A stretch of 64,000 bases of DNA from positions 3,040,001 to 3,104,000 of the forward strand of contig JASGHG010000001.1 in assembly GCA_047602425.1 (NCBI GenBank), read 5' to 3'. This DNA comes from Nibricoccus sp. GTDB lineage: Bacteria; Verrucomicrobiota; Verrucomicrobiia; Opitutales; Opitutaceae. Below are positions 1-64,000 of this stretch, piece after piece. The position numbers and the translations under genes were made by a program. Below the pieces are notes generated by a model. The model searched no databases and was not told where the DNA came from. It worked only from the letters and a program-made list of their open reading frames with translations. Position 1 is the stretch's first letter. Each line of letters begins with the position of its first letter.

Positions 1-185
1 AGACGTTCCTCCTCCAGCGCCATTACGACGGCTTCCTCAAAAAAGGCCGTATCCGTTCGCGCAACCCAGCGGTGGCCAGCGCCATTGGCGAGGCTGCCGA
101 CATGAAAACCGTGGGCAAACTCTGGGTTGTCCTCGGCGCGCTGTTCCTCACCGGTATCATTGCTTGGGCTGCGAAACATCTGTAA
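1..185 (+). CDS. secY: Preprotein translocase SecY, 3' end (partial)
   Basis: Frame from nt 3 reads TFLLQRHYDGFLKKGRIRSR...KHL*. The RHYDGF motif is typical of the SecY C-terminus, and the position upstream of adk-like/map fits. Confidence 0.9.
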   Translation, partial: TFLLQRHYDGFLKKGRIRSRNPAVASAIGEAADMKTVGKLWVVLGALFLTGIIAWAAKHL

Positions 186-313
186 TCGCGTCCAATTCGT
201 TCTTTACTTTGGTCCGGCAGTCTTCACTTTCTGACCTCTTTTCCGATTTCGGCGCCTTCGCCAAAATTAGAATCCTGTTCCTTGGTTTGCCGAGTTCTCA
301 GACAGAAAACTTG

Positions 314-682
314 ATGAACCAAACCCGTTCTTTGAATATTGAGCACGTCTCTCCCGCTGGTCTGATGCAGCAGGAGATTTCGCGTCGCACCGCTCTCGGC
401 CTCGCTGCCGAAAAAGCGGCCCGTCACGGCAAAACCGTCGACGACGAAACCACGCTTGCGCTGATGCGCCGTTGGTTTTGGGCGCGCAAACCTGATGCGG
501 GATTCGCCCTTACCGGATTCCCGGCTACGCTGCTCCAAGCTAAAGTGTTCGATGAATGGCTCGAAGCCCGCGACGAATCCCTCCACGGAGTGATCGTCGG
601 CACCGAGGTTTCGGCCCGTTCCGTTGTCGAACATTACCGCACGCACGGCCTCGCCATCGAGGCCGACCAAATCGCCGCCTGA
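314..682 (+). CDS. Degenerate adenylate kinase-like protein (start uncertain: TTG209, ATT266 or ATG314)
   Basis: GKTVDDETTLALM and GFALTGFPATLLQA align with Adk GKLVxDE and GFLLDGFPRT. It lies between secY and map. P-loop Lys, catalytic Arg and LID are missing. Confidence 0.75.
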   Translation: MNQTRSLNIEHVSPAGLMQQEISRRTALGLAAEKAARHGKTVDDETTLALMRRWFWARKPDAGFALTGFPATLLQAKVFDEWLEARDESLHGVIVGTEVSARSVVEHYRTHGLAIEADQIAA

Positions 683-683
683 C

Positions 684-1490
684 ATGATCCCGATCAAAAA
701 CAAAGAGGGAATCGCCCGGATGCGAGATGCGTGTGCCGTCGCCGCCTCGGTACTGCAACAGCTCAAACAGCGTGTTGCCCCGGGAATCTCGACGTATGAC
801 TTGGATCAGGCTGCCCGCGAACTCATCGCGCAGCACGGAGCAAAAAGCGCCTGTTACGGCTACCAGATCGGCCACCGCCGATACCCAGCCTACAGTTGCC
901 TCTCGGTGAACGAAGAAGTCGTTCACGGAATTGGTTCGCTAAAACGCATCCTCCGCGAGGGAGACATTATTTCGCTCGATGTCGTCGTTCAGTACAACGG
1001 CTACATCGGCGACAACGCCACCACCGTCAAAATCGGCCAGGTGCAACCCCGGGTCGACGAGCTCTTGCGCGTCACCGAGGAAGCCCTCGCCCTCGGCATC
1101 AAGCAGGCCACGGTCGGAAATCGCATCGGCGATATCTCCGAGTCCGTCCAGAAGTTTGTCGAGTCGCACGGTTTCAGCGTTGTTCGCGAAATGGTCGGCC
1201 ATGGCGTAGGTGTTTCGATGCACGAGGAACCGCAGATCCCGAATTTCCTCGATCGCAAAAAAGCGAAAACCGAACTCATCCGTCCCGGCATGACCCTCGC
1301 GATCGAACCCATGGTCAACATGGGCGGCTACCGCACCCGCACTCTGGCCGATGGCTGGACGGTGGTTACGGCAGATGGTTCCCCCTCCGCCCATTTCGAA
1401 CACACGGTGCTCACGACAGATCAAGGCCCCGAGATCCTCACGATCCCGCGCGCTGTTTCTCCCGCTGCCGCCAAGCCGGCCGCATCTTAA
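684..1490 (+). CDS. map: Methionine aminopeptidase type I
   Basis: SVNEEVVHGI, GHGVG..MHEEP, AIEPM and SAHFEHT motifs. Confidence 0.97.
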   Translation: MIPIKNKEGIARMRDACAVAASVLQQLKQRVAPGISTYDLDQAARELIAQHGAKSACYGYQIGHRRYPAYSCLSVNEEVVHGIGSLKRILREGDIISLDVVVQYNGYIGDNATTVKIGQVQPRVDELLRVTEEALALGIKQATVGNRIGDISESVQKFVESHGFSVVREMVGHGVGVSMHEEPQIPNFLDRKKAKTELIRPGMTLAIEPMVNMGGYRTRTLADGWTVVTADGSPSAHFEHTVLTTDQGPEILTIPRAVSPAAAKPAAS

Positions 1491-1528
1491 TTTTCACTTT
1501 CCAAACTAAACTCTAACTCAAACCAAAC

Positions 1529-1909
1529 ATGCCACGTCTACTCGGTGTAGAAATTCCCGCGAAGAAGAAAGTCGCGTATTCCCTCCGTTACATTTACGGA
1601 ATCGGGCCTCAGCGCGCTGACCAGATCATTCAAGAAGCCAGCATTGATGCCAACATGCGCGCCTCGGATCTTTCCGAAGAGCAGCTCAACAAGATCCTCA
1701 CGATCATCACCGAGCACAAGTGGGTGGTCGAAGGCGATCTCCGCCGCGAGATCACCGGCAATCTCAAGCGCCTCCAGGCGATCAACTGCTACCGTGGTGT
1801 CCGTCACCGCAAGAGCCTGCCCGTCCGCGGTCAGCGCACCAGCACCAACGCCCGTACCCGCAAGGGCCCGCGTCGCACGGTCGGCGTCACCAAAGCTAAA
1901 GAAGCATAA
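1529..1909 (+). CDS. rpsM: 30S ribosomal protein S13
   Basis: [26 protein letters not shown]. Confidence 0.98.
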
Positions 1910-1921
1910 TCCTTACACGTC

Positions 1922-2521
1922 ATGGCTGAAGAAAAGTCCGCTCCCAAAAAAGCTCCCAAGAAGGAAGCCGCTCCGGCCGCCGCCGGTACCGAAGGCAAGG
2001 CCCCGGCCGCTGAAAAGCCCGTCAAGGCTCCTGCTGCCGAACAGGCTGCCGCACCCGCTGCTACCGACAAACCCGTCGAGCTCATCGGCGGTGTCGCCAA
2101 GCAGCCCACCGCTGAGGACCTCCTCAAGGAAGAACTGGGCACCATCAAGGTCCGCAAGGCCAAGGGTTCCAAGAACGTCACTTCCGGCGTCGCCCACATC
2201 CTCGCTTCTTTCAACAACACGATCGTCTCCATAACCGACGCCAAGGGCCAAGTCATCGCCTGGTCCAGCGCCGGCAAGTGCAACTTCCGCGGCTCCCGTA
2301 AGTCCACCGCTTACGCCGCTCAGGTCGTCGCCCAGGATGCCGCCCGCAACGCCATGTCCCACGGACTCAAGGACGTTGTCATCGAAGTCAGCGGTCCCGG
2401 CCTCGGTCGTGATTCCGCCATCCGTGCCCTCCAGGCCATCGGCCTCGAAATCGTATCGATCGTCGACGTCACGCCCGTTCCGCACAACGGCTGCCGCTCG
2501 CGCAAACGTCGTCGCGTGTAA
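1922..2521 (+). CDS. rpsK: 30S ribosomal protein S11 with long Ala/Lys/Pro/Glu N-terminal extension
   Basis: [34 protein letters not shown]. Confidence 0.98.
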
Positions 2522-2536
2522 GCGCGCTTCGCACGC

Positions 2537-2570
2537 GATCTGAAATCACAAATCTCAAATCTAAAATTTT
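2537..2570. repeat. Heptamer tandem array (consensus AATCTCA)
   Basis: gatctga-aatcaca-aatctca-aatctaa-aatttt, ending 6 nt before the rpsD ATG. Confidence 0.7.
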
Positions 2571-2576
2571 CCCGCC

Positions 2577-3188
2577 ATGGCTCGTTATACCGGCCCAACC
2601 ACCCGAATCAGCCGCCGTTTTTCCCAGCCGCTCTTCGGCGCCACGAAGGCATTCGAAAAACGCAACTATCCTCCCGGCCAGCACGGCCCCAAGCTCCGTC
2701 GCAAACTCTCCGAGTACGCCGTCGGCCTCAACGAAAAGCAGAAGCTCCGTTACATCTACGGCCTGCTTGAACGCCAGTTCCGTCGCGTCTTCGAGATGGC
2801 CAAACGCGAACGCGGCGTCACCGGCGAACGCTTCCTCCAACTCCTCGAGACCCGTCTCGACAGCGTTGTTTATCTCCTCGGCCTCGCCAAGTCCCGCGCT
2901 GCCGCCCGCCAGTTCGTCAACCACGGCCACATCCGCGTCAACGGCCATAAGGTCGACATCGCCAGCTACAACGTCCAGGCCGGCGACGAGATCGAGGTCA
3001 AGAACACGCCCGGCTCCCGTCAGCTCGCCACGCGCTGCCTCGAAGAAAACCGCGCTCGCAACGTTCCCGGCTGGCTCACGCTCAACGCCGAAGCCTTCAA
3101 GGCCACTGTCAATCGTCTGCCTAACCGCGACGAGATGGAGCCCGGCATCAACGAACAGCTCATCGTCGAGTTCTATTCTCGCTTCTGA
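2577..3188 (+). CDS. rpsD: 30S ribosomal protein S4
   Basis: MARYTGP, PPGQHG, LETRLDSVVY, QLIVEFYSR. Confidence 0.98.
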   Translation: MARYTGPTTRISRRFSQPLFGATKAFEKRNYPPGQHGPKLRRKLSEYAVGLNEKQKLRYIYGLLERQFRRVFEMAKRERGVTGERFLQLLETRLDSVVYLLGLAKSRAAARQFVNHGHIRVNGHKVDIASYNVQAGDEIEVKNTPGSRQLATRCLEENRARNVPGWLTLNAEAFKATVNRLPNRDEMEPGINEQLIVEFYSRF

Positions 3189-3246
3189 GCCAGTTCGTCT
3201 CTAACCCAAACCTCTTCTCATTCCTTAACCTGCAGAGTTCATCGCC

Positions 3247-4248
3247 ATGCCAAAACGTCTCGGAAAGTTCGAACTCCCCTCAAAGCTCACCAAAGTCGAG
3301 GAAGGCGCTACGCCGACCTACGCCAAGTTCGTCGCAGAACCCTTCGAGGCCGGTTACGGCCACACCATCGGCAATTCCCTTCGCCGCGTCCTGCTGAGCT
3401 CCATCGAAGGTTCAGCCATCTCCTCGATCAAAATCGAGTCCGTCAACCACGAGTTCCAGAGCATCGATGGTGTCGTTGAAGATGTCACCGACATCGTTCT
3501 CAACCTGAAGAAAATCCTCATCGTCTCACAAAAACGCGAACCCGTCACGCTGTCCATCAAGGTCAACCGTGAAGGTCCCGTCACCGCAGCCGACATCCAA
3601 GCCGATCCCGCCATCCAGATCATCAATCCCGAGCAGGTCATCTGCACCCTCGATAAAGCCCGCACCTTCGAGGCCGAGATCGAGATCAAGACCGGCCGCG
3701 GCTACTATCCCGGCGAACAGAACAAGAAGGAAGACCAAGCCATCGGCGTCATCCCGATCGATTCCCTCTTTAGTCCGGTTCGGCTCGTGAAGTACGCGGT
3801 TGAAGCGACTCGCGTTGGCCAGATCACCGACTACGACAAGCTCAACCTCGAAGTCTGGACCGACGGCCGCATCACACCGGACGACGCCCTCAAGCAGTCC
3901 GCCTCGATCCTCAAGCACCACCTCGACGTCTTCGATCGCGTCAGCGACGAGTCCTTCGAATTCGAAAGCCAGCAGAGCGAAGTCAGCGAAGAGCAGAACA
4001 AGCTCCGCAAGCTTCTCAACATGTCGGTCAACGAAATCGAGCTCTCCGTCCGCGCCGCGAACTGCCTGAACAACGCCAACATCACCACCGTCGGCGAACT
4101 CGCGATGAAGACCGAGCAGGAGATGCTCAAGTACCGCAACTTCGGCAAGAAGTCCCTCAACGAAATCAAGGAAAAGCTCGAAGCCCTCGGCCTCTCTCTC
4201 GGCATGAAGTTCGACGAGCGCCTCCTCGACAACAAGAAGGAAGCCTAA
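3247..4248 (+). CDS. rpoA: RNA polymerase subunit alpha
   Basis: GYGHTIGNSLRRVLLSS, ELSVRAANCL, NFGKKSLNEI. Confidence 0.98.
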   Translation: MPKRLGKFELPSKLTKVEEGATPTYAKFVAEPFEAGYGHTIGNSLRRVLLSSIEGSAISSIKIESVNHEFQSIDGVVEDVTDIVLNLKKILIVSQKREPVTLSIKVNREGPVTAADIQADPAIQIINPEQVICTLDKARTFEAEIEIKTGRGYYPGEQNKKEDQAIGVIPIDSLFSPVRLVKYAVEATRVGQITDYDKLNLEVWTDGRITPDDALKQSASILKHHLDVFDRVSDESFEFESQQSEVSEEQNKLRKLLNMSVNEIELSVRAANCLNNANITTVGELAMKTEQEMLKYRNFGKKSLNEIKEKLEALGLSLGMKFDERLLDNKKEA

Positions 4249-4264
4249 CCGCGCGTTGCGCGGC

Positions 4265-4351
4265 AAACGCCAATACTCAAACGCCAAATTTCAAAAAATC
4301 CCAATCTTCCGACTGTCTTTTGGCATTTGGAATTTTGGGATTTGAGATTTT
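4265..4351. repeat. Inverted pair of heptamer arrays
   Basis: Left arm aaacgcc-aatactc-aaacgcc-aaatttc; right arm tttggca-tttggaa-ttttggga-tttgaga. Confidence 0.7.
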
Positions 4352-4360
4352 AACCCAATT

Positions 4361-4420
4361 TTGGCTCTCGCGCCGTCCGTGTTGCGCAACGCTGCGACCG
4401 GAAAGCCGATCGGGGGCCAA
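4361..4420 (+). promoter_or_regulatory. Candidate structured leader upstream of rplQ
   Basis: Closing stem TTGGCTCTCG/CGGGGGCCAA enclosing small hairpins, ending 16 nt before the ATG. Confidence 0.4.
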
Positions 4421-4436
4421 CCAATAAACAAATACA

Positions 4437-4940
4437 ATGCGTCATAACAAACATCGTGCCTCCCTCGGCGTGACTCGCGAACACCGCGAAGCCATGCTCT
4501 CCAACCTTGCCGCCTCGCTCATCCAGCACGGCCGCATCAAAACCACGCTGACGAAGGCCAAGGCCCTCCGTCCCTTCATCGAGAAGCTCATCACCAAGGC
4601 CAAGAAAGCCGCGGCGAAGACCGAGAAGAAGGACGCCCTTCACCTGCGCCGTCTGGCCCATGCCGACCTTCGCGACGAGAACGCCCTTACCGCTCTCTTC
4701 AACGAGAAGCACAAGGAGTTCACCAACCGCAACGGCGGCTACACCCGCATCTACAAGCTCGGCGCGCCCCGTCTCAACGACGCCGCCGAAATGGCCCTGA
4801 TCGAATTCGTGAAGGCCGACGACACCGGCTACAAAAAGAGCAAGCGCAAGTCCGGCAAGAGCAAGAAAGCTGCCGCTGCCGAAGTCGCTCCTGCGGCTGA
4901 AGCGCCCGCCGCTCCCGCCGAAGGCCAGGCTCAAGCCTAA
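4437..4940 (+). CDS. rplQ: 50S ribosomal protein L17
   Basis: MRH..LG...HR.AML.NLA.SLI.HGRIKTT; RNGGYTRIYKL; Lys/Ala-rich tail. Confidence 0.98.
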   Translation: MRHNKHRASLGVTREHREAMLSNLAASLIQHGRIKTTLTKAKALRPFIEKLITKAKKAAAKTEKKDALHLRRLAHADLRDENALTALFNEKHKEFTNRNGGYTRIYKLGAPRLNDAAEMALIEFVKADDTGYKKSKRKSGKSKKAAAAEVAPAAEAPAAPAEGQAQA

Positions 4941-4965
4941 GCTCTGGATCTTCTTACGATTTACG

Positions 4966-4997
4966 ACGCGCCGAAGGAAACTTCGGCGCGTTTTTTT
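4966..4997 (+). terminator. Intrinsic terminator of the alpha operon
   Basis: ACGCGCCGAAG-GAAA-CTTCGGCGCGT followed by a T-run. Confidence 0.9.
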
Positions 4998-5126
4998 GCG
5001 CCTCCTGGAAATGGAGACTTATCCAACTCCACGTTTAGGACGATATTTGTTGGAGGCGCTTAAAATCGCCTTCAACTCGGAGGAACCGTTTGCTCTGCTC
5101 CTATAACTCAGGCACTTTTTAACTGG

Positions 5127-5351
5127 ATGGATTTCGTTACCGCCACCGTCATCTTCTGCCTCGTTGTCGCCGTGATTTTTCTCGGCCTGTGGCTGTTTTA
5201 TGACCGACGGGACTACGCACTCTTCGAACATGCGCGCAAGAAATCCACGTTCTGCTGCATCCGTTGCCAGCATCTTTATTGGGCAGCCGGTCGACCCGAT
5301 GTCGGCAAGTGCCCCAAGTGTGGCCACGAGAACGCCCGCCTGAAGTTCTGA
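5127..5351 (+). CDS. Small membrane-anchored zinc-ribbon protein
   Basis: N-terminal hydrophobic helix, then CIRC...CPKC. Confidence 0.75.
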   Translation: MDFVTATVIFCLVVAVIFLGLWLFYDRRDYALFEHARKKSTFCCIRCQHLYWAAGRPDVGKCPKCGHENARLKF

Positions 5352-5406
5352 CGAAATCCACCCCGTCAGCCTGGCCATTTCGGGATGCCTTCGCTGTTTC
5401 ATTTGA

Positions 5407-5528
5407 ACAGAAGAGAACAAAGGTAACGAAGCGCTTTCCGTGGAAGTCGCCTCCCCATTCCCAGCACTCAGCGTGGAAACTGGTCGGAGAAAAACCGGAG
5501 CCGCTTCGTTACCTTCGTTCTCTTCTGT
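5407..5528. repeat. 27-bp inverted repeat with ~9-nt internal periodicity
   Basis: acagaagagaacaaaggtaacgaagcg (5407-5433) vs cgcttcgttaccttcgttctcttctgt (5502-5528); one mismatch. Confidence 0.9.
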
Positions 5529-5581
5529 AAAATGGATCGATCAATTTAGTCTCTCTTGTGGCAGGTTTTCCATCCCACGCA

Positions 5582-5611
5582 TTGACACCCCCGCTGCCGC
5601 TCTGGCAGGTT
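5582..5611 (+). promoter_or_regulatory. Putative sigma70 promoter for guaA-his
   Basis: TTGACA-N18-CAGGTT. Confidence 0.4.
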
Positions 5612-5649
5612 TTTCGTTTCTTTCAATTTACCGGCCTCGCCGATTTTCC

Positions 5650-7188
5650 ATGCCACAGACCATCGCTGTCCTAGATTTTGGTTCGCAATTCACCCAGGTC
5701 ATCGCCCGCCGTATCCGCGAGTGTCAGGTGTACTCGAAAATCTACCACTACTCGACGCCGGCGTCGCAATTGAAGGCTGACGGCGTCATTGGCGTGATCT
5801 TCTCCGGCGGTCCGCAAAGCGTGTATGGCAAGGAAGCCCCGCATCCTGACCGCGCCGTTTTCGATCTCGGCGTGCCGATCCTCGGCATCTGTTACGGCCT
5901 GCAACTCATGGGCCACTTTCTCGGCGGCAAAGTCGCCAAGGGCGAGCGCCGCGAGTACGGACACGGTACACTCGAAATCACCAAAAAAAGCCCGCTCTTC
6001 AAAGGCCTGCCAAAAAAACTGAAGGTTTGGAATTCCCACGGCGACAAACTCGTCAAGGTCCCCGCCGGCTTCCAAGCCGTCGCGCGTACGGAAAATTCCG
6101 AGTACGCCGCGATGGAAGACAGCGAGCGCCAGTTTTACGCGCTGCAATTTCACCCGGAAGTTTTCCACAGCGAGCGCGGCATCGAGGTCATTCGTAATTT
6201 CCTCGTCGGCATTTGCGGCTGCAAAGGCGATTGGTCCACGGCCAATTTCATCGAGCGCAAAATCGAGGAGATCCGCGAAACCGTCGGCAAGTCCCGCGTC
6301 ATCCTCGGCCTCTCCGGCGGCGTCGATTCCTCCGTCGCCGCGGCCCTGATCCACAAGGCCATCGGCAAGCAGCTCACGTGCGTTTTTGTCGATAACGGTT
6401 TGCTTCGGAAAGGCGAACGCGAATACGTCATCGATCTCTACAAGCGCAATTTCAAGATCGATCTGCGCGTTGCCGACTCGGCCGATCTGTTCCTTAAGAA
6501 ACTCAAGGGCGTCAGCGAGCCGGAGCAGAAGCGCAAGATCATCGGCCGAACCTTTATCGAGGTTTTCGAAAAGTCGCTGAAATCGATTGGTCACGCCGAT
6601 TTTCTCGGTCAGGGCACGCTTTATCCTGACGTGATCGAGAGCGTGACCATCGGCAACAATCCCGCCTCGCTGATCAAGAGCCACCACAACGTCGGCGGTC
6701 TGCCCGAGCGCATGAAACTCAAGCTGCTCGAGCCGCTCCGCGAACTTTTCAAGGACGAGGTGCGGGCGGTTGGTTCGGCTCTCGGCCTCCCGCGTGAAGT
6801 CGTCTGGCGCCAGCCATTCCCGGGCCCTGGCCTCGGCGTTCGCGTCATTGGCGACATCACGAGCGATAAACTCGAAATCCTCCGCAACGCCGACGCCATT
6901 CTCCACGAGGAAATGATGAAGTCCGAGTGGTACTGGAAAGTCTGGCAGTCGTTCTGCGTTTTCCTCCCGGTAAAATCCGTTGGCGTGATCGGCGACGAGC
7001 GCAACTATGCCTACGTCATTGCCGTCCGTGTGGTCGAGAGCATCGATGCCATGACCGCTGACTGGACGCGCCTGCCCTACGATCTTCTGCAAACGATCTC
7101 CAACCGCATCACCAACGAGGTGCGCGGTGTCAGTCGTGTGGTTCTGGACATTAGTTCGAAACCGCCTGCGACGATCGAGTGGGAATAA
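5650..7188 (+). CDS. guaA: GMP synthase (glutamine-hydrolysing)
   Basis: [44 protein letters not shown]. Confidence 0.98.
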
Positions 7189-7206
7189 TTTTAACCCAAG
7201 TCAGCC

Positions 7207-8499
7207 GTGCGTTTCCTTCAGGCCTCCTCCAAGACATTTCAAAACGACCTCGCCGAATTTTGTCGGGGTTCAATTGTTCCGAAGGAGATTTCTGACAGCG
7301 TCGCTGCGATTCTCGCCGACGTCCGTGCGCGTGGTGACGAAGCGGTGGTCTATTATGCCGCGAAATTCGACGGCGCCAAGCTCCGGGCCCGCGAAATTCG
7401 CGTGAAGCCGGCCGAACTCGCCGCTGCCGCCAAATCGCTGTCCGCCGCCGACCGCAAAGCGATGGTCGAAGCGCACGCCAATATCGTCACCTTCAACAAA
7501 AAGAGCCTGCCCGAAAACTGGCTGGGCAAAAACAAGCAAGGCGCCGAAGTAGGGGAGAAGTTCGACCCGATCCGCCGTGTCGGTCTCTACGTCCCCGGCG
7601 GCCAGGTGCCGCTCGTTTCGACCGTGCTCATGACTGCTACGCTGGCGAAAATCGCCGGTTGCCCGGAGATCGCCGTTTTCACGCCGTCCGACGCCTCGGG
7701 CAAAATCGCCCCCGGACTTCTTGCCGCATTGGAATTGGTAGGCATCGACGAAGTCTACCGCATCGGCGGCGTGCAGGCCATCGGAGCAATGGCCTACGGC
7801 ACCGCGAGCATTCCGGCGGTCGACAAAGTTTACGGTCCCGGCAATGCCTATGTCTGCGAGGCGAAGCGCCAGGTATTTGGCACGGTCGGCGTCGATTCGC
7901 TGCCCGGACCGAGCGAAGTGATGGTCATTGCCGACGACACCGCGCGCGCGGATTTTGTCGCGGCCGACTTGTTGGCACAGGCCGAACACGGCTCCGGCCG
8001 CGAAAAGATTTATCTCATCGCCACGTCGCAGGTAATCGTCGACGCGATCATGGCTGAGGTGAAATCGCAGCTGCAGATCATTTCGCGCAGCGAGAAAACC
8101 CAGAATGTGCTGAACAGCGGTTTCCTCGCGGTCGCGGTCGATTCGCTCGCGCAGGCGACCGAGATCGCAAACTACGTTGCGCCGGAACATCTCGAACTGA
8201 TTGTTGCCGAATCGGCCGAGGGAAAGCTTTTGAAAGAAATCACGACTGCGGGCGCGATCATGCTCGGCAACCACACACCGACGGCGCTCGGCGATTTCAC
8301 TGCCGGCCCGAGCCACGTGCTGCCGACCGGCCGCGCAGGACGTTTCTTCAGTGGATTGCGCGTAGCGGATTTCCAACGCCGTACGAGTATCATCCGCTAC
8401 AGCAAAACCACGGTGAAAAAAGGCAACGAAGTCGTCGCCGCCTTCGCCGCGATGGAACGCCTCGACGCCCACGGCCGCTCGGTGAAGATTCGGACGTGA
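7207..8499 (+). CDS. hisD: Histidinol dehydrogenase
   Basis: GLYVPGG, GPGNAYV, GPSE, DLLAQAEH, APEHLEL, GPSHVLPT. Confidence 0.97.
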   Translation: MRFLQASSKTFQNDLAEFCRGSIVPKEISDSVAAILADVRARGDEAVVYYAAKFDGAKLRAREIRVKPAELAAAAKSLSAADRKAMVEAHANIVTFNKKSLPENWLGKNKQGAEVGEKFDPIRRVGLYVPGGQVPLVSTVLMTATLAKIAGCPEIAVFTPSDASGKIAPGLLAALELVGIDEVYRIGGVQAIGAMAYGTASIPAVDKVYGPGNAYVCEAKRQVFGTVGVDSLPGPSEVMVIADDTARADFVAADLLAQAEHGSGREKIYLIATSQVIVDAIMAEVKSQLQIISRSEKTQNVLNSGFLAVAVDSLAQATEIANYVAPEHLELIVAESAEGKLLKEITTAGAIMLGNHTPTALGDFTAGPSHVLPTGRAGRFFSGLRVADFQRRTSIIRYSKTTVKKGNEVVAAFAAMERLDAHGRSVKIRT

Positions 8500-8505
8500 G
8501 TGGAG

Positions 8506-8577
8506 GGTCACGAAAAGACCCAAGAAACCGCAAAAAGAGGTTTCCGTTTTTCGTGCCCTTTTGTGATTTTTGTGGCC
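8506..8577. repeat. Imperfect inverted repeat of 9-10-nt CACRAAAA-like units
   Basis: ggtcacgaaaagacccaagaaaccgcaaaaa vs tttttcgtgcccttttgtgatttttgtggcc; fills the hisD-hisC gap. Confidence 0.65.
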
Positions 8578-8586
8578 AATCAATTC

Positions 8587-9690
8587 ATGTCCTCTCCTGC
8601 CAATTTAGCTCTTCCACACGTCGCCAAGCTCCATGCTTACACGCCTGGGCTTCAGCCGAATGAAGCGGGGTGGGTGAAGCTCAATACCAACGAGTGTCCG
8701 TATCCGCCGAGTCCGAAGGTTGCCGAAGCGTTGCGGGTCGAGATCGGCGTGGCGGGCGAATCGCTGCGGCTTTATCCGAACCCGACCAGCGCGGCGTTGC
8801 GAAAGGTGGTGGCCGAGCATCACGGACACGGATTGCGCGCGGAAAATGTGTGTGTGGGCAATGGTTCGGATGATATTCTCAACCTGCTCGTGCGCGCGTT
8901 TTGCACGCAGACGGTGCCACTCGGTTTCACGATGCCGAGCTATTCGCTTTATCCGGTGCTCGTCGAAATTCAGGACGGTCGCACGGAGGTGATCGAGTTC
9001 GATCGCTCGATGAAGTTGCCGCTGGCGCGCATCGCGGCGTCGAAGTCGCGCGCGTTTTTTCTGACGTCGCCGAATGCGCCGACGGGCGTGGGTTTCAGCC
9101 GCGCGGAAATCGAAGAAGCGGCGAAAGTGTTTAGAGGCCTGTTCGTCGTGGACGAAGCGTATGCGCTGTTCGCCGAGGAGGACGCGGTGCCGTTGCTCGC
9201 GAAGTATCAGAATATCGTCGTGGTGCGGACGCTTTCTAAAGCCTACGCGCTGGCGGGTATCCGCATTGGTTACGCGCTTGCCCATCCCGAGGTAATCGAC
9301 GTGCTCGACCGCGTGCGCGACAGCTACAACACCAGCCGGCTTTCGCAGGTGGCGGCAATCGCGGCGATCGGCGATCAGGCTTACTACCGCGAGGTGGTCG
9401 CGAAAATCAAAACCACGCGCGATCGCTACGTGAAAACCTGGAGCGGGTTGGGCTGGTTCACTTACCCGTCGCAGACGAACTTCATTTTCACCGAACCGCG
9501 CAATGCCAGAGGCGAAGCGGGTCCGGCGGTCGCTAAAGCGGCCTACGACTACCTTTATGCGAACAAGGTGTTGGTCCGGTACTTTGCGAGCCATGCCTTG
9601 ACCGCGTCGTTCCTCCGTATCAGCGTGGGCACCGACGCCGAAATGGCCGTCCTTAACCAATCGCTCGAAGCATGGCGCAAAATCGCATAG
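8587..9690 (+). CDS. hisC: Histidinol-phosphate aminotransferase
   Basis: [41 protein letters not shown]. Confidence 0.96.
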
Positions 9691-10268
9691 CAACCATCAA
9701 GCGGAAAACCGCTGAAACCGACATCACCCTCACGCTCGACGTCGACGGTCGTGGTGTCTCGAACATTTCCACAGGCGTGCCGTTCTTCGATCACATGCTC
9801 ACGCTGTTCGCGAAGCATGGGTTGTTCGATTTGCATGTCGATGCGAAGGGCGACGTGGCGGTGGATTATCACCACACGGTCGAGGATGTCGGCATCGTGC
9901 TGGGCGAGGCGTTCAAGCAGGCGCTCGGCGACAAGCTCGGCATTCGCCGTTATGGATTTTTCATTTTGCCGATGGACGAATCGCTCGCCCGCGTGGTGAT
10001 CGATATCGGCGGACGTCCGCACCTCGTTTACGAAGCCGAGGCGCCGACCATGTTTGTACGCGATTTCAACATCGTCCTCGTGAAGGAATTTGCCCGCGCG
10101 TTCAGCAACGCGCTCGGGGCCAACCTGCACGTGAAGCTCGAATACGGCGAAGAGCCGCATCACGTCGCCGAGGCAATCTTCAAAGCCCTCGCGCGTGCCC
10201 TCGACGTGGCGACTCAGATCGATCCCCGCACGGCCGGCCAGTTGCCGAGCACGAAGGGGAAAATCTGA
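9672..10268 (+). CDS. hisB: Imidazoleglycerol-phosphate dehydratase (monofunctional)
   Basis: [36 protein letters not shown]. Confidence 0.97.
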
Positions 10269-10310
10269 TTCGGGCTCAACGACAGGGTTCTGTGCGCGGG
10301 GTTTCTCACC

Positions 10311-10349
10311 TTAAGCGTTGAACGTTGAGCGTTGAGCGTTGAATGTTGG
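10311..10349. repeat. Heptamer tandem array (TTGAGCG consensus)
   Basis: ttaagcg-ttgaacg-ttgagcg-ttgagcg-ttgaatg-ttgg, 10 nt before the hisH GTG. Confidence 0.9.
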
Positions 10350-10359
10350 TTTTTCTCTC

Positions 10360-11001
10360 GTGAAAACCGCACCTGTCATCGCCGTCATCGACAACGGCAT
10401 TTGCAACCTCCGCAGCGTGACCAAGGCCTTGGAGGTCGTCGGGGCGCAGCCCAAGGTCGTGCAAACGCCCGCTGAAATCGGCAACGTGGCAGGATTGGTT
10501 TTGCCCGGGGTGGGGGCCTTGGGCGATTGCGTGGCTGCGCTGCGTACGACGAAGCTCGACGACACCGTGCGCGGTTGGATTCGCGAAGACCGGCCTTTTC
10601 TCGGCGTGTGTCTCGGGATGCAGGCGCTGTTCGAATTTTCCGAGGAGGGTAACATCACGGGTCTTGGCATATTTCCCGGCAAAGTGACGCGTTTCCGCCG
10701 TCCGCCGGAGTACAAAATTCCGCACATGGGCTGGAATGGCATTACCTTTAAGCAGGCCAATTCTCCGCTCGCCGCACAGCTCAAGCCGGAGGGGGAGGCG
10801 TTCTATTTTGTCCACAGTTTTCATTGTACGCCGGCTGATCCGGCGCTGGTTCTGGCCGAGGCGGACTATGGCGGCTCCTTCACGGCGGCGATCGGTCGCG
10901 GTCGCTGCTTTGCAACGCAATTCCATCCGGAAAAGAGCCAGGCCAAGGGTCTTCAGATCTACCGCAATTTCACCGAGATCGCTGCTGGCGTGCTGAAATA
11001 A
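10360..11001 (+). CDS. hisH: Imidazole glycerol phosphate synthase, glutamine amidotransferase subunit
   Basis: LPGVGA, GVCLGMQ, PHMGWN, YFVHS, QFHPEKS. Confidence 0.96.
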   Translation: MKTAPVIAVIDNGICNLRSVTKALEVVGAQPKVVQTPAEIGNVAGLVLPGVGALGDCVAALRTTKLDDTVRGWIREDRPFLGVCLGMQALFEFSEEGNITGLGIFPGKVTRFRRPPEYKIPHMGWNGITFKQANSPLAAQLKPEGEAFYFVHSFHCTPADPALVLAEADYGGSFTAAIGRGRCFATQFHPEKSQAKGLQIYRNFTEIAAGVLK

Positions 11002-11154
11002 GTTGGCTGGCGGATGCCGGGGTATCGCTTGCTGTGGCAGCTTTTTGGGGTGGCCCGGCTTGTTAAAGTTTGGGGCGGGCAACAGTTTTTCTAACGTTGT
11101 GCGGATTTTCTGTTTAGAAACGCTAAGGACGTAACGCAAAAAACCATCTTTGCT

Positions 11155-11184
11155 TTGCCAGTGGCGGAACTTTGGATCCATATT
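11155..11184 (+). promoter_or_regulatory. Putative promoter of gltA (possibly leaderless mRNA)
   Basis: TTGCCA-N18-CATATT, with the ATG 6 nt downstream. Confidence 0.45.
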
Positions 11185-11190
11185 CGTCGC

Positions 11191-12492
11191 ATGCCCAAAA
11201 CCGCCCTTCTTAAGCTAGATGACAAGGAAATCGCCCTGCCTGTAATCGTCGGTTCCGAGGGTGAAAAGGCTGTCGATATTGCCAAGCTGCGTTCCGATAC
11301 CGGCTACATTACCTACGACGATGGGTTCGGCAACACCGGCTCCTGCACGAGCAGCATCACTTTCATCGACGGCGACGTCGGTATTCTCCGTTATCGCGGT
11401 TATCCGATCGAGCAACTCGCCGAAAAGTCCTCTTTCGTCGAATGCGCCTACCTCGTGATTTATGGCGAGCTTCCCACGGCGGAGCAGCGCGCGACATTTT
11501 CCCGTTTGCTAACCAAGCACGCTCCGCTGCACGAAGGCATGACGCGCTTTCTCAGCAGCTTCCCGCGCGATTCGCATCCAATGGCGGTTTTGTCCGCGGG
11601 CATCAACTCGCTCGGCGCCTACTATCCTTATCTCGCAACCAATAACCATCAGCAAGATTTGGAGCGGTTCGACGAAGCGGCCGCCATCGCCATTTCGAAG
11701 GTCCGCACGATCACCGCGCACACTTACCGCGTCACCCGCGGCCTGCCGTTCAACTATCCGCGTCCGAATTACGGCTATTGCGAGAACTTCCTGCATCTCA
11801 TGTTCTCGGAGCCATACAACGAGTACATCCCGACCCAGGAAGTCGCTTCCGCGCTAAACCTTTTCCTCCTTCTTCACGCCGATCACGAGCAGAACTGCTC
11901 CACTTCGACCGTGAAAATGGTCGGATCCTCCGGCGCCAATCTCTTCGCTTCCGTCTCCGCTGGCGTCAACGCCCTCTGGGGTCCGCTCCACGGCGGTGCC
12001 AACATGGCGGTGATCGAAATGCTCAAGAGCATTCACGCCGAAGGCGACGACGGTACGAAATTCATTGCCGCCGCGAAATCCGGCAAGGGCGACCACCGGC
12101 TCATGGGTTTCGGCCATCGTGTTTATAAAAACTACGATCCGCGCGCCAAAATTATCAAAGCCAGCTTCTACAAGGCCCTCGCCAGCCTCGGCATCAAGGA
12201 CGATCCGCTCCTCAACATCGCGATGAAGCTGGAGGAATGCGCGCTCAGCGACGACTATTTCATCTCGCGCAAGCTCTATCCGAACGTCGACTTCTATTCC
12301 GGTTTGATCATGCGTGCGATCGGCCTCCCGGAAAATATGTTCACCGTCATGTTCGCCATCGGTCGCATGCCCGGTTGGATTGCCCAGTGGCGCGAAGTTG
12401 CGATCAATCCGAAACTCAAGATCTATCGTCCGCGTCAAATCTATACCGGCAAAACGGTGCGCGACTACGTCGGGGTCGACCAGCGCAAGTAA
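11191..12492 (+). CDS. gltA: Citrate synthase
   Basis: [40 protein letters not shown]. Confidence 0.98.
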
Positions 12493-12512
12493 CCGCTCCG
12501 CGGCGCGCGCCG

Positions 12513-13271
12513 TTATTCCACTTTCGATCCGAGCTGGGTTTCGACCGGCTCGGATTTTTTTTGCGCAGGCGGCGGTCCGCCACGGAAAATCTCGTCCATG
12601 GTTAGACCGGTGAGAAGTTCGATGCCTTTGATCATGCGCCAAAACACGACCATCATCATGGCAACGGCGGGCACGGCCATCACGAGCATGCCGATTGAGT
12701 GCATCTTGCCGAGTTCGGCATTGAATTCCGGAGTGCCCGGCGCACTGCGAATCAGCCAGCGCGCGGTGGCAAAATTGATCGCCGCGCTCACGAAAAACGT
12801 CACGGCCAGCGCACAACTTGCCCGAACCATCAACCGGTCAAAAGCCGGACGGGCATCGCGCTCTGCCAACGCGGTGTCCACACGCGGCACGTCGACCAGT
12901 TGTTCGTTGAAAAGAAGTTCCCGTATGAGTGGCTGCTTTGATCTTAACGAGAGAAGCACGGAAATGCCGATGATGGACGGCATCACGGCGTCCTTTACCG
13001 CGAAAGCGAAGCCGTTTGCCTTGATCAACCCCATCACGCCGCTCGCCAGCACGCTGACGAACCCGATGATAGAGATAAAATTCATCTTCCTTCTCGTCGC
13101 GAAATCCCAGATGCCGTAGCACACCGGGAACAGCACCGCCACAATCAAGCCCCAGAGAGGCCCGAGGTATTTGTCCTTGCTGAAAATTGTCAGCAGCAAC
13201 GTCGGCAGCACGATATTGCAAACGAGGTTGAGCAGCAGGCTTTCGTGTTTCTGTGGCTTCGGTTGAGACAT
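12513..13271 (-). CDS. VC0807-like integral membrane protein
   Basis: NLVCNIVLPTLLL, PVCYGIWDF, F.FAVKDA..P, EFNAELGKM; about 6 TM segments. Confidence 0.75.
   Translation of the reverse strand: MSQPKPQKHESLLLNLVCNIVLPTLLLTIFSKDKYLGPLWGLIVAVLFPVCYGIWDFATRRKMNFISIIGFVSVLASGVMGLIKANGFAFAVKDAVMPSIIGISVLLSLRSKQPLIRELLFNEQLVDVPRVDTALAERDARPAFDRLMVRASCALAVTFFVSAAINFATARWLIRSAPGTPEFNAELGKMHSIGMLVMAVPAVAMMMVVFWRMIKGIELLTGLTMDEIFRGGPPPAQKKSEPVETQLGSKVE
12527..12562 (+). terminator. Intrinsic terminator of gltA (overlaps the 3' end of the convergent gene)
   Basis: ATCCGAGCTGG-loop-CCGGCTCGGAT followed by a T-run. Confidence 0.8.
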
Positions 13272-13369
13272 GTGAAGGGCAAGTTGAACAGGTAAGTTGA
13301 CCCGGCCGAAAGGCAAAAGTCTCACGATTTACTGTTTCCCTGATCGCAACAATTGGTATTCCTAGGGGC

Positions 13370-14113
13370 ATGATTCTCCTCGGCGTCAATATCGACCACT
13401 GCGCCACGCTCCGACAGGCGCGCTATCGGCAGTCTCCCATAACCGTTGGCGGCCCGGTGGAACCGGATCCGATCACGCTCGCCCTTCTCTCCGAACGCGC
13501 CGGCGCCGACGGCATCACGGTTCACCTCCGCGAAGACCGTCGTCACATTCAGGACCGCGATGTGGTCCGGCTGCGCGAAACCATTTCCACCCGCCTCAAT
13601 CTCGAAATGGCCTGCACCCCGGACATGATCGAATATGCGCTTAAATTGAAGCCCGACTCGGTCTGTCTTGTGCCCGAAAACCGGCAGGAAATCACCACCG
13701 AGGGAGGGCTCGACATCGTGCGCAACAGGGCTCGCGTGAAAACCTGCATCGATGCGATGAAGGCCGCCGGAATCAAGACGAGCCTTTTTATCGATGCCGA
13801 CGAAGAGCAGATCAGACTCTCCGCCAAGCTTGGCGCGCCGTGGATCGAACTCCACACGGGCGCTTACGCCAATGCCTACCACAAATCGACCCGGGCGAAA
13901 CAATTTGAACGTCTCCGCGTCGGCGCCGCTCTCGCGCACGAACTCGGTCTCATCGTCAACGCGGGCCATGGCATCAGTTACGTCAACATCGCTGAAATCC
14001 GAACCATCCCACATCTCCACGAACTCAACATTGGGCACAGCATCATCAGTCGCGCTCTTTTCACCGGCATCGAGGAAGCCGTCCGCGAAATGAAAGCGCG
14101 GATGAATGCCTAG
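13370..14113 (+). CDS. pdxJ: Pyridoxine 5'-phosphate synthase
   Basis: LGVNIDH, GITVHLREDRRHIQ, TTEGGLD, ELNIGHSII. Confidence 0.98.
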   Translation: MILLGVNIDHCATLRQARYRQSPITVGGPVEPDPITLALLSERAGADGITVHLREDRRHIQDRDVVRLRETISTRLNLEMACTPDMIEYALKLKPDSVCLVPENRQEITTEGGLDIVRNRARVKTCIDAMKAAGIKTSLFIDADEEQIRLSAKLGAPWIELHTGAYANAYHKSTRAKQFERLRVGAALAHELGLIVNAGHGISYVNIAEIRTIPHLHELNIGHSIISRALFTGIEEAVREMKARMNA

Positions 14114-14134
14114 AGCTGGAGAGTCCGGATTTTA

Positions 14135-14284
14135 GCCAGAGGACACAGAGCTATGACACAGAGATCACAGAGAGTCAAAGACTGCCTAGATCAAAGAACT
14201 ATCAACGTCGCTCAGCATGATGGATTCTGAATCAACCAGCGATCCTCTGTGTACTCTGTGTCATAGCTCCGTGTTCTCTGTGGC
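14135..14284. repeat. ~40-bp inverted repeat built of CACAGAG units
   Basis: gccagaggacacagagctatgacacagagatcacagag vs ctctgtgtactctgtgtcatagctccgtgttctctgtggc. Confidence 0.9.
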
Positions 14285-14313
14285 CCACTCCGATTTTCTT
14301 AACTGAATCGCGC

Positions 14314-14721
14314 ATGAACATCCAACTTCCTCCCGGTGGCATCCTGGTCGGCCTGGGTGCCGACATCGTCGATGTGGAGCGCATTCGCGGTGTGCTTGAG
14401 CGGCAGGGCGATCGTTTTCTCGACCGCGTGTTCACCGATGAAGAGCGTGCCTATTGTTTCGGCATGAAGAATCCGCATCCCCATCTCGCCGCACGTTTCG
14501 CCGCGAAGGAAGCCGTGGCGAAGACTTTCACGACGGGTATTGGCGCCGAACTCGGCTGGAAATCCATTTCGATTTATCACGGAGATCGTAGGGAACCGTT
14601 GGTTCGGCTCGACGAAAAAGGACGGGCGCTGCTCGCCCAGGTTGGAGCCACGAACATTCTGCTCACGCTTTCTCACACCGAAACCGCGGCCATGGCTGTT
14701 GCCGCATTGATCAAATCATAA
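14314..14721 (+). CDS. acpS: Holo-ACP synthase
   Basis: GLGADIVDVERI, LAARFAAKEAVAK, LSH. Confidence 0.96.
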   Translation: MNIQLPPGGILVGLGADIVDVERIRGVLERQGDRFLDRVFTDEERAYCFGMKNPHPHLAARFAAKEAVAKTFTTGIGAELGWKSISIYHGDRREPLVRLDEKGRALLAQVGATNILLTLSHTETAAMAVAALIKS

Positions 14722-14729
14722 ACCAAATC

Positions 14730-15236
14730 GTGTCCGATTCCCCCTCCACCCCGAAATCCAAGCTTTCCACCACGCCGTCGTGGATCATGGTGGGCTTTAT
14801 TGTTGGCGCGTTGTTTGCGACCGGCGTGCATCGTGAAGTCGAGCGAAGGAACCAGTTGAAACAGCCACCGGTCCCAGCGCGTCCGCCGGTTAAAATCGAG
14901 AGGCCGAAGTCGATTTCCGCGCTCAAAGAACGCACAAGTCTCTCCGCGATCGAGAATATTTTCACGCAGTACGATGAGCACGCGATTTGGCGCAACGATC
15001 TCACCGAAGTCGCGCTCTGGAACGCCGAGACCAACCAGTTCACCGAATGCTTCGAGGTCATGCGCAGTGGCGACTATTTTTACTACCGCACGATTCCAGC
15101 CCTCACGCGTCCGGTCCGGAGACCGAATCCCGCTCCGGATTTGCCTCTGCGTTACACTGAGCCGGAGGACGAACAGTTGAAACGTCTCCAGCAACAATCC
15201 ACCTGGCTCCCGCCTTCAACCGATCCAAATCGCTAA
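14730..15236 (+). CDS. Hypothetical membrane-anchored protein
   Basis: Fills the gap tightly (8 nt after acpS, 5 nt before nnr); one N-terminal TM segment followed by a Pro-rich linker. Confidence 0.7.
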   Translation: MSDSPSTPKSKLSTTPSWIMVGFIVGALFATGVHREVERRNQLKQPPVPARPPVKIERPKSISALKERTSLSAIENIFTQYDEHAIWRNDLTEVALWNAETNQFTECFEVMRSGDYFYYRTIPALTRPVRRPNPAPDLPLRYTEPEDEQLKRLQQQSTWLPPSTDPNR

Positions 15237-15241
15237 ACGCA

Positions 15242-16774
15242 ATGGGCTCCATTCCCAGCCATCCGGTTCTTTCGCTCGAAGACGCGAAGCGCTTCGAGGA
15301 TGGACTCTTTGGCGGAGACGAGGCGAAGGAATGGATGGCGATGTTGCAAGCCGGACGCGCGGTCGGCGAGGCGGCTGTCGCCGACTTTGCCGAGATTGGC
15401 CGGTTCCCCCCGGACGGCTATTTGCTGGTGCTGGTGGGCAAAGGCCACAACGGCGGCGACGCCCTGCTTGCGGCAAAAAAGATTCTCGAACAATACCCCG
15501 CGGCGCAGGCCGATGTCTGGTTGCTCTTCGGCGAACGCGAACTCCGTCCCCTTGCCGCGCGTGCCTACCGCGAACTTGTCCAATTTTTTCCAACTCGCGT
15601 ACGTCTCATAAACCGCATCGAGGCTCTCGCGGAGAGTTATGACCTTTCGCTCGACGGTGTTTTTGGCTTTCAATTTCGTCCTCCGCTTGCGTCCCAGCTC
15701 AGCGAGCTTTTTGGGCATCTCAACGGTCATCCAATTCGCTTTCGCGCTGCGGTCGACCTGCCGAGCGGGCTTGGCGATAGCCATGCGTTGCGGGCGGATT
15801 TCACCTACGCGACAGGCAGTGTGAAAACGCCCCTTTTGGCGGAAACGAGCCAGTCTATCGTTGGGCGTTTGCGGTATTTGGATCTTGGATTTTTTTTGGA
15901 GAAAGAACGCGTTACCCCTCACCCGCCTTCAGCTGAATCCTCCGGGAATTTTGTCGTCACGAGAGAAATCCTTGCACCGCTTTGCCGCTTGCGCCTGTCG
16001 GTGTCTGATAAACGTATATACGGACACGTTTTCATTCTAGGCGGTTCGCGCAACTACCCCGGTGCGGTGCTCATGAGCGTATTGGCCGCGGTGCGCAGCG
16101 GAGTGGGTTTGGTCACGGCGTTTGTGCCGGAGTCGATGGTTTCGGCTTTTGCTGCACGTGTACCCGAAGCAATCTGGGTGGGCTGGCCGGAAACGCCCGA
16201 AGGCGGGCTGGCCTTGGAGGGACTTCATATCCTCCGGGAACGGCTCGACCGTGCCAGTGCGTTGCTCCTTGGCCCGGGCATCGGGCGCGAGCCTGAGACA
16301 CTGGCGCTCATGGCGGACGTTTCCAAGGCATCTTCGGTGCCGCTCGTAATCGATGCCGACGCCTTGCAACCAGAGATCATACGAGCTGGTTCGGTGAGGC
16401 GTATCCTGACGCCTCATGCAGGGGAATATCTGCGCATTGCCGGCGCCGCGCCGCTGATGGAGTTTTCCCGGGCGGCAAAAGCCGTGACGGTGCTGAAAGG
16501 CCCGCTGACCCGCATCAGCGACGGTTTAGCGGTTTATCACAGTTGCGCAGGCGGACCGGTCCTGGCTCGGGGCGGGAGCGGCGATATTCTTGCGGGATTG
16601 ATGGGTGGTTTGCTGGCGCAGGCGCCCTCTGAGCTCTTGTCCGCCGCCTGCCGCGGCGTGGCCTGGCAGGGGAGGGCAGCGGATCTGCTGGCACGCAAGC
16701 ACGGCCAAGTCGCGGTGCAGACCACGCGAATCCTGGATTTTCTGGCGGACGCCTTGCGGCACGAGGGACCATGA
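15242..16774 (+). CDS. nnr: Bifunctional NAD(P)H-hydrate epimerase/dehydratase (YjeF)
   Basis: GKGHNGGDA, AVDLPSG, GGSRNYPGA, IDADAL, LTPHAGE, GGSGDILAG. Confidence 0.92.
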   Translation: MGSIPSHPVLSLEDAKRFEDGLFGGDEAKEWMAMLQAGRAVGEAAVADFAEIGRFPPDGYLLVLVGKGHNGGDALLAAKKILEQYPAAQADVWLLFGERELRPLAARAYRELVQFFPTRVRLINRIEALAESYDLSLDGVFGFQFRPPLASQLSELFGHLNGHPIRFRAAVDLPSGLGDSHALRADFTYATGSVKTPLLAETSQSIVGRLRYLDLGFFLEKERVTPHPPSAESSGNFVVTREILAPLCRLRLSVSDKRIYGHVFILGGSRNYPGAVLMSVLAAVRSGVGLVTAFVPESMVSAFAARVPEAIWVGWPETPEGGLALEGLHILRERLDRASALLLGPGIGREPETLALMADVSKASSVPLVIDADALQPEIIRAGSVRRILTPHAGEYLRIAGAAPLMEFSRAAKAVTVLKGPLTRISDGLAVYHSCAGGPVLARGGSGDILAGLMGGLLAQAPSELLSAACRGVAWQGRAADLLARKHGQVAVQTTRILDFLADALRHEGP

Positions 16775-17901
16775 CCAACGACACACTCACCGAACAACAA
16801 GCCCTTCTTATTCTGAATGCTCTGCCCAACATTGGGCCGATCACGACCAACCGGTTGCTTGCCGAACTCGGTGGCGATTCACGCGCGATTTTCGACGCGT
16901 CGTCGAAGCGGCTGGAATCCGTTAAAGGTGTCGGCCCTGCGATCAGCGGCACCATCGCCAACTGGCGCGAGCATTTCGACCTCGCGCGCGAAGAGGAGCG
17001 CATGGCGAAGAGTGGCGCGACCTTCATCACGGCTCGCGATGCGGGTTATCCGAAACTTTTAAAAGAGATAAGCGATCCGCCCATCGGTCTGTATCGAAAG
17101 GGTCAGTACGATTTCGCGCAGCCATGCATTGCGATCGTTGGCAGTCGGCGGACGACTTTGTACGGGCAGAGTGTGGCAAAAAAGTTTGGCGCCGAACTGG
17201 CGCGGCTGGGCTTTTGCATCGTGAGCGGACTTGCTCGTGGCATCGACACTGCCGCACACGAAGGCGCGCTGTCGGTCGGCGGGAAGACTGCGGCCGTGAT
17301 GGGCTGTGGCATCGATATTGTTTACCCGCCGGAAAACCTGGCGCTTTACCGACAGATTGAAGAACAAGGTGCCATTGTCTCTGAGTTTTCGTTCGGCCGA
17401 CGCGCTGACCGCCAATCGTTTCCCATGCGCAATCGCGTCGTCGCCGGCATGTGCGAGGCGATCGTAGTGGTTGAAACCGATGTGGCAGGCGGTTCGATGA
17501 TCACCGCAAAGTTTGCGGGCGAACAGGGACGGCTGATCTTCGCCGTGCCTGGCCGCATCGATCAGGCAACGAGCCAGGGCTGTCACCAATTGATCCGCGA
17601 TGGGGCGACGTTGCTTACGAGTGTGGACGATATTTTGTCGGAGTTAAATTATCTCGACGGACTGCGCCCCCAGCCGATCCCGACCAAAGAGGGCGAACAT
17701 CGAGACGATGCTGCGCCGGCAAAGTTGACTGAAAGCGAAGCCGCGGTTTTGGAGCAGTTTCGCGGAGGTGCGATTGTGACGCTCGATATGCTTGCCGGCC
17801 AAACGGGCCGCTCGGTCTCCGAACTCTCAGCGACCTTGATGATGCTCGAGCTCAAACGCCTGATCGCGAAACGTTCTGATGGCGCCTTTGAGGCCCGTTG
17901 A
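16771..17901 (+). CDS. dprA: DNA-processing protein DprA
   Basis: AIVGSR, VSGLARGIDTAAH, FPMRNRVVAG, GCHQLIRDGA, C-terminal wHTH. Confidence 0.97.
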   Translation: MTNDTLTEQQALLILNALPNIGPITTNRLLAELGGDSRAIFDASSKRLESVKGVGPAISGTIANWREHFDLAREEERMAKSGATFITARDAGYPKLLKEISDPPIGLYRKGQYDFAQPCIAIVGSRRTTLYGQSVAKKFGAELARLGFCIVSGLARGIDTAAHEGALSVGGKTAAVMGCGIDIVYPPENLALYRQIEEQGAIVSEFSFGRRADRQSFPMRNRVVAGMCEAIVVVETDVAGGSMITAKFAGEQGRLIFAVPGRIDQATSQGCHQLIRDGATLLTSVDDILSELNYLDGLRPQPIPTKEGEHRDDAAPAKLTESEAAVLEQFRGGAIVTLDMLAGQTGRSVSELSATLMMLELKRLIAKRSDGAFEAR

Positions 17902-17973
17902 AAACTCGTAATGTTAAGGAGCTGTTGAGCGCGCGATCCGATTGGCAATCGGACTGTACAACGTTGCGGCCAT

Positions 17974-18002
17974 TTGCGTGTCACCTTGGGGTGGGATAAA
18001 GT
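17974..18002 (+). promoter_or_regulatory. Putative promoter of the aldo/keto reductase
   Basis: TTGCGT-N17-TAAAGT, 9 nt before the GTG. Confidence 0.45.
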
Positions 18003-18011
18003 CGGACCACC

Positions 18012-18995
18012 GTGATCACGCGACGTTCTTGGCTGAAAATATTGGCGGTCCTCAGTGCATCGCGGGCGCTCCCGCAACTCTCGGCCGCCTCGACGGTGCA
18101 GGAGCGAGATAAACTTGGCCCGCTCCTGCCGCAACGTGTCCTCGGAAAAACCGGCCTGAAGGTGAGCATGCTTTCCGTCGGCGGTTCGCACGTGGGTCGT
18201 CCGTCCGAAGCGGAAGCGGAGAAAATCATCGAAACGGCGATCGAGCTGGGTGTCCGAACCTTTGAAACCGCCCAACTTTATCAAAACGGGGGCAGCGAGG
18301 AGCGTTATGGAAAATTCCTAACTCCCAAATACCGGGAACACGTTCTCATCTTCACGAAAACGATGGCGCAGGATGCAAAAACCGCCGAGGCGCACCTCGA
18401 TGGTTCGTTGCGACGGATGAAGCTCGATTACGTTGACCTCTGGCAAATGCACGACATTGGCAGTCCCTCCGACGTGGACGAGCGGCTTCGCAACGGCGTG
18501 CTCGATGTCATGCTGAAGGCAAAAGCATCCGGCAAGGTTCGTCATATTGGCTTCACCGGACACACCACCTGGCGCGCTCACGCGCATCTCCTGGCGAAGA
18601 CCGACGTTTTTGAAACCTGTCTTATGCCCATCAACGTCGCGGACGTTTCCTATGAGAGTTTCATTCTGAATATCCTGCCCAAACTCACCGAGCGAAACAT
18701 GGGTGTGCTGGCGATGAAAACTCTGGCCGCCGGGGATTTTCTCCGCGGTCGTGACGGCGCGCCTCCGATCATCCCCGATCGCATTTCGATCGAAGAAGCG
18801 CTTCGTTTTGTCTGGTCTCTCCCGGTGTCAACTCTTGTGTCAGGCTTGGGCCTTGCCACGCACGTTCGCGAAAATGTTGGATACGCCGCCCGGTTCGACC
18901 CGCTTGATGACGCTGCGCGCGAGACCTTGATCAAGAAAATCGAGGACATTGCCAAAACCGGCAAACTTGAACGCAACTTCAAGCCCGCAAAGTAG
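18012..18995 (+). CDS. Aldo/keto reductase with twin-arginine signal
   Basis: TRRSWLK N-terminus; RVLGKTGLKVS, FETAQLY..G.SE, SLRRMKLDYVDLWQMH, GKVRHIGFTGH. Confidence 0.9.
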   Translation: MITRRSWLKILAVLSASRALPQLSAASTVQERDKLGPLLPQRVLGKTGLKVSMLSVGGSHVGRPSEAEAEKIIETAIELGVRTFETAQLYQNGGSEERYGKFLTPKYREHVLIFTKTMAQDAKTAEAHLDGSLRRMKLDYVDLWQMHDIGSPSDVDERLRNGVLDVMLKAKASGKVRHIGFTGHTTWRAHAHLLAKTDVFETCLMPINVADVSYESFILNILPKLTERNMGVLAMKTLAAGDFLRGRDGAPPIIPDRISIEEALRFVWSLPVSTLVSGLGLATHVRENVGYAARFDPLDDAARETLIKKIEDIAKTGKLERNFKPAK

Positions 18996-19180
18996 AAAAA
19001 CGGAGCGCAGGTATCCCGCGTCGGCCGTCCCTATTGGAGAATTAAAAACCATACGATACCGGTAAATATCGTCTGATGGTGATTCACGCGCGTTTTCGAC
19101 AGCGCAGCGAAAGGATGGGGGATTTGCCGAGTTCCGCGTCGCGCGGCGCACTTTTGTGCGGGAACTAGGTCCATTGCCAT

Positions 19181-20512
19181 ATGGCGCGCACCGTGGATGA
19201 CATTTCCGAGGCGATTGTGATTGGCGGAGGAATCGCCGGTTTGGGCGCCGCGCGGGAGCTGGCACGATGTGGCTGGCGCGTGACTTTACTGGAGGCTCGT
19301 GGCCGTCTTGGCGGGCGGGTTTTTTCGGTCACGACGCGCGGACTGACGCACCCTGTGGAACTGGGAGCGGAATTTGTCCATGGAAGCAACCCGGACTTTC
19401 AGGCGCTGTTGCGACGTGCCAAAGCGCGTTTGGAAACCGTTTCGCGGAAAATCTATCGCCATCAAAACGGACGGCTTGTGGAGGCGAACGACTACTGGAA
19501 ACGCATTGCGGAATTATTGGAAACGATTCCCGAAAACACGCCGCGTCCATTTCAGGATTTTCTCAATGCGTGGTCGAAACGTTTTTCTTCGGAGGAAATT
19601 GCCCGCATCCGAGATCACGTTGAGAGCTTTAACGCTGCAACGGCTGACCACATGAGCGCCGCAACGCTGCGACAAGATCACGCAGGTGCGGACCAACCCC
19701 AATATCGGGCGCGCGGTGGTTACCTTCGCGTCTTGGAAACGCTCAGCGGTGAAGTGCGGGAACTCGGGGTCTTGGTGGAGCTCGATACCGTCGTGAAGCG
19801 CGTGACTTGGGCTCCAGGCAAAGTAGTAATGCTGGCCGAAAACCGTCGGAGCGGAAAAGAATCTGTTTTTCGTGCGGCGCGCGCTGTCGTGACGCTTCCG
19901 CTCGGTGTGCTGAAAGCCAAATCGGTGACTTTTACTCCGCCTCTGAAAAACAAAGAAGCCGTTATTAAGCGACTGGGTTGGGGGAATGTCGTGCGCGTCA
20001 CCCTGCGTTTTTCGGCGAAGCTATGGAATCGGCGTTTTGTGAAAACGAAAACGGCGAGAAATAAGCCCGGCGAATTGCCTTTCTTATCGGTGGCCGGAAT
20101 TCCATTTCCAGTCTGGTGGGTGCCATCGACCGAACCAATGATCATCGGCTGGGCCGGAGGTCGCCTGGCAAACCCGCTCCAAAACTTGGGCCCCGGGAAA
20201 GTAAAAATGGCGGCCTTACGATCATTATCGGCCATTTGGAATCTTCCGATGCGTACGGTCCAGGCTAACCTGCTCGGCTTTTGGTCTCACGACTGGAGAA
20301 CGGACCCTTTTGCGCAAGGTGCGTACAGTTTTTCAGTCGCCGGATATGAAAACGGCCCCGCGCACTTGGCAAAACCAGTCAAACGCACGCTTTATTTTGC
20401 CGGCGAAGCCACGGCTGAAGAGCTCGGAACGGTGCATGGTGCATTCGCCAGCGGGATCAATGCCGCTCGCCGTTTAACCCGCGAAAATCCCTGCTCGCGC
20501 CCAAAAAGCTAA
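19181..20512 (+). CDS. Flavin-dependent amine oxidase family protein
   Basis: IGGGIAGL, LEARGRLGGRV, ELGAEFVHG, DW..DPFAQGAYS, FAGEAT...GTVHGA. Confidence 0.92.
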   Translation: MARTVDDISEAIVIGGGIAGLGAARELARCGWRVTLLEARGRLGGRVFSVTTRGLTHPVELGAEFVHGSNPDFQALLRRAKARLETVSRKIYRHQNGRLVEANDYWKRIAELLETIPENTPRPFQDFLNAWSKRFSSEEIARIRDHVESFNAATADHMSAATLRQDHAGADQPQYRARGGYLRVLETLSGEVRELGVLVELDTVVKRVTWAPGKVVMLAENRRSGKESVFRAARAVVTLPLGVLKAKSVTFTPPLKNKEAVIKRLGWGNVVRVTLRFSAKLWNRRFVKTKTARNKPGELPFLSVAGIPFPVWWVPSTEPMIIGWAGGRLANPLQNLGPGKVKMAALRSLSAIWNLPMRTVQANLLGFWSHDWRTDPFAQGAYSFSVAGYENGPAHLAKPVKRTLYFAGEATAEELGTVHGAFASGINAARRLTRENPCSRPKS

Positions 20513-20566
20513 GATGCTCACTCCTAAACGGCCCCGCACGACGAAAAATTTCCCAACTCCTTCAAC

Positions 20567-20596
20567 AAAAAGCCCTCCCGAGCAGTGGGAGGGCTT
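20567..20596 (-). terminator. Terminator downstream of tRNA-Met (likely bidirectional)
   Basis: AAGCCCTCCC/GGGAGGGCTT stem with an A-run on the + strand. Confidence 0.75.
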
Positions 20597-20602
20597 ATAA
20601 AT

Positions 20603-20679
<77 letters not shown>

Positions 20680-20695
20680 ACAAAGGGAGGGGCAG

Positions 20696-20723
20696 ACCTT
20701 GGCCTGCCACCTCCGCCTGTCAA
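20696..20723 (-). promoter_or_regulatory. Putative promoter of tRNA-Met
   Basis: TTGACA-N16-CAAGGT on the minus strand. Confidence 0.45.
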
Positions 20724-20879
20724 TGCCCTTTTTGTCAAAAATCTGAATTCACGCTTGCCAGAGGGGAGGGGCCTCTCTGTTTTGGACCGCTCTGTTCGTT
20801 AAACCTTAAACCAAAACCATCCATCACGATCGCAAGGCGGCCCATCGGCCGACCTGTGTTTCGAGAAACATAGATCATC

Positions 20880-21767
20880 ATGAACGTCACTGCTAAAGAC
20901 CTGCTCGACGCCGGAGTTCACTTCGGCCACCAAACCAAGCGCTGGAATCCCCGTTCTAAGCCTTACGTCTTCGATCATCGCCAGGGCATCACCATCATCG
21001 ATCTCGGCAAGACCCACGAGCAACTCGCCAAGGCCTACAGCTTCATCGAAGACACCGTCGCCAACGGCGGCAACGTCCTCTTCGTCGGCACCAAGCGTCA
21101 GGCCCAGGAAATCATCCGCGAGGCCGCGACCTCGACCAACATGCCGTACTGCGTTGACCGCTGGCTCGGCGGCACGTTGACCAATTTTGCCACCGTCAAA
21201 AAGTCCATCGCCAAGTTCAAAAAGTACCAGCAGATGGAAACGAGTGGCGAACTCCTGAAGTTCTCCTCCAAAGAAGGCGCCGCGATCAAACGCGAAATGA
21301 CCCGCATGCAGAAAAACTTCGCCGGCATCGTCGAAATGGGCGAATTGCCCAATGCGATGTTCGTGATCGACGCCAGCCACGAAGAAATCGCCGTCGCCGA
21401 AGCTTCCCGCTGCGGCATCGCTTGTATCGGTCTTGTTGATACAAACTCCGACCCGACCAAGCTCTCACACCCAATTCCGGGCAACGACGACGCCGTCAAA
21501 TCCATCCGCATCATCGTTGAGACCATCGTGCAGGCCGTCCAAAGCGGTCTCTCGCAGCGCGACTCCCGCCGCATCAGCCGTGGTCAGGCCGACCTGAAGG
21601 CCGCCAGCGCCGCTGTGGCCGCTGCCGCCGGTGCGACCGAAGTCGATCTCTCCAAGATCGAGCTTCCCCCGGAAGCTGTTCCGCTGGTTGAGGGCGAAGT
21701 TGACGCTCCGGTTGTCGTCAAAAAGAAGCCCGCCACCCGTAAGAAGGTCGCCGCTCCCAAGGAATAA
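20880..21767 (+). CDS. rpsB: 30S ribosomal protein S2
   Basis: LLDAGVHFGHQT.RWNP, RWLGGTLTNF, IPGNDDA. Confidence 0.98.
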   Translation: MNVTAKDLLDAGVHFGHQTKRWNPRSKPYVFDHRQGITIIDLGKTHEQLAKAYSFIEDTVANGGNVLFVGTKRQAQEIIREAATSTNMPYCVDRWLGGTLTNFATVKKSIAKFKKYQQMETSGELLKFSSKEGAAIKREMTRMQKNFAGIVEMGELPNAMFVIDASHEEIAVAEASRCGIACIGLVDTNSDPTKLSHPIPGNDDAVKSIRIIVETIVQAVQSGLSQRDSRRISRGQADLKAASAAVAAAAGATEVDLSKIELPPEAVPLVEGEVDAPVVVKKKPATRKKVAAPKE

Positions 21768-21788
21768 TTTCGCCACTGAAATTTCGCA

Positions 21789-22385
21789 ATGAGCACTCCC
21801 GTCACATCACAAATGGTCAAGGAACTGCGCGAGAAAACCGGAGCCGGTTTGCTCGACTGCCAGAAAGCCCTGACCGAATCCAAGGGTAACCTCGAGGAAG
21901 CGATCACGATCCTCCGCAAAAAGTCCGGAGGCAAAGTCGACAAGCTCGCCGCTCGCGCCACGAAGGAAGGCCTCATCGAGAGCTACATTCACATCGGCGG
22001 TAAAGTCGGTGTGTTGCTCGAAGTGAACTGCGAGACCGACTTCGTTGCTCGCAACGATGACTTCCGCGCCTTTTGCAAGGACCTGTGCCTGCAGATCGCC
22101 GCCGCCAGCCCGCTCTACGTGGCTCGCACCGAAGTTCCGGAAGCTGCTGTCGCTGCTGAACGCGACGTTGCTGCTGCCTCGGTTGCCGGCAAGCCGCCTG
22201 CGGCTGTGCAGAAGATCGTCGAAGGCAAACTCGACAAGTATTACTCGACCGTCTGCTTGCTCGACCAGCCCTTCGTGAAGCTGCCCGAGAAGACCGTGAA
22301 GGAAGTTCTCGCGGAGAAAGTCGCGAAGATCGGCGAAAACATCCAGATCCGCCGCTTCACCCGCTTCCAACTCGGCGGCAACTAA
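21789..22385 (+). CDS. tsf: Elongation factor Ts (short 198-aa form)
   Basis: VKELREKTGAG, EVNCETDFVA, IRRFTRF. Confidence 0.97.
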   Translation: MSTPVTSQMVKELREKTGAGLLDCQKALTESKGNLEEAITILRKKSGGKVDKLAARATKEGLIESYIHIGGKVGVLLEVNCETDFVARNDDFRAFCKDLCLQIAAASPLYVARTEVPEAAVAAERDVAAASVAGKPPAAVQKIVEGKLDKYYSTVCLLDQPFVKLPEKTVKEVLAEKVAKIGENIQIRRFTRFQLGGN

Positions 22386-22408
22386 GCCGAACCAGTTCGA
22401 ATCTTTTC

Positions 22409-22442
22409 AAAGGCGCCATGTCATCCGACGGGCGCCTTTTTT
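22409..22442 (+). terminator. Terminator of rpsB-tsf
   Basis: AAAGGCGCC/GGCGCCTTT stem followed by a T-run. Confidence 0.8.
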
Positions 22443-22628
22443 GTTTTCGATTTTTCAGACGCAAATTTTGCGGATAGGCGCGCCGAAGCAAAGGCGTTGG
22501 TTACGAATCCATGGGTGGGGACTGGACCTGCGGTCGAATCCGCGGTCCAAGAGCAATTCGATTTCCAGCCGACGGTTTTTTGCCTGCCTCTCTTGATGTT
22601 TGTCGGTTTCGGAATGAATTGGGTGCAA

Positions 22629-23036
22629 ATGAAAGTCACCCGAGGACAGATCGTAGCCCGCGGCCTGTTGAATGCCTGCCCAAACTGCGGAAAGCACACG
22701 CTTTTTAGCTCTGGTACGTTGTTTCGTGTGAATAAGGAATGTCCGAACTGCGGACTTCGCTTTGAACGTGACGAAGGTTTTTTCCTCGGCTCGATGTCAC
22801 TCAACTACGGCGTCACGATCATGATCTTTCTCTTACCAGTATTGGGTTTGTATCTGGCAAGTGTTTTAAGTGGTGTGACCGCTGCGATTTTGGCCGGGGT
22901 GGGGGCAGTGGTTTTCCCAATGCTATTTTATCGTTCTTCGCGCAGTTGGTGGTTGATGAGCTATTACTTTTTCCTGCCCCAACACCTACCGGCCAACCGC
23001 GTCGATCTTGTGATCGGCGAGGACGAAAACACCTGA
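22629..23036 (+). CDS. DUF983-like zinc-ribbon membrane protein
   Basis: CPNCG...LF...CPNCG.RFERDEGFFLG followed by two TM helices; alternative start ATG22614. Confidence 0.8.
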   Translation: MKVTRGQIVARGLLNACPNCGKHTLFSSGTLFRVNKECPNCGLRFERDEGFFLGSMSLNYGVTIMIFLLPVLGLYLASVLSGVTAAILAGVGAVVFPMLFYRSSRSWWLMSYYFFLPQHLPANRVDLVIGEDENT

Positions 23037-23159
23037 TCGACAAGTGGTTTGCCGAGCGCCAACCAGAGATTGTGCCTGAAAATCGAAGGTAAGGGCCACT
23101 GGCGAAACTTTCGGCTTTCATTTTGGCGGGGTGTGCCTACGTTTTCGCCTCCTTCACCC

Positions 23160-23250
<91 letters not shown>

Positions 23251-23471
23251 TTTTAAATCGCCCAAGCTATAGATGCTGCGGAGGTTTGGTTGCGGTCGAA
23301 AGGGTTGCCGAAGCTGTTCAGATGACGGTATTTCGCTTTGAGGTCGAACCTTGCGACAGTGCAAGGGCTTATGCTGAAACGTGCCGTCGTTTCTATTGTT
23401 AATTAAGAATTACGCCGGGCTAACAAAAGCTTGTTCTAAGCGCGGGTGTTGCTCAGGTTGCGCGGCTGCAC

Positions 23472-25331
23472 ATGAAGAAAATCGCCTCCGTTCTAGTCAC
23501 ACTTTGCTGCGTTTCCGGACTGCTGCGCGCGGAAGAATCCGCCGTTCTGCTGCCGAGTCTGACGACTTATTCAGCGCGCACGGCAAATCAGGATCCAGTT
23601 GGAACATTTGCGATGCCGGTTTCAGCGCTGCGTTACGAGCCGCTGGTCGATTTGCAGGCGCGCAATCAAGGTGAAGCGCAGGCCGACGTGACGATTCGCG
23701 GAGGCATTTTTGAAAATACCGGTTTCCGCATCGGCGGCGTTTCGCTCTACGATCCGCAAACGGGTCACTATTTTGCCGAGATCCCGGTGGCTTCCGCCAT
23801 GCTGAAGGAGCCGTCCGTGCTCACGGGGACCGACAACGCGCTTTTGGGTTTCAATGCCAATGTTGGCACCGTTGCTTACGGTTGGCGACCGATTGCTACG
23901 CGCGGCGAACTCTCGCTCGGTCGCGGCGATCACGATTTTGAGCGCGGAAGCTTCTATCAAGGTTATGCGAGCCCGTGGAAAATTGCCGGTCGTAGTCTTG
24001 CTGCGGATACGGAGTTTTCTCATTCCTCCGGCAACGGCACGATCGAGAACGGAGATCACCGTTTCTCTCGCGCCAACACCCGGGTGCAACTCGCCGGCAG
24101 CGAAGGTTCGCAGACGGATTTATTCGCCGGATATCAGGAAAAATTTTTCGGTTGGCCGAATCTTTACACGCCCTTTGGCGTCAATGAGACCGAAAGCCTC
24201 CAGTCTGTGCTCGTCGCGCTCAACCATCGGGAGTCGTTAGGCTCTGGCGATTTTTTCGAGTTCGGCGCGTTCTACCGCCGCAATAAAGACGACTACGAAT
24301 ACAGCCGCGAAATTCCCGGACGCTTCAATCCCTACCAGCACACCACTTGGGCTCGCGCGGTCGCGCTGAGTGGCCGCAATGACCTCGGATTTTTCGTGCT
24401 CAATTACTCGGGCGAAATCCTCGGTGACAGCCTTGCCTCGACGTCGCTGACGTTTGGAAAACCAAATGACCACTACAAATCACGAACTTACTACAAAGCG
24501 GGACTTGTCCCGGAAAAATCGTGGACGCTCGACGGCATGAACCAACTCGTCGCCAAGGCGGGTGTTTCCTTTGACGACACAAATCGGGATAGTGCTGCAT
24601 GGTCGCCCTTGGCCGAATTGGCCTGGGTACGAAACAATGCCAAGACGTGCCAGAGTCGTGTCTATATAAGCTATGCGAAGACCTCGCAGGTTACCACTTA
24701 CACTGCGCTCAAATCCAGTCCGAGCAGCGGGCTTTTCCGCGGAAATCCCTACTTGGGCCGGCAGCACGCGGAGAATATAGAAGTTGGCGGCTCGCATACC
24801 CACGGACACTGGTCGTATCGCTCGGCAGTATTTTTCCGCCGCGATCGGGCGTTGGTGGATTGGACGTATCTGAATGCGAGCGCGTCGGCCCGTCGCGCCA
24901 ATGCTGTCGATATCGATGCGTTCGGCTTTGAAGGCGTCTTGAGTTATACGAGCGCACGTTTCACCTTCGTGCTGGGATATACTTTTCTCGACAAGGAAGC
25001 CGATTACCGCGGCGCATTGGTCGACGCCAGCTTTTACGCGCTCAATTACGCGACCAACCGTTTGACGGCGGCGGTGGTTGCGCGGCTTGGCGGCGGTTTC
25101 GAGGTGCGCATGGACAACGTCGCGCGGGTCCAAGAGGACAATTGGCTTCGTCGCGTCGGTGGCGACGAGGCTTTGCACTCCTCGCTCGGTTTGTACTATC
25201 TGCCCAAGGCGGTGGCAGGCCTCGAAATCTCGCTGACCGCGAATAATCTTTGGAAAAGCAACTATCAGGAAGTACCGTCGGTGCCGGCGCCCGGCCGGCA
25301 ATTGTCGGCCGGTGTAACTTATCGGTGGTAA
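23472..25331 (+). CDS. TonB-dependent receptor
   Basis: Signal peptide, plug-like QADVTIRGGIFE motif, beta-barrel, C-terminal GRQLSAGVTYRW. Confidence 0.85.
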   Translation: MKKIASVLVTLCCVSGLLRAEESAVLLPSLTTYSARTANQDPVGTFAMPVSALRYEPLVDLQARNQGEAQADVTIRGGIFENTGFRIGGVSLYDPQTGHYFAEIPVASAMLKEPSVLTGTDNALLGFNANVGTVAYGWRPIATRGELSLGRGDHDFERGSFYQGYASPWKIAGRSLAADTEFSHSSGNGTIENGDHRFSRANTRVQLAGSEGSQTDLFAGYQEKFFGWPNLYTPFGVNETESLQSVLVALNHRESLGSGDFFEFGAFYRRNKDDYEYSREIPGRFNPYQHTTWARAVALSGRNDLGFFVLNYSGEILGDSLASTSLTFGKPNDHYKSRTYYKAGLVPEKSWTLDGMNQLVAKAGVSFDDTNRDSAAWSPLAELAWVRNNAKTCQSRVYISYAKTSQVTTYTALKSSPSSGLFRGNPYLGRQHAENIEVGGSHTHGHWSYRSAVFFRRDRALVDWTYLNASASARRANAVDIDAFGFEGVLSYTSARFTFVLGYTFLDKEADYRGALVDASFYALNYATNRLTAAVVARLGGGFEVRMDNVARVQEDNWLRRVGGDEALHSSLGLYYLPKAVAGLEISLTANNLWKSNYQEVPSVPAPGRQLSAGVTYRW

Positions 25332-25638
25332 GTGGTTTTTGGTGGGAGGAGGAGAGGGCGAAGAAGGGGTAGTTTTGGCTTCATAGCCGGAGTCAACGAT
25401 GTGCGCATTGGCGTGATTGCTTGCGTGGGGGGCATCGCGTTGGGTGGTCGACGTCCCGCCCCAATAATTTAGCCCCGGCCATATTTCCCCTGTTTTTGCT
25501 CTGCGCGTGTACGGCTTTGCCTGACGCAATTTTTGTTAACCGAACCAGTTGAATGATACGCTTTCGCTCAGCCATGACTGCTAATTTCGACTTGTGGTAT
25601 GGGAAGTATTCCCAAGCCATTGGGTATCGTATATAGAA

Positions 25639-25673
25639 AAGGCGGCGCGTCCTTGGTGTGGGCGCGCCGCCTT
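25639..25673. terminator. Strong 14-bp hairpin, terminator-like on both strands
   Basis: AAGGCGGCGCGTCC-loop-GGGCGCGCCGCCTT. Confidence 0.55.
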
Positions 25674-25894
25674 ATTATCGAAGTGCTTTGGAAAATGGTT
25701 CAGTGCCTGTCGCCAGGAGTGGACGAAAGCCAACGTCGTTCTTTTGGCCGTTTCTGACATGCAGACGGAAAACTGCCTGCATGCGCCGGTTTGTCCTACT
25801 AGTGGTTTCAATCTGGCCGCCGTTACGCTATGGTTTGTCTGCTCCATCTTCGGCTGAAAAACCTACCGCCGTCATCCGGCCAAACATTGCTCCT

Positions 25895-27850
25895 ATGAAA
25901 CACCTTCGCTTTTCACTTCTGCTCTTCTGCCTGCTCGCGGGCAACGTGTTGTTTTCCGCCAGCATCACGGTCGAATTCAAACGTCCCGGTCCGACGATTA
26001 ATCCCGCGATGTGGGGTGTTTTTTTCGAGGATATTAATTTTGGTGCAGACGGTGGACTGTATGCCGAGCTCATAAAAAACCGCGGCTTCGAGTTTCCTGA
26101 ACCTCTCATGGGGTGGAACAAACTTTGTCCGCCCAAGGCAAAAGGAGAGCTCTCCCTGCGAACTGAGGCGCCGTTTAACGCGAAAAATCCTCATTACGTG
26201 CGATTGCAATCTGCCGGTAAGGCATTGTTCGGCATTTCCAACGGCGGATTTCGAGGCATCGGCGTCGAGGTGGGAAAAAACTACGATTTTTCTGTGCGCG
26301 TTAGAAACGTCGGCGGTACGGCAAAACTGAGCATACGGCTGTACGGGAGCGATGGTGCCACGCTTGCGACGGCGGAACTCTCGGGCTTCACCAACGACTG
26401 GGCTAACTACAAGGCGGTCCTTCAACCGAAAAACACGGATGCAAAAGCCTGGCTGGCCATGCTTGTTGATGGAGAAGGAACGATGGACCTCGATTTTATT
26501 TCGCTTTTTCCGCGCGAAACCTGGCGGGGCCGGCCGGGCGGTCTCCGCGCCGACATGGTGCAGGCCCTTGCTGACCTGAAGCTCGGATTCTTTCGCTTTC
26601 CCGGCGGCTGTATTGTGGAAGGTGCCACCCTCGATCGCCGCTACCAGTGGAAAAATACAATTGGTCCAATTGAGGAACGGCCGCTGCTCCTCAATCGTTG
26701 GAATAACGAATTTATTCACCGCCCTGCTCCGGATTACTTCCAATCCTTTGGGCTCGGTTTTTTTGAATATTTCCTGTTGTGCGAAGATATCGGTGCCGAA
26801 CCATTGCCTATCTTAAATTGTGGCATGGCCTGTCAGTACAATTCCGGGGAACTTTGCCCTCTCGACGAACTCGGACCCTACATTCAAGACGCGCTCGATC
26901 TGATCGAATTTGCGAACGGCCCGATCACAAGCGAGTGGGGCGCGAAGCGTGCCGCGCTCGGGCATCCTGCGCCGTTTAATTTGAAACTGCTCGGCGTCGG
27001 CAATGAGCAATGGGGTCAGCAATATATCGATCGTTATGCGAAGTTCGCGGAAGTTCTAAAAGCGAAGCATCCGGAAATCGCTCTCGTCTCCTCCGCAGGT
27101 CCAAAACCGGCGAACGATCAGTTTAAATTCCTTTGGCCGAAACTGCGGGAGCTCCACGCCGATCTAGTCGACGAACATTCCTACGCTAAGCCCGAGTGGT
27201 TTTTCGATAGTGCGCACCGCTACGATGCGTACGATCGCAACGGGCCGAAGGTTTTCGTGGGCGAATATGCTGCGCAGAGCGACACCGCCCGCGTCAAAAG
27301 TCGCAGCGGTTTCGAATGCGCGCTGGCCGAGGCGGCGTTTCTCATCGGACTGGAGCGCAATGCCGACGTGGTTCGCATGGCCTCTTATGCGCCTCTTTTT
27401 GCGCACGCCGACGCCTGGCAGTGGTCGCCAAATCTAGTTTGGGTCGACAACCTGCGCATCCTGCGAACGCCGAGTTATCACGTGCAGGCGCTTTTCGCTC
27501 GGAATCGAGGCGATCGCGTGTTGCCGGTTACCGTTGGATCGTTAAACGCTCAGGAAGATAGACGATTCTACGCTTCCGCTGCGATGGACGAAAGAGCTGG
27601 CGAAGTGATTCTCAAGGTCGTGAATGCCACACCGGAAGCCTCGCGCAGCACGGTTGATTTGGCGGGCGTCCGAAAGGTCAGCGCCGGCGCATTGACCGTT
27701 TTTAAAGCGGATAGTCTCGATGCTGAAAATACTTTTGCAGCGCCTGGGATGGTTGCGCCACAGACGACTCCGTTTCTTCCGGCGGGCGGAAAATTCGAAA
27801 TTTCGCTGCCAGCCAATTCATTCACGCTTCTGCGGCTGAAGGTGGAATGA
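25895..27850 (+). CDS. Alpha-L-arabinofuranosidase (GH51), secreted
   Basis: FFEDINFGADGGLYAELI, RFPGGC, GNE (acid/base), GEYA (nucleophile), MASYAPLF. Confidence 0.93.
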   Translation: MKHLRFSLLLFCLLAGNVLFSASITVEFKRPGPTINPAMWGVFFEDINFGADGGLYAELIKNRGFEFPEPLMGWNKLCPPKAKGELSLRTEAPFNAKNPHYVRLQSAGKALFGISNGGFRGIGVEVGKNYDFSVRVRNVGGTAKLSIRLYGSDGATLATAELSGFTNDWANYKAVLQPKNTDAKAWLAMLVDGEGTMDLDFISLFPRETWRGRPGGLRADMVQALADLKLGFFRFPGGCIVEGATLDRRYQWKNTIGPIEERPLLLNRWNNEFIHRPAPDYFQSFGLGFFEYFLLCEDIGAEPLPILNCGMACQYNSGELCPLDELGPYIQDALDLIEFANGPITSEWGAKRAALGHPAPFNLKLLGVGNEQWGQQYIDRYAKFAEVLKAKHPEIALVSSAGPKPANDQFKFLWPKLRELHADLVDEHSYAKPEWFFDSAHRYDAYDRNGPKVFVGEYAAQSDTARVKSRSGFECALAEAAFLIGLERNADVVRMASYAPLFAHADAWQWSPNLVWVDNLRILRTPSYHVQALFARNRGDRVLPVTVGSLNAQEDRRFYASAAMDERAGEVILKVVNATPEASRSTVDLAGVRKVSAGALTVFKADSLDAENTFAAPGMVAPQTTPFLPAGGKFEISLPANSFTLLRLKVE

Positions 27851-27901
27851 AGGAGGGCTCATGACACAATATAAAACCATATAATATCGCCATTTTATAA
27901 T

Positions 27902-30547
27902 ATGATAAAAAATCGTCTGACTGTTCTATTATCCTTCGGCTTAGTCGCGATCAACGCGTTTGCCCAACCTGTCTCTATCCTTCAAAATTTTCGGAATCCG
28001 GATCTGCCGACCGCCACCCGCGTGAAGGACCTTTTGGCTCGCATGACGCTCGAAGAGAAGATCAGTCAGACCATGATGGCGTCACCGGAAATCACGCGAC
28101 TAGGAATCGTCAAATATGACTGGTGGAATGAGGCGCTTCATGGGGTCGGACGCAACGGCATCGCCACCGTTTTCCCGCAGGCCATCGCCCTTGCCGCCAC
28201 GTGGAACCCCGAACTTCACGGCCGCGTTGCGGAAGTGATCGCGACCGAGGCGCGCGCAAAAAACAACGAGGCTCTCGCGCAGCAGGGTTATTCAAAACGC
28301 TACCAAGGCCTCACGATTTGGTCGCCGAATATAAATATCTTTCGCGATCCTCGTTGGGGGCGCGGCCAGGAGACGTACGGAGAAGATCCGTTTCTCACGA
28401 GCCGTTTTGGCGTAGCTTTTGTACGGGGTCTGCAGGGTAACGATCCGCGCTACCTCAAAACCGTGGCCACGATCAAGCACTACGCTGTGCATAGCGGTCC
28501 CGAGCCGGAACGTCATCATTTTGATGCCGTCGTCAGCCCGCGTGATTTGTGGGAAACTTATTTGCCCGCTTTCGAGGCGGGTATTCGCGAAGGCGGAGCC
28601 ACTTCGATCATGAGCGCCTATAATGCTGTGAACGGCGTTCCGGCGCCTGCGCACACTTACCTGCTCCGACAAATTCTCCGCGAACGCTGGGGTTTCACCG
28701 GCGCAGTGGTTGGAGATGTCGACAACGTTGCCGACATGTGGCGGCCCAACGGTCACAAATATTCCAAGGACGCTGCCGAAGCATCCGCTACCGCCATAAA
28801 GATCGGCAACGATCTTTGCAGTGGCGTCACATATCAAGCGCTGTCCGATGCCGTGAAGCGCGGCCTCGTCACGGAGGCCGAAATCGACGTGGCGCTCCGA
28901 CGCCTTTTCACCCTGCGTTTCCGCCTCGGTGAATTCGATCCCGTCGAACTCGTCTCTTTCCGTGCGATTCCTCCTTCCGCCAACGCGACGCCTGAACATG
29001 ACCGCGTCGCCCTCGAGGCCGCGCGCCAGAGTCTCGTTTTGCTAAAAAATGACGGCACGCTGCCGTGGGATGCCAGGCAGCTGAAAACCGTTGCCGTTCT
29101 CGGTCCGACGGGTGCCGAAATTTCCACGTTGCTTGGCAACTACAACGGATTTCCCCGCAAAACAATGACGCTGGTCGATGGCATACGGGCCAAGTTTGAA
29201 TCTCTCGGCGTCAAGGTCCTTGCCGAACCAGGCGTTCCGCTCGTCAAAGGTTTTCGCATGAGCGGGCAACCGTTTCCCGAAGGTGTGCTCTTCGCCGATT
29301 CCAGTCGCACGCAGTCGGGTCTGAAAGCTGAAATTTTTTCGCACGAAAATTTTGATCCCCGCAAATCCACCGTTGAGGGCACGCCGACGGCCAAGCGCAC
29401 GGACGCCCAGGTCGACTTGCAGTGGGACGAAGCTCAGCCGATCGCGGGAATCCCGATCAAATCCGCCAGCGTTCGTTGGACCGGTATAATGGTTCCCCCT
29501 GTGTCCGGCGAATACGTGCTCGGCGTCGTCGCCGACGGCGCCGTGCGACTCTATATCGACGGCAAGGCCGTCATCGACTCCTGGCGCCGCGATCCCGAAC
29601 GCCCACTCAGCAAGCTAATCAACCTGGAGGCTGGCCGCGCCTACGAAGTCCGCCTTGAGTACGGACAAGCGACGCCGAAAGGCCGCATTCAATTTGGCTG
29701 GATCGCCCCCGGTCAGGATAATTCGCTCGCCAAAGCTCTGGCTGCCGCGCAGGCGGCCGACCACATTGTCCTCACCCTCGGCATCACACCCGACCTTGAA
29801 GGCGAATCCATGAGTGTGACGGCTGAAGGTTTCAAAGGAGGCGATCGCCTCACGCTCGATTTGCCTGCGACGCAACGCGAGCTCCTCGCCAAAATCGCGG
29901 CACTGAAAAAGCCGACGGTCGTCGTTCTCACCACCGGTAGTGCCATTGTTCTCGATGACTCGCAGGCCGGCGCCGTGCTGCTCACTTGGTACTACGGCCA
30001 GCGCGGAGCCGACGCCGTCGCTGAAGCGCTGCTGGGTGAAACCAACCCCGCCGGCCGCCTACCAGTGACCTTCTATCGTAGTGTCGACGATCTTCCTCCG
30101 TTCGAGGACTACGCCATGAAGGGTAGGACCTATCGCTACTACACCGGCAAGCCGCTCTATGCTTTTGGCCATGGGTTAAGCTATACGACATTTGGATATA
30201 GTAAAATGATCGCCTCGGCAAACACGACGCGGGCTGGCGATACGCTGCAATTTTCCGTGACCGTGAAAAACACCGGCCGACGCGACGGCGATGAAGTCGT
30301 TCAACTCTACGCCTCAGCCGTCAATCCGCCCGTGCCGATGCCACTTCGTCAACTCGTGGGTTTTCAACGCGTGTCTCTGAAAGCCGGCGAGGCGAGGATT
30401 GTTAAACTCGATGTTCCGGTTTCGCGCCTGCAACGCTGGGACGAGAAAGCAAATGGTTACGTGGTCGACGCCGGTGAGTACCGCTTCGTCGTCGGTCCGG
30501 CCTCCGACCAGCCTTTGCTCGAAACCAAGGTGACCGTAGTGAAATAA
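27902..30547 (+). CDS. GH3 beta-xylosidase/glucosidase with PA14 and Fn3 domains
   Basis: WWNEALHGV, WSPNINIFRDPRWGRGQETYGEDP, KHYAVHSGPE, PA14 insert, GHGLSYT, DEVVQLY. Confidence 0.95.
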   Translation: MIKNRLTVLLSFGLVAINAFAQPVSILQNFRNPDLPTATRVKDLLARMTLEEKISQTMMASPEITRLGIVKYDWWNEALHGVGRNGIATVFPQAIALAATWNPELHGRVAEVIATEARAKNNEALAQQGYSKRYQGLTIWSPNINIFRDPRWGRGQETYGEDPFLTSRFGVAFVRGLQGNDPRYLKTVATIKHYAVHSGPEPERHHFDAVVSPRDLWETYLPAFEAGIREGGATSIMSAYNAVNGVPAPAHTYLLRQILRERWGFTGAVVGDVDNVADMWRPNGHKYSKDAAEASATAIKIGNDLCSGVTYQALSDAVKRGLVTEAEIDVALRRLFTLRFRLGEFDPVELVSFRAIPPSANATPEHDRVALEAARQSLVLLKNDGTLPWDARQLKTVAVLGPTGAEISTLLGNYNGFPRKTMTLVDGIRAKFESLGVKVLAEPGVPLVKGFRMSGQPFPEGVLFADSSRTQSGLKAEIFSHENFDPRKSTVEGTPTAKRTDAQVDLQWDEAQPIAGIPIKSASVRWTGIMVPPVSGEYVLGVVADGAVRLYIDGKAVIDSWRRDPERPLSKLINLEAGRAYEVRLEYGQATPKGRIQFGWIAPGQDNSLAKALAAAQAADHIVLTLGITPDLEGESMSVTAEGFKGGDRLTLDLPATQRELLAKIAALKKPTVVVLTTGSAIVLDDSQAGAVLLTWYYGQRGADAVAEALLGETNPAGRLPVTFYRSVDDLPPFEDYAMKGRTYRYYTGKPLYAFGHGLSYTTFGYSKMIASANTTRAGDTLQFSVTVKNTGRRDGDEVVQLYASAVNPPVPMPLRQLVGFQRVSLKAGEARIVKLDVPVSRLQRWDEKANGYVVDAGEYRFVVGPASDQPLLETKVTVVK

Positions 30548-30650
30548 TAAACGAACTGAAACGGCGACGCAGACTAGGAAGACCGCTTGTCTCTCAACCT
30601 TCAAAGATTTTATTTTGTATTAAATCTGATATTTGCCAAAGCCTGTATCC

Positions 30651-32594
30651 GTGCAGACAAAACGCCCACCGGAATCCCGTCCTTTACAAGCTTACTGGTT
30701 TGTTGCCGGGATTTTCGTTGCCACGTTTTTTGCGTACCTTCCCTCGCTATCGGGTGGATTTCTTTGGGATGATGACGGTCATGTCACAACACCCAGCCTG
30801 CGATCAATTACAGGTTTGGGCCGAATCTGGTTTGAGCCTGGCATCACACAGCAATATTATCCTTTGCTTCATTCGGCTTTTTGGCTCGAAAGCCAGTTTT
30901 GGGCGGATAATCCTCTTGGATATCGGCTGGTAAATCTGTTGCTGCATGCGACGTCAGCCTGTCTTTTTGCCGCCGTGTTGCGACGGCTTTCTGTTCCTGG
31001 TGCATGGTTCGCCGCTTTCCTCTTCGCCCTTCATCCCGTTTGCGTCGAGTCAGTGGCGTGGATTTCTGAGCAAAAGAACGCGTTGTCACTCGTATTTTAT
31101 TTGGGCGCGGCACTTATCTATTTGCGATTCGAAGAAACGCGGCGCCCACGAACGTATGTAATCGCCACAGCACTCTTCGTTGCGGCCTTGCTGACCAAGA
31201 CCGTCACGGCGACCCTGCCGGCGGCACTTCTGGTTGTAGCTTGGTGGCGAAGAGGCGGACTGGAACAGCGTCGCGATATATTTCCCGTTATACCATGGTT
31301 CGTTCTTAGTATTGGCGCTGCGATCATGACTAGCTGGTTCGAAAAAGTATATATTGGCGCTGAAGGGGAGCTGTTTACGCTGTCGTGGGTGGAGCGGATG
31401 CTACTGGCTGGCCGCATCGCCTGGTTTTACCTTGAGAAATTGGCGCTGCCATTGAATCTGACCTTTATTTATCCCCGGTGGGAGATTGATGCATCCGTAG
31501 GGTGGCAATGGCTTTTCCTCGTCGGAGCTGTGGCAGTGTCGGTTTATATGTTTGTTCGGAAGCGCCGGGCCATCCTTGCATGTTGGTTGCTTTTTGTTGG
31601 TTCTCTCACACCGGCGCTCGGATTTATCAACGTTTATCCATTTGTATATTCCTACGTAGCGGATCATTTTCAGTACCTTGCCTGCCTTGCTCCGTTGGCG
31701 GGAGCGGCCGCACTTTTGACACGGTGGACAACCCGGCTCCCGCGCGTCGCCGCTATGGCAATCGCATTGGGCCTTCCGGTCCTTTTGGGCGTGTTGACCC
31801 TCCTACAAAGCCGCATGTATCGGGATGAGTTCACGCTTTATGAAACCACCTTGGAAAGAAACCCATCAAGCTGGATGGCGCATACCAATCTTGCTCGCCT
31901 GTTGACGGATAGCGGCCGGCCGCTTGAAGCCATTCCGCATCTCGAAAAAGCATTGCGTCTCCGCGCAGATCTTCCCGAGGCGGAAAATAATCTTGGATAT
32001 ACACTCACGGTCCTTGGGCGGAGCAGGGAAGGGATTCCGCATCTCCAGCGTGCGCTCGCACTCAAGCCTCAATATATCCAAGCCTATAATAACCTCGGTC
32101 ACGCTTATGTCATGACCGGTGATTTGGACGCTGCGATAAAAACCTTTCGCGAGGCCCTGCGACGTGAGCCGAAGGAGGCCGGCACTTATTTCAACCTCGG
32201 GCTCGCGCTTGCACAGAGCGATAGAACCTGCGAAGCAATCCCAGAATTCGAGCGCGCGGTGAAACTCAGGCCCGACTATGCAGATGCGGAACTCAACTGG
32301 GGTATTGGACTAATGCTCACCGGTTCTTTCCCCGCAGCGGTCCCTCACTTCGAACGGGCAATCGAACTCGACCCTGATTCCGCACGCTATCATGCGCTTT
32401 ATGCGCGGGCACTCGCCGGGGCATCGCGTTGGCGCGATGCGGAATATCATTATAGTCAATCGCTGGAAATCGATCCCGCCCAAGCCGACGTTCATCTCGG
32501 CCTTGCGGGTGTATTGCGGCAGCTTGGCCGCTCTGAAGAGGCGGCACTTCATTACCAAGAGGCCGGGCGCCTTCAGCAAGCTACGATACGCTAA
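30651..32594 (+). CDS. TMTC-like GT-C membrane protein with C-terminal TPR repeats
   Basis: FLWDDD loop, YYP, FALHPVCVESVAWISE, VADHFQY; many TM helices then TPRs. Start uncertain (30633 or 30651). Confidence 0.85.
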   Translation: MQTKRPPESRPLQAYWFVAGIFVATFFAYLPSLSGGFLWDDDGHVTTPSLRSITGLGRIWFEPGITQQYYPLLHSAFWLESQFWADNPLGYRLVNLLLHATSACLFAAVLRRLSVPGAWFAAFLFALHPVCVESVAWISEQKNALSLVFYLGAALIYLRFEETRRPRTYVIATALFVAALLTKTVTATLPAALLVVAWWRRGGLEQRRDIFPVIPWFVLSIGAAIMTSWFEKVYIGAEGELFTLSWVERMLLAGRIAWFYLEKLALPLNLTFIYPRWEIDASVGWQWLFLVGAVAVSVYMFVRKRRAILACWLLFVGSLTPALGFINVYPFVYSYVADHFQYLACLAPLAGAAALLTRWTTRLPRVAAMAIALGLPVLLGVLTLLQSRMYRDEFTLYETTLERNPSSWMAHTNLARLLTDSGRPLEAIPHLEKALRLRADLPEAENNLGYTLTVLGRSREGIPHLQRALALKPQYIQAYNNLGHAYVMTGDLDAAIKTFREALRREPKEAGTYFNLGLALAQSDRTCEAIPEFERAVKLRPDYADAELNWGIGLMLTGSFPAAVPHFERAIELDPDSARYHALYARALAGASRWRDAEYHYSQSLEIDPAQADVHLGLAGVLRQLGRSEEAALHYQEAGRLQQATIR

Positions 32595-32863
32595 ACTCGC
32601 CACGGGGAAGTTGGAGGCTCAAAGGGATTGCTCAACGATATGAGCATCGTGACGGTTGAAACTATCCGGAGAAAGTTTTCCTCTTATTGGGACAACCAAC
32701 TCATATCTGCCATTCTCGCGCGTACTTTTTGAGTGCCCGGGTTTGTCAGTTCCCCAGACACCCTAACCCAGCAGGTCAGTGTTGAGCAGCCGCATTGTTA
32801 CCGGGCTCGCCTTCATTGATTCAACATAAGCCGGTTCCCCAGCGCCGTGCCTATAGATTAACT

Positions 32864-35800
32864 ATGAAAAAATACTCCCATCTCAGGCGGATCATTTTAT
32901 TATTGGCCGCCTCGACAGTGACGTTGCCGTTGATTCCGTCATCTTTCGGTCAAACGGCTTCTGAATCGGCAGCCGCAACTCCGGCACCGGCCACGCCGGC
33001 TGCAAAACCTGAGCGTGAAAAGAAAATTCCCGTCGAAACCGTCAAAGCTGAGGACAAAGCAGAGGCTGTCGCTGATGACGAAACGATCGTGATGTCACCT
33101 TTCGAAGTGACGGCAAGCACGCGAGGATATTTTGCGTCGAACAGCATGTCGGGCACCCGTTTCAACTCGAAAGTTGAAGATCTGGCCTCGTCGTTGACGA
33201 TCATGACGAAGGAGCAAATGGATGATTTCGGTATGCTGGATATCAACGACGTCCTGCATTTCACCGCCGGCGCCGAAGGCACTTCGACCTATACAGATTT
33301 TAATATAGATCGTAACGGCCAGTTGAACGACAACGTTCAGCTAGATCCAAAAAACGCGAATCGCATTCGTGGTATCCTTGCTGCCAATCAGTCTTATGGC
33401 AATTTCGAGGTCAGCCGTCTTCAGGTGGATCGCATCATGACGGATGGCATCGAGATTGGCCGCGGTCCCAACGCCAACGTCTTCGGCCTTGGTTTCGCCG
33501 CCGGTACGGTCAACCAGGTTCCTGCCGCCGCAAACCTTATGCGCAACAAGACGCGCATCGATTTTCGTGTGGATAGCTATGACGGCTATCGTTCGTCATT
33601 TGATGTCAACCAAGTGCTCAAGCGAGGCGTATTGGCGCTCCGTGTGAACGGCGCTTTCCAACACGAGGGATTCGTACGCAAGCCATCCGGCATGGATACG
33701 ACGCGTTTCAATATGTATGTGAAATACCAGCCGTTCAAAAATACGACGATTAGCGCTTCGCAATTGAGATTTCGTACAAACGGCACTCGCCCGAATTTCA
33801 CCCCGCCCCGTGATTATATTACCGACTGGGTAAACGCGGGCAAACCGACGTGGGATCCCGTTGCAATGGTAGTGCACCGCAATGGTGAAACGATTGACCG
33901 CTTTGGAGTGGTTAGCCCCAGTAGGACGCAACCGCTCAGTCCAATCACGGCCGACACTCAATTCCCCACCGATGTACCTTTCGCTCGCGCCAACAATTCT
34001 CGCAACAACGTTACTGTCGACCGGCAGGGAATTACCTATTGGACGATGCCCGGCGCCAGCAATCCGCTTCCGGCCTCAGCCAATCAGTTTATTCCCTCAC
34101 CGCTGTTTGCCGGACAAAACGTCCGCACGATGCAGACCAATTTCTTGGGCGGCACAAACGGCAGGTTTGGCAACCAGCCTCTCTTTTCGTCGGCTCCATC
34201 GGTGGGTGACCACAGTTACTACGATTGGGGTTCCATAAATCTTTCGGCCACTAACAGTGAGTGGGAAAATACCGATGCTTATTTGGTCCAGCTCGATCAG
34301 ATTGTATTGAACACACCTCGGCAGACTCTCTTTGTGCAAGGTTCGTTCTTCCGTGAGAACTCCATGCAATACAAGCGCCAGCCACTGGGTAACTCCGGCG
34401 TTTCTGGTGTCACGGGCCAGCTCTTTGTCGACATCAACGAGAAGCGTCTCGATGGTTCACCCAATCCGAATCTCGGTCGCCCCTATATTGCGGCCGGTGA
34501 ATTCACCACCCGCTATAGTCCCTTGGATTGGGACACTTTCCGCGCGCAATTCGCATACAAGCTGGATCTCCGAAACGAGAAAGGCTGGCTCAAGTGGCTG
34601 GGTATGCATCAGTTCACTGGTTATGACGAATATAAATACCGCATCAACCGCCAGTGGGCCTATCGCGAGACGATCACCTCGGATCATTCGTGGACCGGTG
34701 CGCAGACGATGCTCGCCCAAAATGGTATCGCCCGCGCCAATCAAAGCGGTGTGCCAGGTGGCGCTTCCGCCGGCCCGAATCTCATTCGCAGTTACTATAT
34801 GCACTATATTGGTGATGCCGGCGACCAGCAAATTGACTATGCGCCTACTCCAATCGCCCATGGGCAATATCCATTGGTTTGGGGCGGTTACCGCACTGTC
34901 TATACTGCGACGAGTATTCCCGGTAATCCGAATATGGCGGGCGCCGTGGATCCCACCACCGGTACATTCTTCACCGATATGGCCACCCTCGGTTTCTTGC
35001 CGACCACCGATCAGACGGGCGGTACTAACAACCTGAAGCAGATCATTAAAACACCAGGCTTTGTTGTTCAGAGTCATTTTCTTGACAGCAAAATCGTGAC
35101 AACTTTTGGCATGCGTCAGGATCGCGTCTATTCGAAGAACGGCCCCAGCAAAGCGACGCCGCAAACTCCAATCGGCGGTGCGAATCTTCTGAATGACTAC
35201 ACTGTCCACGATTGGACTTACAACAACCACTGGGAGTACGGCGACTACCGCTACAATATCGGCAAAACCAAGACCGCCGGTCTAGTGGTTCGGCCGTTCC
35301 GCGATCTGGGTTTTGTTAACAGGAGTGCAAACGCCCGCGGTATGTTTAGTTGGATCGCCGACGGTTTGCGTGGTCTTTCGCTCACCTATAATGTTTCTGA
35401 CAATTTTTATCCTCAAGCCCCTGCAGTCGACTTGTTTCGCCGTCAGTTGCCGAACGTTACAGGCGAAGGCAAGGATTATGGCTTCTGGATGACTTTTGCG
35501 GACAACAAACTCGTTGTACGCTTCAACCACTATATCACGAAGCAGCTCAATATTCGTAACGGTGAAGCCAATACCATCGCGCAACGCGTCCTGCGTCTGG
35601 ACCTCGACGTTTCTGGTGACGCTTTTCAACTCACAGATCGGGCTTTGGCGTGGCACAGGACTAATTTCCTGTTGGCCAATCCCACCCGGACACTTGCATC
35701 GATCACCCCAGCGGAGAACGCACAATTCTTCGCCGCAGCCCTAGCGCAGATGCAAATGCCATTGGATGAGTATGTAACTCTCGACACTGCATTTAGAGGT

Positions 35801-36574
35801 TCAGGCACACTCGCGGCGACCAACGATTTTATCTCCCGGGGTAACGAACTGGAAATTAATTATAACCCGACGCGTAACTGGCGTTTGTCGGCTTCAGTAA
35901 CAGAGACGAAATCATTTACAACCAACGTATCCAATACGATTCAGGAATGGATCGACAAACGTCTGCCGGTGTGGACTTCGATCGTGGATCTCAACCAGAC
36001 TTCGAATACGATCAATACAGGTGCTGATGCATATTGGGCGCCTGACGCTGCCAATCCAAATCACCTTTGGTGGTTGCATAAGTACAACAACGGACAATCG
36101 CCATTTGAGAATTACACCTCGAACGTGGCGGCGCCGTACAAAGTCATCAAGCAACAGGAAGGTAAGTCCAAGCCGAGTGTACGCCGCTACAACGTGAAAA
36201 TGGCCACCAGTCTCGATCTGGCTGCTTTCTCTGATAACCGTGTCATCAAAAAAATCCGCGTTGGTATGTCTGGAAACTGGATGGATAAGGGCGCCATCGG
36301 TTACTATGGCAAACAACAGTTGCCGGCAATCGTCACCGAGTTGGATGCGGACAGACCGATCTACGACAAGACGCGGCTCTACATTGGTGCGTTCGTGGCC
36401 TACAAAACCAAACTCTACCGGGATAAAGTTGCAGCGAACTTCCAGTTCAACGTCGAGAATCTCGGCGAGAATGGACGGTTGCAGCCCATCGGCGCCTTCC
36501 CCGACGGAACGCCCAACGCCTATCGCATCGTCGATCCGCAGAAGTTTATTTTGAGCATGTCGTTTGAATTATAA
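32864..36574 (+). CDS. Large (~1236 aa) TonB-dependent receptor
   Basis: Signal peptide, MSPFEV...GY motif, NRIRG plug, EIGRGPNA..FGLG, C-terminal LSMSFEL. Confidence 0.88.
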   Translation: MKKYSHLRRIILLLAASTVTLPLIPSSFGQTASESAAATPAPATPAAKPEREKKIPVETVKAEDKAEAVADDETIVMSPFEVTASTRGYFASNSMSGTRFNSKVEDLASSLTIMTKEQMDDFGMLDINDVLHFTAGAEGTSTYTDFNIDRNGQLNDNVQLDPKNANRIRGILAANQSYGNFEVSRLQVDRIMTDGIEIGRGPNANVFGLGFAAGTVNQVPAAANLMRNKTRIDFRVDSYDGYRSSFDVNQVLKRGVLALRVNGAFQHEGFVRKPSGMDTTRFNMYVKYQPFKNTTISASQLRFRTNGTRPNFTPPRDYITDWVNAGKPTWDPVAMVVHRNGETIDRFGVVSPSRTQPLSPITADTQFPTDVPFARANNSRNNVTVDRQGITYWTMPGASNPLPASANQFIPSPLFAGQNVRTMQTNFLGGTNGRFGNQPLFSSAPSVGDHSYYDWGSINLSATNSEWENTDAYLVQLDQIVLNTPRQTLFVQGSFFRENSMQYKRQPLGNSGVSGVTGQLFVDINEKRLDGSPNPNLGRPYIAAGEFTTRYSPLDWDTFRAQFAYKLDLRNEKGWLKWLGMHQFTGYDEYKYRINRQWAYRETITSDHSWTGAQTMLAQNGIARANQSGVPGGASAGPNLIRSYYMHYIGDAGDQQIDYAPTPIAHGQYPLVWGGYRTVYTATSIPGNPNMAGAVDPTTGTFFTDMATLGFLPTTDQTGGTNNLKQIIKTPGFVVQSHFLDSKIVTTFGMRQDRVYSKNGPSKATPQTPIGGANLLNDYTVHDWTYNNHWEYGDYRYNIGKTKTAGLVVRPFRDLGFVNRSANARGMFSWIADGLRGLSLTYNVSDNFYPQAPAVDLFRRQLPNVTGEGKDYGFWMTFADNKLVVRFNHYITKQLNIRNGEANTIAQRVLRLDLDVSGDAFQLTDRALAWHRTNFLLANPTRTLASITPAENAQFFAAALAQMQMPLDEYVTLDTAFRGSGTLAATNDFISRGNELEINYNPTRNWRLSASVTETKSFTTNVSNTIQEWIDKRLPVWTSIVDLNQTSNTINTGADAYWAPDAANPNHLWWLHKYNNGQSPFENYTSNVAAPYKVIKQQEGKSKPSVRRYNVKMATSLDLAAFSDNRVIKKIRVGMSGNWMDKGAIGYYGKQQLPAIVTELDADRPIYDKTRLYIGAFVAYKTKLYRDKVAANFQFNVENLGENGRLQPIGAFPDGTPNAYRIVDPQKFILSMSFEL

Positions 36575-36609
36575 CGCAGCGCGCACGACTTATCACTCGT
36601 TTCTCATCG

Positions 36610-36638
36610 GGCGGCCCTTTCAGGGCCGCCTTTTTCTT
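36610..36638 (+). terminator. Intrinsic terminator
   Basis: GGCGGCCCT-TTC-AGGGCCGCC followed by TTTTTCTT. Confidence 0.85.
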
Positions 36639-36722
36639 GCTGCGCCCTCGGTCGAAGGCGTAGCCACAACGCTGCACTTGCGATTTGACAAAATCCTGCA
36701 ACCGGAGGCCATTGGCGCACGC

Positions 36723-38795
36723 ATGTCGTTGAATCCTTTTCTCGATCCCGCTTTTGAAATTCGTTGGTCGCAGCTCACGCCCGACAAAATCGTACCTGCG
36801 ATCGAACAGGCTCTCGCCAGCGCCCAAGCCGCAATAGATGCGATCGCCGCACAGGAGCTGGCGACGGTTTCCTACGAGAAAACCTTTCTTGCGCTTGAAC
36901 GGGCGACCGAGCAACTCGGTCTCGCTTGGGGCAAGGTCACGCACCTCCAGTCTGTGGCCGATTCGCCGGCTTTGCGCGAAGCCCACAACGCGCTTCTGCC
37001 CAAAGTCTCCGCCTTCTATGCGGCCATCCCGCTCAACGGACCGCTTTGGACACGGTTGAAAGCTTTCGCAACCACTCCGGACGCCCAAAAACTGACGGGT
37101 GTCCACAAACGTTTCTTCGAGGAGACGATGCTCGATTTTCGCCAATCGGGCGCCGATTTGTCCGAGGAAAAGCAGGCGCGTCTGCAGGCGTTGCAGAGTG
37201 AACTTGCTCAAGTCACCGATAAATATTCGGAGCACGTTCTCGATGCGACGAACGCGTGGCAGCTTCTTGTTGAGGATGAAGCGCGTCTCGCCGGCCTGCC
37301 TGAGCATGCGAAAGCCGCCGCACGTCGCAGCGCGGAATCGAAGCAACTTGGCTCGCCCGAAAACCCCGTCTGGCGTTTCACCCTGCACATGCCGTCGCAG
37401 GAACCCTTCATGACGTATCTCGACGACGAGGCGTTGCGGCGGGAAATGTGGCAGGCCGCGATTTCGGTCGGTGCGAAAGCCCCGCATGACAACACGCCGC
37501 TCGTTCCGCGCATTCTTGCCTTGCGCGCGGAAAAAGCCGCGCTGCTCGGACGTCCGCATTTTGCGGATCTCACGTTGGAGCGCCGCATGGCCAAATCGGG
37601 TGCGCGGGCGACGGAGTTTCTCGACGACTTGCAAAAACGCGCGGCGAAGGCCTTCGCCAAAGAGTGCCGCGAACTGGAGGAGTTCAAAGCGCAGCAAACC
37701 GGAAAGCCGGTCGCGCCGCTTGCGCCGTGGGAGCTCGGCTATTGGTCGGAAAAACTTCGCAAGGCACGCTACGATTTCGACGAGGAGCAACTGCGTCCGT
37801 ATTTCCCGATGAACCGCGTTATTGGCGGTTTATTTGAGTTGGCGAAACGCGTTTTCGGATTGGAGATAGTGGCTCGTTCGCCGGGCGCGGTCGAAGTCTG
37901 GCATCCCGAGGTGAAATTTTACGACCTGTACGACCAGAACCGCCGGCATCTCGGTTCTTTTTACTCCGACTGGCATCCGCGCGAGTCCAAACGCGGTGGC
38001 GCCTGGATGAACTATCTCATCACGGGCGGCCCGCAGCCGGACGGTTCGCGCAAGCCGCATCTGGGTCTTATCTGCGGCAACATGACGCCGCCCGCCGGGG
38101 AGAAACCGGCTTTGCTAACCCATCGCGAGGTGGAAACGATTTTCCACGAGTTCGGTCATTTGTTGCACCACCTGCTGGGCGAAGTGGAAATCAAATCGCT
38201 GAACGGCGTGAACGTCGCATGGGATTTTGTCGAACTGCCTTCCCAGATCATGGAAAATTGGTGTTGGGAGCGCGAGAGCCTGGATCTCTTCGCACGTCAC
38301 AGCGAAAACGATACGCTGATTTCCGAGGAGATTTTCAAAAAAATGATCGCGGCGAAAAACTTTCGTTCAGCCTGTGCGACGATGCGGCAGCTAGCGTTTG
38401 CGAAGATGGATCTCGCGTTGCATATGCGTACGGCGGAGTTTTCCGGCGAGGCCGATGTGGAACAAAAAGTTCGGGCTCTCATCGCCGATTGCCTCGTACC
38501 GACCCAGCCGCCGTCGCCAACAATCGTCAAGCGTTTCAACCATATCTTTTCGGATCCCGTCGGCTATGCGGCGGGATATTATTCTTACAAATGGGCGGAA
38601 GTGCTCGATGCGGATGCTTTCACGCGATTTAAACGCGAAGGCATTTTCAACGCGAAAACGGGGGCAGAATTTGTCATCCAGATTCTGAGCCGCGGTAATT
38701 CGGCCGATCCGGCCGACCTTTATCGCGCATTCATGGGCCGCGAGCCGGACCTCAACGCGCTGCTTGAGCGGAGTGGCCTTGCGACGGGAAGTTAG
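36723..38795 (+). CDS. prlC: M3A oligopeptidase A
   Basis: KRGGAWM, FHEFGHLLHH, WDFVELPSQ, GYAAGYYSYKWAEVL. Confidence 0.93.
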   Translation: MSLNPFLDPAFEIRWSQLTPDKIVPAIEQALASAQAAIDAIAAQELATVSYEKTFLALERATEQLGLAWGKVTHLQSVADSPALREAHNALLPKVSAFYAAIPLNGPLWTRLKAFATTPDAQKLTGVHKRFFEETMLDFRQSGADLSEEKQARLQALQSELAQVTDKYSEHVLDATNAWQLLVEDEARLAGLPEHAKAAARRSAESKQLGSPENPVWRFTLHMPSQEPFMTYLDDEALRREMWQAAISVGAKAPHDNTPLVPRILALRAEKAALLGRPHFADLTLERRMAKSGARATEFLDDLQKRAAKAFAKECRELEEFKAQQTGKPVAPLAPWELGYWSEKLRKARYDFDEEQLRPYFPMNRVIGGLFELAKRVFGLEIVARSPGAVEVWHPEVKFYDLYDQNRRHLGSFYSDWHPRESKRGGAWMNYLITGGPQPDGSRKPHLGLICGNMTPPAGEKPALLTHREVETIFHEFGHLLHHLLGEVEIKSLNGVNVAWDFVELPSQIMENWCWERESLDLFARHSENDTLISEEIFKKMIAAKNFRSACATMRQLAFAKMDLALHMRTAEFSGEADVEQKVRALIADCLVPTQPPSPTIVKRFNHIFSDPVGYAAGYYSYKWAEVLDADAFTRFKREGIFNAKTGAEFVIQILSRGNSADPADLYRAFMGREPDLNALLERSGLATGS

Positions 38796-38846
38796 GCGAT
38801 ATCGGCGGGCCACCGGGGCGAGATTTTGCTGTCAAAGTATTCTCTC

Positions 38847-41800
38847 ATGCGCCGGCTGCTTAAAATTCTAGGGTGGGTGATCGCGGGCCTTCTTCTGTTG
38901 GCCGTGACGCTGCCCTTTTGGCTGGGCGGTTTGCTGACAATTGCGCGAGGACCGCTGGGATTATCTTACGGGCGCTATGAACGAATCGATTACTCGCGGT
39001 TTGTCCTCCGTGATGTTCGTTATCAAAAAGATAATGTGAGCGTGACTGCGGACCGCATCGAAGTGGCGACGCCGCTGTTGTATCTTTGGCGACACTACCG
39101 CGGCGGGCAGTCGTCTGTGATCGTGAACGATTGGCGAGTTGCGGTGGAAAGTTCGTCGTCGCCGCAAGAACCGTCCGATCCGGACGCGGGCTGGATGGAT
39201 CTGCGAAAGCTGTTGCTGAAGATCATGGACGCTGTGCATCGCTGGTTGCCTGAAGCGCAGTTCAAAAACGGGGAAGTTACCTTTCCCGGCGGACGCATCG
39301 GCGTGGGGACCGGCGATTGGCGTGTGCACGTACTCCAAGTGGATGACCTTGTCTGGCGCGGACTTTCCTGCCGCGGGACCGCTGGATTTTTTTCCGCTGA
39401 TGGGTTGATTCGCTTGCAACTTGCGGATGCAAAAAACGCTCTGCAAGTGGACCTCGAAAGTCGCGGATCGAATGTGACTGGAGTTGCCCATTGGGCGGAG
39501 CAGAAGGTTAGTATTTCGTCGCGCTTTGCCGAACGCGGATGGTTGCCGCAAGAAGCCCGGGCGGTGGCTGAAAACTGGACGGTCGACGGGGCAAAATTGG
39601 GCCTCGGTACGGTCTACACGGCGGTCCGCGGCGGCGGCCGGATCGAGTGGCGCAAAGAGCATTTTTCGGTCGATTTGACCGCCAAAGCCGAACCGCTGGT
39701 CGGAGATAAGATTCCGCCCCTGGAGCTTACCGCGCGCGGTGAAGGAAATTTGGATACGCTGACGCTTGAGGCCTTGCACGCGTCCATTCCCGGATTTCAG
39801 GCCGACTTGAGCGAGCCCGTGCGGGTGAGCCGTGACGGGGAACTGCTTTCCGGACCTTCTCGTTTCAACTTGGAGGCCGATTTGGGTCAGCAGCCCTGGC
39901 TTGCCGCTGCAGGGCGGATAAAGGGCGAAGCCAAGATTGAAGCCGGTCGCGAGTTCAAGCCGCGAGTTGCCATGCAATTTTCCGCCAAGGACCTCAAAAT
40001 CAGCCAATGGGCTGTGCCCCAGTTGGAGATAGGAGGAGTTTTGGAATGGCCACTGTTCAAAATCGACAAGGCGAGCATCAATCTCGGAGGCGACCAAACC
40101 ATTCAATTGAGCGGGGGCACGAATCTGGAGACCCGCGAACTGACCGAATCCATCCTCGAAGCGCGCGTGAACGGAACAACCGTGGCGACGTGGTGGCCAC
40201 GCGTGCCCATTTTTTCCGATGCAAAGGTGAAAGCAAAATTCAAAGGGCCGTGGTTGCGACTCGGGCACGAGGGCAGTGCGCAAATTGTCGGCCTCAATCA
40301 ACCGCCATTGAGGCCCTTGGCAATGAAGCTTGATTGGAAAGGCGCGGGCGATGCGATCGATCGACTTGAAATTGTGGCGGCGGGCGGCGAAGCGACTTTT
40401 TCGCTGAGCGGAGCCGTTGACCGGACTGGCGCCAGGATCGAAGAACTGCGTATTCAGAAAACGGAGACGACGTGGCTGGCCTTGGAAAAGCCGGCTCGCT
40501 TCGAGTGGCTGCCGGTGTTGCGTTGCGAGCCCCTGATTTTGGCCGGCGACGCAGGGCGGGTCGAACTGGCTGCGCGGGTTGGCGTCGAAGGCGAAGGAAA
40601 ACTGCGGGTGGATGATTTTTCCACAAAATGGTTGCGCGACTGGCTCGTCTGGCACGGCCCTGATTGGCGGGTTCCTTTGGTTGATTTTGTCGGTCGTTGG
40701 AATAACGGGCCGATGGAATTTTCCCTGTCGGCAAGAGCCGACACCGATCTGGCGGGGCAAAAGCCCGTCGAACTTCAGCTGAAAGCCCTTGGCGACCGGA
40801 ACGGCGTAAAAATCGAGACATTGCACGCCTTCGAGGGAAAACAAGAAGCGATTGTTGCGAGCGGAGCGGTGCCGTTGATCGTGACGCCCGCTTCCTCGTC
40901 GCTCTGGAACTTCGATCCAAATGCGCCATTGAATTTTATCGCGGCGACGCAGCCCGATGCGACGTTCTGGACTTATCTGGCGGCGACCACGGGACTCGTG
41001 ATCGAGCGTCCGCTGCTCAACCTTGAACTATCGGGAAACTGGAAATCGCCCCGCGGGAAGATTTTTTTGCGTTTGCCTCGGCTTGAGGCGAACGAAGAGA
41101 GGTTTAAGAGGAAATTGCCAGTCGCGGAAGAGATCGACGGCGTGGCCGAGCTTGATCGCGGGGAAATAGCGCTGAGCAATTTTTCCGCCTTGATTGCCGG
41201 GCAGCAGGTCCGTGTGGAAGGCCGTTTGGCGCTTCCGAAGGGCGGCCTGAGTGCGCTGGTGAATGCTCCATGGAAAAATCTGGTCCGCACCGCGACCGGT
41301 CGCGTGCAAATGAAAGGTGCAGATTTGGCGGCGTTCGCGCCCTACACCTCGGACGTGCTGGCGCCCAAGGGTCGGCTGGATGTCGATATCGCATTGGCCG
41401 GCGGAAAAGCGGACGGATTTATCCGGGTGGAAAACGCGGGCACGCGGCCTCTCGGTCCGCTCGGAGTGCTTCAAGACCTCAATGCGGATATGGCTTTCGT
41501 GGATCGTCGCATGGAAATCCGTTCGTTCCGCGTCAGAATGGCAAACCAGCTGGTGGAGCTAAAAGGTTCGGCGGAACTGGGCGGGGACGGCGTGCCGCGC
41601 TACGACTTTTCGCTCAAGGGCGAGCACCTGCCGTTTGTGCGGCAGGTGGGCTTGTTGTTGCGTGGAGACCTGGACTTGAAATTGACGTCGCTGGACGGCG
41701 GTGTTGGCAAAGTCACAGGCCAGGTGACGATGCGCGAAAGCCTGTTTTCGACCGATGTCCGCGACCTTATGCCGAGAGGTGGAGGCGCCGGAGCCGCGGC

Positions 41801-42509
41801 GCGACCGCCCTTTTTCTCCATCGAAAAGCCGCCCTTCAATGCCTGGCAACTGGATGTCAATTTGAACGGCGATCGGTTTTTACGGTTGCGGACGCCGGTG
41901 TTTAATGGCGTCGCTTCGATGCATTTCCATCTGGGAAACAGTCTGGGGGAACCACGTGCCACCGGCCAGGCCACGATCGACCAGGGCCAGGTTTTGCTTC
42001 CCTTTGCCACTTTTGCCATCCAGCAGGGATCGGTCCAGTTGACGGAGGCGAATCCCTACGAGCCCAAGCTGTTCGTGACGGGAGCGTCGCGACGTTATGG
42101 ATACGATTTGCGCATGGAACTTTCCGGCACGGCATCCACCCCGATCTTGAAGTTTTCCTCAAGCCCGCCGCTCAATTCGGAGCAGGTTTTATTGCTGGTC
42201 ATGGCGGGCGAGACGCCGAATAGCGAGATAACCTACTCCAGCAACCAGAGAGCTGTTCGATTTGGAGCATTTCTCGGCAAGAGTCTTTTCAGCAGCATGA
42301 CCACGGATTCGAACGGCATGGACCGGCTCACCATCAGCGCCGGGGAAAAAATTTCCAGACAGGGTCGGGAGACTTACGAGGTGGAATACTGGCTGGGTGA
42401 ACGCTGGTCGCTGGTCGGGGAGTATGACGAATTCGACGACTATAACGCGGGCCTGAAATGGCGCGCTCTCAGGGACAAGCCGAAGGAGAAAAACGCCGAT
42501 GCCAAATAG
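38847..42509 (+). CDS. Translocation/assembly module TamB-like protein
   Basis: N-terminal anchor, long beta-rich body, C-terminal DUF490-like region (P.L.FSSSPPL..EQVL.L). Confidence 0.8.
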   Translation: MRRLLKILGWVIAGLLLLAVTLPFWLGGLLTIARGPLGLSYGRYERIDYSRFVLRDVRYQKDNVSVTADRIEVATPLLYLWRHYRGGQSSVIVNDWRVAVESSSSPQEPSDPDAGWMDLRKLLLKIMDAVHRWLPEAQFKNGEVTFPGGRIGVGTGDWRVHVLQVDDLVWRGLSCRGTAGFFSADGLIRLQLADAKNALQVDLESRGSNVTGVAHWAEQKVSISSRFAERGWLPQEARAVAENWTVDGAKLGLGTVYTAVRGGGRIEWRKEHFSVDLTAKAEPLVGDKIPPLELTARGEGNLDTLTLEALHASIPGFQADLSEPVRVSRDGELLSGPSRFNLEADLGQQPWLAAAGRIKGEAKIEAGREFKPRVAMQFSAKDLKISQWAVPQLEIGGVLEWPLFKIDKASINLGGDQTIQLSGGTNLETRELTESILEARVNGTTVATWWPRVPIFSDAKVKAKFKGPWLRLGHEGSAQIVGLNQPPLRPLAMKLDWKGAGDAIDRLEIVAAGGEATFSLSGAVDRTGARIEELRIQKTETTWLALEKPARFEWLPVLRCEPLILAGDAGRVELAARVGVEGEGKLRVDDFSTKWLRDWLVWHGPDWRVPLVDFVGRWNNGPMEFSLSARADTDLAGQKPVELQLKALGDRNGVKIETLHAFEGKQEAIVASGAVPLIVTPASSSLWNFDPNAPLNFIAATQPDATFWTYLAATTGLVIERPLLNLELSGNWKSPRGKIFLRLPRLEANEERFKRKLPVAEEIDGVAELDRGEIALSNFSALIAGQQVRVEGRLALPKGGLSALVNAPWKNLVRTATGRVQMKGADLAAFAPYTSDVLAPKGRLDVDIALAGGKADGFIRVENAGTRPLGPLGVLQDLNADMAFVDRRMEIRSFRVRMANQLVELKGSAELGGDGVPRYDFSLKGEHLPFVRQVGLLLRGDLDLKLTSLDGGVGKVTGQVTMRESLFSTDVRDLMPRGGGAGAAARPPFFSIEKPPFNAWQLDVNLNGDRFLRLRTPVFNGVASMHFHLGNSLGEPRATGQATIDQGQVLLPFATFAIQQGSVQLTEANPYEPKLFVTGASRRYGYDLRMELSGTASTPILKFSSSPPLNSEQVLLLVMAGETPNSEITYSSNQRAVRFGAFLGKSLFSSMTTDSNGMDRLTISAGEKISRQGRETYEVEYWLGERWSLVGEYDEFDDYNAGLKWRALRDKPKEKNADAK

Positions 42510-44610
42510 CCATCTAAGATACCTGGCAATGGTTGCGCTTGTGCTCCTGGCCTTGCTTTTTCCCACGGCGACGTCGAAAGCCGAACAGGATAAAACAGCT
42601 AAGATTCGGATCGCGGGCCTGGGTCTTTGGCGTGACCGGGAGATGAGGGTTGCGCTGGAGCGAATGTTGGGCAGCGACCGTGGCTCCGTCCTCGGCGCCA
42701 ACGCACTCGAAGACACCGCGTTTTTGCTATTTTCCGTGCTGAACGACGAAGGCTACCAAACGCCCGTGATTAAAATCCGGGTCGAAGTCGCCGGCGGAAA
42801 AACAGAGACCTATCTGCTCGATGAAAATCTTGATGTGAATCTGCCTCCAAAGATTGAGACCCGCGCGGTGCGATTCGAGGTGAAAACCGGGCCTCGTTCC
42901 TACGTGGAAAGGGTCAAAATCGAAGGGCTGAAAGCGCTGGATGCGAAAGCGGGTGAATCTTTTTTCAAACCGGCGAATACGCTGATCACGACAAAAGTCT
43001 CCAAGGCCTATTCCCCCTCTCGCACACGACGCTCGGCGGAAAAACTCCGCGAAGAACTGCGTTTGCAAGGCTACGCGCAGGCCCGGGTCGAAGCGGCGCC
43101 GGTGAATATCGACAAAGCGAAAGGTGGCCCCGTCACGCTACACGTGAAAGTCGATGAAGGGCCACGGTGGTTGGTTTCCGATTTTCGTTACGAAAAAGCC
43201 GATCCCGCGGAAATCGGTTTCGTGCCCACGATACGGGCAGGGCAACCCTGGTCCGCCACGTTGCAACAGAATATGACGGAAGAATTGCGGCGGGCGTATT
43301 TTAAAAAAGGATACGCCGACGTTGCCATCCGCGTCCTGCCGGAGGCGGCTCCGGCGTCGGGGGGACACCGCCTCGTGGTCGCCGCGGCCCAGATCGAGCC
43401 GGGTCCGCTGGTGAAGGTGGGCGAGGTGCATTTCGAGGGGAACAAACATACCAGCACCACGATCCTGCGACGCCGCGTGCGGATTAAAACCGGCGCTCCT
43501 TTCGATCCAGTCATCCTCGAAAATTCCCGATACCGCCTTTCACGGCTCGGAGTTTTTGAAGCGGTCGATTTGCATTCGAAACCCGAGGACGGGGAAGTGC
43601 GCGATCCGATTTTCACGTTGAGGGAAGGGCCTCGCTACGAGACAAATTTGCTGGCTGGTTACGGAAGCTATGAACAGTTGCGTGGCGGCGTGGAGTTTAG
43701 GCAGATGAATTTGTTCGGTCGGGCTCATCAAAGTCGTTTTGAGTTGGTGCAATCGATGAAGGGCACGCGCGGTGAGTATGCTTACACCGTGCCCGAACTG
43801 TTCGGGGAAACCATTGACGGCACCTCCCGGGTATTCGGACTGCAACGCGAGGAACTTTCGTTCCTGCGGCAGGAGTTCGGCGTCAATGTGACCTTGAAGC
43901 GGCAGCTTCCCTGGCTCCGCGCGGAAGGTACTGCCGGTTACACGCTGCAAACTTTGAAAAATCTCGACAACGAACTCACCACCCGCACGGCCGACGACAA
44001 GAATGTCAATGTAGGTAGCATCGAGTTGGGCATCACGCGGGACAAGCGCGACAGCCCGTTGCGACCGCGGCGCGGTTACCGTTGGTTCGGTCATGTGGAA
44101 GCGGCGAACCAGGCTTTTGGTGGCGAAGTGAACTACGAACGCTCCGAATTGGGCGGCGCCTACCATTTCAGCATAGGGCAATGGCAGTTCATGCACGTGG
44201 CGCTGACACATGGCGTGCTCACCACTTACGGGAAAAGCGACGAGACCATACCGGTGAACAAACGTTTTTTCCCGGGCGGCGACAGTTCCATCCGTGGCTA
44301 TCAGGAAGGCGAGGCGGCGCCGCGGGGAGACGACGGACGTTTCATCGGAGCGAAAACCTACACGTTGTTGAATCTTGAATACGAACAGGTGCTGACCGAA
44401 GACTGGTCCGCCGTGCTTTTTTTCGACGGTCTTGGTTCTGCGGCGAGGTTAGCTGACTATCCATTCGACGAACGGCTTTATTCCATCGGCATCGGCATTC
44501 GTTACCAGACTTTGGTCGGACCGATCCGGCTCGAATATGGGAGAAATGTGAAACCTCGCACTGGCGATCCCAGCGGCACGATTCATCTTTCAATCGGATT
44601 TCCCTTTTAA
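42499..44610 (+). CDS. Omp85 family (TamA/BamA-like) outer-membrane protein
   Basis: POTRA repeats, RFFPGGDSSIRGY, GIRYQTLVGPIRLEYG, terminal Phe. Confidence 0.9.
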   Translation: MPNSHLRYLAMVALVLLALLFPTATSKAEQDKTAKIRIAGLGLWRDREMRVALERMLGSDRGSVLGANALEDTAFLLFSVLNDEGYQTPVIKIRVEVAGGKTETYLLDENLDVNLPPKIETRAVRFEVKTGPRSYVERVKIEGLKALDAKAGESFFKPANTLITTKVSKAYSPSRTRRSAEKLREELRLQGYAQARVEAAPVNIDKAKGGPVTLHVKVDEGPRWLVSDFRYEKADPAEIGFVPTIRAGQPWSATLQQNMTEELRRAYFKKGYADVAIRVLPEAAPASGGHRLVVAAAQIEPGPLVKVGEVHFEGNKHTSTTILRRRVRIKTGAPFDPVILENSRYRLSRLGVFEAVDLHSKPEDGEVRDPIFTLREGPRYETNLLAGYGSYEQLRGGVEFRQMNLFGRAHQSRFELVQSMKGTRGEYAYTVPELFGETIDGTSRVFGLQREELSFLRQEFGVNVTLKRQLPWLRAEGTAGYTLQTLKNLDNELTTRTADDKNVNVGSIELGITRDKRDSPLRPRRGYRWFGHVEAANQAFGGEVNYERSELGGAYHFSIGQWQFMHVALTHGVLTTYGKSDETIPVNKRFFPGGDSSIRGYQEGEAAPRGDDGRFIGAKTYTLLNLEYEQVLTEDWSAVLFFDGLGSAARLADYPFDERLYSIGIGIRYQTLVGPIRLEYGRNVKPRTGDPSGTIHLSIGFPF

Positions 44611-44823
44611 CCTCCGAGACGCTTTGGCGCATCGAAGTGATGGAACGCGCGATTGTGGCGCGGATAGAAATTTCGACATTGTTTCCACGAAGATCATTCC
44701 GGTTTGCAACACATTCTCTTACATTGCGTTGGACTGTTCTGGCATTTTCTCATCCCCTCTTGCCGAAATGGGCCGCCTTTTGCTAATTAGGCGTGTCCAA
44801 AAAATTCAACCACACTCCTAACC

Positions 44824-45519
44824 ATGATGATGTATTGGCTCCTTCTGTTAATCGTTCCCGTTCTTCTGGGCGTTTATGCGCAGATGAAAGTTTCGAGTGC
44901 GTACCACAAAAATCTTCAAATTCCATCGCGCGGTCGCATCAGCGGTGCGGAAGCCGCCCAAGCTGTGATGGACAGCGCGGGCATCAACGACGTCGAGATC
45001 GTCGAAGTCCAAGGCCAGCTCTCGGACCATTACGATCCGATGAACAAAAAGCTCGCGCTTTCCTCGGACAACTACCGTGGCACCAGCCTCGCCGCACTTG
45101 GCGTCGCTGCCCACGAGGCAGGCCATGCGATTCAGCACAAGCAGGGCTATGCCATGATGCAAGTTCGCCAAAACATGGTGCCGGTGATGCAATTCGCCGC
45201 ACCAGTCGCATACTTCTTCACCGGCTTCGGCTTCTATCTGCTCGGTTACATGGGTTCGACCATGATGATGATCGGCATCGCGGCGCTCGCGGTGCTGACG
45301 CTCTTCCAACTCGTCACTCTGCCCGTCGAATTCGACGCGAGCCGCCGCGCGAAATTGCAACTCGTCAACCTCGGCATCCTTGGCCGCGACGAAATGCCCG
45401 GCGTGAATGAAACGCTCAACGCCGCCGCACTGACCTATGTCGCCGCGTTCGTGAGCTCGCTCGGCCAGCTTTTGCACCTCGTGCTAATGCTGACCGGCGG
45501 TGGCCGCCGCGACGATTGA
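44824..45519 (+). CDS. Putative neutral zinc metallopeptidase (YugP-like)
   Basis: LSDHYDP, AAHEAGHAIQ, TLPVEFDAS.RA, AAALTYVA. Confidence 0.92.
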   Translation: MMMYWLLLLIVPVLLGVYAQMKVSSAYHKNLQIPSRGRISGAEAAQAVMDSAGINDVEIVEVQGQLSDHYDPMNKKLALSSDNYRGTSLAALGVAAHEAGHAIQHKQGYAMMQVRQNMVPVMQFAAPVAYFFTGFGFYLLGYMGSTMMMIGIAALAVLTLFQLVTLPVEFDASRRAKLQLVNLGILGRDEMPGVNETLNAAALTYVAAFVSSLGQLLHLVLMLTGGGRRDD

Positions 45520-45557
45520 GCGAGGCCGAGCCGAAAAACGGTTCCCATGGAAATTTC

Positions 45558-45592
45558 AAAGCCGCGTCCGAAAGACGCGGCTTTTTGTTTTT
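45558..45592. terminator. Bidirectional terminator between convergent genes
   Basis: AAAGCCGCGTC-CGAAA-GACGCGGCTTT followed by T-rich sequence. Confidence 0.85.
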
Positions 45593-45620
45593 CAGAAATC
45601 GCCAATCGCGGAGGGCAGAG

Positions 45621-46898
<1,278 letters not shown>

Positions 46899-47236
46899 GG
46901 AACGGGCAGAAAAACGCACCGGCGGCGGGAGGGCAAGGGGAAGGTGAGGGGGCGTTTGGCGGGAATCTCAAGAAAGGAAGTGGGTGGATCGCGAGATCAG
47001 GCTGCGATTTGAGCGGACGAAATGGTTTTCCTAATCTTCCCACCTGCCCCGCGTTGAAGGCCTGCTCTATGGGTCAACCTGTTCGCAGAAATGCTAATGG
47101 CGAAGGCCTTGCCTCTAGAATGGGGGCTTCTTTTGGGAAAAACGATTTGTCTAGGCCCCGCGGGAGTTGCTAGCGTGCGATTCCTTTTCCGGCGCACGTC
47201 GCGTTGGAGAATATTCAACCATCAACGTTGATCATC

Positions 47237-47710
47237 ATGCCTATCGCAGTTGGTTCCAAAGCCCCTGATTTCACCCTCAAATCGAAGGCCGCTGACGGCC
47301 TTAAAGACATCAAGCTCAGCGACAATTTCGGCAAGAAGCAGACTGTGCTGCTCTTCTTCCCCCTCGCTTTTACCAGCGTGTGCACACAGGAAATGTGTGA
47401 CACGAGCGGCGGTCTCTCCGACTACGAAAAACTTGGCGCGGACGTCATCGCGATCAGCGTCGACAGTCCCTTTGCGCAGGAAGCGTGGGCTCAAAAGAAT
47501 GGCATCAAGCTCACGATCGTTTCCGACTTGAACAAGGAAACAACCAAAGCCTATGGCGTGCTTTTCCCGGGTCTTGCCGGTATCGGCGACACCGCGGCTC
47601 GCGCGGCTTTCGTCATCGGCAAGGACGGTGTCGTGAAATACGCCGAACAAACCGCCACGCCTAAGGACCTTCCGAATTTCGCGGCGGTGAAAGCGGCGCT
47701 GGGCAAGTAA
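47237..47710 (+). CDS. Peroxiredoxin (AhpC/TSA, AhpE-like)
   Basis: APDFTL, FFPLAFTSVCTQE, ISVDS, RAAFVI. Confidence 0.92.
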   Translation: MPIAVGSKAPDFTLKSKAADGLKDIKLSDNFGKKQTVLLFFPLAFTSVCTQEMCDTSGGLSDYEKLGADVIAISVDSPFAQEAWAQKNGIKLTIVSDLNKETTKAYGVLFPGLAGIGDTAARAAFVIGKDGVVKYAEQTATPKDLPNFAAVKAALGK

Positions 47711-47720
47711 CGGTTTTTTA

Positions 47721-47770
47721 GTAGGAGCGGATTTATCCCGCGATCCGTCGCGACGTAAAGCCGCTCCTAC
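47721..47770. repeat. GTAG-type REP doublet
   Basis: GTAGGAGCGGATTTATCCCGCGA-tccg-TCGCGACGTAAAGCCGCTCCTAC. Confidence 0.85.
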
Positions 47771-47800
47771 AATCTGCAATTTGAAACAACGGACATCACC

Positions 47801-50641
47801 ATGAGCCTCCCCAATCCCTTCAACACACTTCAGTCCTTCTCGGCAGCTGGCGGCACGAACAAGTTCTATTCGCTGCCCGCTTTGGAGAAAGCCGGTCTCG
47901 GCAAAATCTCGCGTCTGCCCGTTTCGATCCGGCTCGTGCTTGAATCGTTGCTGCGCAATTGCGACGGCAAGCGCGTATCCGAGTTGGCCATACGCGAGTT
48001 GGCGGGATGGGGTGCAAAGGCTCCGCGCACCGAGGAAATTCCATTCGTTGTCGCACGCATTGTGTTGCAGGACTTCACCGGCGTGCCGCTTCTGGTTGAC
48101 CTCGCGGCCATGCGCTCGGCCGTGACCAAACTCGGCAAAAACCCGAAGATCATCGAGCCGCTTGTGCCGGTTGACCTCGTGGTTGATCACTCCGTGCAAG
48201 TCGATTTTGCGGGCAGCCCGGAGGCATTGCAGAAAAATCTCGAACTGGAATTTTCCCGCAACCGCGAGCGTTATCAATTCCTGAAGTGGGGCATGCAGGC
48301 CTTTGACACCTTTAAGGTGGTTCCCCCGGGAATCGGCATCGTGCACCAGGTCAACCTTGAGTACCTCGCGAAGGGCGTCCTCAGTGACAGCAACGGCGTC
48401 TACTATCCGGATACGCTCGTCGGCACCGATTCGCACACGACGATGATCAATGGCATCGGCATCGTCGGCTGGGGCGTGGGCGGCATCGAAGCCGAGGCCG
48501 GCATGCTTGGCCAACCCGTGTACTTCCTTACACCTGATGTTGTCGGTGTCCATTTGATCGGCTCGCTGAAGGAAGGCGTCACCGCGACCGACCTTGCGCT
48601 CACCGTTACGCAGCTCATGCGCAAGACGAAGGTCGTCGGCAAGTTCGTCGAATTTTTTGGACCCGGAGCCGCCGCGCTTCCGGTCGTCGACCGGGCCACC
48701 ATTGCCAACATGGCGCCCGAATACGGCGCGACGATGGGTTTCTTCCCGATCGACGCCGAGTGTTCGAACTACCTTCGCGCCACCGGCCGCGACGAGAAAC
48801 TCGTCGAGACCTACGAGGCCTACTACAAGGCTCAAGGCCTTTGGGGCATCCCGCAACAGGGCCAGATCGACTACTCGCAAGTCGTGGAGTTGGATCTTGG
48901 TTCGGTTGTTCCAAGCGTGGCTGGTCCGAAGCGTCCGCAGGACCGCATCGTTCTCAATAATCTCAAGAACGAATTCACTTCTTCCTTCTCGAAACCGGTT
49001 GCGGAAAACGGTTTTGGCAAAAAGGCGGAGGATTTTTCCCGGCGTTTCAACGTGGGCGGCGAGCCCACGATTCTCGCCTCGGGCGGCGGCAGCCAGGAGC
49101 CTGTCTCCCTGCATGAAGCCAAGGCTCGCAACACGAATCCCACCACCGAATTGGAAATGGCGAATAATCGTCCAACTCCCGACACGGTCCTTGAGGTGAA
49201 AGCGGCCACGCCTTCCGGTTCGCTGGCACATGGTTCGGTCTTGATTGCGGCGATCACGAGTTGCACGAACACTTCGAACCCTTCGGTGATGCTTGCGGCC
49301 GGCTTGGTTGCAAAGAAGGCCGTTGAAAAGGGTCTGAAGCTCAATCCGCTCGTCAAATCCTCGCTCGCCCCGGGCTCCCGGGTCGTGACCGATTATCTCA
49401 CGAAAACCGGTCTCCAGCCTTATCTCGATCAGCTCGGTTTCCAGACCGTCGGTTACGGTTGCACCACCTGTATCGGCAATTCCGGCCCGCTGGCCGCTCC
49501 GATCGAGGAAGCCGTCGTGAAGAACGACGTCGTGGCGGCATCCGTTCTGTCCGGCAATCGCAACTTCGAGGCCCGCGTTCACCAGAATATCAAGGCCAAT
49601 TTCCTCATGTCGCCGCCGCTTGTTGTCGCCTTTGCGCTCGCCGGCCGGGTCGACATCGATCTCACAGCCGAACCTATCGGAACCGGTAAATCCGGCCCGG
49701 TTTTCCTGAAAGACATCTGGCCTTCGATCCAGGAAGTCCGCGACCAGATGCAGGCCGCGCTCAAGCCCGAGGTTTTCCGCAAGCTCTACGCCGACTTCGC
49801 CGCGCAGAATCCGAAATGGAACGAAATCCCCTCCAGCGTGGGCAATGTTTACGCCTTCGACGCCAGTTCGACCTACATTCAGGAACCGCCGTTTTTCGCG
49901 AATTTCAGCCTGCAGCCGGGCACGATCGCCGAAATCAAGGGCGCCCGGGCGCTCGGCATTTTTGGCGACTCCGTTACGACCGACCACATCTCGCCCGCCG
50001 GCGCGATCAAGAAGTCGTCGCCCGCCGGGAAATTCCTTCTGGAGAATGGTGTGGCTTTTGAGGATTTCAATTCCTACGGCTCGCGCCGCGGCAACGACCG
50101 CATCATGACGCGCGGCACCTTTGCCAATGTCCGCATCAAAAACCTGATGCTCGGTGGCGAGGAGGGTGGCAACACCTTCGGGCCCGATGGCGCCAAGACC
50201 TCAATCTACGACGCTTCCATCGCGTATCAGAAACTCAATACACCGCTGATCATCATCGCCGGACAGGAATACGGCACCGGTTCGTCGCGCGACTGGGCGG
50301 CCAAAGGCACCAATCAACTCGGTATCAAAGTGGTTGTTGCGCAAAGCTTCGAACGCATCCATCGCTCGAACCTCGTCGGCATGGGCGTGCTGCCTCTTCA
50401 GTTCAAGGAAGGCACGACCGCGCAAACATTGAAGCTCGACGGTACAGAAACGTTCGACGTCGTGGGCCTCAGCTCGGCGGTGAAACCGCAACAGGATTTG
50501 ACGCTGCGAATCACCCGTAAAAATGGTGAGCGGCTGGACGTTGTTGTCCGCTGCCGCATCGATACGCCGATCGAAATCGACTACTACCAACATGGAGGCA
50601 TTTTGCCCTACGTTTTGCGCCAGATCGTGTCGAAGAATTGA
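47801..50641 (+). CDS. acnA: Aconitate hydratase A
   Basis: [46 protein letters not shown]. Confidence 0.98.
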
Positions 50642-50734
50642 GTCGACGCAGGGGGACGAGAACAAAGCTGCAAAAAAGGATGTCTCGCCACGTCCATTTT
50701 GGTAGTTTTTGATCTTGTTCTCCTTTCGACTGAC

Positions 50735-51244
50735 ATGCCCGACAACGCCAAGCCATCCTTCCTCGTTGATGCCTATTCCGATCCCGTGCTTGTGAGGATC
50801 GAAGGACGCGCTTCCTTTCAAAACAGCGGCTGTCTGCACGACTTTTTCGTTGAAATGATGAAGCAGGGGAAGGTGCGCTTCGTGCTCGATTTCCAGAACT
50901 GCACGAGCATGGACAGCACGTTCCTCGGCGTCATGGCCGGCCTCGCCCTTGAACTGCGCAAAAAAACGCCGCCCGGCAGCCTCGTGATTGTCCGGGCCAG
51001 CCAGCGCAACCTGGAGCTGATCCGTAATCTCGGGTTGCACCGCCTCGTGACCGTCGACGCCGGTAGTTTTCAGATGAACTTTGGTTCCGGTGCGACCGCG
51101 CTGCAATGCGGCAGTCGCGACGAACTTGAACACGCCCGCCTCGTTTTGCAGGCCCATGAAAATCTCGTGGCAACCGACGAAAGCAATCGGGCCAAGTTTC
51201 AGGATGTGCTCAGTTTCCTCAAAAACCGCGTCGAGCAAAAGTAA
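50735..51244 (+). CDS. STAS-domain (anti-anti-sigma-like) protein
   Basis: LDFQNCTSMDSTFLG phospho-Ser motif; C-terminal AHENL...N..KF.DV extension. Confidence 0.85.
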   Translation: MPDNAKPSFLVDAYSDPVLVRIEGRASFQNSGCLHDFFVEMMKQGKVRFVLDFQNCTSMDSTFLGVMAGLALELRKKTPPGSLVIVRASQRNLELIRNLGLHRLVTVDAGSFQMNFGSGATALQCGSRDELEHARLVLQAHENLVATDESNRAKFQDVLSFLKNRVEQK

Positions 51245-51286
51245 GATAAAAATTCCGCGGTTACTTTCAGAGCTGCAAAGACTGAT

Positions 51287-51511
51287 ATGAAAAGCTCCGC
51301 TCAAATTATCGCGCCAAACTTTAAGCGACACCGCGAACGCGAGGCGGAAAAAGCAGTCTTGAAATCCAAGATCGGGAAGCGGTTTCAGGAGCAACTTGCT
51401 GCGGCGAGCTTATGGGAAAGATTCAAAATTTGGATACAGATTACCCGGGAAGTGGAGACCGAGCTTGATGAAAAATTTCCGCCTTCTGCGATGTACTGGA
51501 TCGCACGATAG
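51287..51511 (+). CDS. Small hypothetical helical protein
   Basis: 74-aa ORF filling the gap; amphipathic, charged composition. Confidence 0.6.
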   Translation: MKSSAQIIAPNFKRHREREAEKAVLKSKIGKRFQEQLAAASLWERFKIWIQITREVETELDEKFPPSAMYWIAR

Positions 51512-51577
51512 CCACACAAAAACTTGGTGTTGTCGGTTGTGAAACCGCCTTGATCGTCTTCGTCCTGTTAGATCGCC

Positions 51578-52138
51578 ATGCACGCAATCGAACGCCTTTT
51601 CGTAAGCCTGAATCTGCCGTCGGCGGGCAAGGATGCGCTGGCGAAGTTACAAGAGGAACAGCCAGGCGTGGTGTGGGGAATCCCGGAGCAGTTTCACCTC
51701 ACGATGCGTTTCCTCGGCGACGTGGAAACGGCTCTCGCGGCGAGAATCGAGGACGAATTCGCAAAGATCCAAGTTGAACCTTTTTTGCTGCCGTTGGGCG
51801 GTATCGGCCGGTTTCCGCCGCGTGGTCCCGTTCGAGTATTATGGGCCGGCATGGGAAGCGGACACACGCGGTTGCATCAATTGCGCAAGAAAATCGACGA
51901 CGCGACACTCACCGCGGGCTGGCGGGGTGAACTTCGGAATTTTGAGCCGCACATCACGCTGGGTCGCGTGTGCGAGGATGCCGAACCAGCGCCAGTCGAC
52001 CAATGGCTGAAAAATCATCGCGATTTCGAAGGACTGGTGTTTCGCGTGACGACCTACGATCTGATGTCGAGCAAACTGCGGCCCGGCGGTGCTGAACACA
52101 CATTGAAGCGGCGATTTTCTTTGGTCGACGCGAAGTGA
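51578..52138 (+). CDS. thpR: RNA 2',3'-cyclic phosphodiesterase (2H family)
   Basis: RLFV, HLTMRFLG and PHITLGR (two HxT motifs). Confidence 0.92.
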   Translation: MHAIERLFVSLNLPSAGKDALAKLQEEQPGVVWGIPEQFHLTMRFLGDVETALAARIEDEFAKIQVEPFLLPLGGIGRFPPRGPVRVLWAGMGSGHTRLHQLRKKIDDATLTAGWRGELRNFEPHITLGRVCEDAEPAPVDQWLKNHRDFEGLVFRVTTYDLMSSKLRPGGAEHTLKRRFSLVDAK

Positions 52139-52199
52139 ACTGACGGCGTGCAGGCAGTGTTGTCCCGGTTGCTGCGGCCGACTTCGGCTTCGGGGCTTT

Positions 52200-53195
52200 T
52201 CAGGGATCGACGATCACCGGTAGACCGACGTAGGCCATTCCGAGCAGCATTTGCGCATCCCAATTGGCGAGACGGAAACAGCCATGCGATTCGGTACGGC
52301 CGACTTGTTCGGGATTCGGCGTGCCATGAATGCCATAGCCGGGGAGGTCGAGACCGATCCAGGCGACACCGACAGGATTGTTGGGGCCGGGCGGAATCAT
52401 GAGTTTGCGTCCAATTTCCCGCGCTTCGGCTGACTCGGGGAAAACCTCCGGATCGAAAGTATAATCGGGGTTGGGCACGACGACCGTGACGTGAAGTTCC
52501 CCCTCGGGACGTTTTTCGGCGCGTTTGGCAATGCTGACCGGGCAGTGCGCAAGGATATTGCCGGCCTCGTCCCTGGCTTGGAGCGTTTTGTCGCTGAGGG
52601 AAATATGGAGGTTGGCTGGGCGAGGCAGCGGGACTTCACGCTCGATCGCAGGGACAACGATTTTGGTATTGGGGGTGATCCTGGCCCAATCGAGATCGGG
52701 ATTTAGCTGTTTGAGAAGTTTTGGATGCGCATGGGTGCGCTCGGCGGCGAGTTCGAGTGCGGTCTCGCAGGCGAGGGCGGTTTGTTCGGCTTTGCCGAGC
52801 CAGGTTTTGCTGAGCGGTTGAAGTCCGGCGAGGTCCTCGGCGCTGAGGGAGATTTGCTGGTAGATATGACTGTTGAGGACAAGGCGCTCGCGGGTGGCGG
52901 TGTCGAGGCGTCCGGTGGGGTCCAATCCGGCGCGCTCCTGAAAAGCACGAAGGCCCGCTGCCGATTGATAGCCGCCTACGCCGTCGATCGAACCGCAGGA
53001 AATAGCCTGACGGGCGAGCGCGATTTGGACGTCGAGCCAGTTTTCAACGGACCGCGGATATTTGTAGATGCGAGGCAGTGTAACCTGAGCCGGCGCGTCC
53101 GGCTGCGACTTGCCCGGCGTGGATGGTTTCTTTGGTTCGGCTCCCCGGCACGGCAGTCCGCAACAAAGTACGAGAAGGGCGGTGGCGCATCGCAT
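52200..53195 (-). CDS. L,D-transpeptidase with peptidoglycan-binding domain
   Basis: IDGVGG....LRAFQ...GL..TG.LD; PGPNNPVG, YGIHGT, SHGCFRLANWD. Confidence 0.92.
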   Translation of the reverse strand: MRCATALLVLCCGLPCRGAEPKKPSTPGKSQPDAPAQVTLPRIYKYPRSVENWLDVQIALARQAISCGSIDGVGGYQSAAGLRAFQERAGLDPTGRLDTATRERLVLNSHIYQQISLSAEDLAGLQPLSKTWLGKAEQTALACETALELAAERTHAHPKLLKQLNPDLDWARITPNTKIVVPAIEREVPLPRPANLHISLSDKTLQARDEAGNILAHCPVSIAKRAEKRPEGELHVTVVVPNPDYTFDPEVFPESAEAREIGRKLMIPPGPNNPVGVAWIGLDLPGYGIHGTPNPEQVGRTESHGCFRLANWDAQMLLGMAYVGLPVIVDP

Positions 53196-53369
53196 GGGTG
53201 GGGAACATGGCGAAAAAAACGAAGGCGTTGAAGCAAGAAATCCGGCGGACATTTGCTTCCTGCGGTCGGTTGGCGGAATGGGGTCTATCGAAAGGATGCG
53301 GACAAAACTGAACAAACTCCCCGAAACTTTGGTACTTGGCTCCAGCGATGAGCTTCTCGTCCAAATTGC

Positions 53370-53927
53370 CTAGTCAAACGCCGCGTCGATGAGATCGCAG
53401 AAATGATGGATCAAAAACAGATGCGCTTCTTGCGCGGTGCGACCGGAATCGCCCGGGATAATCAAATCGACCGTTGCGACTCCCTTGGCTTTTCCACCTC
53501 CGCGGCCGAGGAAGGAGACGCTATTCAGTCCGAGTTTTTTGGCGGTTTGCAGGGCGGCGAGGACGTTGCCGGAATTGCCGCTGGATGTGAGGACGACAAC
53601 GAGATCGCCTGGTTGGGCGAGGCCTTCGATCTGGCGCGAGAAGGCGCTATCGAAACCATAGTCGTTGCCGATGCATGAAACGAGCGAGCCATCGGCGTTG
53701 AGCGCCATCGCGGGCAGGGAGCGGCGGTTTTTGAAATAACGACCGACGAGCTCGGTGGAAAAATGTTGGGCTTCCGCAGCGCTACCGCCGTTGCCGCAGA
53801 TGAGTAGTTTTTTCCCATTGCGCAGCGTTTCAAGGATGAGCGTGCCGGCGCGTTCGATCTGGCCGCGGATATCTTTGAGGGAATCGAGCGTTTTAATGGT
53901 GGCGGCAAGAGAGGAGTCGAGGCTCAT
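53370..53927 (-). CDS. gmhA: Phosphoheptose isomerase (SIS domain)
   Basis: CGNGGSAAEAQHF, GNDYGF...FSRQ, SSGNS.NV, QEAH. Confidence 0.92.
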   Translation of the reverse strand: MSLDSSLAATIKTLDSLKDIRGQIERAGTLILETLRNGKKLLICGNGGSAAEAQHFSTELVGRYFKNRRSLPAMALNADGSLVSCIGNDYGFDSAFSRQIEGLAQPGDLVVVLTSSGNSGNVLAALQTAKKLGLNSVSFLGRGGGKAKGVATVDLIIPGDSGRTAQEAHLFLIHHFCDLIDAAFD

Positions 53928-54046
53928 TGCCTTCGTTTTTTGGGGAGAAGCCCGTAAAGGTCACGACGTAAATGTTGTATCAAGAGCCCGAGGCATCAGC
54001 CAACTGCGACGCACTTGAAGAGAGGCGCAAAATCGCCTCAACCCGT

Positions 54047-54124
54047 TTGTCATCTATTAAATGACAAGAGGTTCAGATTGAGCGCTGCGTTGAGATGATT
54101 TGCTTGTCATTTAATAGATGACAA
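54047..54124. repeat. Two exact inverted copies of a 21-bp near-palindrome
   Basis: TTGTCATCTATTAAATGACAA (54047-54067) and TTGTCATTTAATAGATGACAA (54104-54124). Confidence 0.92.
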
Positions 54125-54248
54125 GTGGGCCGAACGCGAGGGATCAGGACTGGCCGGAGACGGGTTGAGAGAACGGGCGGCGTGGGGGCAGGGCATTTAA
54201 ATTTTGCGGCTTGGCGCGGGGTGGGTTCGGAAGCTGAATAGCGGTTGC

Positions 54249-55397
54249 ATGCCGTATTTCGATCACAACGCCACGACGCCGCTGTCGCCTGCCGCACGCG
54301 AGGCTTGGTTGCAGGCGTCGACCGAGCTGTGGCAGAATCCGGCGAGCCCTTACCGCGATGCCGCGCGGGCCAAAATCCGTCTTGATGGCGTCCGCGGACG
54401 TTTGGCGGAGTTTGTTGGTTGCGGATCGGATGAATTGATTTTCACCTCGGGCGCGACCGAGGGAGCCAATGCCATTCTGGCCAACTGGGCGCACGCGCTG
54501 CCAGCCGAAGCACGTGTAGCGGTCAATCCGACCGAGCATCCGTGCGTGTTGGAATCGGCGAAATATTATTTTGGCGACAGGATCGTCTGGCTTGAAGTGA
54601 CGTGCGATGGCGTGGTGCCGTTGGAGGCGTTGAAGGATTTACTCGCGAAGAAAGCGGTTGCCGGCGTGGTCGTGATGGCGGCCAACAACGAGACTGGCGT
54701 GCTCCAGCCGTGGGCGGAGATTGCAGGGCTGTGCAAGGCGGCAGGCGTGGAATTTCTCTGCGACGCCTCGCAATGGCTGGGGAAACTTCCCGCGGCCGGC
54801 CTCGGCCGCGCGGGTTGGTTAATTGGTTCTGCACATAAGTTCGGTGGACCGAAGGGCGTGGGATTTTTACGCCGGCCCGCGGGATCCGAGGGCTTTCGCG
54901 CGCAACTCGGGGGTGCGCAGCAACGCGGACATCGCGGCGGCACGGAGGATCTGCCGGGCGCGGCGGCCCTCGTGGCGGCGCTGGCCGAGGCGGAGCAAAA
55001 GAAGGTTTTTCTTGAGACGGAGCGGCTCGGTTGGCGGCAACGTTTCGAACTACAAATCAGCACAGCTTCCGCAGGCATTTCGGTGGTCGCGGCGCGTGCG
55101 GAACGGCTTTGGAATACGGTATCGTTGTTCATGCCGCATATGGAGAACACCCGGTGGGTCACGCGGCTCGATAAACTCGGTTTTCAGGTGTCAACTGGTT
55201 CGGCTTGTGCCACGGGCAAGTCCGGGCCCTCGCATGTGCTCGCGGCGATGGGTTTTGACGCGGCGCAGGCGCGTCGGGTGATCCGCATCAGTGCAAGTTG
55301 GGAGACGACCGAGGCCGACTGGAATGCGCTGGTGCTCGCACTCGCCGCTCTTGATACTGAATTTCGTGCCGATAAAACCAACGTGATCCAACTCTGA
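54249..55397 (+). CDS. Cysteine desulfurase (NifS/IscS-like, group I)
   Basis: YFDHNATTP, FTSGATE, ANNETGVLQP, SAHKFGGPKGVG, STGSAC. Confidence 0.92.
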   Translation: MPYFDHNATTPLSPAAREAWLQASTELWQNPASPYRDAARAKIRLDGVRGRLAEFVGCGSDELIFTSGATEGANAILANWAHALPAEARVAVNPTEHPCVLESAKYYFGDRIVWLEVTCDGVVPLEALKDLLAKKAVAGVVVMAANNETGVLQPWAEIAGLCKAAGVEFLCDASQWLGKLPAAGLGRAGWLIGSAHKFGGPKGVGFLRRPAGSEGFRAQLGGAQQRGHRGGTEDLPGAAALVAALAEAEQKKVFLETERLGWRQRFELQISTASAGISVVAARAERLWNTVSLFMPHMENTRWVTRLDKLGFQVSTGSACATGKSGPSHVLAAMGFDAAQARRVIRISASWETTEADWNALVLALAALDTEFRADKTNVIQL

Positions 55398-56470
55398 TGC
55401 GTCTTAGCCGAATCACCCTCGAAAATTTTCGCAACATCCCATTGGCCGAACTCACGTTCGAGGGGCGGCAGCATTTTTTGCTCGGACAGAATGGCCAGGG
55501 CAAAACCAACCTGCTTGAAGCCGTGGGATATCTGACGGCGTTGCGTTCGTTTCGAACGAGCGACCAGCGCCTGCTCATTTCGCACGGCAAAGATGCCGCG
55601 GGCGTTGCCTGCGAAATTCAGCACGAGTTGCTCGACGAGACGGGCGTGATGATCAAGCTCCGGCCCGACGGCAAGGAAGTCACCTGCGACGGCGAATGGG
55701 TCACGAAGTTTGGCGATTATCTCGGGCGCTTTCCGACGGTGGTTTTTTCGTCGAACGATCAACAGCTGGTGCGCGGCGGCCCGGCCTTCCGGCGCCGCTG
55801 GCTCGACCTCACGATTGCGGCGATGGACACGGGCTACCTTCATCTCGTGCAGCAGTATTATCGCGCGGTTGTCGATCGCAACCGGTTGTTGAAACAAGGA
55901 GCGTCGCCGCTGGAGTTCGCGGCCTTCGAACTGCCTTTGGCCAACGCCGCATCGCAAATCGTGCAAAAACGCGCGGCCAACATAAAGGTGCTCAGCGGCT
56001 ATGTAGCTGAGGCCTACACCGCAATCGCCGGGGAAAAAGATCAGGCGACGATGCGTTACGAGCCGGATTTCGACAAAACTGACGTGCATGCCTGGACGCA
56101 GCAGCTGCAGAAAAACCGTCCGCGCGATATTCAGCTCAAGAGCACCAACCTCGGCCCGCATCGCGACGATTGCGGATTGCTCCTCGGTAGTCGCGCGGCT
56201 CGTGACTACGGCTCGGAAGGCCAGCAACGCAGTCTCGCACTCGCACTGCGACTCGCCCAAGTGAATTATTTTCACGAACGCTCCGGTGTGCAACCTGTCG
56301 TGCTGGCCGACGACGTGTTGGGTGAACTCGATCCCGTGCGCCGCCGCCAATTCTGGCATGCGATTGGCGCGGATTGCCAGGTGTTCGCCACCGGCACGAG
56401 TTTGCCCGAGGCCGAACTCGGTCGCTGGCAGGTTTTCAAAGTCGAAGCCGGCCGTTTCATTGAAGACTAA
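55397..56470 (+). CDS. recF: DNA replication/repair protein RecF
   Basis: NFRN, GQNGQGKTNLLEA, GPHRDD, GSEGQQR, LADDVLGELD. Confidence 0.97.
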   Translation: MRLSRITLENFRNIPLAELTFEGRQHFLLGQNGQGKTNLLEAVGYLTALRSFRTSDQRLLISHGKDAAGVACEIQHELLDETGVMIKLRPDGKEVTCDGEWVTKFGDYLGRFPTVVFSSNDQQLVRGGPAFRRRWLDLTIAAMDTGYLHLVQQYYRAVVDRNRLLKQGASPLEFAAFELPLANAASQIVQKRAANIKVLSGYVAEAYTAIAGEKDQATMRYEPDFDKTDVHAWTQQLQKNRPRDIQLKSTNLGPHRDDCGLLLGSRAARDYGSEGQQRSLALALRLAQVNYFHERSGVQPVVLADDVLGELDPVRRRQFWHAIGADCQVFATGTSLPEAELGRWQVFKVEAGRFIED

Positions 56471-56484
56471 ACCGAGGTCAAGCT

Positions 56485-57234
56485 GTGCAATTTGAAACCT
56501 GGCAATGGATCGTGGCAGTGCTCGCGGCGTTGATCGTTGGCATCGCGAAAGGCGGCATCAACGGCCTTGGCTTTTTGCCCGTCATCATTTTCGCGCAGGT
56601 GCTGCCGAGCACAAAACAGTCGAGCGGTTTCGTGCTGCCCTTGCTCATTTTTGGCGATGCGGTCGCTGTATTGAGTTACCGGAGACACACGCAGTGGAGT
56701 TACCTCTGGAAATTGTTTCCGTGGACCGCGGCCGGCGTGCTTACCGGCTATTTTGCCATGGACCGGATTAATGACAAACAGGCTGCCCATTTGATCGGCT
56801 TGATCGTCATGGCACTTGTGCTTCTGCACCTTTGGCGCCGCCGCCAGGCGAAACTCGCCGGTGCCGACGCTGTCGTGGAGCATGGCTGGTGGTTCGCTCC
56901 GCTGATCGGCGTGCTCGCCGGGTTCACCACGCTCGTGGCCAACGCCGCCGGCCCGCTCATGGCGCTTTACCTGCTCGCGATGGGCCTGCCAAAAATGGAA
57001 TACGTTGGCACCGGCGCGGTCTTTTTCCTTCTTTTGAATTGGTTTAAGGTTCCCTTCATGGTGAACCTCGGCCTGATCACCGCGAACAGTTTTAAATTCA
57101 ATCTCTTTCTCGCCCCCGCCGTGCTGGCCGGAACTTTTGCCGGCCGCTGGCTGCTCACGCGCATTAATCAAAAACTTTTTGAAAACCTCGCCCTAGGCCT
57201 AAGTGCCGTCGGAGCGGTGAAACTTTTAATGTGA
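56485..57234 (+). CDS. Sulfite exporter TauE/SafE family protein
   Basis: G.AKGG..G, LPLLIFGD, GF.T..ANAAGP, N..KVPF; about 8 TM helices. Confidence 0.9.
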   Translation: MQFETWQWIVAVLAALIVGIAKGGINGLGFLPVIIFAQVLPSTKQSSGFVLPLLIFGDAVAVLSYRRHTQWSYLWKLFPWTAAGVLTGYFAMDRINDKQAAHLIGLIVMALVLLHLWRRRQAKLAGADAVVEHGWWFAPLIGVLAGFTTLVANAAGPLMALYLLAMGLPKMEYVGTGAVFFLLLNWFKVPFMVNLGLITANSFKFNLFLAPAVLAGTFAGRWLLTRINQKLFENLALGLSAVGAVKLLM

Positions 57235-57295
57235 GTTGGCTTATGGGCGAAGGAATCCGTTCCTCGCGTATCATCAAGCGTCTTGAAGGTCCCAG

Positions 57296-57425
57296 CTAGA
57301 GCATTTTTAAAAATGTCATAGCCGCACAACTCCGGGTGTAGGGGCGCAGCAAGACTGCGCCACTACGAAGACAGCTCGGTTTGTAATACCGATTTATGGC
57401 TATAGTTTTATCGTATGTGCTCTAG
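57296..57425. mobile_element. 130-bp MITE-like element with CTAGAGCA terminal inverted repeats and an internal GTAG REP hairpin
   Basis: CTAGAGCA...TGCTCTAG ends; inner ATAGCC/GGCTAT; core GTAGGGGCGCAG-CAAGA-CTGCGCCACTAC (57338-57366). Confidence 0.7.
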
Positions 57426-58210
57426 AAGTTGGTGGGAATTTTTTTGGCAAGCGGGCCGATAACCTGTTCGATCTCTTCTCTGCTTTGCGCGGTCGTCACG
57501 ACGATCGTGGATCCTTCACCGGGGGAATTGCGCTCGTCTTTGATTTCGTACGTCTTTCTACCGTTCGCGTCGATGACTGGAGTGACGGCGATCGTGCGTA
57601 TGGCGTTGCCGAAATATCCCAAGTTGCTTTCCAGAGTGCGATCTCCCGAAAGGGTGGTGAACGCCGCATAACGTTCATCGCCCATTACGCGCTTCATCTG
57701 GGCCATGGCTTCGTCATAGATGGCGCTTCCTTGCGATATGGAAGGTTCCACGGTGATGATCGCGGTTCCCTGGTCATTTTTGGTTATGGAGGTTTTTGAA
57801 GGTTCAAGTGCCTCCAGCTTTTTGCGCATTGCCGTCAATTGTGCCTCTATTTCATTTTGTTCGGAAGAATTGAGGGCAAATAATTTCACAAAACCAGGAT
57901 CCAATTGATCGTTTTCCCAGACGAGATTTGTGCTCACGGTCAGGCAGCTCAATTCGCCCAACAAAGACACCGAACGCCAGGGTTGTCGCGAAAGTTGCGG
58001 CTCCCGGTCAGGCTGGCCAGTGGCGTTCCGACTGAGAAATGCAGTCTGATCCTTGGAGGTATTATGGATGGTTGATTGGTTGTGGGTCGGCAACTGCATC
58101 GATCCAGCCACAGGGGCATTCGCGATCTTGGTTTCACTCCTCCTCCCCAAAAAGAAGCCCGCGGCAAAAATGGCGGCACAAATTCCCAAAACGATGAACG
58201 TCTTCATCAA
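57422..58210 (-). CDS. Hypothetical membrane-anchored or exported protein
   Basis: 262-aa ORF with N-terminal hydrophobic helix (FIVLGICAAIFAAGFFLG); more AT-rich than its neighbours. Confidence 0.75.
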   Translation of the reverse strand: MMKTFIVLGICAAIFAAGFFLGRRSETKIANAPVAGSMQLPTHNQSTIHNTSKDQTAFLSRNATGQPDREPQLSRQPWRSVSLLGELSCLTVSTNLVWENDQLDPGFVKLFALNSSEQNEIEAQLTAMRKKLEALEPSKTSITKNDQGTAIITVEPSISQGSAIYDEAMAQMKRVMGDERYAAFTTLSGDRTLESNLGYFGNAIRTIAVTPVIDANGRKTYEIKDERNSPGEGSTIVVTTAQSREEIEQVIGPLAKKIPTNF

Positions 58211-58263
58211 TGACAGGTGTTGCGAAAGAAGCGTTTTTGGAGATGCGCTTTAATGGCTGCAAA

Positions 58264-58340
58264 TGGCGCGGTGGAGGTGACTCGAACACCCGACCCGCGG
58301 TTTAGAAAACCGCTGCTCTATCCAGCTGAGCTACCACCGC
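58264..58340 (-). tRNA. tRNA-Arg(TCT)
   Basis: GCGGTGGTAGCTCAGCTGGATAGAGCAGCGGTTTTCTAAACCGCGGGTCGGGTGTTCGAGTCACCTCCACCGCGCCA. Confidence 0.96.
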
Positions 58341-58436
58341 GTGTGGTATGGCGCAGACAGACAAAAAGACTTTGTTCGCCCACATCAACGCCGATTTCGC
58401 CCGTCGTGCTCGTGTCGCCGGTTGGTTTGACGCTTT

Positions 58437-58685
58437 TCATTCATGCTTGCTGCTGGCCGTGTCGTTTTTCTTCAAGCCACGGAAATTGAGCGCGGCCAGC
58501 GCGATCTGCAACGCGACCAGAGCCCAGGCTTGCCTCGGCCATGCCCAGCCGATCCAGAGGACATTGCTGGCCAGAAACCACCAGAACCCATGTTTGCGCC
58601 GCCGTTGGGACCGACCCCCAACCAGCCAAGCCGCGACAACGCTGGCGATCATCGCGGGCCATTGAAGCAGGTTTAGATCGTTCAT
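58437..58685 (-). CDS. Small hypothetical membrane protein (3 TM)
   Basis: QWPAM..SV.AAWLVG...RR..GFW.FLASNVLWI.W pattern. Confidence 0.75.
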   Translation of the reverse strand: MNDLNLLQWPAMIASVVAAWLVGGRSQRRRKHGFWWFLASNVLWIGWAWPRQAWALVALQIALAALNFRGLKKNDTASSKHE

Positions 58686-58956
58686 TCAGAGAATTACCAC
58701 CTACTTTAACCATACTCGACCGAGATTAAGGAAGCGGGGGCGTTTAATTTAGTCCACAACCTACGCTCACAAGGTGAACGAGGAAATGGGGCGGACAGCG
58801 ACGTATCTTGTCCGACAAATCCCCATGAGCCCGCCGTGATTGAATCTTCAGGGCAAATTTGATCCCTTCAGCGGCGCCGAGAACAAAATGGTTAATGTTC
58901 GCTGTAAACAACGAACTAATTACTACCGCTACTGCGGGATTGTCACGTGACCCCGA

Positions 58957-59421
58957 TTATTCGTGACCCTCGGGAGGAAGATTTTTCGTTTGCTGATTTT
59001 TGCGGCGGGCGACGGCGTCGGAGTAACGTTTGTGCAATTGGCTGAATTCCGCGCAATATTGGTCCAATTCCGCCTCAGAAAGATTTTCGAGGTCGATCAG
59101 TTCATTGCGCGCTCCGTGGATGGCGCGCAGCAATTCGTCGAGTTTCACGTGCAACGCTTTTGTATCCCGCATCTGCGCATTTTGGAGGAGAAATACCATG
59201 AGGAAGGTCAGAATTGTCGTGGAGGTATTGATCCAAAGTTGCCAGATTTCACTGTAATGGCTGGCCGGTCCGCACGCCGCCCAAAATATCACGGCCAGTA
59301 CGGCGCAGGCGAAGGTAGCCGGATGCGCGGTCAGGCCCGATATATAGCGGGCGAAGCGTGAGAAAATTTCAAAACGCGAATGGGCGGGGATTGCCTGTGC
59401 TCCGGCGCCGCTGACTTTCAT
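58957..59421 (-). CDS. Low-affinity iron permease (Fet4-like) family protein
   Basis: WQLWINTSTTILTFLMVFLLQNAQ.RD..ALH.KLDELL; start uncertain. Confidence 0.88.
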   Translation of the reverse strand: MKVSGAGAQAIPAHSRFEIFSRFARYISGLTAHPATFACAVLAVIFWAACGPASHYSEIWQLWINTSTTILTFLMVFLLQNAQMRDTKALHVKLDELLRAIHGARNELIDLENLSEAELDQYCAEFSQLHKRYSDAVARRKNQQTKNLPPEGHE

Positions 59422-59598
59422 CTGAGTCACATTAGTGGGAACCATAGATATTCCTAGACCATCGAAATTCTTCATTGGTTCGAAACGAGGTGCTGCCACC
59501 GCAGTAAAACTCCCGCGTCAGCGGTCGATAGCTGAATTACCGGGTCAAGATTCCAGCCCGAAAAATCGTTCGCGGGTGGCGGATTTGTTCCGAAGCCG

Positions 59599-60846
59599 CT
59601 ATGCGTTGTCGTTGGGAAGCGTAAAGTAAAAGGTCGCCCCTTCGCCTGGCGCGGCGGTGGCCCAAAGGCGTCCGCCATGTTTTTCGATGATGCGGCGCGC
59701 GCTCACCAAGCCCACACCGGTTCCGGGAAAATCGCTGCGTGAATGCAGGCGGTGGAAGGGTATGAAAAGTTTTTCCGCCTGCTGCGGTTCAAAGCCGACG
59801 CCATTGTCGCGCACGAAAAAGGTTTTCGCATGCGGCTCCGTCGCGATCTCGCCAAGTTCGATCAGGGCTTGGGCGCGTTTTGACGAATACTTCCAGGCGT
59901 TGGAGAGGAGATTGTCGAATACGGCGCGAAGAAGGCTGGGGTCTCCGCACGCATTTAAATTGTGGGCGCAACGAAACTCCACTTCGCGGGCCGGCGCTGT
60001 CGCTTTGAGTTGGTTAAAGGCATCATGGGCCAGTTTGCAAAGATCGACGGAGGTTTTTTTCAGTTCGGCTCGGTCCAGCGCCGCCATTTTCAGCAAGTCT
60101 GCAATGAAGGTTTCCATCCGGAGACATTCTCTTTGGATGGTGGCGAGGTTTTCACGCAGCTCGGCGGGGGTATCCGGCTTCAGGTCCATTTCGGCGAGGG
60201 AAGCGCAGCCTTTGATCGCCGTCAGCGGGCTGCGCAGATCGTGGGACACGGAGTAGGAGAACGCTTCGAGCGACTCGTTGGCCGCACGGAGGGCGCTGGT
60301 GCGATCTGCGACGCGGCGTTCCAATTCTTCGTAGACTTGAATATTTTCCAACGCCACGGCCGTGGTGTGCGCGAGGTTTTGCAGGAGTTCCACTTCGTAG
60401 GGAGCGGCGCGATAGGGACGGCTCCAGTAGGTGCCAATGGCGCCAATCGGCTGGCGCAGGCGAATGGGCACCATCACCAAGCTTTTCACGAAGGTGGGCC
60501 GATACGCGTCAATGGGCACGCGCGGGTCGTCGAAAATATCCGGAATCACGGCCGAGCGAGCATTGAGCATGGCCCAACCACTGACACAGGCGGTCATGGG
60601 AAACCGCTGACCTTTCCACAACGGCCCGATCGCATCCTCATCGACGTAGTGACATTGATCGCCGTCGCGCAAAATGAAGGTGGCGCCATCTGCGCCGGTG
60701 AGTTCGCGGGCCACTGTGCGGACAATTCCAGTTACCGCGGCCAAGTTGCGCGCGAGCGAAAGTTCCTGAATGGCCACCAGCAATCGCGACATGGCTCGCC
60801 GGTGGCGTTCCTGTTCGTTTACATCTTGGGTCTCTGCGCGATGCAT
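59599..60846 (-). CDS. Cytoplasmic GAF-domain sensor histidine kinase
   Basis: GAF (GPLWKGQRFP..ACVSGW), H-box FSYSVSHDLRSPL, NLLSNAWK, DNGVGF, GTGVGL. Confidence 0.95.
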   Translation of the reverse strand: MHRAETQDVNEQERHRRAMSRLLVAIQELSLARNLAAVTGIVRTVARELTGADGATFILRDGDQCHYVDEDAIGPLWKGQRFPMTACVSGWAMLNARSAVIPDIFDDPRVPIDAYRPTFVKSLVMVPIRLRQPIGAIGTYWSRPYRAAPYEVELLQNLAHTTAVALENIQVYEELERRVADRTSALRAANESLEAFSYSVSHDLRSPLTAIKGCASLAEMDLKPDTPAELRENLATIQRECLRMETFIADLLKMAALDRAELKKTSVDLCKLAHDAFNQLKATAPAREVEFRCAHNLNACGDPSLLRAVFDNLLSNAWKYSSKRAQALIELGEIATEPHAKTFFVRDNGVGFEPQQAEKLFIPFHRLHSRSDFPGTGVGLVSARRIIEKHGGRLWATAAPGEGATFYFTLPNDNA

Positions 60847-61220
60847 AGTTTATCTGGATAAAAATATCGATGTACCTCTCGCCTATTTCGGCGATGCTTG
60901 GCATCATGCAATCGTTTGTCATCTTTGCAAGCGGTCGAAGAAAGGAAAGGGCTAGGGTGTATCTCGGGGTGGGGCCCGGGTGGCGCTGATCGGGCATTCG
61001 CAGACAATATGGCTCTTTAAGGTGGTTCGTCACGGGGGACGATACGGAATTTTCCGAGGGGTGCTGGGAGTTGCATAGGTGACTCAAGGACAGGCGCCAC
61101 CAGAATAATCGCCGCCCCGCAGATGAGATTGGTCGGATGCCAGGTCGACTTTTTACCATTTCCCTAAAACCGCGTTTTTTGCCGATTTTTGCGCATGTTT
61201 GGCAGTAGCGATCAAAACCC

Positions 61221-61248
61221 TTGCCAAACCCGTGTACCGAGGTTTTCT
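61221..61248 (+). promoter_or_regulatory. Putative promoter of the gap operon
   Basis: TTGCCA-N16-TTTTCT; a similar TTGCCC-N17-TTTTCT lies upstream of tyrS. Confidence 0.35.
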
Positions 61249-61309
61249 CTCACACTTCCCGCGTCTTCGCGCGGCAGTTCATTTCTTAATCAGCACATAA
61301 ACATAGTAG

Positions 61310-62371
<1,062 letters not shown>

Positions 62372-62410
62372 CTAGCTCTGACGCAGCCCTCACTGGGCTG
62401 AAAAGATTTC

Positions 62411-62452
62411 AAGGGGCTGAAGGCCGATTCATTTCGCCTTCAGCCCTTTTTT
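62411..62452 (+). terminator. Intra-operon terminator or stabilising hairpin between gap and pgk
   Basis: AAGGGGCTGAAGGC/GCCTTCAGCCCTTT stem followed by a T-run. Confidence 0.8.
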
Positions 62453-62509
62453 ATTCTGCGCTGGACCTCTCATTTTCGTCCTCTACTATCGCAGGCTTTT
62501 TCCATTCCC

Positions 62510-63778
62510 ATGGCCAAATTCAAATCCATCCGCGATCTCAATCTCGCCGGCAAACGCGTGTTCATCCGCGTTGACTTCAACGTCCCACAGGACAAGGCCA
62601 CCGGCGCCATAACCAATAATGCCCGCATCGTGGCCGCTCTGCCCACGGTCCAATACGCTCTCGAAAAAGGTGCTTCCGTCGTTCTCGCCAGCCACCTCGG
62701 CCGTCCGGACGGCAAGGCCAGCGAAAAGTTCTCGCTGAAGCCGGTCGCGGTCGAAGTCGAAAAGCTTCTCGGCAAGCCCGTGAAGTTCCTCAACGACTGC
62801 GTCGGCGCCGAAGTTGAAAAAACCTGCGCTGCGCTCAAGCCCGGCGAAGTGGTTCTCCTCGAAAACCTTCGTTTCCACATCGAGGAAGAAGGCAAGATCA
62901 AGGAAAAGCAGGCCGACGGCACGGAGAAATCCATCAAGGCCGACCCGAAGAATATCGACGCCTTCCGCGCCTCGCTCTCGAAGCTGGCTGACGTCTACAT
63001 CAACGACGCCTTTGGCACCGCGCACCGCGCCCACAGCTCGATGGTCGGCGTTTCCCTCAAGGAAAAAGCCGCCGGTTTCCTCATGGAAGCCGAACTCAAT
63101 GCTTTCGCCAAAGTCCTCGATCATCCGCACCGTCCGCTCCTCGCCATCCTCGGTGGCGCCAAGATCGCCGACAAGATTCCGCTCATCAAAAACCTCCTCG
63201 ACACCGCCGACACCATCATCATCGGCGGCGGCATGAGCTACACCTTCAAGAAGGTGCTGCTCGACATGCACATTGGCGACAGCCTCTTCGACGCCGAAGG
63301 CGCCAAGCTCGTTCCCGAACTGATGGCCAAGGCCAAATCCCGCGGCGTGAAGATTCTCCTCCCAATCGACCACGTATGCGGCAACGCCTTTCCGAAAACG
63401 CCCGACACCAAAGTCGAAATCGAGCTCGATAACGACACCCCGGGCATTCCCGACGGCTGGATGGGCCTCGACGTCGGCCCGCAGACGCGCGCGATGTACC
63501 GCGACGCGATCATGAGCTCCAAGACCATCATCTGGAACGGACCTCCGGGCGTGTTCGAAGACGAACGCTTTGCCGCCGGCACCAAGGCTATGGCGGACGC
63601 CATTGCGCTCGCGACGGTTAACGGCGCGGTCACCGTCGTCGGCGGTGGCGACACCGCTACGGCCGCGAAGAAATTCAAGGTCGCCAAAGTCGTGACCCAC
63701 TGCTCCACCGGCGGCGGCGCCAGCCTCGAGCTCCTCGAAGGCAAGGTCCTCCCTGGCGTGGCATTCCTGGAGTCCTGA
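62510..63778 (+). CDS. pgk: Phosphoglycerate kinase
   Basis: [39 protein letters not shown]. Confidence 0.98.
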
Positions 63779-63789
63779 CGGACTCTGCT

Positions 63790-63874
63790 GGTCATGGGTG
63801 ATAGGTTATGGGTCATGGGTAAAAACCACGGACCTCAACTGTCACCCATCACCAATCAACCGTAACCCATCACC
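63790..63874. repeat. Inverted pair of heptamer arrays (GGTCATG / TCACCCA)
   Basis: ggtcatg-ggtgata-ggttatg-ggtcatg-ggt ... tcaccca-tcaccaa-tcaaccg-taaccca-tcacc. Confidence 0.88.
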
Positions 63875-63882
63875 TTCTTCCT

Positions 63883-64000
63883 ATGATTCGCAAAAAGCTC
63901 ATCGCTGGTAACTGGAAAATGAACAAGACCTCGGCCGAGGCTCTCTCCCTTTCGAAGGAGATCGTCGCCGAAGTCGGCAAAGTCATCGACGTCGACATCG
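63883..64000 (+). CDS. tpiA: Triosephosphate isomerase, 5' end (partial)
   Basis: MIRKKLIAGNWKMNKT; follows pgk. Confidence 0.95.
   Translation, partial: MIRKKLIAGNWKMNKTSAEALSLSKEIVAEVGKVIDVDI

What the first reader, a model, noticed from the sequence alone, without database searches (positions are those of the whole stretch)
62510..63778. Eukaryote-type phosphoglycerate kinase inside a bacterial gap-pgk-tpi operon
Seen: [23 protein letters not shown][insert]-[69 protein letters not shown] and [11 protein letters not shown]. Established: these closely match human and yeast cytosolic PGK (LRFHVEEEGKG...[44 protein letters not shown]). Typical bacterial PGKs lack the insert and read E..ND..F and HAS. 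Codon usage matches native highly expressed genes and the flanks are bacterial, which argues against contamination. Inference: ancient in-situ replacement from a eukaryote, or a bacterial sister group of eukaryotic PGK.
Basis: partly seen in the sequence, partly recalled or inferred. Interest (0 to 1): 0.78.

Follow-up and report, generated by a model that had tools for sequence, protein, structure and literature searches.

The report
Eukaryote-type glycolytic kinase spreading among bacteria
This bacterium's only phosphoglycerate kinase, a core sugar-burning enzyme, really is the kind found in yeast and humans; it has repeatedly displaced the ordinary bacterial gene in the same spot of the chromosome in related bacteria, but its link to eukaryotes has been noted in print and the direction of the ancient transfer stays open.

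Summary
Real and native. The 422-aa PGK is the genome's only one, sits in gap-pgk-tpi, has native high-expression codon usage and scores 520 bits on yeast versus 385 on the best bacterial structure. With eukaryotic cytosolic PGKs it forms a 100/100 clade. The type is fixed in the host family (26 of 26) but patchy elsewhere: 39 of 301 Verrucomicrobiota, 23 of 61 genomes of the Fibrobacter phylum. Flanking-gene trees interleave carriers and non-carriers (10 changes; AU p<1e-5), so it replaced the ancestral pgk in place, repeatedly; six domain-swap chimeras also exist. Direction is unresolved: full-length trees nest the bacteria beside dinoflagellates (83/74, 91/90), but eukaryote monophyly is not rejected (p=0.34). 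Santana-Molina et al. 2025 already name Planctomycetota-Verrucomicrobiota as potential donor of eukaryotic PGK. Repeated replacement, Fibrobacter carriers and chimeras were not found in my eight literature searches, but that paper's main supplement was unreadable. The scan's earlier notes hold no report of this on other DNA.

The parts
61325..62371 (+). gap, type I GAPDH, 348 aa, of the clade that includes trypanosomatid glycosomal GAPDH
   Evidence: TIGR01534 435 bits over cut-off 367; best PDB 1k3t 479.8 bits
62411..62455 (+). Strong hairpin followed by a U-run between gap and pgk (terminator-like or mRNA-stabilising; function inferred)
   Evidence: -26.8 kcal/mol, z -5.65, 0 of 200 shuffles as good; not listed by the consensus scan
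62510..63778 (+). pgk, eukaryote-type phosphoglycerate kinase, 422 aa, sole PGK of the genome
62582..62596 (+). VPQDK loop motif shared with dinoflagellate-type PGKs (similar words also in a few Amoebozoa-like and animal sequences, so homoplastic)
   Evidence: QDK in 143 of 147 bacterial loci
62876..63001 (+). 42-residue segment between ENLRF and NDAFG: eukaryote-type 38-residue state plus 4 extra residues (23 in ordinary bacteria)
63698..63718 (+). HCSTGGG motif (HV or HI in most PGKs; HC also in dinoflagellates and one Amoebozoa-like clade)
   Evidence: HC in 119 of 147 bacterial loci
63790..63873 (+). Intergenic foldback built of heptamer repeats, one of a dispersed family; not part of the enzyme story
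   Evidence: z -3.0; 13 heptamer arrays in the genome
63883..64000 (+). Start of tpi (255 aa, bacterial type; continues to G000:C1:3104650, followed by a terminator-like hairpin)

Best explanation
It is the cell's working phosphoglycerate kinase (1,3-bisphosphoglycerate + ADP <-> 3-phosphoglycerate + ATP), co-located with gap and tpi and probably co-transcribed. SHOWN: sole copy, intact frame, active-site motifs present, native codon usage, member of one clade with eukaryotic cytosolic PGK; the ancestral gene of the phylum is the ordinary type, and the eukaryote-type gene has taken its place between unchanged gap and tpi many times. INFERRED (about 0.9): it works as a normal PGK and moves between bacteria by homologous recombination using conserved gap/pgk/tpi sequence, which also made half-and-half chimeras. 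INFERRED (about 0.5, the weak step that sets the confidence below): the clade is bacterial in origin, a surviving sister of the gene that the eukaryote ancestor acquired shortly before LECA; today's carriers are later recipients, so they do not identify the donor phylum.
For: Function: one PF00162 match, no stops; D22, N24, R39, H62, R65, R121, R173, K218, K222, E350, D381 align with yeast and human (roles recalled). Clade: 100/100, stem about 0.48; bacterial subclade 98/94. Replacement: all 39 and all 23 carrier genomes have one match only; ordinary PGKs follow taxonomy (Opitutales 97); TPI (42 rows) and GAPDH (41 rows) trees each need 10 changes of pgk type, 6 and 7 forced by starred branches, AU p 4e-6 and 2e-51; same genus g65: gap 93% but pgk 56% (L123 vs L097); L171 vs L054 gap 86%, pgk 50%, tpi 69%. 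Chimeras: 8 of 9 diagnostic sites shared in residues 96-190, 2 of 21 in 191-422, 0 of 4 in 1-95; N-domain inside the eukaryote-type clade 100/100, C-domain sister to ordinary PGKs 100/98. Bacterial origin: eukaryote monophyly not rejected (p 0.34 full length, 0.39 C-domain); root on the bacterial stem p 0.47 and inside the bacteria p 0.34/0.31; N-domain tree has eukaryotes as one clade (57/84) inside the bacteria; published sister-group reading.
Against: All five full-length trees and the C-domain tree nest the bacteria inside eukaryotes next to dinoflagellate-type sequences (83/74, 91/90, 83/90); SAR monophyly without them is only barely tolerated (p 0.067). No non-chimeric bacterial intermediate was seen on the long stem among the 150 representatives (tree used those with a long enough match). 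The published supplement labels the orthogroup 'LECA-B-U', which I read as phylum uncertain. The loci for the replacement test were chosen by me to include both types, so 10 changes is a count on that sample and cannot tell gains from reversions. No enzyme assay, transcript or vector evidence (searches found no carrier on plasmids or viral contigs).
Confidence: 0.5

Rival explanations
1. Eukaryote-to-bacterium transfer: soon after the eukaryote radiation a bacterium took up the cytosolic PGK of an early alveolate/dinoflagellate-side protist, and the gene then spread by the same in-place replacement through Verrucomicrobiota and the Fibrobacter phylum. Function and later spread as in the best explanation.
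For: Nesting beside dinoflagellates in every full-length tree (91/90 without outgroup); Amorphea recovered as expected (99/96); SAR monophyly p 0.067; shared VPQDK and HCSTGGG; long shared stem (0.48) against a short bacterial stem (0.09); not ancestral in either phylum.
Against: Eukaryote monophyly never rejected; N-domain tree points the other way and bacterial monophyly there is only barely tolerated (p 0.069); the bacterial and dinoflagellate stems are among the longest inner branches and may attract; both motifs recur in unrelated eukaryotes; E. coli gapA was once read as such a transfer and proved otherwise (PMC5610209, passage).
Confidence: 0.4
2. The eukaryote-type gene is ancestral in Verrucomicrobiota (the phylum itself being the donor) and was lost or replaced by ordinary PGKs in most lineages.
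For: Present in several orders and classes; fits the plain wording of the published donor list; change counts do not give direction.
Against: 258 of 301 genomes have the ordinary type, whose tree follows taxonomy, whereas the eukaryote-type clade is shallow (65-75% identity across classes and phyla) and mixes distant hosts.
Confidence: 0.05
3. Convergence or long-branch artefact: an ordinary bacterial PGK that only looks eukaryotic.
For: Inserts at the same loop arose separately in other bacteria.
Against: Same indel length as eukaryotes, 23 of 34 diagnostic sites shared with most eukaryotes along the whole protein, 100/100 under a site-heterogeneous model in full-length and both domain trees.
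Confidence: 0.02
4. Assembly chimera or eukaryotic contamination.
For: None found.
Against: Single 5.16-Mb contig, 99.97% complete, 0.42% contamination, no other PGK; same gene order in 62 of 80 loci, and the same gene type in records of cultured strains; no introns; native codon usage.
Confidence: 0.01

Closest known systems
Eukaryotic cytosolic phosphoglycerate kinase (yeast PGK1, PDB 1qpg/3pgk; human PGK1, 2wzb; orthogroup 'pgk_K00927-LECA-B-U' of Santana-Molina et al. 2025)
   Same: One clade (100/100), 55-65% identity, same loop insertion, HSS and GDTAT motifs, same catalytic residues.
   Different: Encoded in a bacterial gap-pgk-tpi cluster, 4 further residues in the loop, bacterial codon usage; the bacterial members form their own subclade.
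'Planctomycetota-Verrucomicrobiota' potential donor of LECA PGK (PMC11976288; section 10, passages and supplement tables seen; Supplementary Fig. 8 not seen)
   Same: Very probably the same bacterial sequences; same question.
   Different: The text I could read gives one clause. Here the carriers are shown to be patchy, later recipients, include the Fibrobacter phylum and chimeras, and my trees lean to nesting within eukaryotes. I could not test Planctomycetota.
Ordinary bacterial PGK in gap-pgk-tpi (e.g. PDB 1vpe, 1php; ordinary Opitutales loci L168-L172)
   Same: Same family (PF00162), same genomic slot, same inferred reaction.
   Different: 47-51% identity, 23-residue segment, HAS, separate clade.
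Eukaryote-like GAPDH in bacteria: E. coli gapA (PMC5610209, passage seen) and Clostridium thermocellum gap (Takishita and Inagaki 2009; recalled, not read)
   Same: A eukaryote-like glycolytic gene in a bacterium with debated direction of transfer.
   Different: Different enzyme; here the gene recurs across two phyla by repeated in-place replacement.

Membership tests
Phosphoglycerate kinase (PF00162, EC 2.7.2.3) | Full-length profile match over cut-off, intact frame | tested here: met
   497.6 bits, positions 1-379, no stops
Phosphoglycerate kinase (PF00162, EC 2.7.2.3) | 3-phosphoglycerate-binding basic patch and nucleotide-site residues | tested here: met
   Motifs located and aligned to yeast and human; residue roles recalled
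Phosphoglycerate kinase (PF00162, EC 2.7.2.3) | Measured kinase activity | not testable with these tools
   No assay; sole copy in a complete genome is indirect support
Eukaryotic cytosolic (LECA) PGK clade | Groups with eukaryotic cytosolic PGK to the exclusion of ordinary bacterial PGK | tested here: met
   100/100, also in both domain trees
Eukaryotic cytosolic (LECA) PGK clade | Loop insertion before NDAFG, and HSS | tested here: met
   42 residues here, 38 in most relatives and in 66 of 73 named eukaryotes, 23 in ordinary bacteria
Eukaryotic cytosolic (LECA) PGK clade | Descends from the LECA gene (nested inside eukaryotes rather than sister) | tested here: inconclusive
   Nested in best trees, but AU p 0.34, 0.39, 0.067; root scans uninformative
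Ordinary bacterial PGK of Verrucomicrobiota | Branches with the vertically inherited PGK of its own order | tested here: not met
   47-51% identity; separate clade
Bifunctional PGK-TPI (NF010569) | Fused TPI domain, score over 883 | tested here: not met
   478 bits, PGK half only; tpi is a separate ORF
In-situ xenologous gene displacement | Single copy, same genomic slot, flanks congruent with host while the gene is not | tested here: met

The most novel reading that the evidence does not exclude
A core glycolytic gene passed from an early eukaryote (dinoflagellate/alveolate side) into bacteria and then swept, by repeated in-place replacement and domain swapping, through Verrucomicrobiota and the Fibrobacter phylum. 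The 'PVC donor' of eukaryotic PGK would then be a recipient, and the eukaryote-type enzyme would carry an advantage that selects for it again and again.
Probability: 0.4. Interest if true: 0.72.

Novelty: new member of a known kind. Interest (0 to 1): 0.47.

Why it matters
The source of eukaryotic glycolysis is a long-standing question, and these are the closest prokaryotic relatives of our cytosolic PGK that I could find (up to 69% identity). Sister-group counts name donors by the phylum of present-day carriers; here the carriers are later recipients, so that label is unsafe whichever way the transfer went. If the gene came from a eukaryote, it is a rare case of a housekeeping gene moving into bacteria and spreading across phyla. 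Pairs of close relatives with either type in the same operon, and natural N/C-domain chimeras, give ready-made material to ask why one version of a universal enzyme keeps replacing another.

Tried and rejected
Contamination or chimera: rejected. Insert as a eukaryote-only marker: rejected. Rooting by outgroup: 28 root positions scanned, 18 not rejected by AU, the best on long unnamed rows. Rooting by a non-reversible model: no power, the listed positions lie within 1.7 log-likelihood units. VPQDK and HC motifs as proof of a dinoflagellate link: homoplastic. Mobile vector: none of 76 plasmid matches reaches 60% identity (best listed 47%); the one viral locus is 47%. Sigma-70 promoter scan: none found. 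ESM Atlas: nearest clusters are PGKs of Verrucomicrobiota, eukaryotes and Bacteroidota, no added resolution. The 76-row careful tree did not finish; its quick version is cited. Rows dropped: near-duplicates and partial domains; long-branch unnamed eukaryote-like rows and chimeras were left out; the final trees use 36-76 of about 310 aligned sequences. Literature searches without a paper on repeated replacement, Fibrobacter carriers or chimeras. Not done: structure prediction, read coverage, expression, any search of Planctomycetota genomes (no handle in that phylum).

Full report
Observation. It lies between gap (61325-62371) and tpi (from 63883) and is the only PF00162 match in a single-contig, 99.97% complete genome. 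Against solved structures it scores 519.8 bits on yeast and 510 on human PGK, but 385 on the best bacterial chain. It is 55-65% identical to 73 named eukaryotic PGKs and 47-51% to 11 ordinary PGKs from its own phylum. Codon adaptation is at the 99.6th percentile of 3469 rough ORFs (small reference set). Named top hits are Opitutaceae, which places the host in that family by inference.

The insert. Between ENxRF and NDAFG ordinary bacterial PGKs have 23 residues, eukaryotes 38 (66 of 73 named), and the 80 bacterial loci have 38 (60) or 42 (20; this gene). A long insert alone is not diagnostic: ordinary PGKs in other classes of the phylum have a different one of 44-50 residues.

Distribution. 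In 301 Verrucomicrobiota genomes the scores are bimodal: 39 at 563 bits or more (this genome, 26 of 26 in its family, 12 scattered others), 258 at 423 or less, 4 without match. In the class, 43 of 221 carry it, fixed in some families (13/13, 7/7) and sporadic in others (1/29, 1/4, 3/6, 2/7). In the phylum of the Fibrobacter locus L080, 23 of 61 carry it and 6 are intermediate. Record titles add Luteolibacter, Chthoniobacterales, Spartobacteria and Lentisphaerae (577 stretches matched, 80 kept). Every carrier has one match only, so it is replacement, not addition. Both gap and tpi are present near full length in 62 of 80 loci; the Fibrobacter copies stand alone. Planctomycetota could not be searched.

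Repeated in-place replacement. Ordinary PGKs of the phylum follow taxonomy, so they are the inherited type. On TPI (42 rows) and GAPDH (41 rows) trees, hosts with the two pgk types interleave: 10 changes each, 6 and 7 forced by starred branches, and one clade of carriers is rejected (p 4e-6, 2e-51). Within one genus gap is 93% identical while pgk is 56% (L123, L097); L171 and L054 share gap 86% and tpi 69% but pgk 50%. I chose these loci to hold both types, and counts do not give direction; the taxonomic pattern of the ordinary type does. The six intermediate genes and P0133 are chimeras: they share 8 of 9 diagnostic sites in residues 96-190 but 2 of 21 in 191-422; their N-domain falls inside the eukaryote-type clade (100/100) and their C-domain beside ordinary PGKs of the host's class (100/98). 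Homologous recombination is the inferred mechanism; no plasmid or viral carrier was found.

Direction. Eukaryote sequences came, partly named: animals, choanoflagellates, Capsaspora, fungi, Amoebozoa, oomycetes, dinoflagellates, one gregarine-like alveolate, and unnamed transcripts. No named Discoba, Metamonada, Cryptista, Haptista, Rhizaria or ciliates were in the set. Under LG+C20 (43 rows, 411 columns) eukaryotes plus these bacteria form a 100/100 clade; the bacteria are 98/94, Amorphea 99/96, and bacteria plus dinoflagellate-type plus one unnamed group only 83/74. Without outgroup and unnamed rows, bacteria plus dinoflagellates get 91/90 and SAR monophyly has p 0.067. But eukaryote monophyly is not rejected (p 0.34), a root on the bacterial stem has p 0.47, and the two domains disagree: the N-domain makes eukaryotes one clade inside the bacteria (57/84), the C-domain puts bacteria with dinoflagellates (83/90), neither significantly. 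I put about 0.5 on a bacterial sister or donor relic and 0.4 on a eukaryotic source.

How it works. All substrate- and nucleotide-site motifs are in place and align with yeast and human (roles from established knowledge), so it most likely catalyses the standard reversible phosphoryl transfer in glycolysis and gluconeogenesis. A strong hairpin with a U-run between gap and pgk (z -5.65) and a terminator-like hairpin after tpi suggest a longer transcript with a more abundant gap portion; this is inference. Why the type keeps spreading (advantage or neutral turnover) is untested.

What is known. Santana-Molina et al. 2025 (PMC11976288; section 10 and passages read; preprint passages) list Planctomycetota-Verrucomicrobiota as potential donor of LECA PGK; a supplement table labels the orthogroup LECA-B-U. 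Its main supplementary PDF, with the PGK tree, could not be read and may already hold some of what I report. A 2026 preprint notes the same phyla as frequent sister groups in carbohydrate metabolism and does not mention PGK in its main text (10.64898/2026.05.08.723234, passages). PMC6198282, PMC7729029 and PMC3342870 (term searches and passages) do not discuss these bacteria in connection with PGK. PMC5610209 recounts E. coli gapA, once taken for a eukaryote-to-prokaryote transfer (passage). Eight searches found nothing on repeated replacement, Fibrobacter carriers or chimeras; the library lacks most subscription papers. Earlier notes of this scan concern other PGK features.

Verdict. A genuine, native, ordinary-function enzyme whose kinship to eukaryotic PGK is already noted in print. 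The added value is evolutionary: carriers are recipients of a gene that keeps displacing its bacterial counterpart in place, and the direction of the original transfer is open and testable. Novelty: new member of a known kind; interest 0.47.

Noticed in passing
L161-L166 (G309, G349, G345, G320, G314, G339) and protein P0133: Natural chimeric PGKs in the Fibrobacter phylum: eukaryote-type N-domain on an ordinary C-domain, four of six inside gap-pgk-tpi.
   Followed up: yes
window 61325-62371: GAPDH is closest to trypanosomatid glycosomal GAPDH structures (480 bits vs 438), so the operon holds two genes with eukaryotic nearest structures. GAPDH types also vary among hosts.
   Followed up: partly
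window 63790-63873; also G000:C1 1652433, 3145410, 3146263, 3304683, 3748504, 4321406, 4322387: Foldback element made of tandem heptamers and their inverted complement; 13 arrays of three or more units in the genome.
   Followed up: partly
window 62411-62455: Strong hairpin plus U-run between gap and pgk, missed by the terminator scan because of its long loop.
   Followed up: partly
L118-L125, L133-L137, L178: Ordinary PGKs of other Verrucomicrobiota classes mostly carry a Lys/Ala/Glu-rich 44-50-residue insert at the same loop as the eukaryotic one.
   Followed up: partly
L060 (G304): Record titled 'uncultured Akkermansia sp.' has a 5.8-Mb genome and Opitutaceae-like gap, pgk and tpi scores; the title is probably wrong.
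   Followed up: no
G330, G358, G360: pgk appears in two pieces (residues about 5-69 and 72-420) in three genomes of the Fibrobacter phylum, and G326 and G338 match only from residue 71; possible frameshift, insertion or split gene.
   Followed up: no
proteins P0125, P0328, P0323, P0375, P0391: Dinoflagellate-type PGKs occur in many fusions (with TPI, HIT-family, enolase, GAPDH and other domains) and tandem copies.
   Followed up: no
L001/L006 branch: This genome's PGK and its closest relative sit on a longer branch than other family members (0.16 shared), mainly through C-domain changes.
   Followed up: no
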